Shown: one piece after another, positions 1-64,000 of the stretch
How positions within the stretch are numbered: position 1 is the stretch's first letter
Layout of the letters: every line of letters begins with the position of its first letter
Assembly: GCA_050633305.1 (NCBI GenBank)
Contig: JBOEGF010000018.1
Span: 640,001-704,000 of the forward strand
DNA: 64,000 bases
Origin: Nannocystales bacterium
GTDB lineage: Bacteria; Myxococcota_A; Polyangia; Nannocystales; Nannocystaceae
Direction: 5' to 3'
Notes under the pieces: generated by a model
What the model saw: the letters and a program-made list of their open reading frames with translations, nothing else
Told to the model about the DNA's origin: nothing
The model's database searches: none
Program-made: the position numbers and the translations under genes

Positions 1-2
1 TG

Positions 3-794
3 TTCGGCGAGTTTGACCCGACCGCGTCGGAGGCCGAGATTCAAGCGCGCTTGGAGAGTCGACTGAGCGTCCTCGACACTGTCGTCGACGACCTCTCGCG
101 GATCCGCAGTAGGCTTGCGAGTGAGGAGCGGCTCAAGCTCGACCAGTACGAGGACTCGATCCGAGGGTTGGAAAACCAGCTGACCGCAATCAGTGGTTTG
201 GGGGACTGCTCGGTCCCCGAGGCGCCGGTGAACTCGCCGACCGGTCCGATTGGTGCCCACAACGACGCGTTGCCCGCGGGTTACTGGAACGCCCAGATTG
301 GCGTGTTGTCGGCAGCGCTGAGGTGTCGTTTGACCAACGTCGTGGTGTTTCGCCCGTCGCCGGGCCGGAGAACCTACTCTGAACTCTTCGGCTGGAACGA
401 CGACAAACACGACACTTCACACGGAGACCCCGACGTTCCCGACCCCCTGACCGGGCAGCTTCAGTCGATCGATGCGTACAACGCGAGCCTGCTGGCGCGG
501 CTGCTGACCGACTTGGAGGAGGTTGAAGAAGGAAACGGAACGATGCGGGACAGCACATTGGCGACGTGGCTGGACGAGGGAGGGGGCATCCATCATCATG
601 GGTACAACGACCACCCCGCGATTCTCATCGGGAACCTGGACGGGCACTTCGACACGGGGCGCTACGTCCAATACACGAAGATGCAGCATTGCATTAGCGA
701 CCTGTACGTTTCGATCCTTCAGTCCCTGGGGGTCGATGTGGATACATTCGGCAACCCCGAGACCTGCATCGGCGCTCTGCCGGGATTGACATGA
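3..794 (+). CDS. DUF1552 family protein (5'-truncated by window edge)
   Basis: Frame open from the window start (FGEFDPT...). Contains SVLDTVVDDL..RLKLDQYEDSIRGLE, a H-x-x-S-H-G motif and C-terminal GRYV..SDLYVSILQSLGV..FG, typical of myxobacterial DUF1552 proteins. Confidence 0.75.
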   Translation, partial: FGEFDPTASEAEIQARLESRLSVLDTVVDDLSRIRSRLASEERLKLDQYEDSIRGLENQLTAISGLGDCSVPEAPVNSPTGPIGAHNDALPAGYWNAQIGVLSAALRCRLTNVVVFRPSPGRRTYSELFGWNDDKHDTSHGDPDVPDPLTGQLQSIDAYNASLLARLLTDLEEVEEGNGTMRDSTLATWLDEGGGIHHHGYNDHPAILIGNLDGHFDTGRYVQYTKMQHCISDLYVSILQSLGVDVDTFGNPETCIGALPGLT

Positions 795-813
795 ACAGAC
801 GGGGTCTCCGCGG

Positions 814-837
814 CGGCGAGTCGGCGAGTCGGCGAGT
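814..837. repeat. Short tandem repeat (CGGCGAGT)x3 between convergent genes
   Basis: Three exact 8-nt copies read directly from the sequence. Confidence 0.7.
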
Positions 838-958
838 GCGGTCAGCCCGAACGCTTCGATGAGAGGCCAAGAGTCGAGGAGGGCGCGGTGTGGCCGTTGC
901 CCGCTCTGACATTGGATTCGCCACCAGCCACCTCGGCTCTTGCGGGCTCCGCTCTTTC

Positions 959-2020
959 TCAGTTGCCAAGCAGCGCCATGCGAGCCGACTGGATTTCGGA
1001 GAACTCGTCGCGCATGGCCACAACCTGCCCGGCCAGGAGCGTGCGAGGGTCGAGGACCATCAGCAGTGTCGTCGTCACGGGATGAAGGACGCGGTCAGTC
1101 CAGGTCGGCTCCGGTGCTTCTGGCAGCGCGGTCGAGGGATCGCGGGCGAGCTCCATCACCGTTTCGTATGCCGTGTTGAACCGGGCCGTGGCGTGGGCCT
1201 CGTCGTAGAGCCAATGCGGCGGCCAGAAGGTGTCGTCCCCGAGCACGGCGGCCCCGTTCGCGCTATTGACCTGTGCGAGGGCGTCGCGCGTGTAGAGGTA
1301 GCTGCCGATCACGATATTCTGCAAGATCGCCGCGTCGACATCGATCGACTCGAGCGCGGTCACGAGGCTCTCTTGCGTCTGTGCCGAGACCTCGGCGCCC
1401 TGCGCGACGCGAAGCTGCAGCACTGCGGCAAGACCGAGCGAGGCGAGGAGCATGGCCGCCGACACGCGCGCGCTCATCGGTCCTCGAGCGCTGCGGAGAT
1501 ACTGCGCCTGGTGGCGGATCATCACAGCGGCCCGTTGCAGCGCGGCGTCTTCGTCGCCGCGCACCGCGTGCCACAGGGCTTCAGCGAGTGCGACGCGATG
1601 GAGCCGGAACATGTCGAAGTGGTGGCACCGGACGGACATGTTCATGGGGCAGGCGTCGGCGAACGCAGTCGCCTCAGTGCCGTGCGCCCAACGAGCGATG
1701 GCCCTCGACCCCTCGGGCGACTGCACGAAGCGTTCGAGCTCCAGGCGCAGCGGGGTGATCGACGCCCAGCTCTCCCGGGCCGAGACGTTGCCGAGCATCG
1801 CGATGGCGTCCCGGGTCGCGTCGGGAATCTCCGGTGTCATCGCCCCATTGGAGAATGTGTCCTGTAGCGTCTGCCACCCATTGTCGGACGGCACCGGCGG
1901 GAGGTCATCCGCGGTCCACCGAGCCGGGGCTGGCGTGCTCGAAGCGGTGCATCGGTAGGCACAAGTCCCGAGCGCGGAAATCCCGAGCACAGCGAGCACC
2001 AGCTTGTGACGAGGCCCCAT
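959..2020 (-). CDS. Hypothetical exported/membrane-anchored protein
   Basis: 353-aa ORF with an N-terminal hydrophobic segment (KLVLAVLGISALGTC); no family recognised. Confidence 0.6.
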   Translation of the reverse strand: MGPRHKLVLAVLGISALGTCAYRCTASSTPAPARWTADDLPPVPSDNGWQTLQDTFSNGAMTPEIPDATRDAIAMLGNVSARESWASITPLRLELERFVQSPEGSRAIARWAHGTEATAFADACPMNMSVRCHHFDMFRLHRVALAEALWHAVRGDEDAALQRAAVMIRHQAQYLRSARGPMSARVSAAMLLASLGLAAVLQLRVAQGAEVSAQTQESLVTALESIDVDAAILQNIVIGSYLYTRDALAQVNSANGAAVLGDDTFWPPHWLYDEAHATARFNTAYETVMELARDPSTALPEAPEPTWTDRVLHPVTTTLLMVLDPRTLLAGQVVAMRDEFSEIQSARMALLGN

Positions 2021-2155
2021 GGGTGGTCAGACTCCGAGACGTTCGCCCGTATTCCGTGTGGCTCGAGCAGCGACTCGCGAAGCCCGATCGCCCGTGCTCA
2101 AGGGTTCGGTGCCGCACGGACTCTGCGGCAAGCCCAATGAGTTCTTAATTAAAGT

Positions 2156-2170
2156 TGAAAGTCATTTTCA
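2156..2170. promoter_or_regulatory. Palindromic operator TGAAA-N5-TTTCA (Fur-box-like) in an AT-rich patch
   Basis: Sequence TTAATTAAAGTTGAAAGTCATTTTCA in a GC-rich background, about 30 nt upstream of the methyltransferase start. Confidence 0.45.
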
Positions 2171-2201
2171 GTAGGCTAGGGTTGTTGGCCTAGAAGGCCC
2201 G

Positions 2202-3041
2202 ATGAAACACTCCTTTGACCTCGGTTCGGTTCAAGAAACCCTGCTCATCCCGTTGCTCGCCCGTGCCGTGGAGACCAGCAAAGACAACGGATTCCTCGAG
2301 GATCCGAAGGCGGTGAAGATCGTGGACGAGCTCGACTACGACTTCAGCAAATGGCGCGGCCACTCCGCCCTGTCGGGCGCGTGCTTGCGGACGTGTGTGT
2401 TCGATCAGATCACGCGCCGGTTTCTCGAGGCGCACCCAGAGGGGACGATCGTGGAGATCGGTTGTGGCCTCAATACGAGGTTCGAGCGCCTCGACAACGC
2501 GAAGGCGCAATGGTTCGAGCTCGACCTTGCCGACAGCATCGAGTTGCGGCGACGGTTCTTCGACGACGAGCCGCGACGCACGATGCTCGCGGGCAGTGTG
2601 GTCGACTCAGACTGGATGGACGCGGTCGCGGAGACGGGCGGTCCAACCCTGTTCTTGTCGGAGGCGGTGCTGATCTACTTGGAACTCGAACAGGTCAAGA
2701 CCGCGGTCACGCAGATCGCGAAGCGCTTTCCGGGCGCATGGTTTGCGACCGACACGTGTGCGACGAAGATGACGACCGACAAGGCGGCTCAGCGCGCGAT
2801 GAAGGACTACGGGATTCGGAGCTGGTTCAGGTGGCCGTGCGACGATCCGAAGTCACTCGAGTCCTGGCACCCCGGAATCGAGCTGGTGTCGTCGCAGACG
2901 ATGCCCGAGTCGTCACCCGACCTGTTGGCCAAGATTCCGTGGTCGTGGCGGGCGATGATGAAAGTCGCGCCCTGGCTCGTTCGCCGCATGACGGCCGGCT
3001 ATCGGCTCAACGAGTTTCGGCTCGGCTCAGTGCCGAACTGA
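2202..3041 (+). CDS. Class I SAM-dependent methyltransferase, LCM/TcmP-like O-methyltransferase family
   Basis: LGSVQETLLIPLLARA N-terminus, IVEIGCGLNTRFERLD SAM motif, WFELDL and EAVLIYL motifs. Confidence 0.85.
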   Translation: MKHSFDLGSVQETLLIPLLARAVETSKDNGFLEDPKAVKIVDELDYDFSKWRGHSALSGACLRTCVFDQITRRFLEAHPEGTIVEIGCGLNTRFERLDNAKAQWFELDLADSIELRRRFFDDEPRRTMLAGSVVDSDWMDAVAETGGPTLFLSEAVLIYLELEQVKTAVTQIAKRFPGAWFATDTCATKMTTDKAAQRAMKDYGIRSWFRWPCDDPKSLESWHPGIELVSSQTMPESSPDLLAKIPWSWRAMMKVAPWLVRRMTAGYRLNEFRLGSVPN

Positions 3042-3280
3042 GGTCCATCCATGGGCGAGCCGAGGCGTCCGGCAACACGGAGGACGCAGACATCCCGGGC
3101 GTGGGGCGCCTCTGTGCGTGCGGCCAAAGAGCGCGACCCCGATGTGAAGACGGTCCTCCCCGGCCCGGGCGGGCTCCGACTGCTCGGCCGCACCATCGCC
3201 TTGGCGGACTCGGGGGTCGCGGCCGGGTGAGCGATCGAAGCAGTTAAACCGATCGGCAGCGGCGGTATCTACCACTGGCG

Positions 3281-4785
3281 ATGAGACTCCCCCTCCTGCT
3301 TCCCTTGTGTTCCGGGGCCCTGGTGGCCGTCTTGGGTCTGCCGACCGACGTGAACGCAGCGATGATCCTCGTCAACGATCTCACAGACGTCGTGTCCAAC
3401 GATGGCCGCTGCACACTGCGCGAGGCGATCACGGCCGCCGAGACGGACACCGCTTCGGGGAGTGCGTCGGGCGAGTGTGGCGCAGGATCGGGGACCGATA
3501 TCGTGTCCCTTCCTTCCGGCCGGATTCACCTCACCGGCAGCACCCCGCTGAACGTGAACACGATGGTCTTCGTCATCGGGACTGGGCCGACCTCCAGTGT
3601 CATCGACGCGGGCGGCATGTCGGACACGGCGATCCGTGTACACACCAGTGGATTCCTCGAGCTGCAGTCGCTGGGCTTCGAGAACGCCTGGGTCGATCCC
3701 GCGTACTCCAGAGGAGGTATCCACGTTGGCGGATTCTTCGTCGCTCGTGGTTCCCGTTTTGCACACAACTTCGGGTTCGTTGGCGTCATGGACGTCATCC
3801 TCGGCAAGGCCGTCATTCTCGACTCCGTCTTCGAGCACAATGCTTGCGACGTATCGCCCTGGTCGGGGTGGGGGGTCGACTGGGGGGGCACAATCGGAGC
3901 CAGTCACGGTGGGGAAGTCGACGTCGGGTCGTCCACGTTCCGCGACAACTTCTGTGACAGCCATGGCGGCGCACTCAACGGAACATCCGGCGCAGTCATC
4001 ACGGTCGAGGACACCGTGTTCACCCGCAACGACGTCACGCTCGGCGGAGGCGCAATCTCGGTCGCGGCGGCTCCAGCCTGAGCCTCCTGCGCTCACAGAT
4101 CGATGACAGCACGGCCGACGTCGGAGGTGCGATCTATGCCGACGGAGCGGAACAGCTCTGGATCATGGAGTCCAGGATCGATGGCGGTGTGGCGACGGCC
4201 GCTGCCGGGGGAGTGTGGAGCGACTCCACCTTGACGGTCATCGAAGACTCGAGCGTCACCCACTGTGACGCGCCAGTGGGCGGAGCGATCTATGGGCGCG
4301 ATTTCGGAGGCTCGACGACTCTGTACGTCGACACCACAACGTTCAGCGCCAACACGGCCAGCGTCGGGCAAGCGATTTTCGCAAACACCGGGGCGCGGTT
4401 CGAGATGCGTCACGCGACCATCGACGACCATGGTCATGGCTCCCTCATCGGCAGCGGTACGGGCCGGATCGAACTCTATAGTTCGATTCTCGACGGTCCG
4501 AGCGGGCCACACATCGCGGGGTCCGTCCACAGCAATGGCTACAACGTGGTTCCACCAGGGACGACGCTCGGGGGTTGGAAGAGCACCGACCACAACGCCA
4601 TCGCCGCACTTGATCCGCTCGCGCTCGATGGGAACGGCACGTTCTTCCACCCGGTCCCTCTCGCCAGCCCTGCGAACGGAGTCGGGTGGGTACCGTCCGC
4701 GGACTACGACCAGATCGGGACCCTCCGTCTCCCTGGGGTTTGCGACGCGGGGGCGGTCGAGTCGCGGGCGCGGGAGCCCCTCTAG
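3281..4785 (+). pseudogene. CSLREA-domain / right-handed beta-helix / choice-of-anchor Q protein split by a frameshift near 4060 (or a sequencing error)
   Basis: N-part 3281-4081 has a signal peptide and VNDLTD..DGRCTLREAI. GGAI(Y) repeats continue in another frame from about 4060 (GRGGSSLSLLRSQIDDSTADVGGAIY) to the C-terminal DQIG..R..CDAGAVES at 4785. Confidence 0.75.
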
Positions 4786-5125
4786 CGGGAGAGTTGGACG
4801 CGTCGCTCGACAGCGCGGGCTCGAACTCGGAGACCTCGCCGTCGGGCGGCACGACCAAGGGGCGGATGGGCGTCGGAGGGAGCGTAGGGATGCCGGCGGG
4901 CTCGCGGTGAGGGAGGGCGTGATAGGTGCAAGTGCTTAGGGCTGAAACAACATCAGGTGTCCGCGAGGAGAGGGGCGCGGTGGATCGGCATCGGGCCTTG
5001 GCACCGCCGGTCACCAAGACGGTGAAACTTGAGCTTCGCCCGAGTCCGTCGCCTTGAGAGCCCCGAGCAAGGCAGGCTCTCTTCGGAACGTGCTCGAATG
5101 CTGCGGAGATGGTCTAATCAAGGGC

Positions 5126-5569
5126 ATGTCGGTTAGACTGGTTGTTTGTCATTCGTGTTCTCAGCATGTTGCTGTCACAGAGCCGAACTGTGTCCATTGC
5201 GGAACCGAGTTGGTCATCGCGGACGGCCACTTCGTGGGCCGTACCGCGGTCGCGGTGTTGATGGGGCTTTCGCTGGCTGGGTGCCCAGCAGACGACGAAT
5301 CCGAATCGGGCGCCACGACCGATGCGGTCGGAGAAAGCGCGGCGGCATATGGGAATCCCGAGAGTGAGTCCGACTCGCTCGATGACACCGCAACGGTGAC
5401 TCCGACGACGGCAACGAGCTCCTCCGGCACCGGAGGTGGCAGTACTGGCGACGGCAGTGAGGGGAGTGGAACGAGCACTGGCGGGGACAGTGACACCGAC
5501 AGCTCATCCGGAGGGTCGAGTTCTGGGTCGGGCTCGACCGGTGGCACGAGCAGCTCGACCAGCGGCTGA
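5126..5569 (+). CDS. Small myxobacterial protein: N-terminal zinc ribbon, hydrophobic helix with lipobox, AYG motif, Ser/Gly/Thr tail
   Basis: CHSC...CVHC, AVAVLMGLSLAGC, AAAYGNP, low-complexity tail. Confidence 0.7.
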   Translation: MSVRLVVCHSCSQHVAVTEPNCVHCGTELVIADGHFVGRTAVAVLMGLSLAGCPADDESESGATTDAVGESAAAYGNPESESDSLDDTATVTPTTATSSSGTGGGSTGDGSEGSGTSTGGDSDTDSSSGGSSSGSGSTGGTSSSTSG

Positions 5570-5877
5570 CGTGCCGTTCTTCGCGCGTCGCGGATGCACG
5601 AAGGGGCGGTCTGCACGTGCGCTGAAACAGAAGTGCTTCTCCGGCAACGGCCTTGTCTCGCAGTCGTTCCCTCGGCGCCGATGTCGGGAAGTTCGCGGGT
5701 CAGAACACGGCTTCCACCAGTTCCCCGATTTCGAAGATTGGAGGGCACCTCGAGGACTTCTGAGGTCGATCCTGGGACAAGAACCGCTCGGGGGTCATCC
5801 CGAGTTCACGCCCCGCGGAGACTGTTCGGACCGGGCGGCGGGCAGGTCTCCGACAACGCCGGGACGTGCGCCGCAGG

Positions 5878-6588
5878 TCAACCCGGCGGGGGGTCGGCGG
5901 TTTCAACTTCGACCCGGATCTCCCGTTCGTGGCGCCCAGGCCCCTCGTGATGGTCTTCGATCTGAACCTCGACTCGGCTCGGGGGCGGGAGGCCCTTGGC
6001 GGCGAAGTCCGCCAGGATGCGGGCGCGAGCTTGCTCCGCGCTGTCGCCGTCGACGACCCACCCGAGGGCCCGGTGCGAAAGCATGCCACCAAGGGTTCCG
6101 TGCACGGTCTCGTCCAGGGCGTCAACGTCGATGTCTGTTGGGGCCAGGGCGTCGAAATGTTCGAGGAGCGAGACCTCGATGGCGTCCGGGTTCGACGACC
6201 CGACCACATCGAGCACCACGTCGAACTGAACTTGCTCGTCGCTGCCGTCATCCCGCTGGACGATCGACTTCGAGGCTGAGATGCGCAGCTCGTCGACGCC
6301 GTTGAACCGGCTCCGGATGTGCTCGGAGAGCGCTCGGGGATCGAAGGCCCCGTCGTCGACGCTGAACGCGAGCCGGTGGCCGAAGTCCATCGAGTAGTCG
6401 GTCGGGATCGCACACGCGCCCGCGAATGCGAGACCTGCGAGGCCGCCGATAAGCGTGCGTCTCCGCCACGCAGATGGGCGGCGAGGCGGTAGCTTCTCGA
6501 GCAAAGCCCGCTCGAGTGCATCGCGAACCTTGGGGTCCGCGGGGGGCGGTGCCGGGTAGAGTTCGGCGAGTCGGTCACGAATGCGCAT
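5878..6588 (-). CDS. Putative membrane-anchored anti-sigma factor
   Basis: Overlaps the 3' end of an ECF sigma gene. Short cytoplasmic N-terminus, one TM (TLIGGLAGLAFAGACAI), then an extracytoplasmic domain. Confidence 0.6.
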   Translation of the reverse strand: MRIRDRLAELYPAPPPADPKVRDALERALLEKLPPRRPSAWRRRTLIGGLAGLAFAGACAIPTDYSMDFGHRLAFSVDDGAFDPRALSEHIRSRFNGVDELRISASKSIVQRDDGSDEQVQFDVVLDVVGSSNPDAIEVSLLEHFDALAPTDIDVDALDETVHGTLGGMLSHRALGWVVDGDSAEQARARILADFAAKGLPPPSRVEVQIEDHHEGPGRHEREIRVEVETADPPPG

Positions 6589-7168
6589 GAGCGGCCTCTT
6601 CTTCGGGGGGTGTTTTTTCGAGTTGTTGTTTGATCGCCCGGAGGGCTCGTGAAAAGCGTTGCTTGACGGCGGATTCGCTCATGTTCAGCACCACAGCGAT
6701 CTCCGCGACGGTCAGACCTTCGCCGTACCGGAGCGCGAACATCTCGCGTGTGGCTGGGGGATGCCCGGCCAAAGCATCGCGCACCTGCTGCTGTCGGGTG
6801 TCGAGGTCGCCACCGTCGGGGGCAAAACGTCCGTCGGCGAGAAGGTGTTCAACGTCTTCGAGAGGCGCGACGTCTTGGCGGCCGGCCTTTCGCACGTGGT
6901 CGATGAGGGTGTTGCGCGCGATGGTCAGTACCCAACCCCGGACGCCCCCTTTCGAAGCGTCGTAGCGGCCGATGCGATCGACAAACCGATGCAACGTGTC
7001 CGCGGTGAGGTCCTCGGCGTCCGCGCGCACCCGAACACGCGCGGCAAGGTAGCCGTAGACGAGCGGGTGCAGCATGGAGAACAAGGCCGAGAAGGCTCTC
7101 GCGTCTCCACGCTGGGCTCGCCGCACCAGTCGGGCGAGGCGAAACCGTTGAAGGTGGCCGATGGCCAT
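6575..7168 (-). CDS. ECF-type RNA polymerase sigma-70 factor
   Basis: LVRRAQRGDARAF, DAEDLTAD, GWVLTIARNTLIDHVRK (region 2); LRYGEGLTVAEIAVVLNMSESAVKQRFSRAL (region 4). ATG at 7168. Confidence 0.9.
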   Translation of the reverse strand: MAIGHLQRFRLARLVRRAQRGDARAFSALFSMLHPLVYGYLAARVRVRADAEDLTADTLHRFVDRIGRYDASKGGVRGWVLTIARNTLIDHVRKAGRQDVAPLEDVEHLLADGRFAPDGGDLDTRQQQVRDALAGHPPATREMFALRYGEGLTVAEIAVVLNMSESAVKQRFSRALRAIKQQLEKTPPEEEAAHAHS

Positions 7169-7172
7169 CGAA

Positions 7173-7739
7173 CTACTCGGGTTGCGCCTCGTGCTGTTCG
7201 AGTCGGACCTCGACCCGTCGCTCGCCATCCTCGTCCACCACATCGACGTGAATGTCGCCTTCGACGCCGTCGGCTCGGAGCTTCTCGATGACCTCGGCTT
7301 TGACTTCGTCGGGGGTCTTGTCCTTGTCGGCCGCGATGGCGATGCCTTCCGCGTCGACCGGGCCGTGCGGGACAGCAGCGTCCTCGATCGAGACAGAGGC
7401 GTCACCGAGCCCATCGAAGTCTGCGACCGCGACTTGCAGCTCGTCGGGACTTGGCATGTCGAGACCGGCCAAGGTGAGGCGTGCTCGGGTGGGGCCATCG
7501 TTGGCCTGCTCGATTGCGAGCTCGACCGACTGAATCTCGGCGAGACCCTCGAGGTGCTTGGCCAACGCGTGCAGGGTACTCGCGTCAAGATCGCCCTCGA
7601 GCACTACCGCGCGGGCTTCGGCTTCGCCCGGATTGGAGGGCGCCTCGGCCGCTCGGGGTTCGCTGGCGGTGTCGTTGGAGGTCGCGCAACCGAGGGAAAG
7701 CGCGGCGAGAAGGGCACAGAAGGGGAGTCGTGCAGTCAT
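7173..7739 (-). CDS. Lipoprotein, first gene of the ECF operon
   Basis: Lipobox ALSLGC; AGGAGA RBS; 4 nt from the sigma start. Confidence 0.75.
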   Translation of the reverse strand: MTARLPFCALLAALSLGCATSNDTASEPRAAEAPSNPGEAEARAVVLEGDLDASTLHALAKHLEGLAEIQSVELAIEQANDGPTRARLTLAGLDMPSPDELQVAVADFDGLGDASVSIEDAAVPHGPVDAEGIAIAADKDKTPDEVKAEVIEKLRADGVEGDIHVDVVDEDGERRVEVRLEQHEAQPE

Positions 7740-7751
7740 GTCAGCGTCTCC

Positions 7752-7778
7752 TACGGTGGCGTGCCCGAAAGGGTGACA
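7752..7778 (-). promoter_or_regulatory. Candidate ECF-dependent (autoregulatory) promoter TGTCACC-N16-CGTA
   Basis: Minus strand reads TGTCACC CTTTCGGGCACGCCAC CGTA GGAGA just upstream of the operon; the spacing resembles ECF -35/-10 elements. Confidence 0.45.
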
Positions 7779-7822
7779 TGGGCCCCGAGAAAAGACTCGG
7801 GACCCTCAGTGCGCCCCTGCGG

Positions 7823-9931
7823 CTATTTGCAGCCGCTCATCTCGGGGAAGGAGCAGTTCCCGTCCGTGCAGGTGTTTTCGATCGAGCCAGTCCGGAAGAA
7901 GGTGTCCATCTGTTGCCGCGCTTCATCAAGCCCACGAACCCTCCCGTGTGGGTCCTCGCAGGCCCGCTGCGGCGTGTTGGTCACGGGGTCGGCCGGAAGC
8001 CCGAACTCGTACTCGACATACGCGGATCCTGCGATCGGCCCGGCCTCGGAGTCGAGCCCCCAGATCTCTCGAATCCCGGTGTCGAGGTGCGGGATGTCCA
8101 GCGAGCGCGACATGATATGCGCGCCGAAGTTGGTGACTTGGTGATCCCCGACGGCCGCGCGAATGAGGACTTCTTTGGGGTCGGTGCCTGGGAACGTATC
8201 GCCGAGCAGGTACGGCGCGTAGCCGGTGGGCTCGATGCGGTCCCACAGCATCTGTGCGTAGTTGAGCAGCATCATGTGGTCGCGGGAGTCCGGGTAGCTG
8301 GCGCGCATGATGTCGAAGAACAGATCGAAGTCGACGCTGCGGCTGAGCAACACGTTGTAGGGCATGCCCGGCACACCGAAGGTGCCTCGCTGAACGTCGG
8401 TCGACAGAGCCATGTACGTGGGGCCGTAGATGCCGCCCTGACTGATGCCGAGGTAGTGGCCGGCGCTGTTGTCGATGAGCGCCCCGTACGTTTCGTCCTG
8501 CGCGAACGTGGTGAGCATCATTCGCATCGCGACGAGGGAGTTGACCATGCCCTGCTGCTGACGATCGATGACCTGCTTGAACTGGTCGAACGAGCCGTTG
8601 CCGAGCATGGCGCCGATGAACAACTCATCATCCTCCGAGAACCCGATGAAGGTGACGCCGAACAGCGCGTAGCCGTAGTCGTTGATGAACTCGCGGAAGT
8701 GTCCGCTCTCGATCTGCGATTTGCTCCCCAGCAGGCCGTGTCCGTACTGCAGAGGGCGAACGGGGGTGGTGGCTGCCGAGGTCGGAATCAGAATCTCGAC
8801 CTCGAACATCGCGGTGCCGGTGGGCTCGGGCATGCCGTCGTCGCCAAACTGCAAGGTCGACAGCGGCGCGACTTGGTCGAGGTACATCGGTACCTCCAGG
8901 TCGAGGAAGATGCGGTGGGCGATCAAGCCCTCTTTGTCCCACTCGTCGTCGACGCTGGTGATCGTGTAGCTGGGTCCGTCCTCCCCGATGAGGTCGAAGG
9001 CTTCGTCCCGCATGTGAACCATCCACCCGGTGTTGTTCTCGCGGGAGGAGGTCGAGAAGTCCCACGCAAGCTGGAGGCTGTCGCGGTCGATGCCCGCGGC
9101 GGTGGTGTGCGTGAAGATGTCTCCGTACAGAGGGCGACGGTCGTTGATCGCGTCGTCGTCCGAGTCGCTACGGTCTCGGAGGGCGGCAAAGCCGTCCGTC
9201 GCTGAGATCGTGTTGCCGTCGCCGTCTTGCAGCCCTCGAATGGCGACGATGTACCGCGACGCGTCATTGAGGCGAATCGCCGGACGAATCATGAACAACC
9301 GCTGGGCATCGTCGGACCCCGTGGCGTCGAGGTCGACCCAGTGCGGCACCCGTTCGCCTGTGGTGACATCGAGAAGCACGGTCGGCGAGTCGTCTTCCAA
9401 CGAGCGGGGAATGGAGACCGCAGTTGCGACCGTGGCGGCCGTCAGCGAGTCTTGGGTCACGTCGGGGAAGTGGGCACTGATTGCGATGCCGGGGGAGAAG
9501 CCGTCCAGCTCATTCCAGGGCGTCGGGTCTGCGCTGAGTCCTGCGGCGTCGGCCGGGAGGAGTTCCTGGGCCAGCATCACGCGGCGGCCCGTGCTCGTGG
9601 CCTTGTCCTCGACCGTGTAGACGTTGGAGGGGAACGGGGCCGAGCAGTACGTGGGTACCAGCGGATCGCAGCCGAGTAGGGGCCAGTCTTCGGCGGCGGG
9701 CTCGGGTCCCAAGCCCGTCGAGCTGCCGTCGGCGGCGGTGGTCGTCGGTCCGCTCGTGGACTCCGCGGCGGTCGTGGTGCCGCCCATCGTGGTGTCGGCC
9801 GAGCTTGTCGAGCCACCCGTGCTGCCTCCGGCCGAGGGCCCGTCGTCACCGCATCCGGGGGCGAACGAGACGAGTCCGGTCAAGACGAGCGCCGTGGCGC
9901 GCTGGGTCAGGCTTCCAAGTTCGAACCGCAT
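7823..9931 (-). CDS. Secreted lipoprotein with alpha/beta-hydrolase (lipase-like) domain
   Basis: Lipobox APGC, Ser/Thr linker, PFPSN and NELDGFS motifs, YGHGLLG, nucleophile elbow GISQGG. Confidence 0.75.
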   Translation of the reverse strand: MRFELGSLTQRATALVLTGLVSFAPGCGDDGPSAGGSTGGSTSSADTTMGGTTTAAESTSGPTTTAADGSSTGLGPEPAAEDWPLLGCDPLVPTYCSAPFPSNVYTVEDKATSTGRRVMLAQELLPADAAGLSADPTPWNELDGFSPGIAISAHFPDVTQDSLTAATVATAVSIPRSLEDDSPTVLLDVTTGERVPHWVDLDATGSDDAQRLFMIRPAIRLNDASRYIVAIRGLQDGDGNTISATDGFAALRDRSDSDDDAINDRRPLYGDIFTHTTAAGIDRDSLQLAWDFSTSSRENNTGWMVHMRDEAFDLIGEDGPSYTITSVDDEWDKEGLIAHRIFLDLEVPMYLDQVAPLSTLQFGDDGMPEPTGTAMFEVEILIPTSAATTPVRPLQYGHGLLGSKSQIESGHFREFINDYGYALFGVTFIGFSEDDELFIGAMLGNGSFDQFKQVIDRQQQGMVNSLVAMRMMLTTFAQDETYGALIDNSAGHYLGISQGGIYGPTYMALSTDVQRGTFGVPGMPYNVLLSRSVDFDLFFDIMRASYPDSRDHMMLLNYAQMLWDRIEPTGYAPYLLGDTFPGTDPKEVLIRAAVGDHQVTNFGAHIMSRSLDIPHLDTGIREIWGLDSEAGPIAGSAYVEYEFGLPADPVTNTPQRACEDPHGRVRGLDEARQQMDTFFRTGSIENTCTDGNCSFPEMSGCK

Positions 9932-10039
9932 TCGGGGAACATACAACACGGCACACAGGCGCGGATTTTGAGGCAATGAAGCCGCCGGACATCGTTTCGG
10001 CCCAAGGGCTGGGCGCGCGGCCTTGCTGTGACACGGAGT

Positions 10040-10660
10040 TGATGAGAGATGATTCAGGTCTCATGTTCATGGGCGTCGATGATGAAGCAGAGCTTCCTGG
10101 CCTTGTTCCTGAGCACAGCGGCTGCGGCCTGCAGCTCCCCGAGCAGTCGGACCAATACGACAACCTGACCAACGTGCGGGGGCTGGCAGCGAAACGCCTG
10201 GGGCGGGTTTCGCCATGGCCGGAGTACGCGTGACATCATCTACTGCCGAGTTCGTCGATTCGTCGGGCGATTCGGGTGCCCTCGAGGACGGAACGTACTC
10301 CCGGGTCGTCACCGAGAGCACCTGGGGAGGCCCCCGCGCGGTGGAGCGGGGACGTACTGGTTGGTTCCCGCCTACCAGCGTCGTCAACCGTTTTCACGCC
10401 GCGGCCCTCGACCTCTCCAACGCCGGGTTCGGTGTCTCGGGCGGGGTGTTGAATGTCCTCGACGACATCATCCGCAACAAGCTCTCCGCCAAGCCGGGCG
10501 GAGGCGTCGCGCGCTCGAACCTGCAACCGGTGGAGCGCGCCAACTTCATCGGTGCCGAGGACGACCTCAACGTGTCGTGGCGCATCATGCCGATGCGGCA
10601 TATCTCGACTTGGGCGGCTACTACAGCTAGCCCGAGCTCGTGGAGCCCGACGAGATGATG
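10040..10660 (+). pseudogene. Possible degraded remnant of an outer-membrane/porin-like gene
   Basis: Protein-like segments scattered across frames (VVNRFHAAALDLSNAGFG, NKLSAK, NFIGAE..VSWRIMP, YLDLGGY) with no coherent long ORF. Confidence 0.3.
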
Positions 10661-10731
10661 CAGGCGGTACGCCCCCGCGACCCGCGGGCCACCGCTGTCA
10701 CCCTCAAGTGGCTGATGTTCTGAGGAGCACG

Positions 10732-11931
10732 ATGATGGATCCCATCTCTCGTATCATCGCCGCACTGCCTCTGATGCTCGCCTTCGGTGCGTCCAGCGGA
10801 TGCAAACCCTCTGCGAAGCTCGCCTCGTTCTCGCAGCTCGAGTATGCGTTCTCCGTCGAGACCGCCAACATCGATGGTACGAGGCTCGCCTACGTCGATG
10901 TCGGGAAGGGCCCGCAGACGTTGGTGCTGATTCACGGATTGGGCAGCTACATGCCCTCATGGCGCAACAACGTTGCCGCGCTGTCCAAGCACGCTCGTGT
11001 CGTCGCGCTGGACCTGCCTGGATATGGACAGAGCGACAAGCCGCTGGCGCCCTATTCGATGGGCTACTTCGTCGCGAAGATTCGTGGGCTGCTGGAGGCG
11101 CTGGACGTCCACCACCCCGTGCTCGTGGGGCATTCGATGGGCGGCCAGATCGCGATGACCTACGCGTTGCAGCATCCTGAGGACGTCGCGGGCTTGGTCT
11201 TGGCCTCACCCGCTGGATTGGAGACGTTCGCGGACGGCGAGGCGAAGTGGCTCGCCAACGCAGTGACCCCGGAGTTCACGTGTCTGGCCTCGGACGAGTC
11301 GATCGACGTACGCCACGCGGGCAACTTCCACGCGATACCCAAGGATGCGGAGTTCATGGTCGCCGACCGCATCGCGATGAAGGGGGCAGCCGAGTTTGCC
11401 GACTACTGCGTTGCGGTCTCGCGCTCGGTCGCCGGAATGCTCGACGGTCCGGTTCATGAACGCCTCGGAGACCTCACCGCGCCGACGCTGGTGAGCTTTG
11501 GCAAGCACGACAACTTGATCCCCAACCCCTTCCTGCATCCGGGCAGCACGGTCCGCCTCGCGAAGCGGGAGGTCGCCCGGATCCCGGGCGCGTCGCTGGT
11601 GGTGCTCAACGCCGGGCACATGGCCCACTACGAGCAGGCCGACGCGTGGAACGACGCAGTGCTTCGGTTTGTCCGGAATCTGCCGATCCCGGAGCCCACC
11701 GAAGAATCGGCGAAGGGGGCCACCGCGACGGTCGAGCAGGAGGCGGACCCCGTCGTGGCCCCGGATCCGGCCGGGGATCGTGAGCCCGGGCCTGTTCCCG
11801 AGCCTGTCAGCTCCGAGGTCCTGCCCGACGCCGACGTGCCCGAGGAGCAGGGCGAGCAGGCTCCATCGGTGCAGGCCGAGCTTCCCGGGCCCTCGGCCCT
11901 CGATCCTTCCGGAACCACCGCCGGGAAGTGA
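10732..11931 (+). CDS. Alpha/beta fold hydrolase (esterase/lipase), probable lipoprotein
   Basis: GAGGAG RBS; LIHGLG, DLPGYGQS, GHSMGG, AGHMAH motifs; Pro/Glu-rich tail. Confidence 0.9.
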   Translation: MMDPISRIIAALPLMLAFGASSGCKPSAKLASFSQLEYAFSVETANIDGTRLAYVDVGKGPQTLVLIHGLGSYMPSWRNNVAALSKHARVVALDLPGYGQSDKPLAPYSMGYFVAKIRGLLEALDVHHPVLVGHSMGGQIAMTYALQHPEDVAGLVLASPAGLETFADGEAKWLANAVTPEFTCLASDESIDVRHAGNFHAIPKDAEFMVADRIAMKGAAEFADYCVAVSRSVAGMLDGPVHERLGDLTAPTLVSFGKHDNLIPNPFLHPGSTVRLAKREVARIPGASLVVLNAGHMAHYEQADAWNDAVLRFVRNLPIPEPTEESAKGATATVEQEADPVVAPDPAGDREPGPVPEPVSSEVLPDADVPEEQGEQAPSVQAELPGPSALDPSGTTAGK

Positions 11932-11992
11932 TGCGCAGTGCCCGAAGAAGACTTGCTCGGTTGGAGACCGGCGGCCATCATGCCGCCCTGCC

Positions 11993-12592
11993 GTGGCTGA
12001 TCCCCGAAACTCTGCGCTGACCGCCCGCGGTCAGCGAACCCGAACCAAACTGCTGGGCGCCGCCGAGCGGGTCTTCGGCGAGATGGGATTCGAGCGCGCT
12101 TCGATCGTGGAGATCACGAAAGCCGCTGGCGTCGCGCAGGGCACGTTTTACGTGTACTTCGAGAGCAAGCAGAGCCTCTTCGCTCAGCTCGTCGATGCGC
12201 TCGGTGCATCGCTGCGCCAAGCTCTGGCAGACGCTACGGTGGGGCTCGATTCTCGAATGGCGGTCGAAGAGGCCGGCTTCGATGCGTTTCTAGGCTTCAT
12301 TCAGGCGCATCGGCACCTCTACAAGATCGTGCGGCAAGCCGAGTTCGTCGACGAAGAACTCTACCGGCGTTACTACACCCGGCTTGCAGAGGGGACGATT
12401 CGCGCGCTGGAGTCGGCGATGGCGGAGGGCGAGTTTGTGACGCGTGATGCCGAGGCCATCGCGTACACGCTCATGGGCATCTTCGATTTCATCGGGATGC
12501 GCTGGGTGTTGTGGGAGGGCAAGTTGCCACCTCCGCAGGTTCGGGAGTCGGTGTTGAGCTTCATCGCCGCGGCGCTCAGCCCACGGGCGTAG
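11993..12592 (+). CDS. TetR/AcrR family transcriptional regulator
   Basis: RGQRTRTKLLGAAERVF..ASIVEITKAAGVAQGTFYVYFESK helix-turn-helix; GTG start estimated. Confidence 0.9.
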   Translation: MADPRNSALTARGQRTRTKLLGAAERVFGEMGFERASIVEITKAAGVAQGTFYVYFESKQSLFAQLVDALGASLRQALADATVGLDSRMAVEEAGFDAFLGFIQAHRHLYKIVRQAEFVDEELYRRYYTRLAEGTIRALESAMAEGEFVTRDAEAIAYTLMGIFDFIGMRWVLWEGKLPPPQVRESVLSFIAAALSPRA

Positions 12593-12654
12593 GCCAGCGC
12601 ACATCGCAGTCGTGCGTACGGGTTTGCGTGGAACTGAAATGTGAACCATGTTTC

Positions 12655-13968
12655 ATGTTAGTTGTGAAACACCGGAGAGCTCAGGCTTTGGGACGGGCAG
12701 CGGGGTTTGCGGCGTTGGTCATGGCGGCGCTCGCGTGCAGTGAGGCACACGCGGAATGGACGGCCGAGGTGCTTGGGGGGATGAACGTCCAGATCTACGC
12801 ACCTGCGGCGAGCTCACCGGTGGGATCCGGTCGGGCGTTGATGGTGGTGTTGCACGGCTGCACCCAAAACGCGGTGGTGCTGCGAGACGATGGGAATCTC
12901 GAGCCGGCCGCCGACTCGCTCGGTGTCGTGATGGCGGTTCCGGCGGTCCCCGGCGGCGGGGTGCTGGCGGGCTGCTGGGACTACTACGGTTCTCTGCACA
13001 CGCGAACCTCCAGCCACAACGGTCCCGTCCTCGACATGGTCGAGCAGCTCTTGAACGACCCCGCGCTTTCGATCGACCCCAACCAGGTGTACGTCGCCGG
13101 TCTCTCGTCGGGGGGCGGCGAAGCGCTGGTGTTGGGATGCGTCGCTCCGGACATCTTTGCGGGTGTCGGCGTGGTCGCGGGGCCTTCGTTGGGAACCGCG
13201 TCCTCGGAGATTGGGGTCGTCAGCACGACGGCCGTCGAATCCGCGGCTGCATGCGAGCTGCTCGCCGGGGACCATGCGGCGTCGCTCCAGACACAGGCGG
13301 CGTTCACGTTTGCCGATGGGACCGACTTCACGGTGGCGCCCGGCTACAACGCCGTGAACGCGGAGATGTTCGGCCTCGTCTACGCGGATGGGCTGGGGAA
13401 CATGGACGCCGAGGCCCTCGATATGGCCGAGTTGCCCGGGGTGATGCCCGCGGGTCACTGGACGACGTACGCCGACGCGGACGGCGTTCGTATCGCGCAG
13501 CTCGACTCCAGCGCGGGCGAGGGACATGCGTGGCCATCGGGGTCGGGCGTTACGGGCGGCTTGCTCACGTACGTCAACGGCAACGGTCTAAACATCTCTC
13601 AGTTCGCGGCCGAGTTTTTTGCCGCTCATAACCCTCGCGCGGGCGGCTGGACACCACCATCGGGCGAGACCGACGGGTCGACTGGGGGCGGGGAGTCCGG
13701 CGACGCCGCGACGACCGACGGTCCGTCTGGCGTGGGGTCGTCGAGCTCCGGAAGCTCCGCGGGGGGATCGGACCCGACCGACGCCTCCAGTGCCGGGAGC
13801 GTCGACCCCTCGGCCAGCAGCGGGGACGGGTCCGGAACGGGCGGTGCGGACGCGCCGGATCCGTCTGGGTGCTCCGTTCCCGCTCGCCCCGCGTTGGGCA
13901 CGGTGATGATGCTCGGCTTGCTGCTGCTGGGCCTACGCCGCCGCCGCCCTCGCACCCTGAGCGTATGA
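12655..13968 (+). CDS. PHB depolymerase family esterase with MYXO-CTERM sorting signal
   Basis: VVLHGCTQ, CWDY, IDPNQVYVAGLSSGG, GHAW; C-terminal GCSV...LGLLLLGLRRRR. Confidence 0.85.
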   Translation: MLVVKHRRAQALGRAAGFAALVMAALACSEAHAEWTAEVLGGMNVQIYAPAASSPVGSGRALMVVLHGCTQNAVVLRDDGNLEPAADSLGVVMAVPAVPGGGVLAGCWDYYGSLHTRTSSHNGPVLDMVEQLLNDPALSIDPNQVYVAGLSSGGGEALVLGCVAPDIFAGVGVVAGPSLGTASSEIGVVSTTAVESAAACELLAGDHAASLQTQAAFTFADGTDFTVAPGYNAVNAEMFGLVYADGLGNMDAEALDMAELPGVMPAGHWTTYADADGVRIAQLDSSAGEGHAWPSGSGVTGGLLTYVNGNGLNISQFAAEFFAAHNPRAGGWTPPSGETDGSTGGGESGDAATTDGPSGVGSSSSGSSAGGSDPTDASSAGSVDPSASSGDGSGTGGADAPDPSGCSVPARPALGTVMMLGLLLLGLRRRRPRTLSV

Positions 13969-14604
13969 CAGCCCGATGGAGCGCCGCACATGGGCGCCGC
14001 GCTCCAGCGTGTCGAGCATGCTGTGTGCGACGTCGGCACGGCTGATCTTCCACGTCAGGCCGCTGGTCTGATCTCCGAAACCCGACTCGTAGGTGCCCGA
14101 AACCGGGTCGTCCGTGAGGTAGGGGGGGCGGATGAGTGTCCAATCGACGTCGCTTGTCATGATCGTCTGCTCTTGCGTCTCGTGGTCGGCGATCACGTGA
14201 CGGAGAAAGAACGGGAAGATGATTGCGCGGGTGAAAAGCGGGACGTGTTCGCGGGTTTCGGCGATGCCATAAACCGACACGGCGACAAGTCTGCGAACGC
14301 CGGTCTTGCGCATCGCATCGACCGTGGCGTGTGCGGCTCGGGTCCGAATCTTGTCCTTGTTCCGCGCAGGTGCCCCCAACGCGCTCAGCACGGCATCCGT
14401 ACCTGCGAGCAGCTCAGCGACGTCCTCGGGCTCGGTAGCGTCGCCCCGTACGATGGTGAGATTGGGGTGTTGCACGTCCAGCGAGCTGCCGCGGCGGACG
14501 AGGGCACGGACCTGGTATCCGCGCTCGAGGGCCTGTTCGAGCAGGCTCCGACCGATCCCGCGGGTGGCTCCAAGGAGGGCGAGGGTTGCGTTGGCGTTGG
14601 CCAT
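13933..14604 (-). CDS. NAD(P)H-binding oxidoreductase (flavin reductase/BVR-B-like)
   Basis: LLGATRGIG Rossmann motif, DWTLIRP, KISRADVA. Confidence 0.85.
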   Translation of the reverse strand: MANANATLALLGATRGIGRSLLEQALERGYQVRALVRRGSSLDVQHPNLTIVRGDATEPEDVAELLAGTDAVLSALGAPARNKDKIRTRAAHATVDAMRKTGVRRLVAVSVYGIAETREHVPLFTRAIIFPFFLRHVIADHETQEQTIMTSDVDWTLIRPPYLTDDPVSGTYESGFGDQTSGLTWKISRADVAHSMLDTLERGAHVRRSIGLSYAQGARAAAA

Positions 14605-14621
14605 GAATGCAATGTGCGGCC

Positions 14622-14635
14622 TTCATCGACATGAA
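14622..14635. promoter_or_regulatory. Palindrome TTCAT-N4-ATGAA in the divergent LysR promoter region
   Basis: Inverted repeat between the oxidoreductase and LysR starts; plausible LysR-binding site. Confidence 0.35.
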
Positions 14636-14660
14636 TCCAATGGAGTATGCTTGTGGCGCC

Positions 14661-15611
14661 ATGACTCTGGCTCATGATGATGTCGAGGCCCTGCGCGGGG
14701 TTGATCTGAACCTTCTTGTCGCGTTTGACGCGGTGGCGCGGACCGGGAATGTCACGGCGGCAGCGCGAGTCGTCGGGGTCACGCAGTCGGCGATGAGCCA
14801 CGCGTTGCGCCGTCTCCGGGCGTTGTTTGATGACCCACTCTTCGTTCGCAGTCCCGGCGGTGTCTCGCTGACTCCACGCGCCGAGGGGCTGGTGGTTCCG
14901 CTACGCAATGGCCTGGTCATCCTCGCCAGAGCGCTGCATGAACCGGGCGAGTTCGAACCCAAGACCACCTCCCGTACCTTCGTCGTGAGCGCCGTCGATC
15001 TGGTCACGTGGGTGGGGGTGCCCGAGATGCTCCGGGTGCTCGCCGCCGACGCGCCGGGCGCCGCGCTCACCGTGCGTCCGTTGGGGGCCGAGTTCGCGCA
15101 TGGGCTCGAGACCGGGGAGATCGATCTCGGCGTTGTGCCTCTGCTCGAAGACCCCGAGCCGTTCGACCGCGGTTTCCAGCTCCCGGGAAGCCTGCGGCAG
15201 CGAGTGGCTCGCCGCGACGGCTATCGCTGCTACGTTCGTGAGCAACACCCCGCGTTGGGGAAGGTGAAACGTCTCAGTCGAAAGGCCTACGCGGGTCTCG
15301 ACCACGTGCTGGTCTCGCCCCGGGGCTCGGGCACAGGCGTGGTCGATCGAGTCCTGGCGCAAGCCGAGCTCGAACGCAGCGTCCGCTTGCGTGTGCCGAG
15401 CTTTCCCGCCGCGCTGCAGGCCGTCGCGTGCAGCGACCTGGTCCTGACCGGACCCACGGCGCTCGATGGTCTTGTCCCAGGGGTCCGTTCACTCCCGGTC
15501 CCTATCGGCTTGCCCAAGCACGCGATCACCTTGGTCTGGCATCCGCGGATGGATGCAGACCCGGGGCATCAGTGGTTCCGCAACATCGCCGCGGAGGCAC
15601 TCCGCGGTTGA
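14661..15611 (+). CDS. LysR family transcriptional regulator
   Basis: DLNLLVAFDAV..NVTAAARVVGVTQSAMSHALRRLRALFDDPLFVR; LVWHPR..DPGHQWFR. Confidence 0.92.
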   Translation: MTLAHDDVEALRGVDLNLLVAFDAVARTGNVTAAARVVGVTQSAMSHALRRLRALFDDPLFVRSPGGVSLTPRAEGLVVPLRNGLVILARALHEPGEFEPKTTSRTFVVSAVDLVTWVGVPEMLRVLAADAPGAALTVRPLGAEFAHGLETGEIDLGVVPLLEDPEPFDRGFQLPGSLRQRVARRDGYRCYVREQHPALGKVKRLSRKAYAGLDHVLVSPRGSGTGVVDRVLAQAELERSVRLRVPSFPAALQAVACSDLVLTGPTALDGLVPGVRSLPVPIGLPKHAITLVWHPRMDADPGHQWFRNIAAEALRG

Positions 15612-15654
15612 GCCGACGATTCTCTTCGCTGACGATCGACGGTAGTCTGCGCGC

Positions 15655-16740
15655 ATGAACTTGCGATGGAGCGCTGCAGCCTGCCTCTTGGTGGCCCAGT
15701 CGTTGGCCTGCGGAGACGACTCGGACTCGGGGCCCGCGCCGGGATCAACGGGGGCGGTGACAGCTGGCGAGAGTACGGGGTCCGAGTCCGGTTCCACGCA
15801 AGCAGGGTCGTCGAGCAGTGGCGGTTCCAGCACGACGTCTGTCGATGACGGCGAAAGCAGCAGCTCGACCACGGGCGCGCCCTCGTCGTGCTGGGACGAC
15901 CTCGAGGTGGGGGAGGTCGAGGTCCTGTACGAGGGGTTTGCCGAGGGGAGTGAGGGAATCGCGTTCACCTCCGACGGGCGCCTCATCGTCACGACGCTCA
16001 GTGATGGGGTGGGGACCCTGTGGGAGATCAGTCCGGAGGGCGTCGCCACGGAGTTCGTACAGGTGCCCTATGCCCTCGGCCTGGCACCGCGAAGCGACGG
16101 CAGCCTGGTGGTCGCAAGCCTCGGGGAGATCATGGAGCCCGACGGCGGGGTCTACGAGGTCTCGAGTCGCGGTCGGGCAACCTTGCTCACCGAAGGCATC
16201 GACAGCGCAAACTTCGTCGCGCTCGCGCCCGATGGCTCCATCCTCGTCTCCGACGACTTTGATACCCGGGTGTTCCGCGTTCAGCAGGACGGAACCCTCT
16301 CGACCGTGATCGAGGACGTGCCCTCACCCAACGGCATCGCCTACTCCCCGGACAACACCGCGTTCTACGTGGCGTCCACGTTCAGTGTGAATGGGGAGCT
16401 GACCCGGTACGACGTCGATGGGGACGGCCTTCCGATCGAGTCGAGCGCGGTCGAGATCCTCCACACCGGGCCAGGATCGGTGAACGACGGCATTGGCGTC
16501 GATGTGGATGGGAATGTCTACGTGCTCGCGAACTTCTCCGGTGAGCTGTGGCGAGTCGATGGAAACGCGACCGAGCTGCAGGACGGGGAGGTGCTCGTCG
16601 AGGGGCTGGACTCGCCTGCGAGCATGGCGTTCGGTCGGGGCAAGAACTTCGACCCGTGCTCTGCGTACATCACGGAGCTGTTGGGCCCCCGGGTCGTTCG
16701 AGTCTCGCTCGGCGTGGAAGGAGCTGCTCTGCATGACTAA
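15655..16740 (+). CDS. SMP-30/gluconolactonase-like beta-propeller lipoprotein
   Basis: Lipobox SLAC; SEGIAF, PNGIAYSPD, NDGIGVDVDGNVYV repeats. Confidence 0.8.
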   Translation: MNLRWSAAACLLVAQSLACGDDSDSGPAPGSTGAVTAGESTGSESGSTQAGSSSSGGSSTTSVDDGESSSSTTGAPSSCWDDLEVGEVEVLYEGFAEGSEGIAFTSDGRLIVTTLSDGVGTLWEISPEGVATEFVQVPYALGLAPRSDGSLVVASLGEIMEPDGGVYEVSSRGRATLLTEGIDSANFVALAPDGSILVSDDFDTRVFRVQQDGTLSTVIEDVPSPNGIAYSPDNTAFYVASTFSVNGELTRYDVDGDGLPIESSAVEILHTGPGSVNDGIGVDVDGNVYVLANFSGELWRVDGNATELQDGEVLVEGLDSPASMAFGRGKNFDPCSAYITELLGPRVVRVSLGVEGAALHD

Positions 16741-17002
16741 GCGCTTCACCTTGGGCCGTCGTCCGATCCTGGCTATCGGGATCGTCTGCGGCCTGATCGC
16801 CGCGGTGTTTCAGGGGTGGGCGCTGCACTTGTGGTTGGGCACGGGGTTTTGGTTTTGGATGCTGCTGTTTCCCGTCTGTGCGGGGGCACTGCAGATGGTG
16901 GCCGGCACGGTCGCCCTGACGCTGCACAAGCAGTACGGCGACCCGAACGAGGAACTGCTGCCTGGGCTTCGTGAAGTGGTCGCAACCCTGAAAAAGCGGT
17001 AG
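16733..17002 (+). CDS. Small membrane protein (two TM helices)
   Basis: Overlaps the upstream stop; two hydrophobic segments. Confidence 0.6.
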   Translation: MTKRFTLGRRPILAIGIVCGLIAAVFQGWALHLWLGTGFWFWMLLFPVCAGALQMVAGTVALTLHKQYGDPNEELLPGLREVVATLKKR

Positions 17003-17026
17003 CCCTCGCGGAGGTCTCGGGTTCGG

Positions 17027-17797
17027 CTACGGGGTGTATCGCCCCCCAAGGTAGGTCGCGGCGGTGGTGTGGGTGGCGTTGAACACCCCGATCCGTTGCA
17101 GGATCTGCGGGTTCGCGTCGCGGAAGCGCTGACCCTGACCCGGCTCCTGGTAGTAGAGGATATCGATCGTGTCGGGCCGGGAGACACCGAGGGAGGCGGT
17201 CGGGGTGAAGCGCCCGTCCGGCACCCACGTGTCCTCGAGCTCGGCGGCATCGGTCGAGAGCGCCACAAGGTCGGTCTCCCGTGCTGCCGGGTTGATGTTG
17301 TTGAAGTAGCTGACCTTCAGGACGGACTCCGCGTTGCTGGGAGGCACCCGCGGCGAGGCCTCCGCAAGCGTACCCTCGATGAGCCGCCCCCCGGCGCGTA
17401 CGAATGCATCCACGTGCCCGGCATCCCCGAGTGCGGAGAGTACGGGTTGGGAGCATCGGTAAAGCCTCCATTGCTTGGTGTCCTCCCAGCCACGGCTGCC
17501 TTGCGCACCACCCACCGCCGAGGTGCGGTAGAGCTGGCAGTCGGTGGAGTCGAGGAGCGGCTCGGCCTGAGACCACAGTCCGCTCGACTCCGCGGTCTCG
17601 GTCGCAAGCAAGGCGTGGACGACGGGAGTCGCGCCGGCCCCATCCTCCAAAGAGTGTGTTGGTGTGCCCTCACCGCTCGGTCTGTTCGGTGCCGCACGGT
17701 CGGGCCCTGCCGTGGCGCACCCGGCAACGAGCGCCATCCCAAGAAGGTTGAAGCCCAGCCGCGACCGGCTCGAATCGTCGTACTCAGATCGAATCAC
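17027..17797 (-). CDS. Hypothetical lipoprotein (start uncertain)
   Basis: Lipobox LVAGC; divergent from a LysR gene. Confidence 0.55.
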   Translation of the reverse strand: MIRSEYDDSSRSRLGFNLLGMALVAGCATAGPDRAAPNRPSGEGTPTHSLEDGAGATPVVHALLATETAESSGLWSQAEPLLDSTDCQLYRTSAVGGAQGSRGWEDTKQWRLYRCSQPVLSALGDAGHVDAFVRAGGRLIEGTLAEASPRVPPSNAESVLKVSYFNNINPAARETDLVALSTDAAELEDTWVPDGRFTPTASLGVSRPDTIDILYYQEPGQGQRFRDANPQILQRIGVFNATHTTAATYLGGRYTP

Positions 17798-17890
17798 CCG
17801 CTCAACGTGGTGCGTGATGCGTGGACTGTAAACTGACCAAATCTGAGACGGCATGGATGAAAAATGTTCCACTTCCCGTAGGCTGTTGGG

Positions 17891-18760
17891 ATGCTGGATT
17901 GGGACGACATCCGCGTGTTTCTCGCCATCGAGCGCTCGGGAACCATCCGCGGCGCTGCCCGGGCGCTTGGGGTCACCCATGCGACCGTGGGCAGACGGAT
18001 CGCCAAGCTCGAGGACGAACTCGAGACGCAGCTTTTTGAGCGCCTCCCCCACGGGTTACGTCCTACGCCCGCGGCCGCAGCGATCAACGAGACGGCGCAG
18101 GAGATCGACGCGATGATCGCCCGCCTCGCACGTGAGGCTTTCGCCCTCGACCAACAACCCGCGGGCAAGGTTCGCGTTTCCATGCCTGAGTCGATAGCGG
18201 CTCGTTTCGTGACCGCGCGGCTTCCCGAGTTCTGCGAACGGTTTCCCCAGGTCGAGCTGGAGCTCTCGTTGACCAACGCGTTGCTGAGCCTGACGCATCG
18301 TGAGGCCGACATCGCGATCCGTCTCAGCGCCAAGCCTCCCCAAGATGTCATCGCCCGGAAGCTCGCCGAAAGTCCGTTGTGCGTGTTCGCTGCGGGCTCG
18401 TACCTCGAGCGCCCGACGGCCCGGGAGCGATGGGTGAAGCTGGACTACGAACCCGCCGCTGCGCTGGCTCCTGACGCGATACCTTCGGTGACGATTCATG
18501 GGTTGCTCGCGATGCAGCAGGCGCTGGAGAGCGGTGTCGGCAAGGGTGTCTTGCCGTGTTTCTTGGGGGACTCCTCGGAGCTTCTGCGCCGAGTCCCCGG
18601 TGCCCAACCAGTACCGGACCTCGATCTGTGGATGCTGATCCATCCCGACGTTCGGCGAGTTCGCCGGGTGCGGGAGGTGTCCGCTTTTTTGACCGATATC
18701 TTCGCCGCGCAACGTGATGTGATCGAGGGTCGCCGGCCGAGAGGGCGGAGCTCGCGCTAG
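17891..18760 (+). CDS. LysR family transcriptional regulator
   Basis: MLDWDDIRVFLAI..GTIRGAARALGVTHATVGRRI; READIAIRL. Confidence 0.92.
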   Translation: MLDWDDIRVFLAIERSGTIRGAARALGVTHATVGRRIAKLEDELETQLFERLPHGLRPTPAAAAINETAQEIDAMIARLAREAFALDQQPAGKVRVSMPESIAARFVTARLPEFCERFPQVELELSLTNALLSLTHREADIAIRLSAKPPQDVIARKLAESPLCVFAAGSYLERPTARERWVKLDYEPAAALAPDAIPSVTIHGLLAMQQALESGVGKGVLPCFLGDSSELLRRVPGAQPVPDLDLWMLIHPDVRRVRRVREVSAFLTDIFAAQRDVIEGRRPRGRSSR

Positions 18761-20589
18761 CTGCTCACGTCCTGGGGCCAGACCGCGCTCGCCCAGGTTT
18801 TCGCGGAAGGGTCGCTGCTGGGCAAGGGCCAGGAGATCGACACGCCGGTCTTGGCGGCTTTGTAGACGAGCAGCTCGTACAGAGCACGGTCCTGCTCGGA
18901 GAGGTAGACCGGGGCCGACTGCAGCGCCCATTCGACTCGCGCTCGGACCATGTCCCATTCGCCCTCGGCGGCGAGCACCAGGGCATCGGCCAGCCGAGTT
19001 GCGAACGGGGCGTTGCCCCACGCGGTGCGGCTTTGCGCCGTGTCCCACTCGTTTCCACGCTCGGGGAGCACGGACATGAGTCGGCGGGCATCCGCGAGGT
19101 GCCCGGTCAGCGTGGCGACGCGGACCAGCGCACTCCCGGCCCCGTACATGGATTCGTCGTGCTGAAGTCGGCCCGAGAACCCCTCGAACCACCACGCGAC
19201 GTGCTGCCACGCCTCGTCATGTTCGAGTCGTTGCAGTGCTTCGTGTGCCTGCGCGACCGCGACGTAGACGACCATCGTGCCCTCGGGGATCGGCAACAGT
19301 TTGCGGTACCCGCTGGTCCGCGCCACCGGTCCGGGCGGTCCCGACGCGCACTCCACCAGCCACGGCTCTGGCGGGGCGGGCAAAAGCGACGCCAGCGGTG
19401 CGATTCGGTGTGCGCGTCGAAGTGTTTGCGTTCGTCGGGAGCCCCAGATCGCGGCGATCGGCGTCCCGAAGTAGATGCTCATGAACACACCGACCAGGGC
19501 GCCGACAGCAACAGAGCCGCCGGCGAGGCCCAGGGCCGAGCAAACCATGAGAATCCCGGTGTAGGTCGCCCCGAACGTGGCTGGCGCTTCGGACGTCGGT
19601 GCGATGGCATCGTTCTGCTTGGCCAACGCCACGACCGCTTTGGGTGCGGCCACGGCCAGCGTCCGTGTCATCGCGACAGGTTCCTCGAGGCTCGCCTCGC
19701 GGTAGCCGCTCGCGTCGAGGAGTTGCATGCGAGGGAAGAGCTGCCGCAACACGTCCCGGAAGTGGTCGCCCCGGTCGCCATCGAGTCGTTCGTGCAGGGC
19801 GTCGAGGAGATGGTGCAGACGCTCCGAGGCGACGCCGAGCCCGATGATGTGAAGGGTCGGGAATCGTTGTTGGAGATCGGTGCCTCGGCTGTCACGCCAC
19901 GATTGAGCCAGAGCGCCTTCGTCGGGCTCGGCGGCGCGCTCGAGCACGCGAAGCAGGGCCAACAGAGCACGGCCGTCCTCGTCGATGTCCTTCTCGTTGA
20001 AAGCGTCGCTGGGGGCAACGCCGGACTCCGCAAAGCTTCCCGGAGACAGCCACGCCAAGATGGAACGCAGCAGTTCGCCACGCAGCCCAACCTCCCAGTT
20101 GCGGCGACGACGGGCCTTGTCGATGTCTTGCTCTTGGATCGAGAGTGTGTCGATGGCACCCCGGACGTCACCTTGTTCGACCCGGTGCAAGGCGACAAGA
20201 GCCGCCGCTTCGAGGCGAACTTCGGGCAGAGCGCCGGACTGCGCCACCGTTTCGAGTGCAGCAAGACCTTGCGCCGTGTCGCGGAGGTAGGATGCTCGTG
20301 CCGCGGCGAGGCTGGCCTTGCCACGGTTTGTCAGGCGGTGGTTCGCGAAGGCGATCGTCAGTGGGACCGTGAACATCCCCGCGACGGCCGCACCGAGTCC
20401 CCCGGTTCCGAAGACAAGGGCGAGCAGAGCGCTGCTGCCGAGCGCCCCCGCGATCGGAGCACCAAAAAGCACCGTTGCGAGCTCGGGACCCGCGTGTCCT
20501 TCGGGGTAGAACTCCGGCGCGCGGCGCAAGGCGTCCGGGCTTCGGCGGGCCAGGGCGGTTGTCGCCTGCGGGACGGGGGGGTCCGTCAT
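18757..20589 (-). CDS. Hypothetical membrane protein
   Basis: Long ORF with two TM-hairpin regions, each followed by a helical region. Confidence 0.6.
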   Translation of the reverse strand: MTDPPVPQATTALARRSPDALRRAPEFYPEGHAGPELATVLFGAPIAGALGSSALLALVFGTGGLGAAVAGMFTVPLTIAFANHRLTNRGKASLAAARASYLRDTAQGLAALETVAQSGALPEVRLEAAALVALHRVEQGDVRGAIDTLSIQEQDIDKARRRRNWEVGLRGELLRSILAWLSPGSFAESGVAPSDAFNEKDIDEDGRALLALLRVLERAAEPDEGALAQSWRDSRGTDLQQRFPTLHIIGLGVASERLHHLLDALHERLDGDRGDHFRDVLRQLFPRMQLLDASGYREASLEEPVAMTRTLAVAAPKAVVALAKQNDAIAPTSEAPATFGATYTGILMVCSALGLAGGSVAVGALVGVFMSIYFGTPIAAIWGSRRTQTLRRAHRIAPLASLLPAPPEPWLVECASGPPGPVARTSGYRKLLPIPEGTMVVYVAVAQAHEALQRLEHDEAWQHVAWWFEGFSGRLQHDESMYGAGSALVRVATLTGHLADARRLMSVLPERGNEWDTAQSRTAWGNAPFATRLADALVLAAEGEWDMVRARVEWALQSAPVYLSEQDRALYELLVYKAAKTGVSISWPLPSSDPSAKTWASAVWPQDVSS

Positions 20590-20633
20590 TCCGCGGATGA
20601 TATCGACAGTCGATGGGCTGGCAACGGCCAATT

Positions 20634-20670
20634 GAAAAAGGCGAGGGCCCCGGAGGGACGCCTCGCCTTT
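20634..20670 (-). terminator. Rho-independent terminator downstream of the DUF5684-like gene
   Basis: Stem AAAGGCGAGG...CCTCGCCTTT followed by a T-run on the minus strand. Confidence 0.7.
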
Positions 20671-20689
20671 CGGCCGAGTACGAGGGACG

Positions 20690-21028
20690 CTAGGCGTGCT
20701 GGTTGTACTGGGCGTCCCCGAATCCGAGGATCGGGACGAAGATGAAGGACAGGAAGGCCATTCCTACGCCGAAACCTGTGCTCTTTCCGAACTTCTCGGC
20801 GATCGCGATGTTGACCAGGATGGCGGCGATGAAGTTGGCGACCGGGATGAAGAAGAGGACCAGCCACCAAGTCGGCTTGTTGGCAATCTGCAGCATCACG
20901 TACACGTTGTAGAACGGCACGAGACAGGCCCAACCGGGCTGCCCTGCTTTGGCGAAGACCTTCCAGAAACCCGCGACGACGACGATGACGATAGCGAGTT
21001 GAACCAGCGCAGCGATGAGATCACCCAT
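20690..21028 (-). CDS. DUF5684-like membrane protein
   Basis: WKVFAKAGQPGWACLVPFYN..FGKSTGFG..PILGFGDAQY. Confidence 0.8.
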   Translation of the reverse strand: MGDLIAALVQLAIVIVVVAGFWKVFAKAGQPGWACLVPFYNVYVMLQIANKPTWWLVLFFIPVANFIAAILVNIAIAEKFGKSTGFGVGMAFLSFIFVPILGFGDAQYNQHA

Positions 21029-21241
21029 GACGCCGCGAGCGTATCACTCGGCGCCAAGAGCGGACCACCGAATGCCGCTCCGGCTGGTCAGCCGGAAGGG
21101 TGGTGTTCCCGAGGGACATGTACGGTCCGGAACACGACCTTTGGACCCAGGGAAGCGGCTCTTCCGCGCCGCGCGAAAATGAGCGGGCAGGGCCGGTACC
21201 GCGCGGCTTCGGTACGTCGCGCCCTGGGAAAACCGAAAGGC

Positions 21242-21733
21242 TCACCGGCCAAAGAGTCGTCGAGCCGGGTCGGTCGCCCGGAACCGGTGGGTCACCGAGC
21301 TCTTGCCTCGACGGACCTGGACTCGGTTGACCTGAGCGGGCGTCAGCTCGAAGAACACGGCGTTGCGCAGGGTGACCTCGCGGGGCGCCTTGGGCAGTTT
21401 GAACTCGAAGAACAGGTGTGCGGCTTCGTCGGTCACTTCGCACCCGATCCAGTTCAGCGGCAGGGGGCCGCTGCCATCGGCGAGGATGAACCGTTCCTCG
21501 ACGTACGCTTGCGCGAGTGCGTCGATGTTGGCATCGGTGTCGATGTCGAGCGCGCGGCCGGACTCTCGGCGCAAGGCTTCTTGCAGGTCCTCGGGCGCGA
21601 CGGTGAGCGTGACCTCCAATCGTCGCCCTCGAATGTCGGCCACCGCGGCGCTGGCGTGCACGGGGTGCGCGTGGGCGAGCTGCGGGAGCGCGAGCAGACC
21701 GATGGCCCCGGCGATCCAGGAGCGGCGGTTCAT
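21242..21733 (-). CDS. DUF6702-like exported protein
   Basis: Signal peptide ending AHA-HPVHAS; overlaps the M1 peptidase stop by 4 nt. Confidence 0.65.
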   Translation of the reverse strand: MNRRSWIAGAIGLLALPQLAHAHPVHASAAVADIRGRRLEVTLTVAPEDLQEALRRESGRALDIDTDANIDALAQAYVEERFILADGSGPLPLNWIGCEVTDEAAHLFFEFKLPKAPREVTLRNAVFFELTPAQVNRVQVRRGKSSVTHRFRATDPARRLFGR

Positions 21734-24138
21734 TCGGCCCCCTGCGCGGCGGCATCATCGGCTTCGTCCGGCGTGTCCGCTTTCGGCGGCCCTTCGCCCA
21801 TGCCTGCCTCCTGCATGGGGTTCTTCTTCTTACGTTCCTTGTACAGCTGGAACCGAGTCTTTTGGACCACGGGAGGCCACGCGTTGTTGGAGAGGTCGGT
21901 ATCCGCCGTCTCCAGGTGTGGGTCGAGCGTGATGGAGACGATTGGGTCGTCGACGATGAGGAGCTTGCGGACGCGCTTGGCGTCCTTCCGCCAGACCTCG
22001 GCGGGAATCCGGACCTCCTGGTGGCGCCCGTTCTCAAAGGAGACATCGAGAATGATCGGCATCACCAGCCCGCCGACGTTCTCAAACTCTACGGAGTAGA
22101 ACCGCTTGTTCGACGCCCGCAGGGCGGCTTCGTCCCCCTCAAGGCCGCTGCGCTGCTTCCTCCAGCGCTTGCGCTCGGTGTCGGTGACGTCGAGTTCGTC
22201 GTAGTCGTTGTAGAAGTCGTTGATGTCCTTGTCGGAGTCGGCCCAGGTTGGAAGTTCGGCATCCTCGCGCTTGGACAGCGACTGGGGCTGGGCATCCCGC
22301 TCGGCTTTGAGCTTGGGTTTGTCCACGTCGGGGTCCCCGGTCTCGAGCACGTTCTCGGTGATGCCCACGATGCCGAGGTCCACGTGGTCGGTCGTGTAGA
22401 ACCACCCGCGCCAGAACCAGTCGAGGTCGACTGCCGAGGCGTCTTCCATCGTCCGGAAGAAGTCTGCGGGCATCGGACGGCGAAACTTCCAGCGCTTGGC
22501 GTATTGGGAGAAGGCGTGGTCGAAGAGTTCGCGTCCCATCACCGTCTCGCGCAGCACGTTGAGGGCGGTCGCGGTCTTGGCGTAGGCGTTGTTGCCAAAC
22601 TGCAGCAGCGACTCCGAGTTGGTCATGATCGGGACCTGGTTGTCGCTGCGCATGTACTCGGTGATCTTGCTCGGCTCCCCGCGGCGTGAGGGATAGTTCG
22701 GCTCCCACTCTTGCTCGGTCCGATACTGCAGGAAGGTGTTGAGCCCTTCGTCCATCCATGTCCACTGCCGCTCGTCGCTGTTGACGATCATCGGGAAGAA
22801 GTTGTGGCCGACCTCGTGGATGATCACGGAGATGAGGCCGTACTTGGTGCGCTTGCTGTAGGTGCCATCCTTCTCCGGGCGCGGGCCGTTGAAGCAAATC
22901 ATCGGGTACTCCATGCCGCCGACCGGACCGTTGACCGAGATGGCGGTGGGGTAGGGGTACTCGAACGCGTAGCGGCCGTAGACGTCGAGGGTGTGGATGA
23001 TCGACTTGGTCGAGTACTTGCTCCACAGCGGCTCGCCCTCATTGGGGTAGTAGGACATCGCCCAGACCGGCTCTCCGGCGACGTCGACTTGCTGCGCATC
23101 CCAGATGAACTTCTTGGAGCTGGCAAACGCAAAATCCCGGACGTTCTTGGCCTTGAACCGCCAGGTCTTGGTGCTTTGTGTCTTGCCGGTTTGCGCTTCC
23201 TTCGCTTCCTCGGGGGTGATGATGAAGACGGGGGCCTTGGCCGTTTCGGCGTCCTCGAGTCGGTCGCGTTGCTCGGTCGTGAGGACGTCGCGCGGGTTGG
23301 CCAGGACACCGGTCGCGGCGACGACGTGGTCGGCGGGGACAGTGATCTCGACGTCGTAGTCGCCGAACTCGAGCGTGAACTCGCCGGCGCCAAGATATTG
23401 CTTGTTTTGCCAGCCGGCGACATCGTTGTAGGCGGCCAGGCGAGGGAACCACTGCGCGACCTCGTAGATGATCGTCCCGTCGTCGAACCGCTCGTATCCC
23501 GTGCGCCCGGGGATCTTGGCGGTGTCGTTGATCGCGTAGGACCAGTCGATGTCGAACACGAAAGACTTGCCGGACTTGAGGTCCTTGGGCAGGTCGATGC
23601 GCATCATCGTGCCCACGACAGTGTAGTCGAGGTCGCGACCCCGCTTGTCGGTGACCTTGCTCAGTTTGACGCTGCCATCAAACGTCAGCCCTTCGAGCAG
23701 GCGTCGAAAGCTCCGATACGACACCCGGTCGAAGCCCGGTGCACTCGCGGCCATCGCTCGGTCGGACGTCGGGCTGTAGATGTTGGCGTCAAGCTGAAGC
23801 CACAGGTACGAAAGGGTATCCGGAGAGTTGTTCTCGTACCGGATGCGTTCGTGTCCTTGAACTTGCTGACGCTCGTCATCGAGTTGGACCTCAATGTCGT
23901 AGTCGACATCTTGTTGCCAGTACTCGTGCCCCGGTGCGCCCGAACCGGTACGCGTGGTGGTCGGCGTCGGCAGGAGTTCTTCGAGCTGCCGAAAAGGGTC
24001 CGCCGTGATCGGATACGGTCCTCCACCGCCCGCGTGGGCTGAGGGGGCGATCAGGACGAGGGCTGCGACGATCCAAAACGGGTCCCTGAGCACGCGCGGA
24101 GCATACGTGACCGTCCGCGGCTTGTGGCTTGGGATCAC
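21730..24138 (-). CDS. M1 family metallopeptidase (aminopeptidase)
   Basis: GGMEYPM, HEVGHNFFPM (HEXXH) and WMDEGLN; YWQQDVDY N-terminal motif. Start uncertain. Confidence 0.92.
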   Translation of the reverse strand: MIPSHKPRTVTYAPRVLRDPFWIVAALVLIAPSAHAGGGGPYPITADPFRQLEELLPTPTTTRTGSGAPGHEYWQQDVDYDIEVQLDDERQQVQGHERIRYENNSPDTLSYLWLQLDANIYSPTSDRAMAASAPGFDRVSYRSFRRLLEGLTFDGSVKLSKVTDKRGRDLDYTVVGTMMRIDLPKDLKSGKSFVFDIDWSYAINDTAKIPGRTGYERFDDGTIIYEVAQWFPRLAAYNDVAGWQNKQYLGAGEFTLEFGDYDVEITVPADHVVAATGVLANPRDVLTTEQRDRLEDAETAKAPVFIITPEEAKEAQTGKTQSTKTWRFKAKNVRDFAFASSKKFIWDAQQVDVAGEPVWAMSYYPNEGEPLWSKYSTKSIIHTLDVYGRYAFEYPYPTAISVNGPVGGMEYPMICFNGPRPEKDGTYSKRTKYGLISVIIHEVGHNFFPMIVNSDERQWTWMDEGLNTFLQYRTEQEWEPNYPSRRGEPSKITEYMRSDNQVPIMTNSESLLQFGNNAYAKTATALNVLRETVMGRELFDHAFSQYAKRWKFRRPMPADFFRTMEDASAVDLDWFWRGWFYTTDHVDLGIVGITENVLETGDPDVDKPKLKAERDAQPQSLSKREDAELPTWADSDKDINDFYNDYDELDVTDTERKRWRKQRSGLEGDEAALRASNKRFYSVEFENVGGLVMPIILDVSFENGRHQEVRIPAEVWRKDAKRVRKLLIVDDPIVSITLDPHLETADTDLSNNAWPPVVQKTRFQLYKERKKKNPMQEAGMGEGPPKADTPDEADDAAAQGAE

Positions 24139-24141
24139 GAA

Positions 24142-25278
24142 CTACGCCGCACTCGAGGGCTGGGATTCGGCGAGTGCCGCCAGGACCGCCTGCTCCTTTT
24201 GCGACGCCAGCCCCGCACGGGGTCGGGAACGTCGGGCTTCGGGCAGGGTCTCCCACCACGCCAACGTATCCGCGATGGTCTCTTGCATCGCTCGGGTCTT
24301 GAGTCCGGCTGCGACGGCTTTGCTGATACTCACCCGCGACATCCCACCGAACTCCGCGTCATCGGGCGGTACCCACACTGTCAGCTCCATCCAAGGGGCG
24401 ACGCCGTGCTTGGTGAGGGATGGAGTGGGGACCCAGTGAAACGCCGCGTCGCTGTTCGTCACGGTCTTGCAAGCGTCCAGCAGTCCACCCATCGTGGTCG
24501 CTTCGGTCGGCCCCGTCACGTTGAAAGTCCCGCTCTGCTCGGTTGCTTGGGTATGCAAGATGAACGCTGCGAGGTCGCGAACATCGATGAACTGGGCGGG
24601 GTCATCGGGACTGTTGGGTGCCACCACGTCTCCTCCGCGCGCAACCCGGGTGGGCCAGTAGGTGAAGCGGTCTGTGGGATCGCCGGGTCCGACAATGAGG
24701 CCTGGCCGTACCACGGTGGCCCGGCCGGGCATCGCAGCTTCAGCTGCGCGTTCGCACCCCGCCTTGAGGGCTCCGTAGTGCTGCGGCATTGCTTCCGAGT
24801 ACGGCTCTGGCATCGGAATCGTGGCGCCACCTTCTTCCACGCCCGGCACGCTGAGGTTGGCGTAGGCGGAGATCGAGGAGACGAAGACGTATCGCTCCGC
24901 TTGCTGGGAGAGCAAACCCGCGCTGGCCTCGACCTGTCGCGGGATCTGTCCGCTGGTATCGAGCACCCAGTCGAACGACCGGCCTTCGAGTGCGCTCAGG
25001 TCACCATTGCGATCGCCGCGGAGTTTTTCGAGTTCGGGGAACAGGTGCGGTCTCGTCTTCCCGCGGTTGAAAAGCGTGACCTCGGCGTTCATCGCCTGGC
25101 ACTGCTCGACCAACGCGGGTCCCAGGAATCCGGTGCCGCCGAGGATCAGAACACGCTTGGGCGCGTCGGGGAGGCTTGACTCGGGCTTCGACGGTGGGGT
25201 CGTCGGGCTCGCGGTTCGACAGCCAGCGAGCATGGCTCCCAGCACCCCCAGGGAAAACTCTCTTCGTCTGATCATCAT
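24142..25278 (-). CDS. NAD-dependent epimerase/dehydratase family protein with Tat-like signal
   Basis: RRREF signal, ILGGTGFLG, YGALK, VRPGLIVGP, FIDVRDLA. Confidence 0.85.
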   Translation of the reverse strand: MMIRRREFSLGVLGAMLAGCRTASPTTPPSKPESSLPDAPKRVLILGGTGFLGPALVEQCQAMNAEVTLFNRGKTRPHLFPELEKLRGDRNGDLSALEGRSFDWVLDTSGQIPRQVEASAGLLSQQAERYVFVSSISAYANLSVPGVEEGGATIPMPEPYSEAMPQHYGALKAGCERAAEAAMPGRATVVRPGLIVGPGDPTDRFTYWPTRVARGGDVVAPNSPDDPAQFIDVRDLAAFILHTQATEQSGTFNVTGPTEATTMGGLLDACKTVTNSDAAFHWVPTPSLTKHGVAPWMELTVWVPPDDAEFGGMSRVSISKAVAAGLKTRAMQETIADTLAWWETLPEARRSRPRAGLASQKEQAVLAALAESQPSSAA

Positions 25279-25369
25279 CCGAATCCGGGCCTCCGACTCG
25301 GGTTGTGCCCCAAGAGTTTCAACGTTTGTCCCGAAACATGATGCGGGACACTGGGGTCACAGGCCCATC

Positions 25370-26638
25370 TTGTCTTGGCCTCGATTGGGGAGGCTGCTCG
25401 ACGTTCGCGGGGACGACGCGCGGCCGTTGGCCTGGTCTGCAACTCAGTTCGGGTTGTTGATGGCGGCCTTGTATGTGGTCCGCCCGCTACGGGATGAGTT
25501 GGGGATCCGCAGCGGCGTCGAGAACATGCAGTGGCTGTTCTCCGGCACGTTCGTCGCGATGCTGCTCATCGTTCCGCTCTACGGACTGGCGGTGTCTCGT
25601 CGTCCTCGTCGGGTCGTCGTCCCGTGGGTGTTCATCTGCATTGCTCTCTCGCTCGTCGCTGCTCGGGTGTTGTCCGGGCAGATGACCGAGATGTACGAGT
25701 CCGTCTTCGCGGCGGTGCTCTTTGTCTGGATCAGTGCGTTCAACCTGTTCGCGGTTTCGGTGTTCTGGTCGCTGGCGGTTGACATCTTCTCTCCCGAGTC
25801 CAGCCGACGTAGCTTCGGGCTCATCTCCGCGGGAGGAACGATCGGCGCGCTGTGTGGCCCGGTTCTCGCGGCAGCTGGAGCGCAGTGGCTCGTCCCGGAT
25901 GACCTCTTGCTGCTGTGCGCCGGGCTTCTGCTGTGCGTGGCAATGGCGGGGCGGGGAGTCGAGTCTTCGACGCGGGGGGTGCAGGATGGGGGGACCGAGG
26001 GGGGGCTGGGTGGTGGCGTTGTGGAAGGTTTCGCGTTGCTGGCGACGCAACCCCGTCTGCGGGCTCTGTGCGGCTACCTGCTGTGCATGACGTGGGTCTC
26101 GACCGTGCTGTACTTCGAGCAGTCTCGGGTCGTTGCCGCCGCGAGCCTCGACTCCGCGGAGCGAACCACGATCTTCGCGGGCCTTGATCTGGCGGTCAAC
26201 GCTTCGGCCATCTGCATTCAGATGCTCTTCACCGGCCGGGTTCTCGGCCGGCTGGGCCTGGGGGTGGTCTTGGTCGCGCTGCCCGTGGTCTCGGGGGCCG
26301 CGCTGGTTGGGATCTCCCTCGTGCCGACACTGACGGTCGTGCTCGTCGCCCAAGCCGTGCGTCGCGCGACGAACTTCGCCCTCGCCCGACCCGCGAGGGA
26401 GGTTCTGTACACGGGTGTGGACCGAGTCTCGCGGTTCAAGGGCAAGAACGTGGTGGACACGGTGGTCTACCGAGGCGGCGACATGATTGCGGGGTGGGCC
26501 TTTGCGGGGCTCGAGTTCGCCGGCCTGGGCTTGGGCGCGATCGCGTGGCTGGCCACCCCGGTGGTCGGAATCTGGGCGTGGTTGGGTGTTCGCCTGGGGC
26601 GCGCTTCCGAGTCGCACGAGGGCAGCCAAAGACTGTAG
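25370..26638 (+). CDS. MFS transporter, NTP/NDP exchange (TLC)-like
   Basis: YVVRPLRDELG, FNLFAVSVFWS, ARPAREVLYT..RFKGKNVVDTVVYRGGD; about 12 TM. Start estimated. Confidence 0.8.
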   Translation: MSWPRLGRLLDVRGDDARPLAWSATQFGLLMAALYVVRPLRDELGIRSGVENMQWLFSGTFVAMLLIVPLYGLAVSRRPRRVVVPWVFICIALSLVAARVLSGQMTEMYESVFAAVLFVWISAFNLFAVSVFWSLAVDIFSPESSRRSFGLISAGGTIGALCGPVLAAAGAQWLVPDDLLLLCAGLLLCVAMAGRGVESSTRGVQDGGTEGGLGGGVVEGFALLATQPRLRALCGYLLCMTWVSTVLYFEQSRVVAAASLDSAERTTIFAGLDLAVNASAICIQMLFTGRVLGRLGLGVVLVALPVVSGAALVGISLVPTLTVVLVAQAVRRATNFALARPAREVLYTGVDRVSRFKGKNVVDTVVYRGGDMIAGWAFAGLEFAGLGLGAIAWLATPVVGIWAWLGVRLGRASESHEGSQRL

Positions 26639-26647
26639 CCTCCGCCC

Positions 26648-27316
26648 ATGAAGCCTTGGGAGACGCTCGATTCCGCAACGGCCCCTGATGGTGAGGCGCT
26701 GGATCTTCGGCGTCGTGGCCACGAGTTTCTGATCCGAGCTGGAGGCTACGACTTGATGTCGAGCGAGGACGACGGTTCGTCCAAGGCGCTCTCTTCGCTG
26801 GGCATCGGAGCGCTTGGACGTCCCGCAAAACACGTGTTGGTCGGCGGCCTGGGCATGGGCTTCACCCTTCGCGAGGCGCTGGACCGCGTCGGCCCCGAGG
26901 CCACTGTGGAGGTCGCTGAACTGGTGGAGGCGGTGGTTCGTTGGAACGAGGGTCCGCTCGCTGATGTGGCCGGCCGGCCTCTGGACGACCCGCGGGCTCG
27001 TGTCTTTCAGGGGGATGTCGGCGGGCGCATCCGAAACCCACCGCAGCGCTACGATGCGATCCTGCTCGATGTCGACAACGGTCCGGACGCCCTGGCCCAC
27101 GAAAGCAACCAGTCGATCTACTCGGCAGGAGGCCTCGACGCGGCGTACGGGGCGTTGACTCCTGGTGGGGTACTTGGCGTGTGGTCGTTCTCCGATGACC
27201 GTAAGTTCACCGGCCGTTGCAAGCGGGCCGGTTTCGCGACCCAAGTGGAGAAGGTTCCAGCGTCTCGAAAGGGCCGCGGCCGGTTTCACTACATCTGGCT
27301 TGCGAAGCGGCGGTGA
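26648..27316 (+). CDS. Spermidine synthase-like SAM-dependent methyltransferase
   Basis: VLVGGLGMGFTL, YDAILLDVDNGP. Confidence 0.8.
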   Translation: MKPWETLDSATAPDGEALDLRRRGHEFLIRAGGYDLMSSEDDGSSKALSSLGIGALGRPAKHVLVGGLGMGFTLREALDRVGPEATVEVAELVEAVVRWNEGPLADVAGRPLDDPRARVFQGDVGGRIRNPPQRYDAILLDVDNGPDALAHESNQSIYSAGGLDAAYGALTPGGVLGVWSFSDDRKFTGRCKRAGFATQVEKVPASRKGRGRFHYIWLAKRR

Positions 27317-27382
27317 CGCTGGGTTGCATTCCAGCATCGGTGCCACCGGACGCGTTTGACCCCGTGCTCTAATGCGCGGGTG

Positions 27383-30094
27383 ATGATGGGAGCTGCTCGA
27401 TGGGCCGCGTTGGTGATGGTCTTGTTCTGCGGCGCACTTTGGGGCTGCGGGACCGACGAATTCGCGACCCCGCTCAGTCCGGGGCTTCGTACCCTCGATC
27501 AAGGGCTGCTCCTGCACTGGACCTTCGAGGACCGCTCTGGAGACCAGATTCTCGACGTTTCCGGTCATGGACGGCATGGGACGTTGGTCGGCGGGAGCAC
27601 GTTTGTCGCTACCGAGCACGGGGAGGCGGTGGTGCTCGACGGGGTCGACGACGTCATCTCCTTCGCAGGTCCACGCGCGCCATCCTTCTATGGAGGCAGC
27701 CACGGGGCGGTGACGATCAGCGCTCGCGTTCGGGTGAACGACGTCGCCCAGTACAACACGCTGTGTGTCGGGTGTGGACCGGTGCGGTCCTTGTTCGTGG
27801 GAACCCAGTCGTTCGGCCCCCGGGTGCAAGCCGCGATTCGTGATGAGCAAGGCGGAGGCGTGCGCTGGCACCAATCGACCGACGCACTCGCCGACGACGC
27901 GTGGGTGCAAGCGACCGTGATCATCGAGGGCGGCGTAGGCTCCCGGATCTATTTGGACTGCGCACTTGATGCAGAGGTGGTCGACCCCGATGTTGTGCTG
28001 GACGATTTCGGCTACTCCTCGGTCGGCGAGGGCACGTTCCCGCATATGTGGTTCGAGGGCGCGATCGACGAGTTTCGGATCTGGGATCGAGCGTTGGTGG
28101 ACGATGAGATCGAGGCCCTATGTCCGAGCGTCGCCCCGCCGGACGGGCTCGAGTTGCACTGGACGTTCGAGGACCGCGATGACACGCAGGTGCTGGATCT
28201 CTCCGGAAACGAGCGGCACGGGACGCTTCAAGGGGGCCCGGTGTTTGTCGAGGGGCCGGTCGGGGACGCGATCCATTTCGACGGAGCGGACGACTTCATC
28301 AGCTTCCTCGGTCCGCGGTCGACCGACCTGTATGGGGGCGTGCAGGGGGCCTTCACGCTCAGCGCGCGAGTTCGGCTGAGCGACGCGAGCAAGTACAACA
28401 CTCTGTGCTTCGGATGCGGGCCGTTTCGATCGTTGTTCGTGGGCACGGCACCGTACGGAGCGCGGGTGATGGGGACTCTGTTCGACCAAGGCTCGGGTGG
28501 GGTTGTGTGGCCGTGGAGTACGCCAGCGCTGGTCGAGGACGCTTGGACCGAGGTCACGATGGTCGTCGAAGGCGGGGTCGGGACTCGGATCTACCTCGGT
28601 TGCGAACTAGACTCGAGCGTTCCCGACGCCGACGTCGGGCTTCGGGATTATGGGTACTCCTCGGTCGGGCAGGGCGGCGCACCGGGGCAGTGGTTCGAGG
28701 GGGACCTCGACGAGCTCCGGGTGTGGAGCCGGGCGCTCTCCGATGAGGACGTCGCCGCCCTTTGCCCCTCGGAGCCGACCGACCCTCTTGCGCAAGGCCT
28801 CGAGCTGCACTGGTCGTTCGAGGACCGGGTGGGCAGCACCATCGAGGACCTCTCGGGCAACGGCCGGACGGGCACGATGGTGGGTGGGACGTTCGTTTCC
28901 AGTCCCCATGGTGAAGCGGCGAGCCTGGACGGCGTCGACGACAGCGTCTCCTTCGTGGGGCCACGGGATGTGGAGCTGTTCGGAGGGGACAGCGGCGACT
29001 TCACGATGAGCGCGCAGGTGCGCGTCTGGGATGTGCAGCGATTCAACACGCTGTGTTTCGGTTGCGGTCCGATGGCCAGCGTCTTCGTTGGTGACAACAG
29101 TGGCAACAACAGCATCTACGACACCGGGAACTACGCCCAGGCGACCCTGTGGGGAACCTTCGCAGGTGGCATGGGCGGGGGGTTCTTCCATCGACCGCGG
29201 ACTTCGCTGGTCATCGACGATGGACAGTGGTTCGAGCTCACCGTCTCGGTGGAGGGAGGCGTAGGCGCGCGGATCTACATCAACGGCGTATTGATGGGCG
29301 AGTTGCTCGACCCGGATATCCAGCTTCACGACCCGGGTTTTTCCTCGCTCGGACGAGGTGCTTCGTCGGCCCGATGGTTTGGTGGAGAGGTGGACGAACT
29401 GCGGATCTGGAGCCGAGCTCTGTCCCAAGAGGACGTCGCAAACTTCGGCGCAGGGATGCCGTTCCTCCATCTCGGGTTGCTCGCGAAGTGGGACTTCGCG
29501 TACCACCTCGGCGACTACATCTTCGACCGCTCGGGCAACAACCGAGCCGCCTACCTCGAAGGCGCCACGTTGGTCCCGTCACCCCATGGTGAGGCGGCCC
29601 AGTTCGACGGCATGGACGACTCCCTGTCGTTCTCGGGCCTGCGTGACCCCGAGCTGTACGGAGGTGAAAACGGCTCCTTCTCCGTGAGCACCCGGCTGCG
29701 GGTCGCAGACGCCGACGCCGCGAACACGGTGTGCTTTGGCTGCGGCCCCTTCAACGCGTTGTCGGTTGGCAACCTGGGCGCGGGTGGCTTGGCGTGGGCC
29801 CGTCTGTTCGACGAGACGAGCCCCTCCTTCCTTTGGCCCTCGACAGCCTCATCCATCGCCGACGACACATGGGTCGAGGTCACCTTGACGGTCGACGCGA
29901 CCTTCGGCGCCCGTTTCTACGTCGACTGCCAGCTCGATGGGGAGCTGCTCGATCCTGCGATCGGCCTGCACGACTACGGGTACTCGAGCTTCGGCGAGGG
30001 GGGCGGCGACAACTGGCTTGAAGGTGAGGTCGAGATGTTCCGGATCTGGAATCGGGTGCTGACCCCCGCCGAAATCTCCGCGTTGTGTCAGTAG
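27383..30094 (+). CDS. Lipoprotein with four tandem LamG/concanavalin A-like domains
   Basis: Lipobox LWGC; four units each with HW(T/S)FED or KWDF, D.SGN..G.L, (F/L)DG.DD and G..DE.RIW.R.L. Confidence 0.85.
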   Translation: MMGAARWAALVMVLFCGALWGCGTDEFATPLSPGLRTLDQGLLLHWTFEDRSGDQILDVSGHGRHGTLVGGSTFVATEHGEAVVLDGVDDVISFAGPRAPSFYGGSHGAVTISARVRVNDVAQYNTLCVGCGPVRSLFVGTQSFGPRVQAAIRDEQGGGVRWHQSTDALADDAWVQATVIIEGGVGSRIYLDCALDAEVVDPDVVLDDFGYSSVGEGTFPHMWFEGAIDEFRIWDRALVDDEIEALCPSVAPPDGLELHWTFEDRDDTQVLDLSGNERHGTLQGGPVFVEGPVGDAIHFDGADDFISFLGPRSTDLYGGVQGAFTLSARVRLSDASKYNTLCFGCGPFRSLFVGTAPYGARVMGTLFDQGSGGVVWPWSTPALVEDAWTEVTMVVEGGVGTRIYLGCELDSSVPDADVGLRDYGYSSVGQGGAPGQWFEGDLDELRVWSRALSDEDVAALCPSEPTDPLAQGLELHWSFEDRVGSTIEDLSGNGRTGTMVGGTFVSSPHGEAASLDGVDDSVSFVGPRDVELFGGDSGDFTMSAQVRVWDVQRFNTLCFGCGPMASVFVGDNSGNNSIYDTGNYAQATLWGTFAGGMGGGFFHRPRTSLVIDDGQWFELTVSVEGGVGARIYINGVLMGELLDPDIQLHDPGFSSLGRGASSARWFGGEVDELRIWSRALSQEDVANFGAGMPFLHLGLLAKWDFAYHLGDYIFDRSGNNRAAYLEGATLVPSPHGEAAQFDGMDDSLSFSGLRDPELYGGENGSFSVSTRLRVADADAANTVCFGCGPFNALSVGNLGAGGLAWARLFDETSPSFLWPSTASSIADDTWVEVTLTVDATFGARFYVDCQLDGELLDPAIGLHDYGYSSFGEGGGDNWLEGEVEMFRIWNRVLTPAEISALCQ
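27503..30091 (+). repeat. Four ~215-codon internal repeats of the LamG protein
   Basis: Repeat starts near 27503, 28145, 28796 and 29474; shared NT(L/V)C(V/F)GCGP and DxGYSSxGxG. Confidence 0.8.
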
Positions 30095-30129
30095 CCCGAA
30101 AACGGGTGGAGAGCGTCGCGTCCGCCCGC

Positions 30130-31665
30130 TCAGGCTTCGTACAGAACGTCGAGGTACGCCGCGAGGATGTCACCAACCGCAGTGCGGACGGGCATCTTGT
30201 TGGCGAGCCCGTATACGGGAGCCATCCCGCCCTTGTCCTTTGGCTGTCGACGCGCCTCTTCGACGGACTCGGCGAGGTCGGCGAGGAACCGCTGCGCGAC
30301 GCCGGGCTGGGTGTGACGCAACGTGACGCACAGGTGAACGCTGGGAGGCTTGTGAAGCCCATTGAGGTTCCAGCGTCGATGCCCCATCAAGTCGAGCACC
30401 CGGTAGATGTCGACCTCGTCGGAGGCGAACGCGACGACCCACAGCGGGTCTCCCATGATCTTCAGCCCCCGAATCTGACGGATCCCATGTTTGATGGCGT
30501 CGGCGGTTTCCAGGATCTGGCGGGTGGATTCGGTGTAGCCGGCTTCACCCATCGAAACCATCGACGCCCAACACGCGGCACTGAGCGCGCCTGAACGACT
30601 GCCCGCGAACGTCGGCGATGCGTACAATCCTCCGGGCCAGTCGGTCGCGCGAAAGAACTGGTGCCGCCGGAGTTCTTTGGACCGGTAGAGGACCACCGAT
30701 GTGCCCTTCGCGGCGTACCCATACTTGTGGGTGTCGGCGGACATCGAGGTGACGCCACGTAGGCGGAAGTCAAACGGGGGGACCGAGTATCCCAAGCGTT
30801 CGGCGAAGGGCAGGATGAACCCTCCGAGGCAGGCGTCGGTGTGAAACCCAACCCCGCGGTCGTACGCGACCTCGCTCAGTTCAGCGATCGGGTCGATACA
30901 TCCGTGGGGGAATGCGGGGGCGGACCCGACGACCGCGATCGTGTTGCGGCCCACGGCTGCGCGGGCGTCTGCGACCAATGCTCGGGTGTCTTCTCCGACC
31001 GGGATCTTGATCGGCTTGATCCTGAACGACTCGCACGCCTTGTCGAACGCCGCGTGGGCCGTGACCGGCATGACGAGGTTGGGGGATGTCACCCCGCGGT
31101 CGGCCTGCGCCTGATCGCGGTAGGTCTTGATGGCGAGCATGATGCTCTCGGTTCCCCCGGAGGTCACGGTTCCGCAGACTTCGTCAGAGGCACGGGTGAC
31201 CTTGTCCGCGCCTAGCATTTGTGCCGTCATGGCGACGATCTCCCCCTCGTACTTGGAGACCCGCGGCCAGAGGTCCGCGTGCAGCGGGTTGGTCTGGGAG
31301 TTGAGCGCGTAGACCTGATCGAGGAACGCGGTGTGCTCCGCATCCCCGTGATAGACGGCCCCCGATACAAACCCGTCTTCCCACCGATCGTCCTCGCGCG
31401 CCTTGAGTGTACGCATCTCGTCCAGCACCGATGCGTGAGAGCGGCCTTCGTCCGGCAGCTTCACGTGTCGCGGGACGTCGTCTCGGTACGGACGCATCGA
31501 GGTCCGCATGTCGTCGAGCACCTTTTCGTATTCAGCCTCGATGCGGTTACGGAGCACCGGAAACCGCTTCGCGACCTTGAACAGCTTCTCCAGCGCGCGC
31601 TCACCAGCGCGGCGAATCGGGGGGGGGACAGCTTGGGTGACGAGGTCGGGTAGATCGAAGTCCAT
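30130..31665 (-). CDS. Sphingosine-1-phosphate lyase-like PLP-dependent enzyme (group II decarboxylase fold)
   Basis: [58 protein letters not shown]. Confidence 0.85.
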
Positions 31666-31673
31666 CGGGAGCC

Positions 31674-33251
31674 CTAGGGATGATTGAGGCGGCGGAAGAA
31701 GCTCTTCGAGCTCTTGTAGTGGTCCAGGAAAGCCCCGAAGAGGGCGTCGTAGCGATCGCGGTAGACCGGGCGGGGTTCGAACGTGCGGACGACATCGATC
31801 CGGTCGTGGATCTCGTCGGTCTCAAGCGCGCCCAAGGCGAGCGCCCCGATCATCGCGGCACCCAGGGCATTGACGGAGACGGGGTCTCGGACCTGCTCGA
31901 TCGGACGACCGAGGACGTCGGCATGGATCTGACACCACAGGTCCGACTTCCCACCGCCCCCCACCACGCGGAGGCTCGGGAGTGGATTCCCGACGAAGCG
32001 CTCGACCGCGCGCAGCAGCCAGCGCGAGTTGTAGGCGACGCCTTCGAGGACGGCTCGAACCAGGTGGGCGCGTGTTGTGGCGAGAGAGAGGTTGAGGAAC
32101 GAGCCACGAACGCGCTCGTCGGCGACGGGGCAGCGCTCACCGACCAGCCACGGCGTGAAGAGGACGTTGTCGCTTCCGGGGGGAGCACTGCGCGCGAGGG
32201 CATCGATGCGCGAGAAAACGTCCGCGGGAGGAATGTCTCGGCCGAGAGCGTCATCGCCGTACAGCACACCGTCGCGGAGCCAGTTGAGACTCCCCCCCGC
32301 GGTTTCCTGCGAGTTCCCGACGAAGTACTGACCGGGCAGCGCAGATGGAAGGCTGGCGATGTTGCGAAACAGGTCGGTCTTCTTGAACGGGACGTGCGCG
32401 CTGATCCACGATGATGTCCCCAAGTAGAGGTGTGCCCTCGCGGGGCCGACGGCGCCTGAACCCACCGCAGCCGATTGCACATCCGGAGTCCCGCAGACGA
32501 CGGGCGTGCCTTGGGGCAGACCTAGATCCTCCGCGGCAGAACCGCACAGGGGGTCGAGAATCTCCGTAGCCGCTCGCAACGGGGGGAGCTTTTCCCGGGG
32601 GAGTCCGGTGAGTGCCAGCAGCCCGTCGTCGTAGGTCACCGCATCCAGGTCTCGATTGTCAGTCACCCAGTGCATCGCGATGGAGTCGTAGGACGCGGCC
32701 GCGGTGCCCGTGAGCCGTAGGTTGAGATAGTCCTTCGGTTCGAGAAACCAGCGGGCGGCGTCGTAGCGAGCTCGGTCCGTCCGTTTCATCCAAAGGATAT
32801 GGCCGACCGGGTCCTTCCCGTTGAGGCTGGGAGCGCCACCGGTCTTGCGCACCCAGCTGGCGACCTTGCGCGGGGAGTATCCTTCGACGGAGACCCAGCC
32901 CTTGCACAGCGCTCGAACGTCCTGCGCACCGCGAGTATCCATCCATAGGATCGCGTTCCCAAGCGCGGAGCCGTTGGCGTCGACCGCCACCGTTCCGGCC
33001 CACTGCGCGGTGACGCTGATCGCTTTGACGGCGCTCGCTTCGAAGCTGGGATGGGCTCGAACTTCGGCGGTCGCCTCCGCGATGGCCTGCCACCACTGGT
33101 CGGGGTCCTGTTCCGCGCCGCCGCCGGGCTGAAGGATCAGCGTGGTGGGCCGAACGGCGGTCGTGAGCACGCGGCCACCCACGGTGACGAGCGCGACCTT
33201 GGGGCCCGAAGTGCCCAGATCGATCGCAAGTATCGTCGCGTCGGCACCCAA
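31674..33251 (-). CDS. FGGY-family carbohydrate kinase (xylulokinase-like)
   Basis: [47 protein letters not shown]. Start estimated. Confidence 0.88.
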
Positions 33252-33282
33252 CGGGGCGCAGTCTACTACGCCAGGCCCGGGA

Positions 33283-34047
33283 CTATCCGGCGATGACGGT
33301 GACGTCTCCGGTTCCGACTTCGATCTCGAGTTCGAGCACGTTCTCCGACGAGGCGGCCAGCGAATTCGTGTACTCGTCCCCGTCTTGCTCGAGTCCGCGG
33401 ACCACGATGTCCCCGATACCGTGCTCGACCTCCACCTGAAGACCGATGCCCCGCGGCAGGTAGACGGTGACGTCACCGGTCCCCGATGCGATCGAAATCT
33501 CGTTGGTGCCGGTCCACGTCGAACGCTTGGCATCGACGCTGACGTCTCCGGTTCCGGCTTCGACCGTGATCGAGGCCTGCGCGACGCTTGCGTCCCCGAA
33601 GTCCACGTCGAGGTCGCCGATGCCCACGGTGGAACCCAGCCCCCGCACCTGGACCCCGGAGAGATCCATGCCGATGTCTCCGAGGGTTGAGGTCGCCCTG
33701 AGGTTCATGGGCAGCTCCGTCGACAGACAGATGTCGAGGTCCATGTCACCGCCGCGTCCTGCCTTGCCGAGCAGTTCGACCTCGACGATGCCCTGACCGT
33801 TCTCGTCGAGAGCGTATTGGGTGTCTGCGTGGGCGCGCTTCGCGTCGTACCTCGCCCGGGCCTGTGCAAGGCTGCAGCTGCCGCCGCGGACGGCCAGGTC
33901 GCCGTTGGTCAGGAGTTCGACGGAGGCGGAGCGCGCCCCATCTCGTGGAAATACGAACTGCGCGTCGACCGGGTCCGGCCCGATCGGTTCCGCGAGGTGC
34001 CCGCAGCCAACAGCGAGGGTGAGGAGTGGGAGGGCGAATCTCGTCAC
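33283..34047 (-). CDS. Lipoprotein with toast-rack/DUF4097-like beta repeats
   Basis: Lipobox LAVGC; repeated G(T/I)GD(V/L/I) strands. Confidence 0.7.
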   Translation of the reverse strand: MTRFALPLLTLAVGCGHLAEPIGPDPVDAQFVFPRDGARSASVELLTNGDLAVRGGSCSLAQARARYDAKRAHADTQYALDENGQGIVEVELLGKAGRGGDMDLDICLSTELPMNLRATSTLGDIGMDLSGVQVRGLGSTVGIGDLDVDFGDASVAQASITVEAGTGDVSVDAKRSTWTGTNEISIASGTGDVTVYLPRGIGLQVEVEHGIGDIVVRGLEQDGDEYTNSLAASSENVLELEIEVGTGDVTVIAG

Positions 34048-34148
34048 GGCGTCGTGCTCTATGCGTCTGGGGACGGGCTGGGTTGCCTCAGGGGCAAAAA
34101 AAAGATCGGGGATGCGCACGGATTCTCTCCCAGCAGGCCAAGGACCCG

Positions 34149-34487
34149 ATGATGCGCTATTCCAAGGTCATGCTTCGTCCCACCGTCCTCGCCGTGGTGT
34201 GTGTCTGGGTCGGTGGATGTGCGACGATTCAGCTGGACGCGCGACCCACCGCGATCGAGCTCGCCGTGGCCGAAGACGAAGACCTCGGGGCTCCGGGACC
34301 CACCGCGGAAGAGCGGCAGGCGGCGCGGGATGCTCAGGCTCAGGCGGCGTTGGACGATCCGAAGGCAACGCACATCGACTTCGACGGCGAAGAGGCCAAC
34401 GACGCGCCCGTCGAGATGGTGACGATCCCCCCGGACCGCACGCCCTCGCACTCGCTGATTCAAGACATCACAATGGGCCCCGGTTGA
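34149..34487 (+). CDS. Small hypothetical lipoprotein
   Basis: AAGGA RBS, signal with VGGC lipobox, acidic mature part. Confidence 0.55.
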   Translation: MMRYSKVMLRPTVLAVVCVWVGGCATIQLDARPTAIELAVAEDEDLGAPGPTAEERQAARDAQAQAALDDPKATHIDFDGEEANDAPVEMVTIPPDRTPSHSLIQDITMGPG

Positions 34488-34562
34488 GCCCTGTGCCCCG
34501 CTGAACGGCACAGCGGAGTTCGTGTTTGGTGGGGTCATGGAGGCTGATAGCCTCCCGTTTCC

Positions 34563-35384
34563 ATGAAGAATTTCCGAGGACGGGTTGCCGTGATCACCGG
34601 TGCCGCAAGCGGGATCGGTCGCGCGTTGTCGATCGCATTGGCCGAGCGAGGGTGCGAGCTCGCTTTGGTCGACGTCAAAGAGGACGACCTCCGAGACGTG
34701 CAGAACGAATGCAAGCACCACGGTCGGCGGGTTAGCGTTCATTGCGTAGATGTCGCCTCCCGCGCCGCGATGGGGGAGCTTCCCGCCGCCGTTGAATCCG
34801 CGCACGGGGCGGTTGATATCGTCGTCAACAACGCTGGCGTCACGGTCGCATCGAACCTCGAGGACCAGGACCTCGATGATTTCGAGTGGCTGATGGGTAT
34901 CAACGTTTGGGGCGTGGTCTACGGGTGCAAGTTCTTTCTCCCCCTGCTCAAACGGAGTGACGATGCCTACATCGTCAACATCTCGAGCATGTTCGGGCTG
35001 GTGGGGGTCCCCGGGCAATCGTCGTATTGCCTGAGCAAGTTTGCGGTCCGAGGGTTCTCCGAATCGATCGGGGCTGAGCTGGCGGAGACGAACGTTCGGG
35101 TGATGAGCGTGCACCCTGGCGGCATTGCGACGAACATTGTCCGCGATGCTCGGTGGGCCAAGGATGACCTCGAGGGTAGGAGTCGTGCGATGCGCTTCTT
35201 TGAGCAGCGTGCGATGCCGCCGGAGCGAGCTGCCCTGCGAATCATCGAGGGGATGGAGCGCGGAGCGACTCGTAAACTCATCGCGTCAGAGACGTTTCTG
35301 ACGGATGCCGTCAAGCGAGTCATACCTGTATTGCCGCCGCGGTGGCTTGCAAAGGCACGCAAGGTCTTCGACCGAAATCGGTGA
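34563..35384 (+). CDS. Short-chain dehydrogenase/reductase (SDR)
   Basis: TGAASGIG, NNAG, NISS, YCLSK (YxxxK). Confidence 0.92.
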   Translation: MKNFRGRVAVITGAASGIGRALSIALAERGCELALVDVKEDDLRDVQNECKHHGRRVSVHCVDVASRAAMGELPAAVESAHGAVDIVVNNAGVTVASNLEDQDLDDFEWLMGINVWGVVYGCKFFLPLLKRSDDAYIVNISSMFGLVGVPGQSSYCLSKFAVRGFSESIGAELAETNVRVMSVHPGGIATNIVRDARWAKDDLEGRSRAMRFFEQRAMPPERAALRIIEGMERGATRKLIASETFLTDAVKRVIPVLPPRWLAKARKVFDRNR

Positions 35385-35387
35385 GGG

Positions 35388-36188
35388 GTGTACCGTACGG
35401 ATTCGATGGAGTCCGTTCCTGACTGCACCCTGATCGGCGCTTCGCAGGATCTGGAGGGCGTGGCCTGTCCGATCGGTCGCGGTGAGGTGATGGTGGGTCG
35501 AAGCCTCGAAGCCGTCCTTCGCCTTCAGAGCGATGGGGTGTCGAGGTTCCACGCTCGCATTGAATGGGCGGAACACGGGGCGTTGTTGTTGTCCGATCTG
35601 GGTTCGTCGAACGGAACGTTCGTCAACGGGCGACGCGTGAACGAGCCCGAATCGCTCAAGGACGGCGATCGAATCCGCTTCGGCCCGTCGGCGGCGTTCG
35701 TCGTGCGCTACGGGAGCGACGCCGGCCCTGACACCATTGAGGTCCGGCACCCGACGCATTCGGAGACGACTGTCGATCTTCTCGCCACGCGCAACCAGGC
35801 GCGGATCCTGTTGTCTCGCATGGAGTACGGTTCTGCGCTGCCGTTGTTCATCGAGGTCCTCGATGCCCTCGACGCGGCAGCCCACGGAACCCTGGCGTCG
35901 AGCGAGGACATCGCTGAACTTCTCACCGAACTCGCTCGGTGCCATGTCGGTCTTCACGCGCCGACGGAGGCGGTGCCACTGTGCCGCCGCGCCGCGGCTC
36001 TGTTGCTGAGTTCGAGTGCCGGCAACGCATCCTTGGTCCGGGCGAACTTCGTTCTTGGGAAGGCGCTGTTCGCCGAGGCACCGACTGAGGCGAGGAAGAT
36101 CGTGACCGAGGCGGTCGAGTCTCTGGCTACAGGCGTTGCGCTTCGGCAAGAGATCGAGGCCTGGCTTGCGATCGCGGACCCCGCCTAG
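35388..36188 (+). CDS. FHA domain protein with C-terminal TPR-like helices
   Basis: VGRS, VSRFHA, DLGSSNGTFVNG, LKDGDRIRFG. Confidence 0.85.
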   Translation: MYRTDSMESVPDCTLIGASQDLEGVACPIGRGEVMVGRSLEAVLRLQSDGVSRFHARIEWAEHGALLLSDLGSSNGTFVNGRRVNEPESLKDGDRIRFGPSAAFVVRYGSDAGPDTIEVRHPTHSETTVDLLATRNQARILLSRMEYGSALPLFIEVLDALDAAAHGTLASSEDIAELLTELARCHVGLHAPTEAVPLCRRAAALLLSSSAGNASLVRANFVLGKALFAEAPTEARKIVTEAVESLATGVALRQEIEAWLAIADPA

Positions 36189-36424
36189 CCGCGCACGATC
36201 GTGGCGATCGCGGCATGCGCGGGGTTTACGTCACTGGGAGCGGGGGAATCGCGCAGCCGATCCATCCTCGCCAACACACCGTAACCATTGGCGGCGGGTA
36301 TCCGTGCCGCGCGCACATCGAAACACATGACCAGGCACGGAGAGCCGGAGATCACGAGCGTCTTTGCGGCCCTGGCTCTTCCGGCTGCTATGCTCAATGC
36401 ATCTTACTTTGACTTGGATTTGAG

Positions 36425-37516
36425 ATGATGAGGCACCTTGCCAACTTCCGTGACGCGTTCGGAGCCGCCCTTTGGGCGGGCCTTCTCGTCACAGCCGGAG
36501 CGTGTAGCAACACGACTTCGGTCGACGCGGCGTCTTTGGACGACGGCGCCGACACAGCAGGCGCCCCCGGTTCAACCGGGAATGCCGCCGACGACGATGG
36601 AATCACCGGCCCGGGTCTGGGCAGCACCGGACCGGGTGCCGACGAGACCGGCGAGAGCGGGAAGGGATACGGCAGCACTGGCGGTGAATCCGGGGAGGTC
36701 GAACCCGTCCCCGAGGCCGGTCCGTTTCCGACGTGTCCCGACGAGCTCCCTGTAGGCTGGATCTTCTGCGAGGACTTCGAGACCGTCGGCGACCCCTCTG
36801 AGGTGTTCTTCGACTACCTCGACGCGGAGGGAAACTTCGTGCCCAGTCGCGAAGGCGGGGCCTCAGGTGTCGGTTCGATGCGGGCCCACTACCGTGAGGG
36901 CATCGAAGGGGCAGGGTTCATGAGCGTCTCGTTCGGGAACAACCCGATCAACACCGCAGGCCGCCCCGGATACAGCGAGGGCGACAAGTTCGACGAGGTC
37001 TACTGGCGCTTCCGCGTGAAGATGCAGCCGGGCTGGCCCGATGCAGGCCCGTACAATCTCTCTCGCATCAGCGCATTCGCGCAGTCGGATTGGGGGGAGG
37101 CCATGGTGGCCTCGATCGCCTCCGACGATGCCGAGGTCAACCTGCGTGCATCCGCGGCGAGTTGCGTTCAAAACAACGAGGTCGAGTGCACCGGGATCGA
37201 TGGCGACGCTCTGGTGCCGCTGGGAACCCTCAATGGCAGCACCCCGGTCTTCTCAGCGTTGCGCGCGGGCAAATGGCAGTGCGTCGAGGCGCACGTCAAG
37301 CTCAACACCCCAGGTGAGGCTGACGGCATGTTCGAGTTCTGGGTTGATGGCGAACTCGAAGCCGACCGGGTCGGGATGGACTGGCGCGGAACGTGGGAGG
37401 CGTTTGGTCTCAACCTCCTGTCCATCGAGAACTTCTGGGTTGGAGGCGCACCGGCGGACCTCGACCGATGGTTCGACGACGTCGTCATCTCTACCGAGCC
37501 GATCGGCTGCCAGTAG
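36425..37516 (+). CDS. Lipoprotein with jelly-roll (polysaccharide lyase-like) domain
   Basis: Lipobox AGAC; IFCEDFE, EVYWRF, GKWQCVEAHVKLNTPG..DG..EFWVDG, WFDDVVIS. Confidence 0.65.
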   Translation: MMRHLANFRDAFGAALWAGLLVTAGACSNTTSVDAASLDDGADTAGAPGSTGNAADDDGITGPGLGSTGPGADETGESGKGYGSTGGESGEVEPVPEAGPFPTCPDELPVGWIFCEDFETVGDPSEVFFDYLDAEGNFVPSREGGASGVGSMRAHYREGIEGAGFMSVSFGNNPINTAGRPGYSEGDKFDEVYWRFRVKMQPGWPDAGPYNLSRISAFAQSDWGEAMVASIASDDAEVNLRASAASCVQNNEVECTGIDGDALVPLGTLNGSTPVFSALRAGKWQCVEAHVKLNTPGEADGMFEFWVDGELEADRVGMDWRGTWEAFGLNLLSIENFWVGGAPADLDRWFDDVVISTEPIGCQ

Positions 37517-37519
37517 CGA

Positions 37520-38629
37520 CTACTTCCCTTTGCAGCGGGGCTCGTTGTCTGCGCAACGAAACCGGACGTGGATGTGCTCGTCGTGTCCCCGGGAGTGGCG
37601 AACAAGGGGCGACGCTTTGGGTCGCCACTGCGGGAAGATGAGGTAGTTCTCGAGGGTCTCGCGGCTCTCCCCCATCGTGCGGGCTGCCTCGTAGACGCGG
37701 CGGTGCAGGTCAGCGTCGAGGAACACGACCGTCACCGCCTCCGTCGCCCCGAGCGCCTTGATCAATGCCCAGGTCGCATACCAATCGATCTCGTCGGCGT
37801 TGGGGTGCTTGGTGTCGGGCACATGCGCAAGCAGAGGCAGGCGGATGTCGACGTCGCGGCCGGACTGGTGAGACTTGTGGGGCGGAAGCTTCCGCCCGTT
37901 GCGTTTGCTGATCGAGCCAACAATGATCTCGTGTTCGAACCCGGTGTCGTATCGAAAGTTGGCGAACGCGATCTGCAGCTGTTCGATCGTGTACGAACTC
38001 CCCCAGAGCACCCGTTTCACGCCGCGGGTGTACAGAGGGCTTTCGGGGAGCTGGACAGCGTTGACGAGCCGCCCCCGGTTCGGTCGCCCGACGGACAATC
38101 CGCCTTCGGGGACGTCGAAGGACTCGGGAACCTCGTCGCCTAGCCCCGGTCGCACGGAAAGCGACAGCGCGGGGTCGACCCACGCCATCAGCGGACGCCC
38201 TGGCTTGAGGCGCCGCTGCTGCCAGTTCCACGCATGCAGGTCGGGGATCTCCACCCGCAGCTGGGCCGCGACGTCCCCCCAGGTTTCTTCTTCTGCGGGC
38301 ACGTAGGCCACCTTCATCCGAGGCGGAACGATGCGACGCGTCCGGACCTTCACACTCCGCTTTCCCCGAGGCGGGTAGGGCTGCTGCGGGTCGAGCTTGT
38401 TCCATTCGACAAGCTTCTCGCGTCGAACACCATAGCGAGCCGCGATCTGGCTGACACGTTCCCGATGGCGGATGCGGTGACGGATCCAGTGTGAGCGTTC
38501 GGCATGCTCGACCGGTCCGGCGAGTGCCGCGACCTCGTCCCACGTTCGAACGGTCGGTTGCTCCGCGAGGTCGCCGGATTCGCTGCCCACGGACAGCAAC
38601 ATCAGCAGCGACGACCCCACCAACGACAC
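37520..38629 (-). CDS. Penicillin-insensitive murein endopeptidase (MepA-like) with LysM domains
   Basis: AAGGGAGG RBS before GTG; LysM-like SQIAARYGV..LVEWNKL; SVGRPNRGRL, PHKSHQSGRDVD, HDEHIHVR. Confidence 0.85.
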   Translation of the reverse strand: MSLVGSSLLMLLSVGSESGDLAEQPTVRTWDEVAALAGPVEHAERSHWIRHRIRHRERVSQIAARYGVRREKLVEWNKLDPQQPYPPRGKRSVKVRTRRIVPPRMKVAYVPAEEETWGDVAAQLRVEIPDLHAWNWQQRRLKPGRPLMAWVDPALSLSVRPGLGDEVPESFDVPEGGLSVGRPNRGRLVNAVQLPESPLYTRGVKRVLWGSSYTIEQLQIAFANFRYDTGFEHEIIVGSISKRNGRKLPPHKSHQSGRDVDIRLPLLAHVPDTKHPNADEIDWYATWALIKALGATEAVTVVFLDADLHRRVYEAARTMGESRETLENYLIFPQWRPKASPLVRHSRGHDEHIHVRFRCADNEPRCKGK

Positions 38630-38670
38630 GCCTCCCTTTTTATCAGACCTCCGCGGTAGTCTCGGGGGCA

Positions 38671-40191
38671 GTGGCGTCTCGCATCTGGCTCCAGGCCTGT
38701 TTCGACTTCGCAACGACGCATGCGATCGAGGCCCGATACGTGGATGCGCTGCATGCTTTCGCCTATCCCAACCCCCGGGGGGGCCCGCCTCCGCCACCGG
38801 AACCTCGCTGGGCGGAGGACTTCGAGGCGTTGGAGCAGCTGCGGTGCGCACACCCGCTGGACGAACTACAGCTCCGCACATCCTTGGTCTCGGATCTGTC
38901 GGTCGAGGTCGACGCGGGGCAGGCGGCGATTTTTGCCCGGCGCATTGCCACCGTCGAACGCCAGCTGATCGGCCTGGACGATGCGACCGGGCGGCTGCTC
39001 CGTGTCGGACTCCGACAACGGCTCGAGGGGATTCTCGCTGCGCCACGCCCTCGCGCGCTTCGGGTACGGGCGCTCGCCGACTTCTACTACTCTTTTGCTG
39101 GACGCTGGCTTCACGAGCGAAGCAGCTCGTCACCCGCTCCTTCGCTCGCGGACGCAACCGCTTCGTTGGCGTGGGAGACGGTGTTTGAGGGTGGTGAACT
39201 CGCGGTGATCGACGGTGTGTTCTCCACGGGACCGGTACACGCGAATCTGCTGAGACTGCGTCCCGGTTCGGTGCGTGCTCGGGTGCTGGACCGCCGTGAT
39301 GCGGTCGCCCGCGGGACCCCCTTCGCCGAGCACGTGGATGCGCTGGGTGCTGCGGCTGCGATCTCCGGCGGTTTCTTCTTGTACAGCGAACCCGACATCG
39401 CACCGCCGTCGCAGCGCTTCGACCCCGTGGGACTGCTCGTGTCTGGGGGAGACGTCCTCTCGCCGCCGTTGTTCTGCCGCGGCGCGCTCGTCTTCGATGC
39501 GCAGGGGCGGTGGTCCATCGAACGCCGTGGTCCCGCCGGGGTTCGTGTCGTCCAGGGGAAGGCGTCCGTTGAGCTTGCGTCCGCGCTCACCCGCTGCGCC
39601 TGCGAGCAAGGCCCGGATGTTCCATCCGTCTCGGTCGCGGCGGGCCGGGTCGTCGCGACGGGGCGCCGGCTCGACGTGCCGCTCAATGGCTTCGTCGTGC
39701 CTTCGTCCGGGGCGTGGACCGTGGGTCAGGCCGTGTCGTTCTCGGCGCCGCGCATGGCCGAGGGGACCGAGGTGCACGAGGGGGTCGCAGGTGGTCCACT
39801 GTTGCTCGACGAAGGGGCGCCCTGTTTGGATCTGAGAGCGGAGGGGTTCTGGGGCACGGCTCCTCCTCTGACCTTCTCTCAGGACGAAACCGGCGATCGC
39901 AATACGCTTCCTCGGTTGGCGGCGGGCATCGACGGCGACGGCAATCTCATCCTTGTTGCCGTCGATGGTCGGAACTTCAAACGGGCGCTGGGGATGACCT
40001 TGGGCGAGGTCACTGATCTGCTCTCGAACCTCGGGTGCGTGGTGGCGACGAACCTCGACGGAGGGTCCTCGAAGCGAATGGTCGTCGGTGGAAAGACGCT
40101 CGATCTCGCGTCGACGGAGGTGGAGCAAGGAACCCCCGAAACGGCCAAGGTCCGGCCTGTTCACACCGCCGTCGTGTTCATGACTGCGTGA
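38671..40191 (+). CDS. Phosphodiester glycosidase (NAGPA-like) family protein
   Basis: AAISGGFF, GGPLLL, PRLAAG, VAVDGR, TNLDGGSS. Start estimated. Confidence 0.8.
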   Translation: MASRIWLQACFDFATTHAIEARYVDALHAFAYPNPRGGPPPPPEPRWAEDFEALEQLRCAHPLDELQLRTSLVSDLSVEVDAGQAAIFARRIATVERQLIGLDDATGRLLRVGLRQRLEGILAAPRPRALRVRALADFYYSFAGRWLHERSSSSPAPSLADATASLAWETVFEGGELAVIDGVFSTGPVHANLLRLRPGSVRARVLDRRDAVARGTPFAEHVDALGAAAAISGGFFLYSEPDIAPPSQRFDPVGLLVSGGDVLSPPLFCRGALVFDAQGRWSIERRGPAGVRVVQGKASVELASALTRCACEQGPDVPSVSVAAGRVVATGRRLDVPLNGFVVPSSGAWTVGQAVSFSAPRMAEGTEVHEGVAGGPLLLDEGAPCLDLRAEGFWGTAPPLTFSQDETGDRNTLPRLAAGIDGDGNLILVAVDGRNFKRALGMTLGEVTDLLSNLGCVVATNLDGGSSKRMVVGGKTLDLASTEVEQGTPETAKVRPVHTAVVFMTA

Positions 40192-40202
40192 TAGTGTCGG
40201 GC

Positions 40203-42695
40203 ATGCCTTACGCTTCGTTTCGCGTTCTTGCTGTGTCTGTGTTGCCGGCGGTTGTGTTGTTGGGTTGCGGTGATGACACGACCGCGACCCCGACGGAAGG
40301 GTCCACGGGCACCCCTGAGACGACCACAGACGATGGGACCACGACGGGCGGGGGGACCACGATGGGGTCCACGACGTCCGTCGATCCGGATGGGTCCGGA
40401 TCCGGCTCGACGAGCGCCGACGGGAGCACGACGTCGGGGGGCGAGAGCAGCAGCTCGAGTACCGGGACACCCAACCTCGACCCTGAGGCTGAGGACGACT
40501 TCTATCTGACCGACACCGCCGCAGCTCCACTCGCTGTGGATGCGGCGGCGGGCGTGCTCGGGAACGACGCCGACCCGGAGGGGGAGGACCTCGCGGTCTC
40601 GGACTTCGATGCGGTGAGCGAGGCCGGTGGAACCGTCGAGGTCCAGCCGGACGGTGCCTTCGTCTACACCCCGCCAGATCCATTTTGGGGAGAGGACGCG
40701 TTCACCTACACCACCGCGGACCCCCTGGGCGGCACCGCTCAGGCACGGGTCCGCGTTGCCGTGGCCCCGACCTCGGAGTCGCTCGCGGAGGTCGTCGCTG
40801 CCACGGCTGGAGTCCGGGTGAGCGGACCGAGCTCGGGCGATCGGTTCGGTGTCTCTGTCGCCGGTGGCGCCGATGTGAACGGCGACGGCTTTGCCGACAC
40901 GGTTTATGGAGCTGATGATGCGCTCGCCGACGGTCGCGGCGCGGCCTACGTCGTGTTCGGCGGTCCCGACGCAGCAGCGATCGACGGTGCCGATGTCGAG
41001 GCGGAGACTGGCGGCTTCGCCATCTTGGGACCCGCGGCGGCGTCATCGACCGGGTTTTCGGTCGCCATGCTCGGGGATGTCTCCGGGGATGGCCTCGGCG
41101 ACATCGCGGTCGCCGTGACGGATGGCGGGGGTCCCGGAGGGGTCTACGTCGTGTTCGGGTCCGCTGCACCGGGGACCGTCGATCTCGCCGCGCTCGGCGG
41201 CGATGGATTCGAGATCACCGGGGGAGACTCCTTTGGCCAATCCGTGGCGGCGGCCGGAGATGTCAACGACGACGGGTTGCAGGACATCGTGGTGGGCGAC
41301 CCTGACGCCGGCGGTGGCAGCGGGGCGGCCGTGGTTGTGTTTGGGAAGTCCGGCACGGAGACGGTCGACGGCGCAGCTCCGGGCGCGGAGGGGTTTAGGG
41401 TCGATGGAACGGTTGCCGGAGGCTCTCTTGGGTTTGCGGTTGCGGGCGCCGGTGACGTCAACGTTGACGGTTTCGACGATGTGGTGATCGGTGCGTCGGA
41501 GTCTGCGGTCGTCGGGCGGGTACTCGTCGTGTTCGGAAAACCGGATACCGCCGCTGTGTCGGAGGACGACCTCGCCGTTGCGGCGGATGGCGGCATCAGC
41601 ATCACCGGAGGCGCAGCGTTCGACCTCGTGGGCCGTTCGGTGGCGGGGGCGGGTGACGTCAACGGAGATGGGCGGCCTGACATCATCTTCGGAGCGCCGG
41701 GCATCGATGTCGGAGATGACAACGGTGCGGGTCGTGTCTTCGTCCTGTTCGGTGGCGTGGACATCGAGAGCACGACACTGGATGCCCTCGCGATGGGCGT
41801 CGGGGGCTTCGCGCTCGACGGCGCGAACCAGTTCGATTTTGCCGGCTGGTCGGTCGCGGGGGCCGGCGACGTCAACCGCGATGGGTTCGCAGACATCATC
41901 GTCGGCGCACAAGGAGCGGACACCCCGGTGAGCAACGCCGGCCGGGCCTATGTTCTATACGGTGCGTCCGATCTCGCGGGCGGAAGTCTTGCGGACTTTC
42001 CGGTCGGGGATGGTGGGTTTCATCTCGACGGGGAGGCGTTTGAGCACTTCGCGGGCGGTGCCGTTCACGGGTCTTCTGACCGCAACGGCGACGGGTTCGA
42101 CGACCTCGCGCTAGGCTTGCCCGAAGCCGAGTCCGACGCGGGGTTGGGCTATGTCTGCTTCGGCGGCAACTACGTCGGTGTCGACCGGCTTGGCTTCACG
42201 GCCGAGGCCGACATCGTGGTGGGCAGTGAGGCCGCTGAGACGCTGGTCGGCGGCCGGGGGGACGACGAACTGCAGTCCTTCGGGGGGGCCGATGTCCTGA
42301 GCGGCGGGGCAGGGGACGACGTCGTCAGCATCATCGACGGAGGCTTCTTCCGCATCGACGGTGGAAGTGGAACGGACACGCTTCGACTCGAGGGCAGCGG
42401 GTTCTCGCTCGATCTCGCGAACTTCTTCGACGCTGCGATCAACGGTATCGAGGTCATCGACCTGACCGGTGAGGGCGACAACGGGCTGTTCCTGGGCACC
42501 CATGAGCTGCTCGCACTCTCACCCACCAGCAACACGCTGAGGGTCCTGGGGGATGCCGGGGACCAACTCGTGGCTGACCTCGCCGGGGCGGGCTTCGTGG
42601 ACGAGGGGTCGGACGGAATGGTCACGACCTACTCGAACGGCGTTGCATCCATTGTTGTCGATGATGCGGTCGATGCGTTTGTATCCCTGGACTGA
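40203..42695 (+). CDS. FG-GAP/integrin-alpha repeat lipoprotein with Ig/cadherin-like domain and RTX-like Ca-binding tail
   Basis: Lipobox LLGC; GVLGNDADPEG..DGAFVYTP; seven GDVNGDG.DD-type repeats; GGRGDD/GGAGDD nonapeptides. Confidence 0.88.
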   Translation: MPYASFRVLAVSVLPAVVLLGCGDDTTATPTEGSTGTPETTTDDGTTTGGGTTMGSTTSVDPDGSGSGSTSADGSTTSGGESSSSSTGTPNLDPEAEDDFYLTDTAAAPLAVDAAAGVLGNDADPEGEDLAVSDFDAVSEAGGTVEVQPDGAFVYTPPDPFWGEDAFTYTTADPLGGTAQARVRVAVAPTSESLAEVVAATAGVRVSGPSSGDRFGVSVAGGADVNGDGFADTVYGADDALADGRGAAYVVFGGPDAAAIDGADVEAETGGFAILGPAAASSTGFSVAMLGDVSGDGLGDIAVAVTDGGGPGGVYVVFGSAAPGTVDLAALGGDGFEITGGDSFGQSVAAAGDVNDDGLQDIVVGDPDAGGGSGAAVVVFGKSGTETVDGAAPGAEGFRVDGTVAGGSLGFAVAGAGDVNVDGFDDVVIGASESAVVGRVLVVFGKPDTAAVSEDDLAVAADGGISITGGAAFDLVGRSVAGAGDVNGDGRPDIIFGAPGIDVGDDNGAGRVFVLFGGVDIESTTLDALAMGVGGFALDGANQFDFAGWSVAGAGDVNRDGFADIIVGAQGADTPVSNAGRAYVLYGASDLAGGSLADFPVGDGGFHLDGEAFEHFAGGAVHGSSDRNGDGFDDLALGLPEAESDAGLGYVCFGGNYVGVDRLGFTAEADIVVGSEAAETLVGGRGDDELQSFGGADVLSGGAGDDVVSIIDGGFFRIDGGSGTDTLRLEGSGFSLDLANFFDAAINGIEVIDLTGEGDNGLFLGTHELLALSPTSNTLRVLGDAGDQLVADLAGAGFVDEGSDGMVTTYSNGVASIVVDDAVDAFVSLD

Positions 42696-42747
42696 GTCGG
42701 TTTGACGCACCGCGACTGTGCTGCGTACCGTTTGAGAGAGCATCGCC

Positions 42748-43911
42748 ATGGACATCGCTAGCATTGGACCGCTCGACGTCGAACCCGAGCAGGTTCGCCG
42801 AGCGTTCGAGGCCGTTGCCGACCGACTCGAGGGCCGCAAACTCGGCTTTCTCTACCTTCCGCACGACGTCGACGCGGGGCCGCTGTTGAAGGCCGCGTGC
42901 GACGGTCTCGGGGACCGAGTGGTGGGCGCCACGACGGGCGGGGCGGCCTTTACCGAGCGTGGCTTCACGCGTGACGGTGTCGTCGGAGGGGTGATCGGCG
43001 GAAGCGGATTCGACTATTCGGTGGCCGTGGCCCACGACCTCTCCCCGCGCAAGACACAACGCCTCGAAGACGCGTGTGGGGAGCTGGTCGTCGCTGCGCG
43101 GAAGTCGGTGAGCCGTGTTCCCGCGTTGTTGGCCCTTGGCGACGGTCGCTCCATCGATGGCGTTGCTTTAACCGAGACGCTCAGCCGCAGCCTCCCACCG
43201 CACTGGCGTATCTTCGGCGGGACCGCAGGAGACTCCCTCGTCTTCGAGGACCGATCTCGGGTCTTCGTCGACGGCGAGGTGCTCGACGGGGCGGCGGTCC
43301 TCGTGGGCTTGTTCTCGGACTCGAACTGCGGCGTGGCGGTTGGGCATGGTTGGTCAGCCGTGCAGGGGGCCAAGGAACTCGCGGTGAGTGAGATCGACGG
43401 GCACAACCTGATCGGGCTCGATGGGCGCCCCGCGGCGGAGGTGTTCGGGGAGGAGCTACACCGCTTGGGGTTGGTGCCGGATCCCGCAGTGCTCGTCCCC
43501 GACGCGTCGCGGTATCAATTCGGGGCGCGCTCGCGGTTCGGTGAACTCACGGTTCGCGCGGCACTCGAGTTCCCCGGGGACGGCAGCATCCGTCTCGCCG
43601 GAGGGGTCACCTTGGGGACGGTGCTGCAAGTCGTCGCGACCACGCCGGAGCGCCTGGCCGAATCTGCAAGCGAGGTCGGTCGCCGAGCGGTGGCCGAGTT
43701 CCCCGACGGAAGGACCCCTCGGGGCGGGCTGGTGTTCGATTGTGCCGGGCGCTTGGCCTATTTGGAGGACGCCTACCCAAGTCAGCTGCGTGGCTTCTTT
43801 GCCGGCCACGCGTTTCCTGTCGTCGGCGTGACCTCATACGGTGAGATCGCGAAGTTCGGTGGGAGCCTCGAGGGATTCCACAATGCTACCGCCGTGATGG
43901 CGGCATGGTGA
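42748..43911 (+). CDS. FIST domain signal-transduction protein
   Basis: VVGATTGG, IFGGTAGD, GHGW, LDGRPA, FDCAGR, GVTSYGEI, FHNAT. Confidence 0.85.
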   Translation: MDIASIGPLDVEPEQVRRAFEAVADRLEGRKLGFLYLPHDVDAGPLLKAACDGLGDRVVGATTGGAAFTERGFTRDGVVGGVIGGSGFDYSVAVAHDLSPRKTQRLEDACGELVVAARKSVSRVPALLALGDGRSIDGVALTETLSRSLPPHWRIFGGTAGDSLVFEDRSRVFVDGEVLDGAAVLVGLFSDSNCGVAVGHGWSAVQGAKELAVSEIDGHNLIGLDGRPAAEVFGEELHRLGLVPDPAVLVPDASRYQFGARSRFGELTVRAALEFPGDGSIRLAGGVTLGTVLQVVATTPERLAESASEVGRRAVAEFPDGRTPRGGLVFDCAGRLAYLEDAYPSQLRGFFAGHAFPVVGVTSYGEIAKFGGSLEGFHNATAVMAAW

Positions 43912-43915
43912 TCGA

Positions 43916-45709
43916 TTGAAGGCGCTGCTCAAGGTCGGCTACGGGTGCAACGAGCACTGCACCTTCTGCCACACGCAGGACGTCCGACACATCGACGGTG
44001 CATCCGAGGAGGTCGAGGCCAAGATCGATCGTGCGAAGGCGCTTGGCCATTCGATGGTGGTGCTCTCGGGGGGAGAATCGACGATCCGCCCCGAGTTCTT
44101 CTCTTGGGCCCGCCGCATCGCGAGTCTGGACATGGATCTGGGGTTGGTCACCAACGGTCTGGTGCTCGCCTATCCGGACGTCATCGAGCGGTTGGTCAGC
44201 CTCCGTCTGCGCTACGTCTACATGTCCTTGCACGGCGGGGAGGCGCGCATCCACAACCGCCTGGTTCGGCGAGACTCCTTCGAGGCGGCTGCGTCGGCGT
44301 TGAACAACCTCTCGGGCCGCGGGCTCGACCTGACCGCCAATTGTGTCGTCACGCGGCAGAACGTGGAGCACCTCCGGGGCTTGGTCGACCACGTCGCGCG
44401 GCTGCCCGATGTGCGCTTGAAGTTCTCGTGGGTGGAACCAAAGGGCGGGGCCGCTCATCTCCTCGAGACGTTGGTCCCCCCACTCGAAACCGCTGCTGCT
44501 GCCGTGTCGGAGGCGCTCCGTCGATGGGACGAGACGACCGGACGGCCCTCCCAGGCTGTTCACGGGGGATTTCCGTTGTGCTCGTTGCCTGGCTTCGAGT
44601 CGCGCTACGACGACCTACGCACACATGACTACTGGACCATGAGCGAGATCGGCGAGCCCGATCTGTTCCCGATCGACGATCGAAACAAGTCGAAACCCGC
44701 GCCGTGCGAGCGCTGCAATCTGCGCGGAGGCTGCCCGGGACTGTTCCGACTGTACGGCGAACGCTTTGGTCACGACATGCTCCGCCCGCGAGAGGATGGG
44801 GTCCGGAGTAACAGCATCGACTTCGTCTACGAACACATGCAGACCGATGGGTACGCCGAGGGCGACGCCTGCCCGGTTTGGGCCGCGAGCGCGCGCCCCT
44901 ACGATCGGGACCGTCACGTCTTCGTGCGGCACGGCGCGAAGGTCGGCCGTTATCGCGCGCTATCCCGGGATTTCGACGATGACGAACTCGAGCGCATGAA
45001 GTTCGACACGGCGCAGCTGTACCTCGACGCGTCCCGGAAGTCCGCACCGAACGACTTCGCCCGCGACCTCGTCAAGCTCGACCGTAGCGAGCTGTGTCGT
45101 GAGTGCCCGGGCCACGACACCTGCGCGGGGATGTTCGAGCCGCGCTTCGAGGATGTCTTTGGTCGCGATGACGCGGTCGTCCGAGCACACCTCGGGTCGC
45201 TGCGCGGCGACGTGCTCGACGTGGGCTGCGGCGAGATGCCCTACGCCGACACCCTGAGCACGGGAATCGAGTCCGGTGCGCTGCGATATCTCGGTGTCGA
45301 CCCCGACGCTGAGGCCTTGGCGGCCGTTGCGGCCCGTCTGCCGCCGGTTGAGCTCCACGTCGGCACCTTGGCCAGCATCGACCCGCAGCGAACATTCGAC
45401 CACGTCTTGGTGCTGCGGAGCTGGAACCACCTCCCCGATCCGCACGGCTTCGCGGAGCGCGTTGCGACGATGCTCCGCCCCGGTGGCTCCCTGGTGGTCG
45501 TGGACAACGTCGCCTTCGCCCTGTTGAGGACTCCGGCGCAGACACGGGTGGCCCAGGGGTCGGCCGCCCGCTGGGAGCATTGCCGAAACGATGACGACCA
45601 GCAGGCTCACAGCGTCCTCGAGAGTGCCGGGTTGACGCTGCAGCGAAGGCTGCCGATCCGCCCCTCGGGAAGCAACCAGTGGATGCTCCTGTACACTCGC
45701 CCTGCATGA
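43916..45709 (+). CDS. His-Xaa-Ser system radical SAM maturase (HxsC-like) fused to a C-terminal class I SAM-dependent methyltransferase
   Basis: CNEHCTFC (CX3CX2C), LSGGE, LVTNG, SLHG; Cys clusters CERCNLRGGC and CRECPGHDTC; VLDVGCG, FDHV..SWNHL, LRPGG. Context next to HxsD-like genes and HxS-repeat peptides. Confidence 0.85.
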   Translation: MKALLKVGYGCNEHCTFCHTQDVRHIDGASEEVEAKIDRAKALGHSMVVLSGGESTIRPEFFSWARRIASLDMDLGLVTNGLVLAYPDVIERLVSLRLRYVYMSLHGGEARIHNRLVRRDSFEAAASALNNLSGRGLDLTANCVVTRQNVEHLRGLVDHVARLPDVRLKFSWVEPKGGAAHLLETLVPPLETAAAAVSEALRRWDETTGRPSQAVHGGFPLCSLPGFESRYDDLRTHDYWTMSEIGEPDLFPIDDRNKSKPAPCERCNLRGGCPGLFRLYGERFGHDMLRPREDGVRSNSIDFVYEHMQTDGYAEGDACPVWAASARPYDRDRHVFVRHGAKVGRYRALSRDFDDDELERMKFDTAQLYLDASRKSAPNDFARDLVKLDRSELCRECPGHDTCAGMFEPRFEDVFGRDDAVVRAHLGSLRGDVLDVGCGEMPYADTLSTGIESGALRYLGVDPDAEALAAVAARLPPVELHVGTLASIDPQRTFDHVLVLRSWNHLPDPHGFAERVATMLRPGGSLVVVDNVAFALLRTPAQTRVAQGSAARWEHCRNDDDQQAHSVLESAGLTLQRRLPIRPSGSNQWMLLYTRPA

Positions 45710-46170
45710 GTGCTGCGCCTGGTTTTCCCGACGACGCTGCGGAGATCGATGCGGACGACGGTCGCGTGTCGCTGGTTGTCGATGCCGAGCTGTACCCGCG
45801 TGATGCCGTGTATGCGGCGGTCATGCCGATGCTCGCGACGGCCTTCGTCATGCTCGACCAGTCACCGCAGGGGAGGACCCGCATCGAGCTGCGTCCCCGC
45901 GAAGCCTCCAACCCCGGCGCGTTGCGAGCGATGCTCGGGGGGCTCGCGAACGAGCTGTTGGTCGCGACGACCCGATCGGAGATCGCAAAACGACGGGGAG
46001 GCCTGTTGGAAGCTGTCACGCGCCGCGCCGTCTCGGGCGCGATGGGTGCACCGTCGCTCGACGACCTCGAGGGCTTTGATCTGGATGGGGATGCGTTTGA
46101 AGATCCTCTGGGCATCGCCGATTCGTGGGACCGCAGCCACGGCACGCCACAAGGAAAGGACGACGCATGA
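45706..46170 (+). CDS. hxsD: His-Xaa-Ser system protein HxsD-like
   Basis: ATGA overlap with the rSAM stop; VDAELYPRDAVYAA...LANELL...RSEI pattern recalls HxsD. Confidence 0.7.
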   Translation: MSAAPGFPDDAAEIDADDGRVSLVVDAELYPRDAVYAAVMPMLATAFVMLDQSPQGRTRIELRPREASNPGALRAMLGGLANELLVATTRSEIAKRRGGLLEAVTRRAVSGAMGAPSLDDLEGFDLDGDAFEDPLGIADSWDRSHGTPQGKDDA

Positions 46171-46406
46171 GCACGCTTCGATTCCACAAGGAGCTGTATT
46201 CGGGGATGGCTGTCGATGCCGCGATGAAGCGCTTCGAGCGGTTCGCGACCTTCGAGGTCGCCGATGACGCCAGCCACTGGACCGTGGTGGTGAAGGCGGA
46301 ACGCCCGGAGCAGCAGACGCAGCTGGAGCGGGAGCTGGGTAACTTCGCGTTGGGACTCACGATCGAGCGCGGTGGTCCGGACGTCGCCGAAGACGCCTCA
46401 GACTGA
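46167..46406 (+). CDS. Second, shorter HxsD-like protein
   Basis: ATGA overlap, AAGGA RBS; FHKELYSGMAVDAAM...ELGNFAL parallels the upstream protein. Confidence 0.6.
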   Translation: MSTLRFHKELYSGMAVDAAMKRFERFATFEVADDASHWTVVVKAERPEQQTQLERELGNFALGLTIERGGPDVAEDASD

Positions 46407-46452
46407 TATGCTGGGCGGGCGCGACGGTTGAGTGGCGCATTGGAGTGCGAGG

Positions 46453-46776
46453 ATGGACGACGACCGCAAGACAGATGATGGCGACGCTTTGCCGAGCTTT
46501 CGCGCGGCGGCGTCATCCGTGCTGGGCACCGACGCCCGTACGATCTCCGCCCGCGCTCGCTCCGCCGCCGATGAGCCCCCAACTGCCCCGGGAGCTGTGA
46601 TCGGGGGGGAAACGGCGGCCGGTGGTGGCCCTTCCCACTGCAGCCACGGGTCGCACGGCAGCCACGGGTCGCACGGTAGTCACGGATCGCACGGCAGCCA
46701 CGGGTCGCACGGCAGCCACGGGTCGCACGGCAGCCACGGGTCGCACGGTAGCCACGGGTCGCACGGCTCCTGGTAA
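46453..46776 (+). CDS. hxsA: His-Xaa-Ser repeat precursor peptide 1 (HxsA-like), core HCS(HGS)14W
   Basis: 107 aa; acidic leader, then 15 His-Xaa-Ser triplets and terminal Trp. Confidence 0.9.
   Translation: MDDDRKTDDGDALPSFRAAASSVLGTDARTISARARSAADEPPTAPGAVIGGETAAGGGPSHCSHGSHGSHGSHGSHGSHGSHGSHGSHGSHGSHGSHGSHGSHGSW
46636..46770 (+). repeat. 9/18-nt coding tandem repeat (CACGGGTCGCACGGCAGC)n encoding HGS
   Basis: 135 nt, 15 triplets, with alternating TCG/AGY Ser codons. Confidence 0.95.
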
Positions 46777-46886
46777 GAGGGGGCTGTAGGCCCCAGTGCG
46801 AGGCTCAAAAACGCGGTCCATCCAGCCCACGGGTCGCCCGGATCAAGCCGGCAAGCCTGATATCATCCACGAAGGGGGCGCTTCCG

Positions 46887-47189
46887 GTGAATGATCGAAA
46901 CGAAGACCAGACAGCGGACGAGACGAACGACGACACGATCGAGTTGCCGTCGTATCAAGCCTCGCCGTCTGCGGTCCTCGGCGAGAACGCCCGCGAGATT
47001 TCCGCGCGTGCCCGCGCACAGGCCGACGAGCCGCCGGCGGGCAACGACACGATCAACGGGGGCGGAACAATGTTGGCGCCCAGCCACTGTAGTCACGGCT
47101 CGCACGGCAGTCACGGCTCGCACGGCAGCCATGGCTCGCACGGAAGTCACGGTTCACACGGAAGTCACGGAAGTCACGGGAGCTGGTAG
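46887..47189 (+). CDS. hxsA: His-Xaa-Ser repeat precursor peptide 2 (HxsA-like), core HCS(HGS)10W
   Basis: 100 aa, GTG start after GAAGGGGG; leader paralogous to precursor 1; 11 triplets and terminal Trp. Confidence 0.9.
   Translation: MNDRNEDQTADETNDDTIELPSYQASPSAVLGENAREISARARAQADEPPAGNDTINGGGTMLAPSHCSHGSHGSHGSHGSHGSHGSHGSHGSHGSHGSW
47085..47183 (+). repeat. 9-nt coding tandem repeat encoding HCS(HGS)10
   Basis: 99 nt, with more synonymous divergence than the first array. Confidence 0.95.
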
Positions 47190-47243
47190 CCGAATGAGCC
47201 GCCCGATCGAAATCCGGAGGTGGGTGTTCGAGCCCAGCGCTGC

Positions 47244-49520
47244 ATGAGCGACGAATCGCCCAGCAACGAGGGGGCTCCGACCCCGAGCGAAGAGACCGGG
47301 ACAGGTCCCGCCCCGACCTCCGAGAGCGAAGCCGTGCGGCGTCGGCTCACGATGTTCGTGCAGCCGCGCACAAAGATGGAGAGCGCAAAGGGTCGCCGAC
47401 GGGTGCTCTACGTGGGCACCAACCCTCGTGAGTCGGCGAACCTGCAGGAGCTGCTCAACGATGCGGTCGACCCTGGGTTCGGTGTCGAGCATGCGCCCGA
47501 CGAGACGATCGCTGTCGAGATGCTGAATCGCTCGGACAAAGCGTTTCAAGTGGTTGTCGTCGAGCTCGATCGCGACCGACGAATGTGGACTCGGCTGGTC
47601 CGCGACCGACGACTGCCCAGCATTCCCCTGATCGTTGTCGACCACCGGGGCACGCCTGAGGAGCGCTCTCTTCGTCGATCTCAGCTCCTCAAGGAAGGCG
47701 CGGCGGGGTACGTCCGCCGTAGCGAGCTCTCCGGAGCCATGCTCGAGGCGCTTGTGTTCGCTGCGCTCGAGCGCGCACAGATGCGTCAGGCCCTCAGCGA
47801 GGTCCAAGAACGATTCGCCCTGGCGGTCCGCGGAGCCAACGACGGGGTGTGGGAGTGGATTCTCGAAACCGGTGAGATGCACTTCAGCCGGCGATGGCGA
47901 GAGTTGCTCGGCTACGGTGTCGACGACCTCTCCAACTCGGTCAACGAGTGGTTTGACCGCGTCCACGCCGAGGACATCGCGGCCCTCAAAGAGGACATCG
48001 ACGCCCACCTCAATGGGGACAGCCCGTACCACGAGAGTGAGCATCGGATTCGGGCCAGCGACGGAACCTACCGCTGGGTGATCTCGCGCGCCGTGGCCCA
48101 GCGTCAAAACGGACGTCCGGTTCGGATGGCCGGGTCGATCACCGACACGTCCGACTACCGTCTGCGCGAGGAAAAGATCCGAGAGGAGTCGCGTCAGGAT
48201 GCATTGACCGGACTTCCCCGTCGGGAGCCGTTCATGGAACAGCTCGCGCGGGCGGTTCGACTCGCGGACACCGACGAGACGTACTGCTTCACCGCCTTGA
48301 TGGTCGATGTTGACCGCTTCCGGTGGCTCGCGGACTCCATCGGACACCAAGCGGCGGACGGCATGCTCGCCATTCTCGCCCGCCGCCTGGTCGCCTGCGT
48401 CCGCCCTGGGGACACCGTCTCCCGCTTTGGTGGGGACAAGTTCGCCGTGCTGCTGGAGAACCTTCGCGATGTCGACACGGCGACAGACATCGCCAACCGG
48501 ATTCGCCTGTCCGTGCACGAGCCGTTCGACGTCGAAGGACAGACGGTCTACACCACCGTCTCGATCGGGCTGACGACCTCGGACCGAGCGTACGCCGATG
48601 TCGACGAGGTCATCAGCGATGTCGCCGCTGCCGCGAACAAGGCCAAGGAGCGCGGACAGGATCGCCACGAGGTGTTCGATACGAAGATGCGCATCGACGC
48701 ATTGACGACGCTTCGCCTCGAAGTTGCGTTGCGTCAGGCGGTGGAGCGCGAGGAGTTCGAGCTGCACTACCAGCCGATCGTCGATCTCAAGTCCGGCGCG
48801 CTGATGGGCTTCGAAGCGCTCACCCGCTGGCGTCACCCACGTCGTGGCATCGTCTCACCGGCCGAGTTCATCCCCGTGGCCGAGCAGACTGGGCTCATCA
48901 TTCCGATTGGGCGGTGGGCGATTCGTGTCGCGCTCGAACAACTCGGTCGTTGGCAGGCGACGCTCCCGAGCAGCAACGGTGGCAAGCCACTGTCGATGAG
49001 CGTCAACCTCTCGGGCCGACAGATCGCGGACCCGCGGTTGCTCGACGAGATTCGTACCGCGATGACCGAGAACAACATCGCCGAGGACACGTTCCGCCTC
49101 GAGCTGACGGAGTCCGTTCTCATGGACAACTCGGAGTCCGTCTCGCGGACGCTGGCGACCTTGCGGTCCAACGGCGTGCGGATCTGGGTCGACGACTTTG
49201 GTACCGGGTACTCGTCGTTGAGCTACTTGCATCGGTTCCAGTTCGATGGGCTCAAGATCGACAAGAGCTTCGTCGACGCGTTGGACGGGTCGCCACAGGG
49301 CGCGGCGATGATTCGAACGATCCTCAGCCTGGCGTCGAACCTCGGCGTTGAGGTGATCGCGGAGGGGATCGAGTACACGGTCCAGGCCGACCAACTCCTC
49401 GAGCTCGGATGTGTGCGAGGCCAGGGCTACTTGTTCAGCCGGCCGATCGCTGCAGCGAAGGTTCAGGGATACGTCGCCGGAGGCTCAACCGAGCCCGCGG
49501 GTCCGCCTGTCGCATCGTAG
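47244..49520 (+). CDS. Receiver-like/PAS/GGDEF/EAL c-di-GMP signalling protein
   Basis: GANDGVWEW PAS, DALTGLP, RFGGDKF, LHYQPIV..FEALTRW, DDFGTGYSSLSYL, KIDKSF, AEGIE. Confidence 0.92.
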   Translation: MSDESPSNEGAPTPSEETGTGPAPTSESEAVRRRLTMFVQPRTKMESAKGRRRVLYVGTNPRESANLQELLNDAVDPGFGVEHAPDETIAVEMLNRSDKAFQVVVVELDRDRRMWTRLVRDRRLPSIPLIVVDHRGTPEERSLRRSQLLKEGAAGYVRRSELSGAMLEALVFAALERAQMRQALSEVQERFALAVRGANDGVWEWILETGEMHFSRRWRELLGYGVDDLSNSVNEWFDRVHAEDIAALKEDIDAHLNGDSPYHESEHRIRASDGTYRWVISRAVAQRQNGRPVRMAGSITDTSDYRLREEKIREESRQDALTGLPRREPFMEQLARAVRLADTDETYCFTALMVDVDRFRWLADSIGHQAADGMLAILARRLVACVRPGDTVSRFGGDKFAVLLENLRDVDTATDIANRIRLSVHEPFDVEGQTVYTTVSIGLTTSDRAYADVDEVISDVAAAANKAKERGQDRHEVFDTKMRIDALTTLRLEVALRQAVEREEFELHYQPIVDLKSGALMGFEALTRWRHPRRGIVSPAEFIPVAEQTGLIIPIGRWAIRVALEQLGRWQATLPSSNGGKPLSMSVNLSGRQIADPRLLDEIRTAMTENNIAEDTFRLELTESVLMDNSESVSRTLATLRSNGVRIWVDDFGTGYSSLSYLHRFQFDGLKIDKSFVDALDGSPQGAAMIRTILSLASNLGVEVIAEGIEYTVQADQLLELGCVRGQGYLFSRPIAAAKVQGYVAGGSTEPAGPPVAS

Positions 49521-49548
49521 GCGGTCTCCGAGGTCGCCCACAAACGAG

Positions 49549-49575
49549 AACGCCCCCGCGAGCGCAGGGGCGTTT
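49549..49575. terminator. Hairpin between convergent genes (possible bidirectional terminator)
   Basis: AACGCCCC(C)GCG..CGC(A)GGGGCGTT stem. Confidence 0.55.
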
Positions 49576-49607
49576 GTCTGGTTGGGAGAGAGGCGCCAGG
49601 GCTGCCG

Positions 49608-50849
49608 CTACATCGTGAACGGGTAGGTCGTGCCCATCTGACCGCTCTTGAAGCGACGGAAGCTGGCCGACTTCACGGCATCTTCCACACACTTGCCCAA
49701 CGCGGTCCCGCCGTGCGGGGCGTCTGCGGCGGCGGAGAGCACCTTGCCTGTATCGCCCTGGATCGAGAGCTTCACACGGACCTTGGTGCCCGCAGCCGCT
49801 CCGTGCTTCGACCCGCACGCCTTGGCTTTGCTCTTGACGGGCTTGATCCCTGCGCGGACATCGTTGGTCGACAGCTTGCTGGGCAGCGTCTTGTCGAGGT
49901 CCTTCTTGTCGAGTTGTGCCCGGCGAGCTTCCGCGCACCCGGGTTTGTCAGGGTTGAGCAGGCAGTCGCTTGAGAATTTCCCGTCGGTCTTTCCACCCGG
50001 GGCGGGCTTGGGCTCGGGCTCGGGCTCGGGAGCGGCCCCCGCCGTAGGCTTGCGTCGGCGCTTCCGGGTCGACGCGCTCGCGCTGACCTCGGGTTCTGCC
50101 TCGACCTCCGGCTCGGGTTCGGGCTCAGGTTCGGGTTCGGGCTCGGGCTCGGGCTCAGGTTCAGCCATCGCGAGCTTGGCAGGTTCGGGCTCGGGCTTGC
50201 GGTCCGCGACCGGTTCGGGCTTGGGCTCGGGCTTGACGGGTGCCGCGGCGACCGTCTTGGGCTCGGGCTTCTTGTCACCACCGGCGAACCCGACGAAGTA
50301 GATCGCGAGGCCGGCGGCGGCGAGTCCCAGAAGGAGCAACAGCATCTTGTTTCCGCCGCCTTCCTCCTCCTCGCCCGAAGACGAGCTGACCGTCACCGGG
50401 GTGGGCTCGGCGCTTGGCTTGGACTTGGCGGCAGTGTCGGCGACGAGCGCGGCGGCAGCTTTTGAATCGTCGCTCTCCTCGGGCTCGTCGTCGGCGGAGG
50501 TGTCGTTTGACGGCGTGGCGGCGACCGGCTTGGAGTCCTCGTCGCTAGACTTGTCGTCGTCCGAAGATTCTTCTCCGGAAGCCTTGCCGTCGGAACTGGC
50601 CGAGGCGGCCGGCTTCGCGTCGGACTTTTCTTCCGCGGCCTCCCGAGCGGCGTCCTCGTCGAGCACGACGGAGGTCGCAGCTTCGCCACCGAACCCGCCG
50701 ACGCCGAGGTCTCCGTCCTCGTCGGCGCTCGCCCCGATGTTGGGGCTCGAGTCCTCGTCGTCGTCGTCTGAGCCAAACGCGGCAGCAAGGTCCTCGATAT
50801 CCTGGAGCCCGGAGCTCTCTGCGTCGTCCTTTGATTTCTCGTCGACCAT
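49608..50849 (-). CDS. Bitopic membrane protein: acidic disordered N-terminus, TM, Pro-Glu repeats, TonB-C/AgmX-like C-terminal domain
   Basis: [20 protein letters not shown]; (EP)n linker; [30 protein letters not shown]. Confidence 0.65.
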
Positions 50850-51184
50850 GGTGTCGTCAGGGGTTCTTTATGTCGTCTGCGTCACGCGTCTGCGCGACAG
50901 TGTTCAACGAACGGCATCCCGATTCCGTTCCCCTGGGGCCGGAGTTTAGCCCACCAGTGCGGGCAAACCGCAATTCTGGGCCCTCAGCCCGGCGTTCGCG
51001 CCTTGCTCGGCCGTTCAGGGCATTTTCGAGCTTGAGGCGGGTTCGCGGCGGGTCTCGGGGCCGCGCATCTCGCGAGGTGGCGGCATGCGAGCTTGCTCTC
51101 GTCGCAGTGCTGACACGCTAGCGGCACGATCGGCGCTGGCTTGGACGGGGCGGGTCCTCACCCCGGAGCTTTGGAAGGTGCCCT

Positions 51185-52474
51185 TCACCGGGGGGGGATG
51201 CGCGGGCTTGCTTGCTTGGCCTTCCGCTCGGCCTCGCGCTTGCGCCGAGCCTTCTGGACCCGCTTTTGCTCCTTTTCGACCACGGAGCCCATGGTCTTGA
51301 GGATGAGCTCGATCTGCGAGCGTTCCAGCTCGCCCCAGATCGTCACCTCGCGGCGGGTGTGTTCGACTTCGATGTCGTCGATCAACCCGCCGAGCATCAT
51401 CTTTGCGGTCAGGTTCCCGTCGATGAAGTCACGGAAGTTGCCGTTCCACCAGCCCAGAAAAGCCTTGGCTCCACCGGAGTTGATGAACTCGAGCCGGAGG
51501 TGAAACTCCGGGTTCTTGCGTGCCTCCATCGTGAACTCGACGTCGTTGGGAAGGTCAAAGGAACCCGCCGACTTCCGCTTCAGCGCTGCATGAAGGTCGT
51601 GCGCGACGAATTGCACGCCCGCGGTGGGGATGCGACGTGCGTACCGCCGCAGTTTGGTCAGCTCGCCGACGAAGTTCGCGGCGGTCTTCTCCTTGCCGAC
51701 TTCCTCGCCGAGGACCGCCGGCAAGAACTCAGGGCGGACGAGTACGGCGATGTTCTTCTTGAGAAGGACGAAGTGTCGCGGGTCGTTGTCCGGGCTGCCG
51801 TCCGCGGGCACAGGGTTGCCGCTGAGGGCGTCGCCTTGCTGCGTCCATTCGATGGTCTGCTTGGACTTGCGCGCGGCCGTTTCAATCTTGGTTTTCATGG
51901 CCTCGGTCGAGATGGTGTGGTCGACCGCGAGGAAGGTCTGAGTGACCGAGCGTAGGTTCGAGCTCGCAACCAGGATGTGGTTCGTGTCCTTGAGCGGATC
52001 GAAGCCTCCCTTGTCGACGAGGTAGCGGAAGTCCGGGAGCGGCCGGATCATGTCCATCGCATCCTGGCCGAATGGCAGTTTGCGGATGTTCCGGGTCGAC
52101 AGAAGCACGTGGTAGTTGGATGAGGGAGGACCCAGCTTGGCGACCTTGGACTTGCGCTTGCCGAGGTCGCGCTTGGGTCCCTCGTCGACGACGGGCTCTT
52201 CCTTCGGAGCTTCCTCTTTCGGAGGTTCTTCGGCTGGAGGCTCCTCGGTCGGTGGCGGCTCGGGCTCGACTTCGGCTGGCGGTACCGGCTCGGCGTTGAC
52301 GTCCGTACCTTGAACCGCGTTGATGTCGACGAGGTCGACCTCGATCATGTCGAATTCGAGATCGATGTCGACGTCGAGGGGTCCTGGGATGAGTGTGAAC
52401 CCGCTCAACAGCAGTGCGCCGTGCATCAGCACGGTGGCCGCGACAGCCGCGGCCCTGCGCCGAGCGTTACTCAC
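51185..52474 (-). CDS. Hypothetical myxobacterial protein with TonB-like N-terminal anchor and Pro/Glu linker
   Basis: TM with V.L.HG, then EP-rich segment; 429 aa. Confidence 0.6.
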   Translation of the reverse strand: MSNARRRAAAVAATVLMHGALLLSGFTLIPGPLDVDIDLEFDMIEVDLVDINAVQGTDVNAEPVPPAEVEPEPPPTEEPPAEEPPKEEAPKEEPVVDEGPKRDLGKRKSKVAKLGPPSSNYHVLLSTRNIRKLPFGQDAMDMIRPLPDFRYLVDKGGFDPLKDTNHILVASSNLRSVTQTFLAVDHTISTEAMKTKIETAARKSKQTIEWTQQGDALSGNPVPADGSPDNDPRHFVLLKKNIAVLVRPEFLPAVLGEEVGKEKTAANFVGELTKLRRYARRIPTAGVQFVAHDLHAALKRKSAGSFDLPNDVEFTMEARKNPEFHLRLEFINSGGAKAFLGWWNGNFRDFIDGNLTAKMMLGGLIDDIEVEHTRREVTIWGELERSQIELILKTMGSVVEKEQKRVQKARRKREAERKAKQASPRIPPR

Positions 52475-52505
52475 GGCAGGATGCTAGCACGCCTGGGAAC
52501 GCGTC

Positions 52506-53357
52506 TCAGTCGAAGCGAGGCGCGCGTCCCATGAGGTCGGGGAGGGCGACCCAACCGGTCTTGCCGTCGAAGCAGACCAGCAGTTCTTCGTCCTCGAGGT
52601 GCATTTTGCACTCGGGGTCCTCCACCAGCTCGCTCAATCGCAGCGCGCCAAAAATCTCGCCCTCGGTGTCGAGGAACCAGTGCTTGCGTTCGAACCGCCG
52701 CTTGGCGATCTCTCGCATCCGTTCCAGCTCGGCGATATAGGCCTGCTTCTCGTCGTCGTCCCAACGCCCGTTGCGATTGGAGTCCCAGTGCGTCAACAAA
52801 CCAGCCGATGACGCCGCGGCTTCGCGTTCATCCGCTTCGGCCTCCAGACGATGCTCCAGCTCTTCGAGCGCAGCGGCTTCGGAGAAGAACCCCTGCTCCT
52901 CGAGCTCGAGGCGCCGCTTGTGCAGCTGGTCGAGCAAGTGTGCTTCACGCCAGCGCGAAGGCATCAACCCAAGCCGCTGAAGGATCCATGGGGTGAACAG
53001 GCCGGTTCCCGGGACTGGGAACGCGGAGTTGGCCGCCGCGATCAGACCGGCGGGGAACACCTTGACCATGTCGAGTAGTTGGGCGCGAACTTTGTCGCGC
53101 TCGGCTGCAGACACTTCACCCCCCTGCGCTCGGGCGATGATGATGCCCATCGCCTCCTTGCTTTCGTTCAGCTCTCCGACGAAGTTGCGCCAATGCAGGG
53201 AGGCCGTCGCCTTCGCCGAGCTGGTCATCCGCGTGATGAGGCTTGGGGGGCGCTCGAGGGCCTCGAGCTCCAGCTGCAGCTCATGGAGCGCACGCGTCTC
53301 CACACCCCGCGCCGACAACCGCTTCGCCACGTCGTCGAGCGTGTGATCGACCGTCAT
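52506..53357 (-). CDS. LETM1-like domain protein with EF-hand loop
   Basis: ELNESKE..AERDKVRAQLLDMVKVFP..PGTG..LMPS; DSNRNGRWDDDE loop. Confidence 0.55.
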   Translation of the reverse strand: MTVDHTLDDVAKRLSARGVETRALHELQLELEALERPPSLITRMTSSAKATASLHWRNFVGELNESKEAMGIIIARAQGGEVSAAERDKVRAQLLDMVKVFPAGLIAAANSAFPVPGTGLFTPWILQRLGLMPSRWREAHLLDQLHKRRLELEEQGFFSEAAALEELEHRLEAEADEREAAASSAGLLTHWDSNRNGRWDDDEKQAYIAELERMREIAKRRFERKHWFLDTEGEIFGALRLSELVEDPECKMHLEDEELLVCFDGKTGWVALPDLMGRAPRFD

Positions 53358-53388
53358 GCCCGAAGTATACGACCCGCAGGCGGCGAAC

Positions 53389-54123
53389 TCAGTTCAAGGT
53401 TCGCGCCCGTCGTCCGAGCTGGCTGGCGAGCTTGCGGAGTTCGGCGCCGCGGGGGTGTAGGGATGACAGCTGCTCCACGACCTCGGCTGCGCGGTCATGC
53501 GAGCCCCGACGCAGGTAGTGGTGGTGCAAGTTGTTGCAAACCCGGACCAGAATCGAGCGCGTGGGCGCAGGAACGAGAGCATCACGCAGAAGGGGGGCGG
53601 CCGCGGTGATGTGGCGGCCGGTCGCACGCGTATACAGCTCCGCGAGGCGGGAAAACGGCACCGTTTGCCCGCCGTCGAACGGGTCGAACACCATGGGGCT
53701 CGGACCGTCGAGGTTCACCCCGACCAGAAAGTGTCCAGGGAAGCCGACGCCTTGCAGGTCGATGCCGCACGTCTGCGCGAGATGGATCGCCAGTGCGCTC
53801 AGGGTGATCGGGAGGCCGTGGCCGGTCTCGAGAACACGGTCGACGAAGCTGTTGTCGACACGTTCATAGGTGTCGCCGGCACCGCCGAATCCTTCATCGC
53901 GCAGGAGCGCCATCAGCCGGACCGCGCCACCTTCATGGTCTCCGTGTTGCGTGGCGTCGCGGGTGTGGAGCTCAGCTTTGGCTTTCAGAGCCTCGAGCCG
54001 CTCCGCGTAGCCCGACCACACATAGCCCCGCTGCAGGTGATCGGAGAGCGCCTCCAAGGCCCGCATCAGCTGGCCGGGAAAAGGTTCACGCTGCGCGATG
54101 GTGACGAACGCCGATTCGGTCAC
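53389..54123 (-). CDS. SirB1 / transglutaminase-like family protein
   Basis: NSFVDRVLETGHGLPITLS, GVGFPGHFLV, FDPFDGG, ILVRVCNNL; GTGA overlap with the def stop. Confidence 0.8.
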   Translation of the reverse strand: MTESAFVTIAQREPFPGQLMRALEALSDHLQRGYVWSGYAERLEALKAKAELHTRDATQHGDHEGGAVRLMALLRDEGFGGAGDTYERVDNSFVDRVLETGHGLPITLSALAIHLAQTCGIDLQGVGFPGHFLVGVNLDGPSPMVFDPFDGGQTVPFSRLAELYTRATGRHITAAAPLLRDALVPAPTRSILVRVCNNLHHHYLRRGSHDRAAEVVEQLSSLHPRGAELRKLASQLGRRARTLN

Positions 54124-54695
54124 GAGCCGTACCGTGCCACGACGGACTCGACGTTGCGACGGAAGGCATCTTCGTAATGCATCGCGAATGCCTTCCATGT
54201 GCACAGCGTGGTGGTGTCGCTGACTCGGTCGAGGAACAGCTTTCCGTCGAGGTGGTCGACCTCATGGGCGTACGTGCCCGCCGTGACGCCTGCGATCTCG
54301 TGGTCGATCGCGTTCCCGTGACGATCGAGAGCCTGGACCCGCAGGCGAGCATGTCGACGCACGACGCCCCGCATGTCTGGAACCGAGAGGCATCCCTCGT
54401 AGTTCTCGAACGTGTCGTCGCCGACCGGCGTGAGGACCGGGTTGACGAGAATCGTCAGCGGGATGTCCGGCTTGTACGGGTAGCGCGGGTTCTTATCGAC
54501 CTCGAGCGCGCAGATCCTGATCGGGCGGTAGACTTGGTTGGCGGCCAGGCCGGCCCCCCGTGCGTCGCGCATCGTTTCGACGAGGTCGTCGATGAAGGTT
54601 TGCACGTCGCCGCTGGCGAGCGCCTCGGCGCTCACGGGCTCAGCAGCGGTTCGAAGAACAGGCGTGCCCACTTGGGCGATCTTGAGCAGCGTCAT
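54120..54695 (-). CDS. def: Peptide deformylase
   Basis: GAGLAANQ, EGCLS, HEVDHLDG. Confidence 0.95.
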   Translation of the reverse strand: MTLLKIAQVGTPVLRTAAEPVSAEALASGDVQTFIDDLVETMRDARGAGLAANQVYRPIRICALEVDKNPRYPYKPDIPLTILVNPVLTPVGDDTFENYEGCLSVPDMRGVVRRHARLRVQALDRHGNAIDHEIAGVTAGTYAHEVDHLDGKLFLDRVSDTTTLCTWKAFAMHYEDAFRRNVESVVARYGS

Positions 54696-54699
54696 CGGG

Positions 54700-56460
54700 C
54701 TATTTGATGACCTTGGCCTTGAGCGCCGCCTTGCCGTCCTTGACGTACACGGTGAACTGCACCCGCTTGATGTCGGGGCGCTTGGCTTTGAGGTCGCGCT
54801 CGTTTTTCCGCAGCTTGGCTGCGAACCGCTCGTAGGTGAGGTTGGCGGTGGGCTCGCCGCAGGCTTGCTTGACCTGCACGAACTCCTCGAAGATCTCCCC
54901 AAACTCCTCCTCGGGAGGTTCGGCTTCGGGCGGCGAAGGTGTCGCTGCTGGGGGCGCAGGGACGGGCGCGGGTGCTGCCGGAGGAGGTGCGGCGGGCTGC
55001 GGGACCGCGGGTGCCGGAGCCGTGTGCCTCGGTGCTGGAACGGGAACGGGAACGGGAGCGGGAGCCGGGACCGCGGAGGGTGCCGGGGCCGCGAACGCCG
55101 GAGGCGCTGCAGCTTCGGGCGTCGCCGCGGGCGCGGGCGCTGGGGTGTCTTCGGCCGCGGGCTGGACTCCGGTTTTGGCCCGTCGCCGGCTTCCGGTGTT
55201 GGTGGCCGACGACTCTTGCTGCCCCTCACCGAGCTTCTGGTGGGCTCGGGTCAGCCGGCGGCGCCGGGATGTTCGGGTTCGACGGGGAGCGGGCTCTTCC
55301 TCTTCGGCCACGCCGTCGTCGTCGATGTCGAGCTCGGCGAGGAAGGCTTGTCGGAGCGCCTCGTACGCGCCTGCGGCGGCGCGTGCTGTCTGCCCCGGTG
55401 TGCCTCCGTAGCGGTCATGGAAGACTTGGTGCTGCTGCCCGACGGCGAGCGCGTTGAACTCTTGAGCGAGGCGCCGCATGGGCCCGATCGCTTCGAGGTA
55501 CGGCAAGTACACGGCAAGGGCCCCGGAGAGCAGGAGGAGTCCGACCAGGATGGGCCAGTTGACGCGGACGCCCTTGCGTCGCGCTTCGCTGATGGCGGCC
55601 GCGATGTCCTGCTGACTCGCGGCAGCGGTCTCCCGGCTCATCACAATGAGGATCGCGCCGTTGTCCCCCTTGCCTGCCGGCCCGGGCACTCGCCCCATCG
55701 CGCCGATGCGCTTGTCGAGGCCGGAGCCCATGGCGAACACGTTGCTCGAGCCGTCGCTTGGAACTTCGGAACTCCGCTCTGCGGCGAGCGCTTCGATCTC
55801 ATCGCCGATGGGTTGGTCGCCGATGATCTCGCCGACGAGTTTTCCGTCGCGAACGATCCCCGCGGGCGTCTCGGATCCGAGGACTCGCCGAAGCAGAGAG
55901 CCCGCGCCCAGGTTGAGTTTGTCGACGCCGACCAGTCGCTGGTCGCCGACGACGGAACGCGTGACCTTGGCGACGTGGATCTCATCGCCGAGCGTGATCG
56001 AGAACTGTCCATCCTCCGTCGGAGGAATGCTCCGAAACGCCTCGGTTGCGATGACGTCGGCCATCGATGCTTCGGCGAGGCCGTTGGATGCCACGATCTT
56101 TCCCGAGCCGTTGACCACCGCGACGGTGATGTTCGACTTGGTGCGAACGCGGAGCGCCTCGGTCGCTTCTGCGAGGACCTGAGACAGTGGCGTGACTTCG
56201 TCGTCGTCGTCGTCTTTGGGGTCGCGAGCGAGGGCTTCCCGGAGACTGTCGTCGAGGACCAGCGCATTGACCTGTTGCACGGTCGACGCGCTGATCTCGG
56301 CGGTCAGGGCAGCGACCCCGGCCTCGGTGACGGCTCGCACCGCGTCCCGATCTGCGTCCGTGAAGTCGCCGCTTTGGCCGGCGGAGAGGAGGAACATGCC
56401 GGCGAGGCAGCCCGTGGCGAGGACAGCCAGAAGGACGGCCCAGATGCGCGTAAGTAGCAC
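54700..56460 (-). CDS. MXAN_5187 family membrane protein
   Basis: Two TMs flanking a periplasmic domain, Pro/Ala linker, C-terminal FAAKLRKNE..VQFTVYVKDGKAALKA. Confidence 0.75.
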   Translation of the reverse strand: MLLTRIWAVLLAVLATGCLAGMFLLSAGQSGDFTDADRDAVRAVTEAGVAALTAEISASTVQQVNALVLDDSLREALARDPKDDDDDEVTPLSQVLAEATEALRVRTKSNITVAVVNGSGKIVASNGLAEASMADVIATEAFRSIPPTEDGQFSITLGDEIHVAKVTRSVVGDQRLVGVDKLNLGAGSLLRRVLGSETPAGIVRDGKLVGEIIGDQPIGDEIEALAAERSSEVPSDGSSNVFAMGSGLDKRIGAMGRVPGPAGKGDNGAILIVMSRETAAASQQDIAAAISEARRKGVRVNWPILVGLLLLSGALAVYLPYLEAIGPMRRLAQEFNALAVGQQHQVFHDRYGGTPGQTARAAAGAYEALRQAFLAELDIDDDGVAEEEEPAPRRTRTSRRRRLTRAHQKLGEGQQESSATNTGSRRRAKTGVQPAAEDTPAPAPAATPEAAAPPAFAAPAPSAVPAPAPVPVPVPAPRHTAPAPAVPQPAAPPPAAPAPVPAPPAATPSPPEAEPPEEEFGEIFEEFVQVKQACGEPTANLTYERFAAKLRKNERDLKAKRPDIKRVQFTVYVKDGKAALKAKVIK

Positions 56461-56582
56461 GGTTGCTCCAGAGTGTAGGCCGGGGCGCGGCCCTACCGCA
56501 ATGCTCGTCAGCGCCCCTACGGCCAACCGGCCTGACATAAAAAAGGTTGCAACGCCTGGCGTGGGCGGTCGACCGGGATGTC

Positions 56583-58433
56583 ATGCGGACCCTCTGGGCC
56601 TGGGTGCTTGTGATCAGCGGAGTTGGAGGCGGGCTCGCGCTCGGTTCAGCGCCTTGGCTGCACCCCGCCTGGATCGGCGTTTTCTTGGCGCTGGCGGCTA
56701 CTGCGTTGGGGGTCGCCCGCGTGGCCCAGGGGTGGGGATGGGTCGCGTTTGGGCTTGCGCTTGTCCTGCTTGCCCTCACGCGAGGCGCTTCCGTGGGGCT
56801 CCGGGCCGAGGAGATCGTCGAGGCCGACCGCCGTGGGTTGGCTGAACGCACGCGTTCCCTCACCGTGGAGTCCGCGAGCACGCCTGGCCCGACATGCCGG
56901 GTCGATGCCCGGACCGCACGAGGAACCCCGGTCACGCTCGCGCTCCCGCTCGATCTGTGTCCCCTGTGGTGGGGGGAGCGCGTGGCTGTCCTCTCCGCCG
57001 ACCTGCACACCGACTCAGCTCGCAGCACGCCAGATCGCCGCACCCTCGTATTTGCCAGCCGCGCGTGGAGGCACCCCGCGCCACTTCGCCGCACATGGCC
57101 CGAGCGTGTTCGTGCTCGGATCTCTCGCGGTCTGGCCGAGGTCCGACAGAGTGGCTGGGACGGCGCTCGTGGTCGGCCCGCCCGGGGCTTCGTTGTCGCG
57201 AGCAGTCTTGGATTGTCGGCGTCGCTTCCCCCGGGGATTCGCGCGGAACTCCAACAGGCGGGGTTGGGCCATCTCATCGCCATCTCCGGGCTCCATGTGG
57301 GCCTTGCCGCGTGGGCATGGCTCGCCGTGTTGCGGTGGTCGTTGGCGCCTTGGTCGTGGGGGGCACGGGCAGCGCTCGTGTTGTCGGCGCTGCCCGTCGT
57401 GGCCTACGTCGTACTCACCGGTGCCGCTGCTCCGGCGGTTCGTGCTGCCATGATGCTCGGGCTCGTCGGGCTCGGGGCGGTGGTGGGCCGACCCTCGCAC
57501 TCTCCCACCGTGTTGGTCGTCGCCGCAGCGGCCATGGTCTTCGTGCGCCCACAATGGTTGTTGGAGCCGGGCTTTCAGCTCTCCATCGCCGCGATGGTCG
57601 TGTTGGTGGGGTTGCCCGCAACCGCGGGTGCGGCGTTCACGAGCTGGCATCTGGGGTGGGCTCTGCTGCCGCTGCTTTGGCTGCATTTCGACGCCGCGTC
57701 TGATGGAAGCGTGCTCGCCAATGCCCTCGCCGTGCCCGTGTTCAGCTTGTGGGTCGTTCCGGCCGCGGCCGTGGGCTGGGCGTTGGTGCCGATCTTCGGC
57801 GGGGCGGCGCTCGATCCGGCTGCGGCCGGGGCGGCGCTAATCCTCGATGTTGCGCAGCTCGTGTCGTCGTGGCCCGAGTTCCCCCGCTGGGCATGGGTCT
57901 GCGGCGCGGCCTTGGCCTGGGTGCCCGGACTTCGCAGCAGGGTGTCCCCGTCCTCCCGCGCCTGGCTCCCGCATCGAGGCGCGGCCCTCTTCCTTCTATG
58001 CGCCGCAGCGGTGTCCTTGCGCAGCAAGACCCCGCTGCCTGGTTGGACCGCATGGTCCAGCCGCGGCGACCCCGAGGTGCTCAGCGTCGACTCAGCCGGC
58101 CGCGCGTGCGCCCGTTCGCCCTCAGCGTCCCCCGCACGATGGCGGAGCCGGCTTCAGTCCGTCGGGGCCCGGACTCTGTCCGGCATTCAACAGGCCCCGG
58201 GCGTTTCGATTCGGGACCCCGCAGCTGTGGCCTGGCGTACCGCCGTTTCTCCGGACCCCGTGAGACGTGGCGTCCCGGACTGTTCGTTTCCCGATCACAC
58301 GGACGTTCGCGCAGCCCTGCGGGTTTGCTCCTCGTTCTCCTCTTCTCCCACGGCTCGGCGTCCTGATGAGGGCGTTCTCGAGTGCTGGAGCGCGCGCCTG
58401 GGAGCCTGGCGCCCTGCTCGGATACAATCATGA
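56583..58433 (+). CDS. comEC: ComEC/Rec2 family competence protein
   Basis: AGLGHLIAISGLHVG, GAAAPAVRAAMM, PGFQLS, LANALAVP. Confidence 0.85.
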   Translation: MRTLWAWVLVISGVGGGLALGSAPWLHPAWIGVFLALAATALGVARVAQGWGWVAFGLALVLLALTRGASVGLRAEEIVEADRRGLAERTRSLTVESASTPGPTCRVDARTARGTPVTLALPLDLCPLWWGERVAVLSADLHTDSARSTPDRRTLVFASRAWRHPAPLRRTWPERVRARISRGLAEVRQSGWDGARGRPARGFVVASSLGLSASLPPGIRAELQQAGLGHLIAISGLHVGLAAWAWLAVLRWSLAPWSWGARAALVLSALPVVAYVVLTGAAAPAVRAAMMLGLVGLGAVVGRPSHSPTVLVVAAAAMVFVRPQWLLEPGFQLSIAAMVVLVGLPATAGAAFTSWHLGWALLPLLWLHFDAASDGSVLANALAVPVFSLWVVPAAAVGWALVPIFGGAALDPAAAGAALILDVAQLVSSWPEFPRWAWVCGAALAWVPGLRSRVSPSSRAWLPHRGAALFLLCAAAVSLRSKTPLPGWTAWSSRGDPEVLSVDSAGRACARSPSASPARWRSRLQSVGARTLSGIQQAPGVSIRDPAAVAWRTAVSPDPVRRGVPDCSFPDHTDVRAALRVCSSFSSSPTARRPDEGVLECWSARLGAWRPARIQS

Positions 58434-58912
58434 CGACCTCCCCCATGCGCGCGACACCGAATCTGATCCCCGCTCTCGTCGAGGCGAGCGGAACCCACGA
58501 AGGGCGAGAGCATGTGATGCCCTACGGGGAACACATCCTGGGACGAGGCCGTGGCGCCACGGTGATCCTCGATGACCCCGACGTCAGCCGTCAGCACGCG
58601 AGGATCGTCGTCGATTCCGATGGCCTCACGGTGTTCGACCTGGGCAGCAAGAATGGAGTCCTCGTTGGCGGCCGCCGGGTCGACTCCGCGATGAGTCTGG
58701 GCCATGGCGACGAACTCACCGTCGGGGACATTCGTCTGCGCGTGCAGCACCCCGCGGCTCAGGTGGCGTCGGCCTTGGCGGCCGCCGGTGAGGCCACCGC
58801 CACCGTGACCAACACGCGCGACGAGCGAGATGCGCCGATGATGGGCCTGTTGGGGCCCATCCTCGGCGTCGTCGGGTTCGGGACCGTGGTCGCGGTGTTG
58901 CTTTTGGTATAG
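58430..58912 (+). CDS. FHA domain protein with C-terminal TM
   Basis: LGRG, VSRQHA, DLGSKNG; ATGA overlap with comEC. Confidence 0.85.
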   Translation: MTTSPMRATPNLIPALVEASGTHEGREHVMPYGEHILGRGRGATVILDDPDVSRQHARIVVDSDGLTVFDLGSKNGVLVGGRRVDSAMSLGHGDELTVGDIRLRVQHPAAQVASALAAAGEATATVTNTRDERDAPMMGLLGPILGVVGFGTVVAVLLLV

Positions 58913-58919
58913 ACGGCCG

Positions 58920-60296
58920 GTGGTCGACCGATCTGCGCTCGCACGCCTCCCCAAGGTCGATGCCGTTCTCGACGCCGAGCCGCTCTGCGGAGCCGGTTGG
59001 CATCGGCCGCTGGCTCGCCGGGCTGTGCAGGCTGCGCTCGAGGAACTGCGTCGCGCCGTCCTGAGCGGAGCATCGGTCGACATCCCCGATGCCGCTGCAC
59101 TCGCGACGTCCGTTGGACGAACCCTCGAGGGGTGGGCTCGCCCTCGACCGATGCGGGTGATCAACGCGACGGGCGTCATCCTGCACACCAACCTTGGTCG
59201 GGCGCCGCTCTCCCAAGCCGCGGTCGATGCGATGGCCGATGCCGCGCTCTATTGTGACCTCGAGGTCGGGCTCTCCGACGGGAAGCGCGGTTCGAGGTTC
59301 GCGTGGTTGCGTCCGTTCATGGGCGCGGTCATCGGCGCCGCGGATGTTCACGTGGTGAACAACAACGCGGCCGCGCTCTTGTTGGCCTGTACCGTGTTGG
59401 GTGCGCCGGGCGGGGTCGTGCTCTCCCGGGGCCAGATGGTCGAGATCGGCGACAGCTTTCGCGTTGCGACCATGGCAGGCGCTGGCGGCATTCGTGTCGT
59501 TGCCGTGGGAAGCACCAATCGTACCCACCTGCGGGACTACGAGCAGGCTCTCGATGGCGACGGCCCTGATGCGCAGTGCGTGCCCGCTTCGGCATTGCTG
59601 TGGTGCCACCAGAGCAACTTCAAGCAAGACGGCTATGTCAAAGAAGTTGGGCTGGCCGAACTCGCGAAGCTGGCCAAGGCCAGGGACGTGCCCCTCATCG
59701 CCGACCTGGGCAGCGGCTCGCTGGGTGCCGGCCTGCCCGCAGTCGAACCGACGATCGGTGAGTACCTCGAACAGGGCGTCGACCTTGTCCTTGCCAGCGG
59801 CGACAAGCTCCTTGGCGGACCTCAGGCGGGGATCATTGCTGGCACGGCAAAGTACGTCGAGCGCTGTCGTCGGTTCCCGATGGCCCGCGCGCTACGCCCC
59901 GATAAGACCACGCTTGCGGCTCTTCACGCGACGTTCGCGGCGCACGCCCGAGCTGGAACTCCATCGATCCCGCTCCACGAGATGGTCGCTTTGGACGAGG
60001 CGGGGCTCCGGGCCCGGGCCGACGCAATCCGTCTGGCTCTGGGGTGGGGAGAAGAGCGGATCGTGCCGCTGAAGGCGGCGATCGGGGGCGGGAGCTTGCC
60101 GGGCGATACCATGCCGAGCGTGGGTCTTTGGGTTCCGTGCGCCAAGCCGTCGGCGACAGCGCGCGCACTTCGTCTCGGCGAGCTGCCGGTCATCGGGCGC
60201 ATCGAAGACGAACGATTGTTGCTCGATCTTCGCACCGTCGACCCGCGGGACGATGCCGCCTTGCGCACGGCGCTCGCAACCTTGGCCGATGCCTGA
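58920..60296 (+). CDS. selA: L-seryl-tRNA(Sec) selenium transferase
   Basis: VINATGVILHTNLGRAPL, VNNNAAA, SRGQMVEIG, VGSTNRTH, DLGSG, SGDKLLGGPQAGII. Confidence 0.93.
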   Translation: MVDRSALARLPKVDAVLDAEPLCGAGWHRPLARRAVQAALEELRRAVLSGASVDIPDAAALATSVGRTLEGWARPRPMRVINATGVILHTNLGRAPLSQAAVDAMADAALYCDLEVGLSDGKRGSRFAWLRPFMGAVIGAADVHVVNNNAAALLLACTVLGAPGGVVLSRGQMVEIGDSFRVATMAGAGGIRVVAVGSTNRTHLRDYEQALDGDGPDAQCVPASALLWCHQSNFKQDGYVKEVGLAELAKLAKARDVPLIADLGSGSLGAGLPAVEPTIGEYLEQGVDLVLASGDKLLGGPQAGIIAGTAKYVERCRRFPMARALRPDKTTLAALHATFAAHARAGTPSIPLHEMVALDEAGLRARADAIRLALGWGEERIVPLKAAIGGGSLPGDTMPSVGLWVPCAKPSATARALRLGELPVIGRIEDERLLLDLRTVDPRDDAALRTALATLADA

Positions 60297-61122
60297 GCTG
60301 CCCGAGGTGGAGTTCGGCCGGCGCCAGCTTGCCGAGGCGCTGGTCGGGGAGACGATCGCAGAGGTCGACGCGGCGGACGACTGCATCGTCTACGAAGGCG
60401 TCTCGCCCGAGATGGTTGTCGCGGCGCTTCGAGGCGCCCGCGTTCTGGGGGCGCATCGGCGCGGCAAACAGCTCTGGCTTTCGCTCGATCGTCGGCCGTG
60501 GCCGTTGTTTCACTTCGGCATGACCGGTGGGTTCGTCACCCCGGATGCGCCCGGACTTCAGCTCCATACTGGGCCAAGTCTCGGCGCTGTCTGGCCTCCT
60601 CGGTTCTCGAAGCTGGTGCTCACCACCGCCTCTGGTCGGCGGCTCAGCATGACCAACGCGCGGCGGCTCGGGCGGATTCGTCTGCGCGAAGACCCGCCCA
60701 ACGAGTCTCCGATCGCCGAGCTGGGCTTCGACCCGTTGCTCGAGCCTCCCGAGGCGGAGACGCTGCTGGAGAAACTCAAACGTCGCCGCGGGGCGCTCAA
60801 GGGCCTGCTGCTCGACCAGCGCTTCGCAGCGGGGGTCGGCAACTGGGTGGCCGACGAGGTACTCCACGCTGCCGGCCTCGACCCGCGCCGCGTGGCGAAC
60901 ACGCTGAGCATTCAGGACGCACAGAGGCTCGCGTGGGCGCTGACGGACATCACCAAAAAAGCGGTCGACGCCGATGCCGACGCCGACCGCTACCCAAAAG
61001 GGTGGTTGTTTCACCGACGCTGGCATCCGACTGAAGGCATGACGACAGCCAAGGGGGACGCCATCGAGCTCCTCACGGTCGCGGGACGAACGACCGTGTG
61101 GGTGCCTGCGCGGCAGCACTAA
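60289..61122 (+). CDS. mutM: Fpg/Nei family DNA glycosylase (zincless-finger type)
   Basis: MPELPEVE, RRGKQ, HFGMTG, LLDQ..AGVGNWVADE; C-terminus GRTTVWVPARQ without Cys. Confidence 0.88.
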   Translation: MPELPEVEFGRRQLAEALVGETIAEVDAADDCIVYEGVSPEMVVAALRGARVLGAHRRGKQLWLSLDRRPWPLFHFGMTGGFVTPDAPGLQLHTGPSLGAVWPPRFSKLVLTTASGRRLSMTNARRLGRIRLREDPPNESPIAELGFDPLLEPPEAETLLEKLKRRRGALKGLLLDQRFAAGVGNWVADEVLHAAGLDPRRVANTLSIQDAQRLAWALTDITKKAVDADADADRYPKGWLFHRRWHPTEGMTTAKGDAIELLTVAGRTTVWVPARQH

Positions 61123-61132
61123 ACCTGCGCCG

Positions 61133-62395
61133 TTACTCCGCGACGTATTGCCACATCTCGCCGCCACCACCGGCGGCGATCATCTCCCCGCTGTCGAACA
61201 TCCAGACTCGCGACAGCGGGCCGGCGTCTTCGGGGGTGATGTCTTCGAACGTGCGGCCCCCGTCTTCGCTGATGATGACGAATCCGCCGAGTGCGGTGGG
61301 GACCTTCTCGCCGACCATCACGACGGTGTCGCCGTCGACGGTGATGTCGTTGACCCCAGCTTGGTAGTCGAGACCGGAGTCGAACAACTCGATCTTGTCC
61401 CAGTTGGCGCTGTCGTAGGGGTCGGCACCGTCGACGAGATAGATGAGCGGGAACTGCTCGCTCTGGTCGTGGCCGGCGACGATGATGTGCTCGCTGTCCC
61501 AGACGTGCATGTCGAGAAGCTCGCCGTCGCGCGTGTCGGGTTGCAGCAGGACGCTCTGGAAGTGGAACGTCGCGCCCTCGAGTCGCGAAGGGAGGTGGAC
61601 GCGGGCAGGGTCGTTGATGAGGCTGCCTACGGCGTAGAAATGGTTGTCGTTGGCGACGATGCGGCGGACTTGGAAGCTGCCCGCGTCGGGGTCGCTCAGG
61701 AGCGCCTCTCCGAGGCTCCCGACCTCTTCGAACTCGCCTCCGGCAGCGCGGTATGCCGCCGTACCTCCGGTCAGGGAGTCGATCAGCATCTGGCCGTCCG
61801 CGGTGATCGCCGCATTTTCGGCCTGGTTCACCGCGAGGAACGCGTTGTTGCTCGCCGTGTAGAGCCCGGTGGATCCGATCATGCCGCCCTCGTCAAAGCT
61901 CCACACCGGGTAGCCATCGAGTTGGTGGATCCCCGCGCCGTACAGCACGCCATCGGCTCCGCGACGAATGTCCATGATTCGGACTTCGTTGAACCGGACG
62001 TTGTCTTCGAACGTCGCGCCACCGTCGGTCGTGGTGAAAAGGCCTTCACCGTCACCGTTTTCGCCGCAGCCCACGAAGCCGGTCATGCGGTCGTCGAACC
62101 ACAGTGCGTTGGTCCCCGAACCACCGCAGGGACCGGCGATCTCGCTCCAGGCAAGGGGGCCCGAGGGCTCGCCTGTCTCCTCGCTGCCGGTCGTCGACGC
62201 GTCGGGTCCCGACGTGTCGCCGCTGCCCTCTTCGCCGTTCGTCTCGCCGGTGGTCGCGGGTCCACCGGTCTCCGCGTTGCCAGTTTCAGCCGCCGAGGTT
62301 CCACCATTGGTGGTGGACATGGGCTCCTCTTCCGCGGGATCACATGCGGTGAGGATGAACAGGGCAGCTAGAGGGGCAACGGAAAGGCGTTTCAT
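61133..62395 (-). CDS. Beta-propeller (BNR/Asp-box, Ycf48-like) lipoprotein
   Basis: Lipobox LTAC; TTDGGATF and SEDGGRTF Asp-boxes. Confidence 0.75.
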   Translation of the reverse strand: MKRLSVAPLAALFILTACDPAEEEPMSTTNGGTSAAETGNAETGGPATTGETNGEEGSGDTSGPDASTTGSEETGEPSGPLAWSEIAGPCGGSGTNALWFDDRMTGFVGCGENGDGEGLFTTTDGGATFEDNVRFNEVRIMDIRRGADGVLYGAGIHQLDGYPVWSFDEGGMIGSTGLYTASNNAFLAVNQAENAAITADGQMLIDSLTGGTAAYRAAGGEFEEVGSLGEALLSDPDAGSFQVRRIVANDNHFYAVGSLINDPARVHLPSRLEGATFHFQSVLLQPDTRDGELLDMHVWDSEHIIVAGHDQSEQFPLIYLVDGADPYDSANWDKIELFDSGLDYQAGVNDITVDGDTVVMVGEKVPTALGGFVIISEDGGRTFEDITPEDAGPLSRVWMFDSGEMIAAGGGGEMWQYVAE

Positions 62396-62505
62396 GGGTC
62401 TCGGTCAAGAAGAGTCACGACGGCCGGGTTCGGATCACGCAGAATGTGTTTTTCTTGTTACGAGGCCCACGGCGGCTGCGTACGTCGGTTCTGTTACCCT
62501 GCAGC

Positions 62506-62724
62506 ATGCTGCGGAGCTGGGCGGGAAGGATTGGACTGGTCGCGGTCTTCAGCGTCGGAGTCGGGGCGAGCTGTTCCAAGAACGGCCGAGGATCCACGGA
62601 CCCGAACGCGTGTATGCGACGGTGTGACCAGGACGAGTGCGACTTCCACGCATCCAGCGTCGGGGACAACCAGAAGTACTTGGACTGCCTCGAGGGCTGC
62701 CAGAAGAAGTGCGGCGGGGGCTGA
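62506..62724 (+). CDS. Small Cys-rich lipoprotein
   Basis: Signal with GASC, then CMRRC..C and CLEGCQKKC. Confidence 0.6.
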   Translation: MLRSWAGRIGLVAVFSVGVGASCSKNGRGSTDPNACMRRCDQDECDFHASSVGDNQKYLDCLEGCQKKCGGG

Positions 62725-62736
62725 TACAACCCCGTC

Positions 62737-63777
62737 GTGGCAGACACGCTGACGCTCGATCGCCCCGACGACTGGCACCTCCATCTGCGCGACGGCGCGC
62801 GGCTTGCAGATACGGTGGCCGCCTCGTCCAAGGTGTTCGGGCGGGCGATCGTCATGCCCAACCTGCGCCCGCCGGTCGCGACGGTGGAGGATGCGGTGGC
62901 CTACCGCAGGCGCATCCTGGAAGTGCGTCCGTCGGGGTCGAGGTTCGAGCCTCTGATGACGCTGTACCTGACCCCAGGGACGTCGCCGGATGAGATCCGC
63001 AAAGCGGTGGCGCATCCCGATGTGCACGGCGTCAAGCTGTACCCCGCGGGCGCCACGACCAACGCGGAGGCCGGTGTCACCGACCTGGGTGCCTGTGCGG
63101 ACGTGTTCGAGGCGATGGCCGAAGGCGGTCTCCCGCTGCTGATTCATGGCGAATCCATCGCTCCGGGGGACGATGTGTTCGATCGAGAGAGCATCTTCAT
63201 CCGCGACACGCTGGCCCCGTTGGTCGAGCGGTTTCCGACGCTTCGGGTCGTGTTCGAGCACATCACGACCCAGGAGGCAGTGCAGTTCGTCGAATCGGCT
63301 TCCCAGCGCGTCGCGGCGACGATCACGGCGCACCACCTGCTGTACGACCGCAACGAGATCTTCCGCGGTGGCGTTCGCCCCCACATGTACTGTCTGCCGG
63401 TCCTCAAGCGCGCCCGTCACCGCGAGGCCCTCATCGCCGCAGCGACAAGCGGCAACCCCAAGTTCTTCCTGGGCACCGACAGCGCCCCGCATGCGCAACA
63501 CGACAAGGAGAGCGCCTGCGGGTGCGCGGGGGTCTATACGGCGCACGCGGCCGTCGAGTTCTACGCTGAAGCGTTCGACGGTGCCGGGGCGCTCGACCGA
63601 CTCGAAGGGTTCGCGAGCCACCATGGGCCCGACTTCTACGGCCTCCCGCGGAACACCGAGCGGATTCAGCTTCGACGAGTGCCGCAGCCCGTGCCGACGA
63701 CGCTCCCGCTGGGCGATACCGAACTCGTACCGCTACGCGCGGGCGAGTCGGTGGGTTGGGTTGTCGAACAGGATTGA
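62737..63777 (+). CDS. pyrC: Dihydroorotase (type II)
   Basis: [42 protein letters not shown]. Confidence 0.96.
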
Positions 63778-63808
63778 CACGACTTCGGGGGACCCTGATT
63801 CTCGCGCC

Positions 63809-64000
63809 GTGCGGGACCACGACGGCGCGAACAAGCGCGCCTTGCAACGGCGGATTCGCGACGATGCGCGGGCCACCTATGACGCGTTCGCACCCGAGTA
63901 CGACGAGCATCTCCAAAGCGGCTGTAGCTATGCGTCGCCTGCTCGGGTCGCCCAGGCCGTCGCTCGGTTGCAGCCGTCGGGGCGTTGGCTCGACGTTGGA
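63809..64000 (+). CDS. Class I SAM-dependent methyltransferase (3'-truncated by window edge)
   Basis: Frame reads ATYDAFAPEYDEHL..Y.SPARVA...RWLDVG. Start uncertain. Confidence 0.6.
   Translation, partial: MRDHDGANKRALQRRIRDDARATYDAFAPEYDEHLQSGCSYASPARVAQAVARLQPSGRWLDVG

Follow-up and report, generated by a model that had tools for sequence, protein, structure and literature searches.

Introduction

Canonical His-Xaa-Ser (HXS) systems, composed of HxsD-HxsB-HxsC-HxsA, are anti-phage systems which keep phage DNA from entering E. coli (Li et al., Nat Commun 2026, PMC13128918), and the original prediction for the locus described here, that the function of such systems was not established, is outdated for this type. 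In E. coli the system requires all four genes and its final effector requires each repeat, HxsC and HxsD were linked by pull-down, and HxsA carries a +C-4H (+8 Da) change which could not be reconstituted; HxsA forms inclusion bodies (PMC13128918). The system was described without a protease or exporter and HxsA is cleaved and exported nonetheless. Canonical HXS has five basic repeats and a peptidoglycan-binding domain, lies to 99.7% in Pseudomonadota, and the paper mentions neither a methyltransferase nor Myxococcota (PMC13128918).

In triceptides an aromatic residue i is joined to the C-beta at i+2; the accessible part of the triceptide account gives His C2 and Ser C-beta each as known partners, and a His-to-Ser link was not found in that part (PMC11002830). 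The aKG-HExxH enzymes (ChlBH, PflC/PosC) are described, in the retrieved portion of the source, as performing hydroxylation and cleavage, with ChlH requiring a pre-formed cyclophane (PMC12636437). In Tat hitchhiker export a signal-less protein pairs with a twin-arginine partner, as outlined in the portion available of 10.1101/2023.11.02.564894. In the literature searched we found no modified ribosomal peptide exported by Tat hitchhiking and none of the (HGS)n chemistry proposed below, and the terms looked for regarding HxsA4 were absent from two recent surveys of myxobacterial biosynthetic clusters.

Here we analyze a His-Xaa-Ser cassette in a 64,000-nucleotide window of a Nannocystales genome (Myxococcota). 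On balance we favor, by a modest degree, the reading that it is the precursor-bearing piece of a dispersed HxsA4 pathway whose enzymes act together and whose product leaves the cytoplasm.

Results

Organization of the cassette and its precursor peptides

Open reading frame calls placed five genes on the + strand at 43916..47189, with the following features.

43916-45709, + strand: HxsC-like radical SAM / Cys4 domain / class I SAM-dependent methyltransferase fusion, 597 aa, TTG start
43916..44800, + strand: radical SAM half of the fusion, residues 1-295, CX3CX2C at C11/C15/C18 plus C222/C264/C267/C273
44801..45709, + strand: Cys4 domain (C319/C394/C397/C403) and methyltransferase, residues 296-597 of the fusion
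45706-46170, + strand: D1, HxsD-type adaptor of 154 aa with an acidic C-terminal tail; divergent in the clade
46167-46406, + strand: D2, HxsD-like adaptor, 79 aa, D1 homologue
46404..46412, + strand: TGnTAnnnT element, putative promoter of precursor 1, overlaps the stop codon of D2
46453-46776, + strand: HxsA4 precursor 1, 107 aa, 61-aa acidic leader, core HCS(HGS)14W at 46636-46776
46858..46866, + strand: TGnTAnnnT element, putative promoter of precursor 2
46887-47189, + strand: HxsA4 precursor 2, 100 aa, GTG start, 66-aa acidic leader, core HCS(HGS)10W at 47085-47189

Coordinates and translations agreed with the five same-strand genes originally proposed, the first three joined by ATGA overlaps (fusion/D1, 45706-45709; D1/D2, 46167-46170) and the last two ending in the HCS(HGS)nW cores. 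Serine codons of the TCN and AGY families alternate within the repeats of both precursors, and when the 11-Mb genome was scanned in all six frames no comparable His-x-Ser run turned up elsewhere, apart from one irregular 3-unit match across a stop codon. Since both precursors also passed the HxsA4 model NF038313 (99.6 and 64.4 bits, cut-off 55), the repeats are not due to chance and the peptide family is one already known. The window cores are neutral, free of Arg and Lys, and consist of 11-15 uninterrupted triplets with a terminal Trp; a Pfam search with the precursors gave just a sub-cut-off Collagen match and no peptidoglycan-binding domain. Both acidic leaders lack a hydrophobic stretch, with hydropathy peaking at 0.82 and 0.39. 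The TGnTAnnnT element, a putative extended -10 promoter, occurred upstream of precursors in 35 of 72 windows compared with 96 of 5500 random windows, and the element preceding precursor 2 recurs at the loci of the clade (L050-L055).

The HxsA4 cut-off was passed by 125 of 401 sampled Myxococcota genomes (~31%), and one family is nearly fixed for HxsA4 (28/29). This near-fixation and the largely matching HxsB and methyltransferase trees suggest stable inheritance rather than a mobile defence gene.

The radical SAM-methyltransferase fusion

Both halves of the predicted fusion scored above their Pfam cut-offs (Radical_SAM PF04055, residues 6-158, 79.8 bits, cut-off 29.5; Methyltransf_11 PF08241, residues 434-528, 44.6 bits, cut-off 21.2). 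The fusion fell below HxsC4 NF038332 (79.3 bits, cut-off 500) and HxsC TIGR03977 (64 bits, cut-off 267.9), and no cyclophane-forming family was among its best 25 NCBIfam families. In Pfam and NCBIfam profile searches the fusion, the stand-alone methyltransferase and the Tat-signal partner described below had no family model of their own. Among the 120 relatives listed, 119 were full-length (51-88% identity), and cultured carriers include Nannocystis exedens, N. pusilla and Enhygromyxa salina.

All seven cysteines of the radical SAM half are kept in 50/50 aligned sequences, and C222/C264/C267/C273 may form an auxiliary Fe-S site, judging from the sequence. In the AlphaFold model (pLDDT 90.5) the predicted fold of this half matched viperin and SkfB (Z 18.8). 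The Cys4 cysteines, G437 and G439, and an Asp or Glu at 435 and 462, were likewise present in 50/50 sequences, and the modelled methyltransferase fold aligned with 1vl5 (Z 19.5, rmsd 2.8, 160 residues). This half thus has the Rossmann-like fold, glycine-rich motif I and acidic residue after strand 2 of a class I methyltransferase.

In many relatives the Cys4-methyltransferase half is a separate gene, with stand-alone frames of ~300 aa in three genomes (G100, G125, G165). Fused or stand-alone, it was found in 92/401 phylum genomes; 89 of these carriers were HxsA4-positive, where the base rate was 149/401, and its tracking of HxsA4 across the phylum is new here. With the query used, 60 of the 149 HxsA4-matching genomes gave no methyltransferase match, so the enzyme is not universal in HxsA4 systems. 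By hand count a methyltransferase was present in 18/21 genomes whose top precursor ends in HGSW and in 2/8 of those ending in HGQW.

This association with the precursor ending is one of the points raised by a quite different reading, that a small molecule or cofactor is cut from the repeat peptide as from a scaffold or a sacrificial substrate (for example from the invariant C-terminal Trp), or that the fusion acts on a non-HxsA4 target. About 7-14 radical SAM paralogues seem excessive for one three-residue repeat, a single terminal Trp was present in each of 39 complete cores, and the closest solved radical SAM folds include the small-molecule enzymes viperin and BlsE. The number of repeats varies freely around a constant unit, as would suit a polymeric product, and in E. 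coli the final effector needs its every repeat (PMC13128918); we give the scaffold reading the slimmest chance of those considered.

Partner genes in the operons of relatives and elsewhere in the genome

Neighbourhoods were compared at 80 fusion loci, counting partners within 10 kb. D1 was found at 53/80, D2 at 48/80, HxsB at 43/80, an (HxS)n peptide at 40/80 and all four at 33/80, and HxsC4 at 29/80; the commonest order was rSAM-MTase, D1, D2, HxsB, HxsA4, HxsC4. HxsA4, HxsB and HxsD were all out of reach at 27/80 loci, several with a full-length fusion. Co-occurrence of the fusion with HxS peptides, whose absence the original prediction had named as grounds for discarding it, was thus observed at half of the loci and in 31/32 genomes.

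At L050-L055 the fusion is the sole enzyme remaining beside the precursors, and the expectation of one radical SAM enzyme instead of the usual pair was correct for the locus only. HxsB lies on another contig than the cassette (C14:59129-60610; TIGR03978, 570 bits, cut-off 370), with a third HxsD (TIGR03976, 31.4 bits, cut-off 50) and a double radical SAM protein (B12-type plus HxsC-like; best family matches of the B12-type domain, Sden_1168 63.5/575 and PhpK 52/600). HxsB scored far below the cyclophane-forming families AmcB (47.9/425), YhhB (51.2/445) and GrrM/OscB (46.8/310). Counting this double protein, the genome has six HxsC-like radical SAM genes beyond the fusion, five of them elsewhere (7 HxsC4-like matches at E<=1e-12), the best scores being 107.7 bits for HxsC4 NF038332 (cut-off 500) and 112.8 bits for HxsC TIGR03977 (cut-off 267.9). 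Since the HxsC4 cut-off was passed in 0/6 genomes of the clade (this genome and five close relatives), and HxsC4 is present at many fusion loci, the set here may lack members or have been rewired. The close relatives carried 6-8 HxsC-like matches in 5/5 and HxsB in 4/5, so the clade keeps the dispersed enzyme set. HxsC-like paralogues gave 6-14 matches in 16/16 HxsA4-positive genomes versus 0, 0, 2, 2 and 0 in five negatives. An aKG-HExxH oxygenase was also found (95 bits, cut-off 40). With HxsA4, HxsD-like and HxsB models all passed in this genome, the assignment to a myxobacterial His-Xaa-Ser peptide system stood.

The HxsD-type adaptors

Of the two HxsD-like proteins anticipated, D2 was recognized by its model (NF038315, 70.5 bits, cut-off 41) while D1 was not (TIGR03976, 19.9 bits, cut-off 50). 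The positional orthologue of D1 in Enhygromyxa salina passed TIGR03976 with 67.8 bits, the D1 proteins of the clade sit on a long branch (2.2), and hhalign aligned D1 with D2 (probability 93%, E 2.7e-7). D1 was modelled as a small alpha/beta fold (best Z 6.8), with no PqqD, the fold of RRE leader-binding proteins, among the 50 fold matches listed. Duplication of HxsD and of the precursors had been put forward as distinctive; two HxsD-like genes proved usual in HxsA4 operons, and the adjacent precursor pair, in 2/80 loci, is a local duplication.

A predicted complex of D2, D1 and the fusion scored 0.52 versus 0.00 for the best control (0.00 with D1 replaced), with runs agreeing in at least 19% of contacts and partner pLDDT of at least 84. 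This score is rated as weak support: 116/157 true and 2/215 false pairs reached the mark, and just 18/157 true pairs and both false pairs passed at <=0.60.

Such a complex, and the fusion having alone stayed beside the precursors in the clade, would suit a cassette that is self-contained, with the single fusion and two HxsD proteins modifying the precursors and with a cytoplasmic product, as would leaders without a hydrophobic stretch and a cassette without exporter or protease. Against this, HxsB and HxsC-like genes are retained in trans across the clade, HxsB belongs to the operon at many loci, the E. coli system depends on its complete gene set (PMC13128918), and the Tat partner and leader pattern point outward; we consider self-containment improbable.

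A putative Tat-signal partner and probable export of the product

One further gene lies on the same contig, ~68 kb upstream of the cassette.

C18:615581-616147: unnamed small protein with a putative twin-arginine signal

Our own regular expression for the RR pattern matched 28/29 homologues of this protein, and the copy in this genome had no match to the Pfam or NCBIfam Tat-signal models. TatC is present (208 bits, cut-off 25). The family occurred at 26/80 fusion loci and in 94/401 genomes, 88 of these HxsA4-positive, and in 6/10 loci fetched (compact operons) its gene stood directly ahead of D1-D2-HxsB-HxsA4. Precursor leaders reached a hydrophobicity of at least 1.2 in 23/25 partner-lacking versus 4/31 partner-bearing genomes, a threshold chosen after the data were seen and genomes that are related rather than independent (12 and 16 families). 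Leaders could be aligned from TRRQA, a hydrophobic stretch and ALA to the ISARA of the window, which lacks that stretch. In signal-bearing leaders the twin-arginine site is often RK, KK, RG or RS and could thus serve in recognition rather than Tat targeting. That a putative Tat-signal protein tracks HxsA4, and that genomes lacking it carry signal-like precursor leaders, is new here. Together these patterns favor export and argue against the suggestion that the product may stay intracellular.

The absence of a protease or exporter from the cassette matches the four-protein system of E. coli (PMC13128918).

Among the recurring neighbour families inspected no transporter stood out, and there was neither a conserved exporter of the ABC type nor a peptidase or immunity gene. 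This tells against a heavily modified weapon or surface fibre secreted for predation or competition, comparable with proteusins such as polytheonamide, as do a Tat route that stops at the periplasm and an invariant core, which would be unusual under an arms race. Many radical SAM enzymes, a B12-type domain, the class I methyltransferase, the Fe/aKG oxygenase, dedicated putative precursor promoters and the predatory habit of the phylum would fit such a product, to which we assign a decidedly small probability.

Discussion

The dispersed HxsA4 pathway that we favor can be set out in steps. The sequence shows intact radical SAM and methyltransferase motifs, catalogued precursors and partners in trans. 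The dispersed enzymes very probably act jointly on the (HGS)n core, with D1 and D2 as adaptors binding the fusion, a role modelled on HxsD binding HxsC in E. coli. There is about an even chance that the chemistry would be repeated His(i)-to-Ser(i+2) cross-linking with one-carbon addition and oxidation, akin to the +8 Da on HxsA, in which the fused class I methyltransferase would be the carbon donor and the HExxH enzyme would hydroxylate or cleave. Exit of the product from the cytoplasm is probable, and that the peptide here, its own signal having decayed, would be carried out by the Tat-signal partner is slightly less than an even bet. By homology, a rigid His-rich polymer might finally block phage DNA entry at the envelope, a tentative step, and an anti-phage envelope role is our leading guess with the same reserve. 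Cores without Arg or Lys, no peptidoglycan-binding domain and no defence island around the cassette speak against that role. The complete proposal, a phylum-wide pathway of about 7-14 radical SAM enzymes, methyltransferase and Fe/aKG oxygenase making cross-linked, methylated (HGS)n that is exported on an unnamed Tat carrier replacing the precursor's signal peptide and serves as an anti-phage envelope barrier, is doubtful as a whole.

With the same pathway and export, the product could instead be a metal-binding polymer (a Cu, Zn or Ni buffer or scavenger), as the original prediction allowed, which we hold to be unlikely. Complete cores, 39 in number, carry 9-20 histidine triplets and one core has 37, and the neutral core and stable inheritance would suit this use. 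A lipoprotein family with MopE-like repeats was found at 19/80 loci and one member passed PF11617 (31.4/27), whereas a second did not (15.9/27) and the orthologue in this genome lies apart from the cassette, on contig C23. His ligands may also be lost through ring cross-linking or methylation, and no transporter stood out among the neighbour families inspected.

HxsA4 precursors are short, acidic and uniform, so mass shifts should give readable ladders, and the dedicated methyltransferase is a testable source of the added carbon. The Tat partner and reciprocal leader pattern provide a concrete hypothesis for exporting a signal-less modified peptide, and HxsA4 systems could be used to examine whether defence of the HXS type reaches beyond Pseudomonadota. 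That the HxsA4 family was already catalogued limits the surprise.

Comparison with known systems

The His-Gly-Ser repeats conform to the Aromatic-X-X core motif of triceptides (HaaB, YhhB, ScaB, MscB) as given in the accessible part of PMC11002830, but the substrate here is a homopolymeric repeat and no radical SAM enzyme reached a cyclophane-forming family cut-off. One aKG-HExxH enzyme belongs to the genome's set. Hitchhiker systems are NiFe hydrogenase and formate dehydrogenase heterodimers, whereas the cargo here would be a modified ribosomal peptide; the putative Tat partner might act in the periplasm as a receptor or anchor instead of a carrier.

Relative to the NCBIfam type-4 set, HxsC4 (NF038332) was not passed in the clade and D1 was below the HxsD cut-off, while precursors and D2 pass, HxsB is present in trans and the operon of relatives holds the full set. 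In place of the canonical hxsD-hxsB-hxsC-hxsA operon the genes are dispersed, and the window precursors differ from the canonical effector with its signal peptide, basic repeats and peptidoglycan-binding domain; seven HxsC-like genes, a methyltransferase, an HExxH enzyme and a Tat partner set this genome further apart. Shared with canonical HXS are an HxS-repeat substrate, HxsB (38% identity with a canonical HxsB encoded on a plasmid), HxsC-related radical SAM enzymes, HxsD adaptors and an operon without protease. Signal-bearing HxsA4 leaders also resemble Aeromonas HxsA in their order of signal, acidic spacer and L-x-A-G/Q, followed by the HxS core.

Gene content and family assignment

The cassette is a fragment of a larger pathway, a rearranged piece of a family of which the HxsA4 precursor, D2 and HxsC4 members are already catalogued, and not the self-contained, unknown system first envisaged. 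The five-gene layout of the original prediction, in which ATGA overlaps couple the first three genes and two (HGS)n peptides follow, was borne out.

Features of the cassette
43916-45709, + strand: fusion gene, HxsC-like radical SAM (rSAM) joined to Cys4 and methyltransferase (MTase) domains, 597 aa, TTG start 4 bases past the stop of the FIST gene
45706-46170, + strand: D1, HxsD-type, 154 aa
46167-46406, + strand: D2, HxsD-type, 79 aa
+ strand: precursor 1, 107 aa, C-terminus HCS(HGS)14W
+ strand: precursor 2, 100 aa, C-terminus HCS(HGS)10W
46404-46412 and 46858-46866: TGnTAnnnT elements, one ahead of each precursor

Cassette GC and GC3 matched those of the flanking genes, and both serine codon families were used inside the repeats, indicating that these are kept at the peptide level. 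Profile searches, as had been proposed, placed both peptides in NCBIfam HxsA4 (99.6 and 64.4 bits, cut-off 55) and D2 in the HxsD-like family (70.5/41, bits/cut-off). D1 fell below the HxsD cut-off (19.9/50) and its fold search gave no clear match; it is homologous to D2 and, judged by sequence, is a diverged HxsD. The fusion scored below the cut-offs for HxsC4 (79/500) and HxsC (64/268), and can be called only HxsC-like. Aligned with 49 of at least 120 relatives (50 sequences in all), it was seen to retain CX3CX2C, two more groups of four cysteines that do not vary, and the residues with which class I methyltransferases bind SAM. Among solved structures its predicted model (pLDDT 90.5) came closest to generic folds, with Z 19.5 for methyltransferase 1vl5 and Z 18.8 for viperin and SkfB, which pointed to no substrate. 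An Atlas search with the Cys4 domain returned nothing at 0.9 or above. Internal duplication of the two Cys4 segments of the fusion is not supported: they share a C...CxxCx5C spacing but gave a BLAST E of 2.6.

Of 72 windows taken upstream of precursors, 35 contained the putative extended -10 element TGnTAnnnT, against a frequency of 1.7% in random windows and 4% in shuffles; as the control windows were mostly coding, it is a likely precursor promoter and not a system-specific motif. Scanning for sigma-70 elements turned up neither a full promoter nor, past the precursors, a terminator. The FIST gene is probably co-transcribed with the fusion.

Operon context in related loci

We fetched 80 of the 193 confirmed fusion loci, in which every named taxon was a myxobacterium or deltaproteobacterium. 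Within 10 kb of the fusion were found D1 (53 loci), D2 (48), HxsB (43), an (HxS)n peptide (40), the HxsC4 group (29; one representative scored 599/500) and an aKG-HExxH oxygenase (HExxH, 19), so that the suggested neighbourhood of rSAM-MTase homologues and HxS peptides was found in half of the loci. D1, D2, HxsB and peptide were all present in 33/80 and none of the four was seen in 27/80, while 10/80 had no associated gene at all. Restricting the set to the 61 loci that had 5 kb or more downstream gave corresponding counts of 43, 40, 37, 35 and 29, the first four being for D1, D2, HxsB and the peptide. The commonest gene order was fusion, D1, D2, HxsB, HxsA4, HxsC4. Two adjacent precursors occurred in 2/80 loci; their duplication, one of the features by which the variant was first described, is local.

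Two flanking genes were rejected as pathway members and assigned to local synteny, being found in few loci, mostly of Nannocystaceae or close relatives: the FIST gene (42748-43911; 6/80 loci) and the EAL/GGDEF gene (47220-49520; 11/80). The former encodes a FIST_N/FIST_C protein with a weak NosP match (35/450) that neighbours the fusion only in the closest relatives; the latter encodes a PAS-GGDEF-EAL protein directly past the precursors and, in related clusters of Nannocystaceae, comes after HxsC4. An 886-aa adhesin-like protein (40035-42695) with Big_9/cadherin, FG-GAP and RTX calcium-binding repeats is encoded upstream of the FIST gene. Next to the SelA (selenocysteine synthase) gene at 58920-60293 stand genes for a ComEC-family protein and an Fpg glycosylase. 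In other genomes an HxsC-like rSAM with an attached peroxiredoxin-like domain (PrxQ 60.8/260; L107:8430-10001 and 13 similar loci) usually stands just upstream of the rSAM-MTase fusion; it has no orthologue in the host genome. In sampled genome G165, genes for a UbiA prenyltransferase, a polyprenyl synthetase and a desaturase (L146:2079-7034) interrupt an HxsA4 cluster.

Pathway partners elsewhere in the genome

The host genome (11.0 Mb, 66% GC, 92% complete; nearest relatives Nannocystaceae) encodes further components on contig C14 and on C18, the contig of the window.

Features outside the window
C14:59129-60610: HxsB, above cut-off
G000:C14:61089-63611 (L016:6093-8612), minus strand: double rSAM protein, B12-type rSAM domain (label from weak family matches) joined to an HxsC-like domain
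C14:48256, C14:73617, C14:82107, C18:604109 and C18:616168: five further HxsC-like genes, all with CX3CX2C
Directly after the C14:73617 gene: aKG-HExxH oxygenase, 95/40
G000:C18:615581-616147 (L019:5585-6148), minus strand: putative Tat-signal partner, single copy, ~68 kb upstream of the cassette

The genome-wide search that had been called for thus recovered HxsB, and on this evidence, with the other HxsC-like genes and the operons of relatives, a stand-alone cassette with one rSAM was rejected. The double rSAM gene and a third HxsD-like gene lie upstream of HxsB, and the double rSAM group was found in 19/80 fusion loci. The C18:604109 gene encodes two rSAM domains. A short HxsC-like ORF without CX3CX2C (G000:C18:615081-615584; L019:5085-5585, minus strand) directly follows the Tat-signal gene; such forms recur in relatives (family F34), and it may be a remnant or a subunit without catalytic activity. 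In the region G000:C14:45881-51529 (L015:5882-11530) the 492-aa HxsC-like gene is preceded by an S9 peptidase and followed by an ABC-2 transporter.

In the six closest relatives (73-89% identity) the locus lacks HxsB and HxsC4, as in the window. Among five close-relative genomes searched, HxsB adjoins the double rSAM in four, the fifth has the double rSAM at a contig edge, and none passed the HxsC4 cut-off. Incomplete assembly alone is a less likely reason for the missing HxsC4, because 0/6 clade genomes pass as against 5/5 and 3/5 other HxsA4 genomes. FastTree phylogenies joined the fusion to one lineage of Nannocystaceae (support 96-98) and the host HxsB to the Enhygromyxa/Nannocystis lineage (support 99); the HxsD beside this HxsB likewise fell with a lineage other than that of the fusion. 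An AU test (p 0.034, 32 rows) is suggestive only, since the group was named after the trees were viewed. The pattern suggests a mosaic in which C14:59129-61092 (HxsB and HxsD) and 43916-46406 of the window would derive from two merged clusters with reciprocal losses.

Distribution across the phylum

HxsA4 was matched at E≤1e-6 in 149 of 401 sampled genomes and passed the cut-off in 125; the matches below it may be low-complexity noise. With three candidates scored per genome, the full fusion was found in 32/401, and its expected association with HxS peptides held here too, 31 of the 32 being HxsA4-matching. The Cys4+methyltransferase half searched alone was found in 92/401 genomes (89 within the 149) and was not found in 60/149. 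It forms a separate gene of ~300 aa in several genomes, in G165 immediately 3' of the precursor, which makes the fusion one of the ways in which a recurring component is arranged. HxsC4-like matches numbered 6-14 per genome in all 16 HxsA4-positive genomes tested and 0, 0, 2, 2 and 0 in five hand-picked negatives. Co-occurrence is given as counts without p-values because kin are not independent.

In 39 complete cores the pattern was invariant: H(C/G/A)S, then HGS units, then W, with 9-20 triplets. A precursor subtype ends in HGQW; such loci with the Tat partner were L025, L027, L029, L036, L037, L039, L042 and L046. By hand count the MTase was present in 2/8 HGQW-ending genomes versus 18/21 whose top precursor ends in HGSW. 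Locus L038 (G285:C152) carries a precursor with 37 His-x-Ser triplets, and neither MTase nor Tat partner was found in that genome.

The putative Tat-signal partner and the precursor leader

Proteins of the partner family (170-200 aa) have a hydrophobic stretch and a twin-arginine pattern, a putative Tat signal that a custom regular expression flagged in 28/29 homologues. The partner was found in 26/80 fusion loci and in 94/401 genomes, 88 of them HxsA4-matching. It had no Pfam or NCBIfam family, an Atlas search gave nothing at 0.9 or above, and its top structural match (TM 0.49, part of a myxococcotal rSAM cluster) was unconfirmed by HMM on the rSAM set. Among 32 same-contig pairs picked by eye from two match lists, 29 had partner and precursor on one strand, with the partner 2.2-2.6 kb upstream. 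Ten fetched loci had the order partner, D1, D2, HxsB, HxsA4 in six and the partner directly before the precursor in one; the other three lacked it and all came from partner-lacking genomes.

In genomes where no partner was found, the precursor leader itself begins with basic residues and contains an IT(R/K)(R/K/G/S)QA motif, a stretch of hydrophobic residues and an ALA/AEA site. The maximum 12-residue hydropathy of the leader reached a post hoc threshold of 1.2 in 23/25 partner-lacking versus 4/31 partner-bearing genomes. Of the 25, 20 were selected from the 39 methyltransferase-positive, partner-negative genomes and five were loci already fetched; the two sets cover 12 and 16 families, with a few wrong-frame rows, none of which set a maximum. 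A search for a divergent partner in five partner-lacking genomes gave 0/5 at E≤0.01, which does not prove absence. Aligned leaders grade from complete signal-like ones down to those of the window, in which the hydrophobic part is missing and ISARA would remain as a relic of such a leader.

The host encodes TatC, and hitchhiker export by Tat is known for enzyme heterodimers (available part of 10.1101/2023.11.02.564894). Export of the product by hitchhiking on the partner has, in our judgement, a little under an even chance; alternatively the partner could be a periplasmic receptor or anchor in place of a peptidoglycan-binding domain. Both readings imply a product outside the cytoplasm, which we consider its probable destination. 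The partner and the reciprocal leader pattern argue against the earlier view that it may stay intracellular.

Proposed chemistry

The fusion, HxsB, the HxsC-like enzymes and others very probably act jointly on the (HGS)n core, with D1 and D2 as adaptors for the fusion by homology to HxsD-HxsC. A predicted D2+D1+fusion complex scored 0.52 against 0.00 for the best control, D1-replaced control included, which counts as weak by the tool's own rating (scores of 0.60 or under take in 18 of 157 true pairs along with the only 2 false passes of 215); runs agreed in at least 19% of contacts, with partner pLDDT at least 84. Cross-linking combined with C1 chemistry is, to our mind, an even bet for the modification of the core. 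The available sections of PMC11002830 describe triceptides with i to i+2 links, for which His C2 and Ser C-beta have each been recorded as a linking atom. His-Gly-Ser fits this pattern, but the comparison is an analogy, because the host rSAMs miss the cut-offs of the cyclophane families. HExxH enzymes hydroxylate pre-formed cyclophanes or cut backbones (PMC12636437, available part), and the HExxH oxygenase could by analogy replace a protease.

Function and comparison with known systems

Our literature search, with most subscription journals outside its scope, found no study of the type-4 His-Xaa-Ser branch, and the names HxsA4 and HxsC4 were absent from the literature found on His-Xaa-Ser systems. 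The accessible text of PMC9062424 names HxsB/HxsC merely in passing, and a term search of that of the myxobacterial cluster surveys PMC12766979 and PMC13445942 found no His-Xaa-Ser terms. Through the enzyme swarm, the MTase and the putative export partner, both the chemistry and the export of HxS peptides become open to testing.

The product is possibly a metal binder, as the His-rich core and a MopE-like lipoprotein in 19/80 loci weakly suggest. Defence against phage is a tentative and somewhat doubtful reading, to which homology to the canonical HXS system and the extracytoplasmic destination of the product lend support; against it stand a neutral core without an anchor domain, the lack of defence neighbours in the window, the near fixation of HxsA4 in one family (28/29) and HxsB and MTase trees that largely agree. 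A defence island was rejected (2/54 window proteins matched PADLOC, both generic fold matches), no integrase or transposase was found among 46 proteins, and no phage-borne copy was found, either in IMG/VR with the fusion or in GenBank phages. Three phage pattern matches were discarded after translation gave no His-x-Ser repeats.

According to the available sections of PMC13128918, E. coli HxsABCD stops 110/113 phages at DNA entry and needs all four genes, HxsA cleavage and export depend on HxsBCD, and HxsC binds HxsD, the chemistry not being reconstituted there. HxsA carries a +8 Da (+C-4H) change located to SHRSS, computed as 7.969 Da, or one methylene plus three two-electron oxidations; in the type-4 branch a dedicated MTase is a plausible carbon donor. 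The E. coli model relies on basic repeats, whereas the core encoded in the window is neutral and without an anchor domain.

Follow-up and report, generated by a model that had tools for sequence, protein, structure and literature searches.

Two neighboring open reading frames in a window of 64,000 nucleotides from a Nannocystales bacterium almost certainly encode His-Xaa-Ser precursors of the HxsA4 family (NF038313). That precursor family is already catalogued, and a leader/core design is therefore not news in itself. The news is the surrounding system, with its enlarged set of modifying enzymes and a twin-arginine protein, here called protein X; this variant architecture around the precursors was not found described. 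A literature search, with subscription journals mostly outside its coverage, returned no description of HxsA4 chemistry or function, of the enzyme set, or of X. Our whole explanation is that the two proteins are HxsA4 precursors of an expanded myxobacterial His-Xaa-Ser maturation system, and that the product is exported and forms a poly-imidazole metal array. We consider the chances of that combined account to be evenly balanced.

Precursor 1 (positions 46453-46776, forward strand) has 107 amino acids and an ATG start and scores 99.6 bits against NF038313. Precursor 2 (46887-47189, forward strand) has 100 amino acids and scores 64.3 bits; its GTG start follows a purine run, GAAGGGGG, after a further 8 nt. 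The family cutoff is 55 bits, and both matches begin at model positions 1-2. The predicted cores are HCS(HGS)14W (46 amino acids; 46636-46773, forward strand), which begins at a putative cleavage site, and HCS(HGS)10W (34 amino acids; 47085-47186, forward strand). PSHCS(HGS)14W and PSHCS(HGS)10W thus hold 15 and 11 HxS triplets, and neither core contains Lys or Arg; without modification, cores 1 and 2 would have monoisotopic masses of 4466.76 and 3342.31 Da, respectively. A preliminary description of this DNA had given the same repeat counts, the PSHCS start, and the HGSW end, and all are exact in both cores. The leader strings that it quoted as shared by the two ORFs are exact as well; the leaders align locally with a score of 128, compared with 27 ± 5 (maximum, 61) for shuffled sequences, and none of 5,000 shuffles reached 128. 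The HGS repeats are written in synonymous codons (CAC GGC AGC, CAC GGG TCG, CAT GGC TCG, and CAC GGA AGT), which argues that a protein pattern is being maintained and not a DNA microsatellite. Precursors 1 and 2 contain the only (HxS)3+ arrays in the 11-Mb assembly (92% complete) and give its only significant matches to the leader hidden Markov model (HMM). The tandem of two precursors is also found in two genomes of the same genus (G001 and G006). RNAfold of the spacer places a short G+C hairpin, not a T-tailed terminator, directly 3' of the precursor 1 stop (46780-46794, forward strand), and a scan of 45600-47400 found no sigma-70 promoter or terminator.

A pattern scan of one genome per species gave at least 122 stretches, nearly all from Myxococcota, Deltaproteobacteria, Binatia, or unclassified sources, and cultured named strains are among the carriers (L059, L104, L144, and L159). 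We examined 220 arrays, 145 from genome loci and 75 from metagenome loci, with 4 to 64 repeats each. An ungapped leader box could be anchored in 168 distinct sequences. Of the rest, 3 were duplicates, and 49 were excluded because of short length, truncation, or a score under the seed score. The family-wide leader reads LPx[FL]x[KR]x5Lx3[EQ]x2I[ST], with L0 kept in 83% of the 168 homologues, P1 in 97%, K/R5 in 88%, L11 in 99%, E/Q15 in 89%, and I18 in 56%, percentages that lean high because the anchor rewards the seed motif. The anchored profile places the conserved 22-residue box at 46489-46554 in precursor 1 and at 46941-47006 in precursor 2 (both forward strand). The best hydropathy after the box is 0.75 in precursor 1, where no hydrophobic signal region follows, and 0.22 in precursor 2. 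The preliminary description had staked its reading on conservation of the leader in homologues, and the leader is conserved in these 168 sequences. The motif that it singled out, ARxISARAR, did not hold up as stated; it is exact in 8 of the 168, and the conserved positions are those of the family-wide leader. The core frame that it called invariant is so in the two copies of the window, but in the family PS precedes the first His in only 5 of 168 sequences (AQ does so in 77), and a Cys occupies the first triplet, as HCS, in 108. On these alignments, the leader/core reading stands, and ARxISARAR and PSHCS are genus-level motifs. The terminal Trp was required by the genome scan and not by the metagenome scan, where the 66 complete tails comprise 27 ending in W, 10 in HG/A-Q/A-W, 5 in Y, 2 other short forms, and 22 long tails, many of which are unrelated His-rich ORFs. 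Judged from these tails, a terminal aromatic residue is strongly kept, though not always as HGSW.

Several variants of the family were seen along the way. Arrays of 52 to 64 HxS triplets stand behind the same leader in L082, L096, L263, and L271 and could be real or the result of assembly over-expansion. Two genomes of one family, G046 and G057 (L027, L033, L319-L329, and L363-L370), have 5 and 7 HxsA4 precursors and 4 and 3 HxsB genes, respectively; all of their precursors with a visible leader carry RR and a hydrophobic signal, and G057 is 8% contaminated. A further subgroup (L062, L084, L086, L095, L097, L099, L105, L106, L124, L128, and L131) lies away from its own enzymes; its neighborhood is fixed and encodes an HD-domain protein, a sigma factor, and an L,D-transpeptidase that carries a peptidoglycan-binding domain. 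Two matches on viral contigs were rejected, as they hold no HxS array in reading frame.

Ahead of the precursors, on the same strand, lie genes for a 597-amino-acid HxsC-like radical SAM protein with a C-terminal class I SAM-dependent methyltransferase domain (43916-45709; motif CNEHCTFC), a divergent HxsD-like protein of 154 amino acids (45706-46170), and a 79-amino-acid HxsD-like protein of family NF038315 (46167-46406; 70.5 bits, cutoff 41). The best NCBIfam matches of the 597-amino-acid fusion, to HxsC4 (79 bits, cutoff 500) and HxsC (64 bits, cutoff 268), are both below cutoff; Pfam places Radical_SAM at residues 6-158 and Methyltransf_11/25/23/12, above cutoff, at 429-574. The 154-amino-acid protein scores 19.9 bits against TIGR03976, below the cutoff of 50, and lacks the family stretch GAAYxFIDRCYV; its structural model (pLDDT 87) shows a small alpha/beta fold with a long helix. 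The 79-amino-acid protein is homologous to the HxsD family (HHalign probability, 94%). With HxsA4 members beside HxsC-like and HxsD-like genes, and the leader ungapped in 168 of 220 arrays, the original proposal of leader/core precursors for radical SAM maturation is supported. The radical SAM gene is preceded, at a distance of 4 bp, by a FIST-domain (NosP-like) gene (42748-43911, forward strand). Downstream of the precursors is a PAS-GGDEF-EAL gene (47244-49520, forward strand), which also flanks the cluster in L311. Both were rejected as recurring partners, being confined to close relatives; the EAL family occurs at 3 of 80 precursor loci and in this genome.

The remaining enzymes are encoded elsewhere in the genome (G000), on contig C14 and on C18, the contig that carries the window. 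HxsB (C14:59129-60610; TIGR03978, 570 bits, cutoff 370) is not adjacent to the precursors. Beside it is a second HxsD-like copy (C14:60607-61092; TIGR03976, 31.4 bits, below the cutoff of 50), which is 31% identical to the copy at 45706-46170; the HxsB-side copy keeps the conserved stretch, whereas the precursor-side copy has lost it, and the duplication was placed at the time of the operon split. Also ahead of HxsB, together with the second HxsD-like gene, is a gene for a 766-amino-acid protein that contains two radical SAM domains (the B12-type fusion). Its first domain resembles B12-dependent methyltransferase families, below cutoff, and Pfam found no cobalamin-binding domain in the protein. 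Further HxsC-like proteins start at C14:48256, C14:73617, C14:82107, C18:604109, and C18:616180, and an aKG-HExxH hydroxylase starts at C14:75695 (TIGR04267, 95.6, cutoff 40). The enzyme set therefore comprises one HxsB, three HxsD-like proteins, seven HxsC-like radical SAM proteins, and the hydroxylase. Ten intact CxxxCxxC motifs are spread over eight proteins, HxsB included, and one more HxsC-like ORF lacks the motif. All seven HxsC paralogues are below cutoff for HxsC and HxsC4 (best scores, 113 of 500 for NF038332 and 98 of 268 for TIGR03977), and neither the methyltransferase fusion nor the B12-type fusion has a family of its own among the NCBIfam matches. The system genes occupy C14:48-83 kb, C18:604-617 kb, and C18:684-687 kb; in relatives, the same genes form single clusters (L304-305, L306-307, L308, L309, and L310). 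A 319-amino-acid SPASM protein at C18:606810 was dropped from the set, having no match in precursor loci. Near precursors at L058:1519-4371 and L134:5140-10074, an HxsC-like radical SAM domain is fused to a GFO/IDH/MocA oxidoreductase domain, a further tailoring activity. About 7 kb from the first hxs gene of C14, short same-strand genes with an integrase-like ORF (C14:30000-41100) are possibly a prophage remnant.

The same components recur with the precursors in other genomes. In a survey of 80 precursor loci with flanks of up to 10 kb, HxsC-like genes were found at 37, HxsB at 33, HxsD at 31, D2 (the NF038315 type) at 24, and X at 18 (40, 34, 33, 25, and 19 with this genome's contigs), the rSAM-methyltransferase fusion at 14, the 589-amino-acid type at 12, the B12-type fusion at 10, and HExxH at 6 (15, 13, 11, and 6). 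The gene order D-D2-B-A is kept in many of these loci. The precursor is present in 31 of 60 relatives, and solely within those 31 were found HxsB (29 genomes), the rSAM-methyltransferase (30), the B12-type fusion (29), the 589-amino-acid HxsC-like protein (29), HExxH (23), and X (25); none of the six was detected in the 29 precursor-less relatives searched. Of the five genomes in which HxsB, the rSAM-methyltransferase, or the B12-type fusion is missing at least once, four are 71 to 82% complete (G001 counted for two). These counts include kin and hence are not independent; physical clustering is separate evidence. Genome size confounds co-occurrence inside the window's own family because system presence splits there by assembly size: the 10 members without the system are all ≤6.4 Mb and the 26 members with it are all ≥6.6 Mb. 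Outside that family, genomes of 3.4 to 4.2 Mb have the system and genomes of 7 to 11 Mb are without it. The genome comparison shows that the components are inherited together, though scattered over two contigs here. No conserved leader protease was found in precursor loci.

On the basis of these gene sets, leader-directed maturation of the precursors by several enzymes is highly probable. The maturases would recognize the leader box in the cytoplasm, and the RRE-like N terminus of HxsB is the part most likely to do so. The HxsB model (pLDDT 92) begins with a unit of three strands and three helices, which we take to be an RRE from its topology, and the structure that it matches best is that of CteB, a maturase with an RRE (487 columns). 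For HxsD, the predicted structure is a small alpha/beta fold of the ferredoxin/ACT-like kind (best Z, 6.8); none of the 50 matches listed is an RRE, and the RRE role is therefore placed on HxsB, by topology only. The HxsD proteins would act as adaptors for the HxsC paralogues, by analogy with Escherichia coli, where HxsC binds HxsD according to the available text of the one report on that system (Li et al. 2026, PMC13128918). The same text states that cleavage and modification of HxsA require HxsB, HxsC, and HxsD together, that the change is +8 Da (+C/-4H) on SHRSS, that the product acts in the periplasm, and that the change could not be reconstituted; the words Myxococc-, leader, and crosslink are absent from it. 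HxsB and HxsC were already known as putative maturases, as the accessible part of an earlier paper notes (PMC9062424).

In the system described here, the (HGS)n array would be modified repeatedly, by oxidative His/Ser crosslinking, SAM-derived carbon addition, and beta-hydroxylation. The enzyme domains openly supply carbon (the methyltransferase fusion and the B12-type-like fusion) and oxygen (the HExxH hydroxylase). A change of +C/-4H equals one methylation and three losses of 2H, and we infer that it would fit a system with a methyltransferase domain. The HExxH enzyme suggests beta-hydroxylation. The prototype of the aKG-HExxH enzymes acts, in the accessible portion of its description, on His and Asp of a cyclophane-bearing peptide (PMC12636437), which makes a His crosslink plausible as one step.

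The precursors of the window appear to have lost an export signal that relatives retain. A simple hydropathy test gave no signal peptide on either one: the most hydrophobic 11-residue stretch ahead of the core reaches 0.82 and 0.39, respectively, and there is no RR. A hydrophobic signal follows the leader box in about 32 to 35 of the 168 precursors, with L023, L025, and L042 borderline. Exactly at the AR of ISAR in the window's leader, 7 of the signal-bearing precursors have RR and 14 have KK or RK, the ISAR position reading SRR or TKK. L027 passes the Tat model TIGR01409 (20.4, cutoff 16.7) and L121 falls just under it (16.5); there was no match for L028, L033, and L123, which are signal-bearing RR/KK types, nor for L087, L132, and L081. 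A quick HxsB tree of 89 rows, rooted at the midpoint and with a long outgroup branch, puts signal-bearing systems nearer the root and signal-less systems nested, which makes loss the likelier direction. The window's family groups on that tree near entries titled Nannocystis and Nannocystaceae. In ancestral precursors, an export signal of their own would have followed the leader box immediately, and its hydrophobic part would have been lost in this lineage.

Protein X could supply what was lost, the folded product leaving via Tat as a hitchhiker on it. X (173 amino acids; C18:615581-616102) has a twin-arginine N terminus, and TatC is present in the genome; no NCBIfam family beyond weak Tat-signal models, and no Pfam domain, matches it. 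It has 1,113 homologous representatives at an E value of 0.001. Among the best 150 of these, 141 have at least 160 amino acids, and 131 of the 141 have RR and a hydrophobic start, against 54 of 956 neighboring control proteins. X occurs in 68 of 70 signal-less genomes (43/44 plus 25/26) and in 1 of 21 signal-bearing genomes (G040, whose precursor leader is cut off, was assigned according to its family). The X model was built on signal-less lineages, so that divergent homologues may be missed; 17 of the 70 test genomes supplied rows to it, and without them the count is 51 of 53. In G061, X-like genes accompany a signal-bearing precursor; X is missing from G074 and G022. On the tree, the complementarity amounts to two independent pairs (sign test, P = 0.5). 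An AU test did not reject a single origin of the signal-less group (p-AU, 0.755), and X could thus have been gained on that branch for unrelated reasons; the better tree unites the signal-less group, which weakens the two-origin reading of the HxsB tree. The pattern suggests what a hitchhiker carrier would give, though it may rest on one event. We hold X-mediated export of the product tentatively, at somewhat short of an even chance. A MelC1-like caddie role for X was rejected, with no homology claimed; just the signal region matches Tat substrates, weakly (E values of 0.02 to 0.5). An X domain fused to radical SAM proteins (Atlas TM, 0.61 to 0.64; HMM match, E value of 0.003) is a lead only. 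A distant X paralogue with a hydrophobic non-RR N terminus (C18:614122-614487; also L053) lies about 1 kb from X, and L070 has a lipoprotein-like X homologue beside a signal-bearing precursor.

We favor an extracytoplasmic role for the product, most likely that of a rigidified poly-imidazole array that binds metal. Metal binding as its main job is possible but doubtful, and the points cited for it are thin: the His density and the repeat proteins of PF11617 (Cu-binding_MopE, putative metal binding) in 10 of 80 loci. These repeat proteins, of which two were scanned, lie in or beside the hxs cluster (L056, L067, L071, L073, L074, L076, L104, L116, L125, and L134). No family of metal transporters or metal regulators recurs near the precursors in the 80 loci. 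The product could instead stay in the cytoplasm as a metal store or cofactor-like scaffold, with signal loss a real relocation and a separate job for X. In favor of this location are the lack of a hydrophobic signal on both precursors, the absence of any transporter family that recurs next to them, and the chance that the complementarity with X is a single event. But X is kept in those 68 of 70 signal-less genomes, across several families and inside gene clusters (19/80 loci), and the signal-bearing and E. coli forms are exported; we regard a cytoplasmic product as quite unlikely. That the arrays are products of repeat slippage, or a collagen-like low-complexity ORF with no relation to the enzymes, has a practically negligible chance. 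Repeat number does vary widely and collagen matches do appear, yet the collagen and adhesin matches are below cutoff and due to Gly periodicity, and they were discarded; synonymous codon variation, the conserved leader, the gene order D-D2-B-A, and strict co-occurrence all speak against an artifact.

A role in phage defense, in which a matured His array blocks phage DNA entry from the periplasm with X or another protein as its anchor, is another candidate. The two systems have HxsB, HxsC-like, and HxsD-like genes in common, and export signals are found on the precursor or on X. Every one of the 7 genomes of the genus carries the myxobacterial system, which persists even where its genes are dispersed along the chromosome; genus-wide presence in scattered form is unlike a typical defense cassette. 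PADLOC returned generic viperin-like and methyltransferase-like matches only. The one HXS system put to the test, that of E. coli, defends against phage and cannot spare any of its HxS repeats, as far as its available text goes (PMC13128918). That defense, however, depends on a signal peptide and on a domain that binds peptidoglycan, and the model proposed for it relies on the repeats being basic; the precursors here are without all three. Defense is thus unlikely, and the metal array is preferred over it because the features of the E. coli defense are absent and inheritance looks vertical. As to the chemistry, the preliminary description had raised His-to-Ser-Cbeta cyclophanes at each H-G-S, which would cost 2 Da per triplet. 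H-G-S does fit the aromatic-X-X motif, and the accessible part of one study lists HAA, HNR, and HTK as motifs with known His cyclophanes (PMC11499958). The aKG-HExxH hydroxylase travels with the system, and the first one characterized needs a preformed cyclophane, by the available account (PMC12636437); other HExxH enzymes act without cyclophanes. HxsB, however, is far under the cutoffs of the cyclophane synthases GrrM/OscB (46.8 of 310), YhhB (51.2 of 445), and AmcB (47.9 of 425) and nearer to PapB (124 of 340) and CteB. One repeated crosslink would not need seven HxsC paralogues and a methyltransferase, and the E. coli change, in the text available, is +C/-4H (+8 Da), not -2 Da (PMC13128918). 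A poly-cyclophane as originally stated is, on this evidence, very improbable.

For the study of HXS chemistry, the variant offers short substrates that combine an acidic leader with a core of pure repeats, and protein X is a direct, cheap handle on the destination of the product. If the proposal is true, a maturation line with ten radical SAM motifs for a single repeat substrate would be unusually large, the product would be a RiPP exported by Tat hitchhiking, and the system would be a way into carbon-adding (+C/-4H) HXS chemistry. The fullest version would be a secreted, enzyme-rigidified poly-histidine polymer, made when some ten radical SAM domains act on a single substrate together with a methyltransferase and a hydroxylase, and exported by a dedicated carrier, X, that replaced the signal peptide while the front of the signal was kept as leader; we think it rather unlikely that every element of that picture is right.

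Among known systems, the closest is the HxsA4 set of NCBIfam. The precursors, the 79-amino-acid neighbor (NF038315), and HxsB on C14 (TIGR03978) all pass its curated cutoffs, and the precursors have the C-terminal His-Xaa-Ser array behind a conserved N-terminal region that defines membership. Within the His-Xaa-Ser systems generally, HxsB and HxsD-like (NF038315) proteins are recognized here, whereas the HxsC-like proteins fall below the HxsC and HxsC4 cutoffs. Ranthipeptides and sactipeptides differ, each core here having a single Cys and the scores being 124 of 340 for PapB and 102 of 425 for the SCIFF maturase. With the triceptides (HaaB, YhhB, HtkB, and ChlBH, in the portions available of PMC11499958 and PMC12636437) the system shares a His-X-X motif and an aKG-HExxH hydroxylase, but its maturases are outside the cyclophane-synthase families compared, which were GrrM/OscB, YhhB, and AmcB (HaaB and HtkB had no named model among the matches listed); a 316-amino-acid paralogue scores 36.5 of 425 for AmcB. 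Hitchhiker export is an established Tat mode, in which signal-less and twin-arginine partners are encoded together (HybOC and PaoABC, in the available part of PMC4273604), and this genome has a candidate twin-arginine partner, X, a putative cargo without a signal, and the Tat translocase (TatC). Known cargo is an enzyme subunit, whereas here it would be a modified peptide. The E. coli HXS system is similar in its HxS-repeat substrate, in its pair of HxsB- and HxsC-type radical SAM proteins, in its HxsD adaptor, and in the extracytoplasmic destination seen in signal-bearing relatives. Neither ORF matches TIGR03979 (HxsA) at an E value of 0.1, against 230.6 for a canonical HxsA control, and Pfam finds no peptidoglycan-binding domain on the precursors, which stop at the Trp after the repeats. 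By sequence features, then, this is not the E. coli antiphage type, lacking as it does the signal peptide, the peptidoglycan-binding domain, and the basic repeats. E. coli has a four-gene operon, hxsD-hxsB-hxsC-hxsA, whose HxsA carries five basic repeats, a signal peptide, and a peptidoglycan-binding domain, whereas the system of the window has 11 to 15 neutral repeats ending in Trp and about 13 accessory genes scattered on two contigs.
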